A stretch of 15,869 nucleotides of DNA from Candidatus Anstonellales archaeon (GCA_038740615.1 JAVYLQ010000011.1:1-15869); one strand, 5' to 3'. Shown: positions 1-15,869, counted from the stretch's first letter. Numbers and translations: made by a program. The notes: a model not told the origin generated them from the letters alone.

Positions 1-83
1 AGGGAAGTTAGCGCTGAAAAATACTCTGGCTAAGCATGATTATTTTCAAACCTAATCTCTCTGATATTAGGATTTAGATTATA

Positions 84-150
84 TAGCTCAGCCCGGAAGA
101 GCACTCGGCTGAAGACCGAGGGGTCGGGGGTTCAAATCCCCCCTGCGGCA
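84..150 (+). pseudogene. 5'-truncated tRNA-Phe(GAA) (tRNA positions 8-73); probable att-site remnant
   Basis: TA-GCTC(86-89)/GAGC D arm, anticodon arm CTCGG-CT GAA GA-CCGAG (GAA at 111-113), T arm GGGGG-TTCAAAT-CCCCC, 3' acceptor strand CTGCGGC plus discriminator A150. The 7 nt upstream (GATTATA, 77-83) cannot pair with CTGCGGC (GCCGCRG expected). Confidence 0.85.
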
Positions 151-181
151 TCTTTTTAAACATATCTATAATGAATATTAC

Positions 182-1126
182 ATGAACAGATTAGATTATC
201 AGAATGAATCCAAGCAGAATCCACCTAGAAAACTAGAGAGTTTCAAAGAGAGAGTAGAGAGATATATGAGTCCAATTAGAAAATTGGCTAAGACTACTGC
301 TGTGGTTATGGCTTTAGGTACACTATCATTAAATCTGTCATCTTGCAATCTGCTTAATGATCTAATATATGAGAGATATTACTGCTCAAGATTCTTTGCT
401 GACGAGATACAAATTAACTCAATAGATATAAATAGGTACCCTTCTAGAGAAGGGTATAACACTGTTAAAGTATACCCAGAAGTCAAAAGACACATATTTA
501 TCAAGAAAGATGCTAATGGGAATTGGAGTTATAAAGTGGAATCTCCTCTATTTATTCAATACTCATACTCCCCCCCAGAAGAGCCATATTTTTATATATG
601 CGGTAGGAACATAGATATGACCTATAAATTTGAGTTGAATTTGGATCAGAATGTAAAGAACACTCTTGATAGAATTCTTACCAATCCTGATCAATATGTT
701 GGTAAGAAAGTAACTGATTTGAGTCTTCTGAACAATCTGTACTTGAATTTGTACTATACTATAACAGTTTATGGAAATATAGGTGAGCAGAAGATGGTGG
801 GGCCTGAGAATGCAAGAGTCTCTTCACATACCTTCAATAACATATTTAGTACTCCTTTGAACATAATAGAGGAAAATTTAAGGTTGTCGAGTAATTATAG
901 CATTATTCCTACTACTATTAAACTTAAGGTTCGAGCAATTGTTGAAGAGGTGTATATAGATAGAGTTCAGGATAATGAGATTGTGATAGGATTGCGAAAT
1001 ACTAAGAATTGGGAGGAATTAAAGAGAATCACGGGACAACCATACGATAAATACTTCTATAGGGTAGCTCCTATGTCTATAGACCCTCTATTAGTGGAAT
1101 ACCTATACGGTCTTACAGAGTATTAA
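182..1126 (+). CDS. Hypothetical secreted/membrane-anchored protein, putative lipoprotein
   Basis: 314-aa ORF. Basic stretch then hydrophobic segment ending in lipobox-like LSSC (RKLAKTTAVVMALGTLSLNLSSC). TTTTAAA box about 25 nt before the ATG. No recognisable family. Confidence 0.7.
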   Translation: MNRLDYQNESKQNPPRKLESFKERVERYMSPIRKLAKTTAVVMALGTLSLNLSSCNLLNDLIYERYYCSRFFADEIQINSIDINRYPSREGYNTVKVYPEVKRHIFIKKDANGNWSYKVESPLFIQYSYSPPEEPYFYICGRNIDMTYKFELNLDQNVKNTLDRILTNPDQYVGKKVTDLSLLNNLYLNLYYTITVYGNIGEQKMVGPENARVSSHTFNNIFSTPLNIIEENLRLSSNYSIIPTTIKLKVRAIVEEVYIDRVQDNEIVIGLRNTKNWEELKRITGQPYDKYFYRVAPMSIDPLLVEYLYGLTEY

Positions 1127-2082
1127 TACCTTCTTATCCCAACTGTTTTCAGCATCTTTATTGTTTCAGCATATGGAGATTCAGAAGAAAAAATGTATAT
1201 TTTAGTACCATATTTCTCGACTATCTTTAGAAGATCTCTAATTTCTTTGCTCTCTAGAGCATCATCTATCACACACACCAGCTCCAGATTACCCTCAGCA
1301 TAGTTTTTAATATCCTCCCCAAAAACAACCATTTCAGAATACTTAGCTATATACTGATTTAATATCCCCACAATTTCTAAATCCTGCTGAATTCTATATT
1401 TAGCTATGATATCACGGATCTGAGGGAATAATTCCTTCAGAGAACTTATTTCTGCATAGCTAATACCCAATACAGCTAAAATATCATGATCGGATTTTAG
1501 GTAATTAGCCAGTTTCTCTTTCTCAAATCCAGGCCCAGCTATTATGATCTTTTTAGATGTTAGAGATTTAGCTATTTCTGAATATATTCTATCTCGATTC
1601 TCCTCAGACATTTTACTATATGGCAGATCTCGCTCTAAGATTATCTCCATACCTATAGGATATAGATTCAGGATTTTTAGATTTCTCTCATCTATCAGAA
1701 CTACATTTGCTATCAATTCTCTAGAGTTTTTCAGAGCATCATTTAACAATTCCCTCTCATATTCACTCCAGTCTTTGTATACATATAATTCTGAGTCCTT
1801 GCGTATATCAAAACTATGATACCTACCTAGCTGAACGTATTCACTTGGTGAGCCATCTATAATCTTACCAGTTAATCTTACGCTATGAATATCTTTCATG
1901 TATTTTACTCTCTCTACTTCTAGCTTTATCCTAACTGGTTTTTTCTGATCCATCCCTTCCACTGATCTTAAACTAGTAGACTCTACGACATCCCCAGGTC
2001 CTACGAGATTCCATATATACCAAAGATCATTTGCAGTATCTATTCTGATGTATGTTCTATCCTTATCGATCTTAAAATACAT
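1123..2082 (-). CDS. pelA: Pelota (Dom34) ribosome rescue factor
   Basis: DLWYIWNLVGPGDVV N-terminal motif, VRLTGKI, GRYHSFDI, AGPGFEK motif, eRF1-like C-terminal domain. Confidence 0.92.
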   Translation of the reverse strand: MYFKIDKDRTYIRIDTANDLWYIWNLVGPGDVVESTSLRSVEGMDQKKPVRIKLEVERVKYMKDIHSVRLTGKIIDGSPSEYVQLGRYHSFDIRKDSELYVYKDWSEYERELLNDALKNSRELIANVVLIDERNLKILNLYPIGMEIILERDLPYSKMSEENRDRIYSEIAKSLTSKKIIIAGPGFEKEKLANYLKSDHDILAVLGISYAEISSLKELFPQIRDIIAKYRIQQDLEIVGILNQYIAKYSEMVVFGEDIKNYAEGNLELVCVIDDALESKEIRDLLKIVEKYGTKIYIFSSESPYAETIKMLKTVGIRRY

Positions 2083-2761
2083 ATCTATCTCCTTCCTTTG
2101 CCATATAGAATTTTATGTCAGGATAGCTAGATATTAATTCTGACATTAACAAATCTAATCTCTTCAGAAGGTATATAGAATAATGAGAGATAATGACGTG
2201 TTTTGGTTTGATCATGTCTATGAATTTTTTCAGATCTTGTAATGACATGTGTTTTATACTGGTAGGTTCTATCACTGCAATATTTGCTATCAAAATATCT
2301 GCCTGTACGTTCAACAATCTATTGTGAAATTTACCGTCTGACGTATAATATACTCCTAAATCCTCAAGATATATCCCAAATCCATCTATGCCATGATCTA
2401 TAGGAAACGTGTTTTTGAAATTCTTATAATTGATGTAATTTATGAATTTTTTATGATATTGATCTATATACCTATATACATCATCGGTTGATATTAAATC
2501 TACTTTACGTTCCAAGTTAGTAGAATATTCTATAGTTGCTAATAAGTCTCCATAATGATCTAAATGGAGATGACTACATATTATGCTATCTATCTGTAGA
2601 TCCGGATGCTGTCGATTTATTTTCAGCACTGCTCCAGGACCTGGATCTATATAATAGGTTGTTGAATCTTCTCTTATATAAAATCCACCTGTACCAAAAC
2701 CCATGGGTTGCTTGATAAGCAGATCTCTAGTACCCCCTGGTCCAACTATACCAATTTCCAT
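2072..2761 (-). CDS. Metallo-beta-lactamase-fold hydrolase
   Basis: IDPGPG, SHLHLDH (HxHxDH), DHG, YTSDG, ISHY motifs. Start moved to the ATG at 2761 because GGTGA lies 5 nt upstream (the ORF track starts at TTG 2773). Confidence 0.88.
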   Translation of the reverse strand: MEIGIVGPGGTRDLLIKQPMGFGTGGFYIREDSTTYYIDPGPGAVLKINRQHPDLQIDSIICSHLHLDHYGDLLATIEYSTNLERKVDLISTDDVYRYIDQYHKKFINYINYKNFKNTFPIDHGIDGFGIYLEDLGVYYTSDGKFHNRLLNVQADILIANIAVIEPTSIKHMSLQDLKKFIDMIKPKHVIISHYSIYLLKRLDLLMSELISSYPDIKFYMAKEGDRYVF

Positions 2762-2799
2762 AAACATCACCAATTATAAATGAAATGTTATATTATTAA

Positions 2800-3897
2800 A
2801 TGATGATAGTTGATCCTTGGAGAGTAGAAGGGGATATAGATTACGATAGATTGATAGAGGAATTTGGTACTAAGAGATTGGACGTGAGCATATTCAATAC
2901 CTCTCTGGAGAATCTTCCGGTTATGTTAAGAAGAGGATTTTTCTTCTCACATAGGGATCTAGATGTAGCACTAAGAGACGGATTTTTTATATATACTGGT
3001 AGAGGACCTAGCGGTAAGATGCATATAGGTCACCTTCCACCGTTTTTACTAGCCAAGTGGTTACAGGATAGATATGGAGCTAATCTATACATCATGATAA
3101 GTGATGATGAGAAATTTGTGTATAATAGAGAGATCAAATGGAAAGATATTGATAGGTATGCTATTGAGAACATTCGAGATATAGCATCTATAGGATTTGA
3201 CCCAAATAGAACATTTATATTTAGAGATACTGAATACATACGGAATATGTATAGATTAAGTCTGGAGATAGCTAGGAAGATAAACCTATCAACAGCAAAA
3301 GCAGTTTTTGGATTTACAGGAGAAAGCAATCTTGGACTGATATTCTATACAGCACTCCAAACAGTTCCAACTATGTTTGAGAGAAATGTGCCTCTGATTC
3401 CTGCTGGTATAGACCAGGATCCATATTGGAGAGTACAGAGAGATATCGCAGAATCATTAGGATACAGAAAGGTCTCAGCTATACACAACAGGTTTTTCCC
3501 CTCTCTAATGGGTCCAGGATCTAAAATGAGCTCTTCAAAGCCTGAAACAGTTATATTCTTAGATGAGACTCGAGAATCTCTGAGAAAGAAGATATACAGG
3601 GCATTTTCAGGTGGTCAACCTACAGTGGAATTGCATAGAAAATTAGGAGGAGATCCTAGCATAGATGTACCTTTTCAGCTTCTGTATTACATGTTTGAGG
3701 ATGATGATAATAAGATTAGAGAGATATATGATAGGTATAGATCCGGGGAAATGTTGACTGGAGAATTGAAAGACTATGCAATTGAGAGAATATGGGGATT
3801 TTTAGAGAGATTACAGAGAAATAGAAGATCAGTTGATATTGATAAGTATATGTATGATGGGAAATTGGCAAGTGAAATGTGGAATAAATATTTTTAA
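2800..3897 (+). CDS. trpS: Tryptophanyl-tRNA synthetase (archaeal/eukaryotic type)
   Basis: VDPW N-terminus, YTGRGPSGKMHIGH (HIGH), GIDQDPYWR, KMSSS (KMSKS), AFSGGQ, SGEMLTGELK. Confidence 0.97.
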   Translation: MMIVDPWRVEGDIDYDRLIEEFGTKRLDVSIFNTSLENLPVMLRRGFFFSHRDLDVALRDGFFIYTGRGPSGKMHIGHLPPFLLAKWLQDRYGANLYIMISDDEKFVYNREIKWKDIDRYAIENIRDIASIGFDPNRTFIFRDTEYIRNMYRLSLEIARKINLSTAKAVFGFTGESNLGLIFYTALQTVPTMFERNVPLIPAGIDQDPYWRVQRDIAESLGYRKVSAIHNRFFPSLMGPGSKMSSSKPETVIFLDETRESLRKKIYRAFSGGQPTVELHRKLGGDPSIDVPFQLLYYMFEDDDNKIREIYDRYRSGEMLTGELKDYAIERIWGFLERLQRNRRSVDIDKYMYDGKLASEMWNKYF

Positions 3898-3921
3898 AAT
3901 CAATTTTTATTAAATAACTAC

Positions 3922-4356
3922 ATGATCGAGGAGCTACTAGGGGTAAGTTTATACAACCAGAGAGCTGAGATTGTTAACATGGAACAGTATGCAAAATCCA
4001 CCGATCTATTGATATTTGTATATCCTAATAATAGAAACCCTGAATTCTTGGGCATGCTAGAGATATTAAATAGATATGCGAGGGATAAGATAGCTATTAA
4101 TACAGATAGTGTTGATGAGAACCTCAATGTAGCAGCTCAGCTAAAAATCGAATTTGATATCCTTTCAGATCCCTCCAGAATAGTTATACGTAGATTAGGG
4201 GCTATAGCTATTACAAGAGTTGGGGGTGAGGATAGAGAAGTATTTATACCTACTGCATACGTATTCATAGATGGAAGATTAGAGAAGAAGGCTAGTGTTT
4301 ACAAACAGGATGAATTCATGGAGTTTCTGAATAGTATAGAAGATCTCCTGAAATAG
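3922..4356 (+). CDS. Peroxiredoxin/BCP-like thioredoxin-fold protein lacking cysteine
   Basis: LIFVYP....P, AINTDS, FDILSDPSRIVIRRLG and PTAYVFIDG resemble the BCP/AhpC-TSA motifs LYFYP..FTPxC, GISxD, FPLLSD....VAKAYG and RxTFVID. The protein contains no Cys. Confidence 0.7.
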   Translation: MIEELLGVSLYNQRAEIVNMEQYAKSTDLLIFVYPNNRNPEFLGMLEILNRYARDKIAINTDSVDENLNVAAQLKIEFDILSDPSRIVIRRLGAIAITRVGGEDREVFIPTAYVFIDGRLEKKASVYKQDEFMEFLNSIEDLLK

Positions 4357-4864
4357 AAACTCTAGCCGATACTCTCAACCCGTCCAATTCTAGATCTACT
4401 AACCACTGATCGTTATCAAAGACCAATTCTTTTTTCAGTATCTGATGATCTCTTAGATGGGGTTTTTTTATTCCCAGATTGTAAATAACCTCTTCAGGAT
4501 ATATCAATCTACAGTTATTGTCGTTTTTGCTACAATCGGCTAGAGTTATGATATATGGGTCTATCTCCGCAAATTTATAATCTGGATATATGTAATCTAC
4601 ATGATATCTCTTAGGATAGAAACTAGTGTCATTGAATATAAGTGCAAAACTAACCTTAATATTATCATTGGATTCAATAGTGCTTAGCAATTCAATTCTG
4701 CTAGCATCGCTGTACTTATCCTGGAGATAGCTATATATTGTGTTTATGTATTTCTCCAGTTCAACATAATTCTTAGCATAGTACTGATTGTATTCATATA
4801 TCATTCTAATGGATAGGATCGTCATAATCATCAATATTATTAGAATTAGATCGATAGATTTCAT
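4316..4864 (-). CDS. Hypothetical N-terminally membrane-anchored protein
   Basis: 182-aa ORF with N-terminal hydrophobic helix (LILIILMIMTILSI), a C-x6-C pair, and ATGA coupling to the upstream gene. Confidence 0.7.
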   Translation of the reverse strand: MKSIDLILIILMIMTILSIRMIYEYNQYYAKNYVELEKYINTIYSYLQDKYSDASRIELLSTIESNDNIKVSFALIFNDTSFYPKRYHVDYIYPDYKFAEIDPYIITLADCSKNDNNCRLIYPEEVIYNLGIKKPHLRDHQILKKELVFDNDQWLVDLELDGLRVSARVSISGDLLYYSETP

Positions 4865-5181
4865 GATATTAGTGTACCCTCAGGAATATCTCTATCGACA
4901 GTAATTAGAGATAATACTCTCCCATCATATGCTGCTAATAACATCCCATTACTCTGATATCCAGCTATTGTTTTTGGTTCTAGATTTTTTATAATGATTA
5001 TCTTCTTACCTATCAGCTCCTCTGGTTTATAGTATTGTTTTATACCAGAAACGATATATCTCTGTTCATCACCTAGAGACAATTTTATTCTATATAGTTT
5101 GTCTCTCTCGGGTATGTTCTCAACTTCAAGTATCTTTGCCACAACCAATTCTACCTTTTTAAAATCGTCTAAATTTATCAT
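4861..5181 (-). CDS. tRNA-binding OB-fold protein (Trbp111 / stand-alone MetRS C-terminal domain)
   Basis: DDFKKVELVVAKILEVE, DKLY, IVSGIKQYYKPEELIGKKIIIIKNLEP, SNGMLLAA. Confidence 0.92.
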   Translation of the reverse strand: MINLDDFKKVELVVAKILEVENIPERDKLYRIKLSLGDEQRYIVSGIKQYYKPEELIGKKIIIIKNLEPKTIAGYQSNGMLLAAYDGRVLSLITVDRDIPEGTLIS

Positions 5182-6095
5182 GTGTTTGTATAGGATTTTA
5201 GATTTTTAATTCTTTCTCTTAACTTAGATTTTATAAAGCTCTTCAGCTGCTCAGGCGCATATATATGAACATACACATCTCCATTTCTACTCTGTTCTAT
5301 ATAGTTAAATACTATGTTTATGATTTCCCTATAATATCTCCTACTAATTGGATCTAGATATGTAATTGGATGACTAATTGGGTATATTATCTTCTGTACA
5401 GGTCTGAAGGCCATCATATTCATACCAACATAGAATCCAATACTAACTGATGCTTGATCAGCACCTAGAAATCCTCCTAATATAGCAATATATACCAATG
5501 CAGATCCAAATAAACTGATCAGATTTCCAATTACCCTATTCTTTTCCACGTTAGCAACAACTCTTATATATCGTCCTTTTTCTTTTTTTTCTCTGGCTTT
5601 CAGACGTTCTCTCCTTGTATCATGTTCAATATCTATTTTATCCAACAACATTGAGTATTTATCTGCAATACAATCCAGTATGTGTATTATAGGTTCATTA
5701 GGCCTAATTCTAATTATATAGGGTTTAGATACATTTTCCTGTTTTATTCCATATTCTTGTATTATATATTTATCAGTTTTATCAGTTACATCAGATCTCT
5801 CGATCCATTTATTTCTATTAGGTTCTCTATCTTTAAGAAGATCATATGTTGCTTCTGTATAGTGTGCAGCACTCTTGTATCTTAGAAAATAATCTAGATC
5901 TACATGATCAACAAAAAATATCAATCTGCTCTTTTTCAATCCATGATCTCTTGATCTGTTTATAAGATATGTATTCTCTCTTAACTTCTCATAGTCATAA
6001 ATATACAGTATAATATATCTTCTTCTAACCTCATCATACATCATAGTTTCAATCATTCTAGAGTTCGAATAACTTTTTTCTAATCTGTAAACCAT
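5178..6095 (-). CDS. Hypothetical membrane protein (about 2 TM segments)
   Basis: 305-aa ORF with hydrophobic segments LISLFGSALVYIAILGGFLG and ASVSIGFYVGMNMMAF. TTTAAA box about 25 nt upstream; ATGA overlap with the next gene. Confidence 0.7.
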   Translation of the reverse strand: MVYRLEKSYSNSRMIETMMYDEVRRRYIILYIYDYEKLRENTYLINRSRDHGLKKSRLIFFVDHVDLDYFLRYKSAAHYTEATYDLLKDREPNRNKWIERSDVTDKTDKYIIQEYGIKQENVSKPYIIRIRPNEPIIHILDCIADKYSMLLDKIDIEHDTRRERLKAREKKEKGRYIRVVANVEKNRVIGNLISLFGSALVYIAILGGFLGADQASVSIGFYVGMNMMAFRPVQKIIYPISHPITYLDPISRRYYREIINIVFNYIEQSRNGDVYVHIYAPEQLKSFIKSKLRERIKNLKSYTNT

Positions 6096-6124
6096 ATATT
6101 TTTATTAATAAAAGTGTTTAAAAA

Positions 6125-6505
6125 TTATAACTGAATTGCATTTATCATTCCATCCTGATTCGGTCTGGATGTTACTCTGGCCTTTCCGTAACCTTTAACC
6201 TCTATTATAGTACCTTTGGTTATTATGTTCGATCTGGTTTCATTAGGAGTATTAGATTCTAAAACCTTAACAATCTCTGTTCTAACAACCTTCCCATCCT
6301 TAGTAGCCAAATTCACATAGAATGCTTTCTTGAGTTTGACTTTAGTCCCCCCACCTTTAGTTCTGACTATCTTTCTCTCTTCTTTTGTATCTAATTTGGT
6401 AAGTATCCTATCTCTACCAAAGTGGGCCTTAATTTTATCTCTGTTCTTTACTTTCTTAGCACCGGTTCCAGAATACACAGTTCCAGATCTTCTTTCATGA
6501 TACAT
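6125..6505 (-). CDS. rps8e: 30S ribosomal protein S8e
   Basis: TGAK, GR....T, VRTKGGGTKVKL, RSNIITKGTIIEV..GKARVTSRPNQDGMINA. Confidence 0.96.
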   Translation of the reverse strand: MYHERRSGTVYSGTGAKKVKNRDKIKAHFGRDRILTKLDTKEERKIVRTKGGGTKVKLKKAFYVNLATKDGKVVRTEIVKVLESNTPNETRSNIITKGTIIEVKGYGKARVTSRPNQDGMINAIQL

Positions 6506-7580
6506 GGTTTTTTAAATGCGGCTTAATATTTAAATATTTATTTCTAATCAGATATGCATCAATCCTTTTTAATTCTGGATAACTCTGTTCTATGAGATTT
6601 GATATACTTTGCTTCATTTTACTATCGACTAATATCATCAGTGATTCTCTCCCAGCCCCATGCAATCTCTGTGCTATTATCCCTTTTTCCCTAGAGAGTT
6701 CTTTCGTGATCATCGTTATCTCTTCTGGTTCATATTCCTGCTCTAAATCCATATGTTTCCATATTCTTATTAATCTATCTCTGATCATTTCAGTGATCTT
6801 ACCAACTTCATCCCATTTACCCTTCATGAACGCATCTATCCCTCTGTCCTCTAGCTTAAAATATTCTCTAGCCAGATCCTTGATGTCTCCTCTTTTATAG
6901 ACTCTCTTGAACTCTCTAACAGCTATATTCGTATCCAAGCTATAACCGGTATCGTATACTAACATATCGATATCGTTTGGTATTTTCACTGGTACTATTT
7001 CTATCCTCAGAGATTTGTTGATAGTTTTCAGATCTAAATCTATATTTTGAGATTTTTGGTATATTATTGATGAATTATAGGTGGCTGTGGCAAAATCAAA
7101 TCCTACAGGGGTTTTACCAGCTAATCTATAGGCGATCAGAGCTAATCTGAATACCAGATCTGGATCAGGTTTCAACCCATTCCCCTCTAATACAGCTTTG
7201 ATCGTGCTAACCATACTAGCACTTGAGGAACCTAGACCTGTTTTACTATCAGGAGTCCCAAAGATTGGAGATGATATCAGCTCTATTTCCAGAGGATTAA
7301 CATATTTCCTCTTGGATTTAAGGTATTTTATGGCGACTGCCATTGCTACTGATGCTAGATTTTTAGATCTGATGTCTGGAGATTCATAAAGATCGTATAG
7401 TTTGCTTATAATCCTATTCTCATTAGAAATCGTATAGCTCGCCCCTATTCCCATGTTTTTCCTATCTACTACTGCAGCAACCAGAGCTCTTGATTGTAAG
7501 TATTTGCCATTTACCAGTATTTTATTCATCAACAGATTATACCCACCAAATATCAGCACCTTACCAGCAGAGTTTATCAT
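6495..7580 (-). CDS. GHMP kinase, ERG8-type phosphomevalonate kinase-like (divergent)
   Basis: SAGKVLIFGGYNLL, KTGLGSSSA ATP-binding loop, GFDFATATY, and C-terminal HGAG loop, matching the ERG8/MvaK2 motif order. Confidence 0.75.
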   Translation of the reverse strand: MINSAGKVLIFGGYNLLMNKILVNGKYLQSRALVAAVVDRKNMGIGASYTISNENRIISKLYDLYESPDIRSKNLASVAMAVAIKYLKSKRKYVNPLEIELISSPIFGTPDSKTGLGSSSASMVSTIKAVLEGNGLKPDPDLVFRLALIAYRLAGKTPVGFDFATATYNSSIIYQKSQNIDLDLKTINKSLRIEIVPVKIPNDIDMLVYDTGYSLDTNIAVREFKRVYKRGDIKDLAREYFKLEDRGIDAFMKGKWDEVGKITEMIRDRLIRIWKHMDLEQEYEPEEITMITKELSREKGIIAQRLHGAGRESLMILVDSKMKQSISNLIEQSYPELKRIDAYLIRNKYLNIKPHLKNHVS

Positions 7581-7629
7581 GTATAAAAACTACTGAATAA
7601 GCTATTTAATACTAATCTATAGAATTTCA

Positions 7630-8472
7630 CTAATTTAATTTAAGCCTATTTATTCTATTTGAATATGATTGTAGTAAGTTGTCAGATGGGTCTCTTAGCT
7701 CTAGATACTCCGATATTCTACTTATCAGTTCTCTGACTAAATTATCACCGGCCACTATTCCCTGTATTCTCACGAGATCACTTGCTAAATAGGATTCTAA
7801 TAAGTCTCTGAAATCCTTACTCAAACCTATTTGCTCAGAGGCATTCTGAAGTGCTATTATGATAAAAATTGATCTTAATATATTTTTAGTATCATCTATG
7901 TTTTTAAATCTATTAACTTTCTCGTTCAGATTTGGAATTTGAATACGTATATTGGACGCAAAGTCTAATATTTTTATGTCCCAAAATCCATGACGAGCGA
8001 TCTGATCCCATAGGAACAATGCACCAATATCAGAGGACTCTGTGAATATCTTGAACAAATTATTTCTTTTCACAGTGACCAGAAAAGGGAACTTGGAAGT
8101 ATCATTCAGATATAATATTGTATGATCATATTGACTTAACAACTTGGTGAATCTCTCCATTGTCCACGTATATATGGGTAGGATCATTGTATTTGGTAGA
8201 GTACTGATACTATATTTTTCATTACCAATTCTACTCAATCTATTACTATGAGCAATCTCATTCACTTCTCTTTGATTTCTAGTTCTAAACTTTGCATTAT
8301 TAGATAATACAAAGAAAACATTATCAGATTCTGGGATTATGTAATTCGGATCTGTGAAAATGAAACCACTCAAACTCTTCAGAACCTTCTGTTCATTTAC
8401 ATACACCTCCAATAATTCTTCTCTATTAGTAGTGATTAATTTTATATATCCCGCTCCAGACTCCAATTTCAT
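7630..8472 (-). CDS. Hypothetical protein; degenerate paralog of the adjacent metallopeptidase (no HExxH)
   Basis: The N-terminal half aligns by eye with 8469..9362 (NYIIPESDNVFFVLSNNAKF vs KLVHPVPNGFFFLTDYLKI; IGNEKYSI vs IKGERWTI; WTMERFTKLL vs WQLKKVIEIL). LWDQIARHGFWDI occupies the HExxH position. ATGA coupled. Confidence 0.6.
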   Translation of the reverse strand: MKLESGAGYIKLITTNREELLEVYVNEQKVLKSLSGFIFTDPNYIIPESDNVFFVLSNNAKFRTRNQREVNEIAHSNRLSRIGNEKYSISTLPNTMILPIYTWTMERFTKLLSQYDHTILYLNDTSKFPFLVTVKRNNLFKIFTESSDIGALFLWDQIARHGFWDIKILDFASNIRIQIPNLNEKVNRFKNIDDTKNILRSIFIIIALQNASEQIGLSKDFRDLLESYLASDLVRIQGIVAGDNLVRELISRISEYLELRDPSDNLLQSYSNRINRLKLN

Positions 8473-9362
8473 GGGAATCCCCCTGGATTGGCTAAATATC
8501 TTTTAACATAATATTCTATCTGGCTTGCAAACTCTATATTATATTCCTTACCTATAGCTTTTATTAAATCTCTTATTGGAGGGTGATGTACTGAAAAATT
8601 TATTAGAGTAGGTATAATCAGTTCGGAGAAAAAATAACCAGGGTAGCCTCTTCTATCATTCTTAATCAGATCATCGGCCGCTCTGATTAATGTATATAAA
8701 GATGCAAACAGTTCCTCCGGCCCATCCCATGGATGACCTGATTGAAAATCAGTTTCCATGAAAAAATATCCTTCCCTTAACATATTAAATATATCCCTAG
8801 AATTATTATGTGATGCGATATAATTATAGGTATTTTTTAAAGTATGTTCTAAATTTTGAGTATTCAGTACATGCGCTAATTCATGATGTGTCTGTAGGAT
8901 TAAACTCATAGGTGCATTTGGGAAGGATCGGAGCCATATCATAATGAGAGGAAGATAGTTTGAATGATATTCAACTGCCAATCCCACGTGATCAGAATCA
9001 ATGTAAATATTTAAATTGGATCTGATTCTATTAGTTGTGTATAGAATTTCAATCACCTTTTTTAACTGCCACTCTTCAACATTTTCCCCAGCAACTATCG
9101 TCCAACGTTCTCCTTTTATAATTTTCTTTGTTAGGTTTTTGGTATCATATTCATAAGTAACGCCGTTATGTACAATCTTTAAATAGTCGGTAAGGAAGAA
9201 AAATCCATTAGGCACGGGATGTACTAATTTTGATTCAATCGCCAAATCTTTCTTAGATCCATATCTCACCAATACTATATCTCCATAATGTTTGAATACA
9301 ACATTCCTATCAGTTTCATCCATCCTTACTCTAATCCCTCCAACATTAACCTTGACTTCCAT
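8469..9362 (-). CDS. Putative gluzincin zinc metallopeptidase
   Basis: HELAH (8871-8885) followed about 50 aa later by GHPWDGPEELFASLY. Confidence 0.8.
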   Translation of the reverse strand: MEVKVNVGGIRVRMDETDRNVVFKHYGDIVLVRYGSKKDLAIESKLVHPVPNGFFFLTDYLKIVHNGVTYEYDTKNLTKKIIKGERWTIVAGENVEEWQLKKVIEILYTTNRIRSNLNIYIDSDHVGLAVEYHSNYLPLIMIWLRSFPNAPMSLILQTHHELAHVLNTQNLEHTLKNTYNYIASHNNSRDIFNMLREGYFFMETDFQSGHPWDGPEELFASLYTLIRAADDLIKNDRRGYPGYFFSELIIPTLINFSVHHPPIRDLIKAIGKEYNIEFASQIEYYVKRYLANPGGFP

Positions 9363-9394
9363 ATATTTATTCTTTAAAAAATATTTAAAAATGT

Positions 9395-9997
9395 TTAAAC
9401 CACAACATTTGCGATCAAATATCTAATACCCAACCATTTCTTATTCTTGATCCTTTTCAAATCCTCCACCAATCCACCCATTCCGTACAATTCCCAAATT
9501 CCAATCATCAATCTTTCGAATTCCCAATTGAAAACATCATTTAATAATGCCATATTCCTTAGAAACTTCTTACGAATTTTGGTATCTGAAGTAGCTAGAT
9601 CCGAAATAGTAAAAAATGAGCAGAATAACTCCTCACAACTACTCCATGGATGCCCCAGATATCGATGATTAATATAGTACTCTTCTGTTAGTAATCTGAA
9701 TGCAGATTTTCTCGAATCTATTCTCTCGTACATATCACGGAATGCTCCTCTGAGACTTCTATCACCTATCCTTATCTTACCATCAATATCCCACAAGATA
9801 TGAGCGAATTCATGATTCTGAATCAGTCTCAATAATCTATCATCTGGAGCTCGGATTGTAACTATATATATTTCCTCCTCTTGAGATATTCTGATTACGC
9901 TACCACTTGGGAAGGTGTCTCTAGCAATATCTACAACTACCCTGTATCCTACTTTATTATTCAATCTCCTGTTCACATATTCTATTGCCCTTACCAT
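9395..9997 (-). CDS. Putative gluzincin zinc metallopeptidase
   Basis: HEFAH (9800-9814) followed by GHPWSSCEELFCSFF. Start set at ATG 9997 because GGTGA (10003-10007) lies 5 nt upstream. Confidence 0.8.
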   Translation of the reverse strand: MVRAIEYVNRRLNNKVGYRVVVDIARDTFPSGSVIRISQEEEIYIVTIRAPDDRLLRLIQNHEFAHILWDIDGKIRIGDRSLRGAFRDMYERIDSRKSAFRLLTEEYYINHRYLGHPWSSCEELFCSFFTISDLATSDTKIRKKFLRNMALLNDVFNWEFERLMIGIWELYGMGGLVEDLKRIKNKKWLGIRYLIANVVV

Positions 9998-10934
9998 ATC
10001 TATCACCAATATAATCTATAAAATCTAGTATTTTGGGGAAGTCAATAGCGTTGGTCTTGATCTTGATTAGATCATGAATTCTTCTAAACTCCTCTGCTAC
10101 CATAACGTTTGAGAATATCGACGCAGCCAACTCGATCTCTCCTTCATGCGGATGATCTTCTATCCCTGTGTAATATCTACTTGAAAATCTATTTACATCA
10201 ATTCTATGATATATTCTCCCCATATCTCTTACTGATGTCTGTAGATAGGGATCTCTAGGATATATTATATGGAACAGTTCATGAAACACAATGCTCATAA
10301 GTTGAAGATATGTTATTCTATCAAAATTCTCTATAACTATTCCTGGAGGTATCTTGAATTCAGATAAGAGTTCTTCAGAGAAACCATATGCATTTCTCAC
10401 TCTAAAAGGACTTCTCAGAAAGAGAATTCTAAAAGGAACAGTTCTCTTCATGATTCGAGTTAGCCGATTCTCCAACTCTTCATCTCGTATTGATCTATAT
10501 GAATTGATATCTTTTCTGTAATCCAAACTATATATAATTCCATTATCTTCATACTTAGAGCTAATAACGTAAATAGCTGCTCTACTAGCTATAAAAGTTC
10601 GAATATCACTAACCTTCCTATCGATAGCACGTATGGGATTAGGATTTATTCCATATAAATCTAGATAAATCTCCAATTCTGTATTTGCAATTTTATCAAT
10701 TAATTTCAAGTATCTTTTGGATCTATACTTACTTAGTATTTCTCTAATAATTATATCTGATGCTAGTGAATAGTAGTTATAGTACAGAAAAGGTATATAT
10801 ACTTTTGGTGGAATATCTAGAATATCGCTAGCTATTTTTAGCTCCCGATTTGATTTCCAGAACTCGTCTATCCTATTCTGAGATATAATTCGTTTAGGAT
10901 GAATAGGTAGATTTAGCTGAACTCTATAATTCAT
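9957..10934 (-). CDS. Putative gluzincin zinc metallopeptidase with N-terminal extension
   Basis: HELFH (10269-10283) followed by DHPHEGEIELAASIF. ATG 10934 (overlapping the upstream stop) preferred over TTG 10964. Confidence 0.78.
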   Translation of the reverse strand: MNYRVQLNLPIHPKRIISQNRIDEFWKSNRELKIASDILDIPPKVYIPFLYYNYYSLASDIIIREILSKYRSKRYLKLIDKIANTELEIYLDLYGINPNPIRAIDRKVSDIRTFIASRAAIYVISSKYEDNGIIYSLDYRKDINSYRSIRDEELENRLTRIMKRTVPFRILFLRSPFRVRNAYGFSEELLSEFKIPPGIVIENFDRITYLQLMSIVFHELFHIIYPRDPYLQTSVRDMGRIYHRIDVNRFSSRYYTGIEDHPHEGEIELAASIFSNVMVAEEFRRIHDLIKIKTNAIDFPKILDFIDYIGDRYGKGNRICEQEIE

Positions 10935-11496
10935 CGCAATTAAATATATAGCAGAATGTTTCAACTCTGTGTTTAAGCCTCAGCTCTAGTAAAATTCTGT
11001 AATAATCTATGTGTCTGTTATCATATTTATCAAGAATGTACTTTAAGCTATAAATTATTCGAATAGATATGTTTGAATCTGGAATTATCCAAGGTAGTGA
11101 TAAGACAGATAATAGACTTGATCGCATATCGATATCCTCAATATCTAGATAGTATTTAAGACTCATCAATTTTCTTTCCTTATCATTTAACTTATGAATT
11201 TCTATATCTTTGTAGTCTCTAAAAGCTATCCTAAGAATAGCTCCTATCAGCTGTTCTTTAGAATTATATTTATCGAATACAATAGCTGTTCTAGGATTCT
11301 CACATATATATTCATCTCTTTGAGGTTCATCAGTTTTAGCTATTATTATCTTCTGGAGTAGACCCATCTGTAGAATTCTATCTACATAAGAATCTCTGTA
11401 AGGTTTGAATTCATTTTGGGTTAGATATATAACACTGTTCTGATCAAGAAGTTTTCTAATATCATCTATTCCCAAACTATGTATCTGTAGAGTCAT
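10924..11496 (-). CDS. Hypothetical protein; probable degenerate paralog of the metallopeptidases
   Basis: LMSLKYYLDIED-IDMRSSLLSVL resembles RFSSRYYTGIEDHPHEGEIELAASIFSNV of the neighbour; QLIGAILRIAF lies where the neighbour has QLMSIVFHELF. TTTAAAAA box about 25 nt upstream. Confidence 0.6.
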   Translation of the reverse strand: MTLQIHSLGIDDIRKLLDQNSVIYLTQNEFKPYRDSYVDRILQMGLLQKIIIAKTDEPQRDEYICENPRTAIVFDKYNSKEQLIGAILRIAFRDYKDIEIHKLNDKERKLMSLKYYLDIEDIDMRSSLLSVLSLPWIIPDSNISIRIIYSLKYILDKYDNRHIDYYRILLELRLKHRVETFCYIFNCDEL

Positions 11497-11526
11497 ATTA
11501 CTTATGTAAGAAATTGTTTTTAAATG

Positions 11527-11564
11527 GAATACTCCGGTCTTTTCAGATAGGTGGGTAGTGCAGC
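11527..11564 (-). repeat. 3' arm of the 16S pre-rRNA processing stem
   Basis: GAATACTCCGGT (11527-11538), GATAG and GTGGGTAGTGCA (11551-11562) are reverse complements of segments at 13099-13136. Confidence 0.9.
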
Positions 11565-11581
11565 TCCTTCAACAACCATTT

Positions 11582-13071
<1,490 letters not shown>

Positions 13072-13095
13072 CACGATTAGGAGTACGAGGAATTG

Positions 13096-13136
13096 GCTTG
13101 CACTACCCACTCTATCCTACTCCAACCGGAGTATTC
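13096..13136 (-). repeat. 5' arm of the 16S pre-rRNA processing stem
   Basis: Plus strand TGCACTACCCAC-T-CTATC...ACCGGAGTATTC pairs with 11527-11562. Confidence 0.9.
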
Positions 13137-13161
13137 ACATTTATTTAATAGTAACGAAACC

Positions 13162-13169
13162 TTTTTAAA
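13162..13169 (-). promoter_or_regulatory. TATA box of the 16S rRNA promoter
   Basis: Minus-strand TTTAAAAA about 26 nt upstream of the start of the 5' processing arm. Confidence 0.6.
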
Positions 13170-13200
13170 GTTTACTAATTTATCTCTAGAATACTAAAGA

Positions 13201-13240
13201 TTTAAAAATAAATCAGAATATATTTATTTAACGAAGGTGA
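13201..13240 (+). promoter_or_regulatory. TATA box (TTTAAAAA, 13201-13208) and RBS (AGGTGA, 13235-13240) of the small basic protein gene
   Basis: Archaeal TATA spacing. AGGTGA lies 7 nt before the ATG and is complementary to the retained 16S tail UCACCU. Confidence 0.65.
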
Positions 13241-13247
13241 AAATACA

Positions 13248-13478
13248 ATGGGTGAAAAAGTAGGGAAGGAGTTAGTAAAGAGAGAGAAGGGATACCTGTA
13301 TTATGTAGGTAAAGACGGAAGAGTTTATAGAGTACCTAGCAGAGCTATGAGAAACAAGGTAAAAAACACAAAGCCAGAACCAGTAACAAAAGAGGTTATA
13401 AAGAGAGAAAGCGGCTATCTCTACTATGTGGGTAAATCTGGTTACGTAGAAAGATCTAAGATGAAGAGAAGAAAGTAA
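13248..13478 (+). CDS. Small basic protein with two internal repeats (candidate nucleic-acid-binding/chromatin protein)
   Basis: KELVKREKGYLYYVGKDGRVYR and KEVIKRESGYLYYVGKSGYVER. K/R rich, with RBS, promoter and U-rich terminator. Confidence 0.85.
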   Translation: MGEKVGKELVKREKGYLYYVGKDGRVYRVPSRAMRNKVKNTKPEPVTKEVIKRESGYLYYVGKSGYVERSKMKRRK

Positions 13479-13502
13479 TCCCTTTCTTTTTATTTTTCTT
13501 CC
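13479..13502 (+). terminator. Pyrimidine/T-rich archaeal terminator
   Basis: TCCCTTTCTTTTTATTTTTCTTCC immediately after the stop codon. Confidence 0.55.
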
Positions 13503-13509
13503 TCTATAT

Positions 13510-14331
13510 ATGACTCAATTTTCCATATCAAATTCTCTAAATCCTCAAAATATTGATTTGAAAGAGGAGCTGGGTAAATTGGGATTTAATGATAAGGAGA
13601 TTGATATATTGCTATCTAGGAAGACTATGAAATATAAGTTTCTATCTGATAGTGAATTTCTGGATGTAGTAAAATCTACTCTGGACTATATTGATCCAAA
13701 GAATAATCTGTCTGGATTTTTAAAATTACTAGATATAAATGCAAATAAGTTCCTTAGAAACAAATTCTCAACTATGAATCAGCAGAGTGAAATATATGTT
13801 GTTAATAGTATGTTGGGATTTGGAATTGAATATTCTGATGCAAAAAGAATTCTAAAGTTATATAAATCTCAAGTCCGACTAGCTACCCCATATGATTTTG
13901 TGGATGTAGCTAGAAAAATATATCGTCCAAATATGGATATTGATATTTTTATAAATAAGCTGTTTAGAGCTTTAGGTGAAATAAGATTTGTTAAGGATGA
14001 ATTTACCAGAAAAGGGATAGTCTTCAAATATCAGATCCCACCTTATGTGATAGATCAGGAAGATTTTGATATTGGTGTTGATATAGCTGTTGGTAAGATC
14101 ATTATTGATAATAAGGAGCTCTATAGGGAGATAAGAGAAATGGTATTAGATAGAGCTAGAGATGTTGATCTAAAAGATTTATATGCGGTAATGATAGATG
14201 ATAGGTTTGTAGAGTCATATTCAAAAGTAAAAGAAGTTCTTGATTATGGGGTTGAGGTAGTAGATCTGATAGCGTCTATCCTATATGTAGCTGCTGGAGG
14301 TAGATTCAGATCAGTCAAGAACATATCTTAA
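13510..14331 (+). CDS. Hypothetical protein (probably helical, cytoplasmic)
   Basis: 273-aa ORF with codon usage like its neighbours; no motif recognised. Confidence 0.7.
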   Translation: MTQFSISNSLNPQNIDLKEELGKLGFNDKEIDILLSRKTMKYKFLSDSEFLDVVKSTLDYIDPKNNLSGFLKLLDINANKFLRNKFSTMNQQSEIYVVNSMLGFGIEYSDAKRILKLYKSQVRLATPYDFVDVARKIYRPNMDIDIFINKLFRALGEIRFVKDEFTRKGIVFKYQIPPYVIDQEDFDIGVDIAVGKIIIDNKELYREIREMVLDRARDVDLKDLYAVMIDDRFVESYSKVKEVLDYGVEVVDLIASILYVAAGGRFRSVKNIS

Positions 14332-14335
14332 ATAA

Positions 14336-14409
14336 CGGGCCCGAGGGGATTCGAACCCCTGACCTATGGGTTAAAAGCCCACCGCTCTACCAGGCTGAGC
14401 TACGGGCCC
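14336..14409 (-). tRNA. tRNA-Lys(UUU), intronless, CCA not encoded
   Basis: GGGCCCG-TA-GCTCAGCCTGGTAGAGC-G-GTGGG-CT TTT AA-CCCAT-AGGTC-AGGGG-TTCGAAT-CCCCT-CGGGCCC-G; complete cloverleaf. Confidence 0.97.
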
Positions 14410-14434
14410 TGTTTGTTATTTATAATGTAAAGCT

Positions 14435-15869
14435 TTAAATGCGTTCAGTTCTATCTTTTAATACTATCCAGAATCCTTGTACAGATACATCCTCAGTAGG
14501 AATGTTGATAATGATCTGTCCATTTTCATCAGATCTGTATGTTTGATCAAATATTCTTACACTCACATTTCTAACAGGTCTATTAGTTATACTCCTAAAT
14601 GTAATGATTGTTCTATCATTTAGCATCATCACCCTCATTTTCAGTACTCTTAGATAAGCTAATAATGATAGTAGGAATAGTGTAAATAGGAGTGGTAGTT
14701 GTTGAGGTAGAATTATATTAAGAATCTGGTACATTAAGTTTCCTCTAATTCTCTCATCTTCTGTAGTAGTTGTTGTTAATTCAGGTTGGTCCTCTTGTTC
14801 TATCTGATGTGCAGGTTCAGGTTCTCTAACCTCCTCAACAATCCTGGGTTGAATATCTGTAGAATCTAATACAATTTCTTTCTGTTCTAACTGTTCTGAA
14901 ATATCTCTTATATCTAAGATTTCTCTTTGCTCTTCTTGATCAGATGTACTTATAGAACTTGATCTGGCTGAAGCTGAATCTCTACTATCTTGCTGATACT
15001 CCTCTTGTAGTATGGGTTGTTGTTCCTGTTGATCCTCTGGAGGAATCTGTTCTTCTCCGCCTGATCTTCTTATAGAGAATAGAATAGTTTCAGATACATT
15101 ATTGATCCCATCAGTGCAACTGATAATTAGTTCATATGATCCTCTACTGAACTCTAGATTTATAGAGTATGTTGATCCATTCTGTAGCTGCACTGTGTTA
15201 TTATACGTATTTTGCCCTGTGAATAGATATGAACATGTTAACACCTGGGCAAAATCATCCTCCACATAGAACTCAAATGTTCGAATACCCTCAGTATAAC
15301 TCTCACCTGGTCTTGGCCAGGAGATGTTCAAAGTAGGTGGAATCAGATCTATCCACACATTATAAGGTCCATAAGTAATAGTAACACTATCTCCATTTAC
15401 AGTATAGGTAACATTGAACTGTATAGTGTAATTACCTGATGCAGGATAGGTATAATTCAGAGTTATCACTGATGATCCATTACCCTGAATCTGATCAACC
15501 ACATTTCCATTAACTATCAACTCCATAACCCAATTAACACTCTCATTAACACTGATGTTAACCCCATAACTATTATTAGAACTATTACTAATAGGATTAA
15601 TATCTAATGTTATTGATGATCCTCCTGATCCTGAAGAACCATCATCCCCAGGCACTCCATAAACCACAAATGTAACATTATCACTATCAGAATTATTCAT
15701 CAAATCATAAACAACCACTCTAACACTATACACACCTGGACCCAGATTCTGGAACAGATAACTGTAGGTTCCATTAGTGATACCACTTAAAGTATTATTC
15801 AACATCAAACCACCATTCAGATACACCTCATATCTACTTATCACCATATCATCCCAGAGATTGAAACTC
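14435..15869 (-). CDS. Large cell-surface protein (Ig-like beta domains, acidic linker, TM helix, short C-terminal domain); 5' end outside the window
   Basis: The frame is open to the window edge (SFNLWDDMVISRY...). N/S/T/V/Y-rich beta-strand domains (GVYSVRVVVYD, GNYTIQFNVTY, DLIPPTLNISWP, GSYELIISCTDG), many N-x-S/T sequons, E/Q/D-rich linker, TM LPLLFTLFLLSLLAYL. Confidence 0.85.
   Translation of the reverse strand, partial: SFNLWDDMVISRYEVYLNGGLMLNNTLSGITNGTYSYLFQNLGPGVYSVRVVVYDLMNNSDSDNVTFVVYGVPGDDGSSGSGGSSITLDINPISNSSNNSYGVNISVNESVNWVMELIVNGNVVDQIQGNGSSVITLNYTYPASGNYTIQFNVTYTVNGDSVTITYGPYNVWIDLIPPTLNISWPRPGESYTEGIRTFEFYVEDDFAQVLTCSYLFTGQNTYNNTVQLQNGSTYSINLEFSRGSYELIISCTDGINNVSETILFSIRRSGGEEQIPPEDQQEQQPILQEEYQQDSRDSASARSSSISTSDQEEQREILDIRDISEQLEQKEIVLDSTDIQPRIVEEVREPEPAHQIEQEDQPELTTTTTEDERIRGNLMYQILNIILPQQLPLLFTLFLLSLLAYLRVLKMRVMMLNDRTIITFRSITNRPVRNVSVRIFDQTYRSDENGQIIINIPTEDVSVQGFWIVLKDRTERI

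Follow-up and report, generated by a model that had tools for sequence, protein, structure and literature searches.

A tandem array of predicted gluzincin-type metallopeptidases, three intact and one probably degenerate, in a very small Anstonellales archaeon

Five minus-strand open reading frames lie head-to-tail at positions 7630–11496 of the window, i.e., the whole 15,869-nt stretch of Candidatus Anstonellales archaeon DNA on which the ORFs were called. The first-pass annotation regarded them as a five-gene array of one divergent peptidase family, and the locus thus raises the question of whether the five genes are related and what their products may do. The answer considered fairly probable is that three of the genes (P0002, P0003 and P0004) are intact members, and P0001 a degenerate one, of a large gluzincin-type metallopeptidase family modelled by neither Pfam nor NCBIfam, and that P0005 is unrelated to them.

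The features of the locus are listed in Table 1. The 16S rRNA gene lies upstream on the same strand, 85 bases from P0005, and is likewise so arranged in the genomes G290 and G176, in both of which the GHMP-family kinase gene is also syntenic. The content between these two boundaries is variable, with five genes in this genome and in G290, and two in G176. The element TTTAAAAA, judged against the archaeal promoter consensus, may be the array's own promoter and give a leaderless transcript; the region is AT-rich. The P0003 and P0004 frames are open back to TTG 10009 and TTG 10964, respectively, but the ATG codons are the likely starts, because the database relatives P0015 and P0034 start at the ATG positions. 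The source is a tiny hot-spring archaeon with a genome of the obligate-symbiont type (~0.5 Mb; 542 kb). The 17 sequencing runs listed are all recorded as DNA, 16 under the label of hot-spring metagenomes.

Table 1. Positions of the array genes, the genes that bound them, and a promoter-like element in the window
Feature	Position	Strand	Length	Description
S8e	6125-6505			ribosomal protein; comes after the GHMP-family kinase
GHMP-family kinase	6495-7580	-		phosphomevalonate-kinase-like; downstream array boundary
P0001	7630-8472	-	280 aa	degenerate paralogue, probable pseudo-peptidase
P0002	8469-9362	-	297 aa	intact family member
P0003	9395-9997	-	200 aa from ATG 9997	minimal member, catalytic domain only
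P0004	9957-10934	-	325 aa from ATG 10934	intact, most divergent member
P0005	10924-11496	-	190 aa	orphan gene at array head
TATA-box-like element	11517-11524	-		TTTAAAAA, centred ~25 bases before the P0005 ATG
16S rRNA gene	11582-13071	-		upstream array boundary; 1451 bits

P0002, P0003 and P0004 share the motif order HExxH, E-x-x-Y and G/D-H-P-x5-E-L-[FA]-[AC]-S, and the HExxH and HP-x5-EL[FA][AC]S motifs claimed for three consecutive genes were found at definite coordinates in each. P0002 has HELAH at 8871-8885 (residues 160-164), the middle segment REGYFF, and GHPWDGPEELFAS at 8700-8738 (residues 209-221); P0003 has HEFAH at 9800-9814 and GHPWSSCEELFCS at 9617-9655; and P0004 has HELFH at 10269-10283 and DHPHEGEIELAAS at 10119-10157, where the middle motif has Ser instead of Glu, and Asp stands for the Gly. 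The first His of HExxH is separated from the His of HP by 50, 54 and 43 residues, respectively, and in all three the Glu falls 7 residues past the latter His. N-terminal extensions precede the zincin core in P0002 (about 140 aa) and in P0004 (about 200 aa). By blastp, P0002 matches P0003 with E 7e-8, and P0003 matches P0004 with E 0.03. The family profile, searched against the 1662 ORFs of the genome, recovers P0002 (E 2.7e-20), P0003 (E 3.1e-22) and P0004 (E 2.9e-13), so that each of them combines the ordered set of three motifs with a significant profile score; hhalign gives P0004 a probability of 97% against the profile, of which P0004 itself is part. On these comparisons, the three proteins are judged mutually homologous and the motif not to be a chance resemblance. 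Orthologues that are 77-91% identical to P0002 carry the name Candidatus Anstonellales archaeon; a word-index search with P0002 alone retrieved three close orthologues only, and one with a 71-sequence alignment retrieved only 2 proteins.

The remaining two genes do not stand equally. P0005 lacks HExxH and pairwise blastp similarity to the other array proteins, its score against the family profile is reached by 401 of 2000 shuffled sequences, and its hhalign probability is 0.2%. Its dN/dS relative to G290 is 0.38. By these comparisons, it is an orphan for which no link to the family is detectable, and the array claimed at first is to that extent reduced.

P0001 also lacks HExxH and pairwise blastp similarity to the others, but carries altered forms of the family motifs: NEIAH (8248-8262) in place of HExxH, FKIFTESSD (8029-8055) in place of F-x-x-F-D-E-S-x-Y, and RHGFWDIKILDFAS (7954-7995) in place of GHP-x5-ELFAS. 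The position of the ligand Glu is occupied by Leu here and by Ser in the copy of the sister genome (L169/S169). The most substantial doubt about the preferred reading is that P0001 may be outside the family, its three motif matches being coincidental in an AT-rich genome prone to low complexity, which would leave three related genes only. This is improbable but carries appreciable weight, considering that the hhalign probability is 7.3%, that the profile E-value is 1.8 (eighth rank among the 1662 ORFs), that pairwise BLAST finds nothing, and that the AlphaFold2 model is unusable (pLDDT 50, pTM 0.34) even with the family alignment as input. Against it, the profile score of 5.0 bits was equalled by none of 2000 composition-preserving shuffles; hhalign and MAFFT each match NEIAH, FTES and FWD....FAS, in order, to the three motifs of the family; and the gene directly follows the intact member P0002, its start overlapping the P0002 stop by 4 bases. 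P0001 is thus regarded as a probable degenerate paralogue, or pseudo-peptidase. As aligned, it has lost two of the three predicted metal ligands and is still under purifying selection (dN/dS 0.33 relative to G290). No catalytic activity is predicted for it, and it may serve as a partner or regulator.

What the intact copies may do can be approached through the residues conserved in the family. In an alignment of 141 sequences, H62, E63, H66, E123 and S127 (P0003 numbering) are invariant, and E105, Y108, G115, H116, P117 and A126 are conserved in at least 90%. The two outer motifs lie 40-150 residues apart in 142 of the 149 representatives listed, and at -7 from the ligand Glu 140 of these 142 have His (one has Gln and one Lys), which bears out the earlier remark that His is found where anthrax lethal factor (LF) has Tyr; MtfA, too, has Tyr there. 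The AlphaFold2 model of P0003 (pLDDT 82, pTM 0.80) consists, in order, of a helix, three strands, the HExxH helix and a later helix. The HExxH helix (53-72) bears HEFAH, the HExxH pattern being invariant in all 141 aligned sequences, and the later helix (121-137) begins at the invariant Glu123. At the level of sequence and secondary structure, this Glu of E-L-F-A is the candidate third ligand. In LF the zinc ligands are H686, H690 and E735, and E687 is the base (PMC5668564); MtfA is defined by HEXXH and EXXA, with zinc on H148, H152 and E211, and E-x-x-A as third-ligand motif is the gluzincin peptidase signature (PMC13482132).

In the mechanism proposed, one zinc would be bound by the two HExxH histidines together with the Glu that is invariant in the E-L-F-A-S helix, and the HExxH Glu, as general base, would activate the water on the zinc. 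At -7, the near-invariant His would steady the tetrahedral intermediate, possibly together with the near-invariant Glu-x-x-Tyr just upstream, and would stand in for the Tyr of LF, the PPEPs and MtfA. The catalytic domain, of about 190 residues, is C-terminal and is preceded by N-terminal parts that vary and probably determine the choice of substrate. A hydrophobic N-terminal segment is absent from P0002, P0003 and P0004 by our own Kyte-Doolittle heuristic, in agreement with the earlier statement that the proteins of the window have no signal peptide; because they have no such export signal, the three are most likely cytoplasmic, and most likely act as peptidases on peptides or in protein processing.

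The family is large. The profile collects at least 825 clusters at 50% identity from public data, including members in candidate-phyla-radiation bacteria and Omnitrophota. Among 301 genomes of the phylum to which a Nomurabacteria record belongs, 8 have it, and one member is an Omnitrophota protein of 3162 aa (only one of the ten cluster proteins listed carried a taxon name). The family is not DPANN-specific. Many members carry signal, lipoprotein or membrane anchors. This genome has five members, three on contig C11, one on C26, and a membrane-anchored one on C18, so that two intact copies lie outside the window. The six genomes of the genus contain 5, 7, 2, 3, 5 and 2 copies. In the tree, the window copies group together at genus level (support 93/85), in a clade that has long branches and support that is not strong. 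This fits the lineage-specific expansion proposed by the first-pass annotation. The copies would have been produced by duplication in a single genus of very small Micrarchaeota/Anstonellales archaea, with the variable spot between the 16S rRNA and GHMP kinase genes as the site. All five array genes are under purifying selection (dN/dS 0.13-0.40 vs 0.02-0.09 for two housekeeping neighbours, in one pairwise genome comparison).

The genes around the family members were also compared. Those next to the array in the window are housekeeping genes, and in 17 distant family loci neither a conserved partner gene nor a conserved regulator gene was found beside the family members; the only recurrent neighbours there are SfLAP (twice) and DnaJ (twice, both in one genome). 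A separate search for related loci used a 12-sequence alignment and the single pattern GHPYDNxxEL, with 5 of 11 stretches confirmed, and is therefore not a census.

A zincin fold may also be kept for binding rather than for catalysis. MtfA titrates the repressor Mlc, and the window proteins could likewise be stoichiometric regulators whose N-terminal parts pick their partners. This is unlikely, because none of the metal ligands varies in the 141 sequences, nor does the catalytic base, as expected for an enzyme; titration of a repressor makes no sense for the many relatives that are exported, and no regulator gene is conserved in the neighbourhood.

Comparably small weight is given to a wider proposal, that a new peptidase family, of MEROPS rank and with His for the catalytic Tyr of the LF/MtfA lineage, has been multiplied in ultra-small symbionts, and that in this genus the signal-less window set together with P0001 forms one module acting on host material or on the host. 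P0001, as a pseudo-enzyme, would then gate or target the active enzymes, with the 4-base overlap possibly providing translational coupling to P0002. The module would process host-derived proteins or peptides, or act directly on the host, and the family would have been especially retained in Micrarchaeota, candidate-phyla-radiation bacteria and Omnitrophota.

That the proteins are HExxH metalloenzymes acting elsewhere than on the peptide bonds of proteins, such as envelope amidases or ChlB-like oxygenases, seems less probable still. The P0003 model has weak Foldseek matches to the HExxH oxygenase domain of ChlB (8s5f, E 0.81) and to SjiH-Ni (22ob, E 0.36), and many members are lipoproteins or membrane-anchored, which places these members at the envelope. 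However, both matches are weaker than those to LF and MtfA and span a smaller part of the model, and E-x-x-A is the peptidase signature noted above (PMC13482132).

The least probable reading is the dedicated system of host-directed effectors or anti-viral defence suggested by the first-pass annotation, with P0001 and P0005 as accessory or immunity parts, for although the family would make up about 1% of the genes (estimated from 5-7 copies per ~0.5 Mb, the genes themselves being uncounted), the locus content is variable, P0001, P0002 and P0005 have been evolving faster than the adjacent genes, and the nearest characterised relatives include toxins, the three intact proteins have no export signal, the window has no secretion, mobile-element or defence genes at the level of Pfam and NCBIfam annotation, the distant loci have no common partner, and P0001 and P0005, being present only in this genome and its nearest relative G290 (2 of the 151 genomes of the order), are not general components.

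The array most likely represents an ordinary, still unnamed enzyme family, and not a new kind of system. Its significance lies rather in the family itself: at least 825 clusters with catalytic-type invariants have no Pfam or NCBIfam model, and therefore constitute a sizeable unannotated share of metallopeptidases. The family also presents a natural Tyr-to-His swap at a position treated as catalytic in work on LF, PPEP and MtfA, which makes the role of that position directly testable in the 200-residue P0003. That a genome of only ~0.5 Mb maintains five to seven copies and a dead one suggests that proteolysis is important for the dependent lifestyle.

It remains to compare the family with known ones. 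No match to an already characterised family, which the first-pass annotation had allowed for, was found at the Pfam or NCBIfam cut-offs. Scans of the five array proteins with both collections gave none; Pfam cut-offs were reached by no window protein and by none of 25 core sequences, a peptidase family was found in none of 83 representatives scanned of the 149, and no NCBIfam model matched any of 71 family sequences. PF07737 was not matched by the window proteins (E ≤1), the 25 core sequences (E ≤1) or the 83 representatives (E ≤0.01). PF06167 was not matched by these three sets either, and a search of the whole genome with it gave no match while recovering the E. coli control. An Atlas look-up gave clusters partly with PF06167, PF07737 or PF15890 at a cosine of 0.90, a value reachable by a tenth of shuffled proteins.

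The likeness to ATLF, MtfA and PPEP proposed at first is nevertheless upheld by the nearest neighbours in sequence and structure, which are LF, MtfA and the PPEPs in profile search, hhalign and Foldseek, with scores that are all weak. Searched against PDB sequences, the profile aligns HExxH-ELFAS with the LF core HEFGH-EFFAEAF (E 0.25). With default settings hhalign aligns only HExxH with MtfA (18-29 columns, probability 11-50%); with relaxed settings 125 columns are aligned (P 0.0026), with ELFA on ECFA and the GHP His opposite the MtfA Tyr, the MtfA alignment used being shallow (≥71% identity).

The differences from these relatives are distinct. LF, PPEP-1 and Zmp1 (MEROPS M34, ATLF PF07737) have Tyr at -7, as seen in the LF sequence, where the family has His. 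This Tyr is functionally important in LF and PPEP; structure entry titles name the mutants Y178F, which is that of PPEP-1, and Y189F. Unlike LF and PPEP-1, the family also conserves the motif D-E-S-x-Y and has a G-H-P turn; its spacing from HExxH to Glu is longer and more variable (47-157 residues, derived as 40-150 plus 7), and it lacks toxin delivery domains. MtfA/YeeI (MEROPS M90, Peptidase_M90 PF06167) also has Tyr at -7, treated as catalytic in MtfA, and has an N-terminal helical domain that is absent from the family, as is a partner of the Mlc type. With IrrE/PprI/ImmA and CapP (MEROPS M78-like), the alignment spans 92-110 residues of the N-terminal half only; the best E-value for the IrrE-type PF06114 is 0.11, in one of 25 members, and the distal-ligand region is unlike that of the family. 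The minigluzincins (proabylysin and projannalysin) are likewise archaeal and minimal gluzincin catalytic domains, but are of about 105 residues and without GHP-x5-ELFAS; proabylysin (4jiu) is a weak PDB profile match (E 0.23) in the HExxH helix only (36 profile positions). In an archaeal 'dark-matter' zincin, considered as a possible member of this family, the acidic ligand comes from a second subunit (PMC13607799). From these comparisons, the intact proteins of the array appear to belong to a new family of the gluzincin type, LF/MtfA-like and outside the present Pfam and NCBIfam models.

The five minus-strand ORFs P0001-P0005, which had been described in the first-pass annotation as a tandem array of one peptidase family, lie head to tail, with adjacent genes overlapping or almost touching. 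The motif sets read in P0002, P0003, and P0004 (HExxH, then a hydrophobic-x3-Y[YF] segment and HP-x5-EL[FA][AC]S) are present where they had been placed, and the homology of the three genes is borne out by pairwise alignment (blastp E 7e-8 for P0002 and P0003, 0.03 for P0003 and P0004). In a search of 1662 ORFs of the genome with the family profile, the three are recovered at E 3e-22 to 3e-13. As had been claimed of a signal peptide, no hydrophobic N-terminal segment is seen in any of them by a simple Kyte-Doolittle scan of our own. The array cannot be said to consist of five clear members, because P0001 and P0005 are without HExxH and no blastp similarity to the other array proteins was found for either.

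When P0001 is aligned to the family profile with hhalign, three motifs are matched in order (P value 0.0048, probability 7.3%): NEIAH on HExxH, FKIFTESSD on F-x-x-F-D-E-S-x-Y, and RHGFWDIKILDFAS on G-H-P-x5-E-L-F-A-S. The identical three matches are obtained independently with MAFFT, and the profile score of P0001 (5.0 bits) is equalled by none of 2000 shuffles of the protein. Since Asn stands at the first zinc-binding His, and the ligand Glu is replaced by Leu here and by Ser in G290, the genome of the nearest relative, metal binding has probably been lost, despite a dN/dS of 0.33 against G290. The AlphaFold2 model of P0001 (pLDDT 50) is too poor for use. For P0005, no relation to the family was found (hhalign probability 0.2%; 401 of 2000 shuffles equal its profile score). 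Judged by these alignments, P0001 is a degenerate copy, probably a pseudo-enzyme, and P0005 is not a family member, which leaves three intact members and one degenerate copy of the five-gene array. Among 151 genomes of the order, P0001 and P0005 are each seen only in the window's genome and G290.

Features of the window, with dN/dS against G290 (a single pairwise estimate)
Feature	Position	Strand	dN/dS	Remark
P0005	10924-11496	-	0.38	ORF
P0004	9957-10934	-	0.13	ORF
P0003	9395-9997	-	0.16	ORF
P0002	8469-9362	-	0.40	ORF
P0001	7630-8472	-	0.33	ORF
16S rRNA gene	11582-13071	-		one flank of the five-ORF array
GHMP-family kinase gene	6495-7580	-	0.09	other flank of the array
S8e			0.02	
Partial tRNA match	84-142	+		Rfam
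ORF	182-1126	+		sizeable, no Pfam domain
ORF	4316-4864	-		sizeable, no Pfam domain
ORF	5178-6095	-		sizeable, no Pfam domain
ORF	13510-14331	+		sizeable, no Pfam domain
ORF	14435-15847	-		sizeable, no Pfam domain

The interval that separates the kinase gene from the 16S rRNA gene is variable in content, because G290 has the same five genes there in the same order and G176, another genome of the genus, only a P0004-like and a P0003-like gene. The window's genome (542 kb, 83% complete; the window is one of its contigs) has two further members, one of 196 aa on contig C26 and one of 298-303 aa on contig C18 with an N-terminal membrane anchor. In a maximum likelihood tree of 40 core sequences, P0002, P0003, P0004, the C26 copy, and their orthologues in G290 and G176 form one group with long branches (support 93/85), and sequences of the membrane-anchored C18 type, from four genomes, fall in a clade of their own (100/99). 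This topology fits duplication within the genus. A 336-aa ORF on contig C12 of the window's genome (11291-12298, +) weakly matches the profile in its N-terminal portion and at HExxH (E 0.043) and may be another kind of zincin.

The named proteins closest to those of the window bear the name 'Candidatus Anstonellales archaeon'. The remaining genes of the window are housekeeping ones, among them those for an eRF1/Pelota-like protein, a metallo-beta-lactamase-fold protein, a class I tRNA synthetase, a peroxiredoxin-like protein, a tRNA-binding protein, S8e, and tRNA-Lys. The GHMP kinase has archaeal phosphomevalonate kinase as its top model (66.6 bits against a cut-off of 500) and may be a divergent mevalonate-pathway kinase. 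The partial tRNA match (43.9 bits, model positions 8-63), for which ARAGORN makes no call, may represent a truncated, split, or intron-bearing tRNA. What comes next after the 16S rRNA gene on its own strand, at a distance of only 55-85 bases, is protein-coding genes in place of a tRNA or a 23S rRNA gene, a layout shared by three genomes of the genus (window 11497-13071, -; locus L037, 1-1415; locus L021, 2564-3345).

With a 25-sequence core alignment searched against 1.84 billion cluster representatives, 825 proteins pass a threshold of E 1e-3, and 264 of them one of E 1e-10. Among the matches listed, HExxH is followed 40-150 residues on by [H]-P-x5-E-[LM]-F-A-S in 142 of 149 representatives, and the first residue of this motif is His in 140 of the 142, Gln in one, and Lys in one. 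A 141-sequence alignment shows no variation at the His, Glu, and His positions of HExxH, at the distal Glu, or at the Ser that follows the latter, and in it the Glu-x-x-Tyr pair and G-H-P are conserved to at least 90%. The Pfam cut-off for a peptidase family is reached by none of the 83 representatives scanned (out of 149), in one of which HEAT repeats are seen; no Pfam cut-off is reached by the 25 core sequences, and no NCBIfam cut-off by 71 sequences. By these sequence searches, the family is large, unnamed, and outside existing Pfam and NCBIfam models.

Within the window's phylum, matches occur in 15 of 401 sampled genomes (the window's own included), all in one order. The family is present in each of the genus's five other genomes, and copy numbers across the six are 5, 7, 2, 3, 5, and 2, as counted with a profile built partly from the genus's own sequences. 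The seven copies of G260, a sister genome, lie in three tandem arrays on contigs C46, C28, and C16 (loci L008, L031, L027, and L022); some have twin-arginine-like or membrane-anchor-like N-termini, and two have Gln or Lys in place of His seven residues ahead of the ligand Glu. More distant members of the family bear the name Micrarchaeota. Outside the archaea, 8 genomes match out of 301 from the phylum to which a Nomurabacteria record belongs, and a 3162-aa protein named Candidatus Omnitrophota (P0119) carries the domain mid-protein at residues 1955-2070, with no Pfam domain anywhere along its length at E up to 0.01. N-termini resembling a lipobox, a twin-arginine signal, or a membrane anchor are common, and a heuristic of our own finds a strongly hydrophobic N-terminal segment in 43 of the 149 listed representatives. 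No recurrent partner genes were found among the neighbours at 17 distant family loci. Nothing supports the dedicated effector or defence system that had been suggested.

The AlphaFold2 model of P0003 from the 141-sequence alignment (pLDDT 82, 87-96 over residues 51-150; pTM 0.80) runs through a helix, three strands, the long HEFAH helix (53-72), and short helices around E-x-x-Y to a helix starting at the invariant Glu123, a predicted layout that is that of zincins. Foldseek gives no significant match for the model, the top one being anthrax lethal factor (LF; E 0.04). The fold evidence is consistent but not decisive, since all structural-neighbour values are under the tool's noise bar of about 8 and the helical half draws scores of 4-5 from globins.

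Sequence comparisons agree with this and are likewise weak: the profile aligns HExxH to ELFAS on the LF core (E 0.25), and a comparison with an MtfA alignment has an hhalign P of 0.0026, with relaxed settings putting E-L-F-A on the E-C-F-A of MtfA and the Tyr of MtfA facing the G-H-P His. According to the literature, MtfA is a gluzincin by HEXXH and EXXA, with zinc on H148, H152, and E211 (PMC13482132), and LF uses H686, H690, and E735 as ligands and E687 as base (PMC5668564). By sequence count, a Tyr lies exactly seven residues ahead of the ligand Glu in both LF and MtfA, and the family has His there; therefore, the observation in the first-pass annotation of a His where LF has Tyr is correct. 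This Tyr is catalytically important, as reflected here in the titles of PPEP entries with Y178F and Y189F, and His is able to stabilise the transition state in gluzincins such as thermolysin. Despite having neither a profile match to families M34 and M90 nor their Tyr at -7, the family probably works like both. In a study of archaeal proteomes from 2026 (PMC13607799, section 'Characterizing the structural dark matter'), an unclassified zincin-like domain with HEXXH is described that must form a homodimer for its third acidic ligand to be complete. The earlier observation as a whole is partly confirmed: the most fitting description is that of a gluzincin family, new and as yet without a name, that has expanded in tandem within a single genus of very small archaea and includes one probable pseudo-enzyme copy, and an ATLF/MtfA-like peptidase with a Tyr-to-His change is the best available reading of evidence that is individually weak yet concordant.
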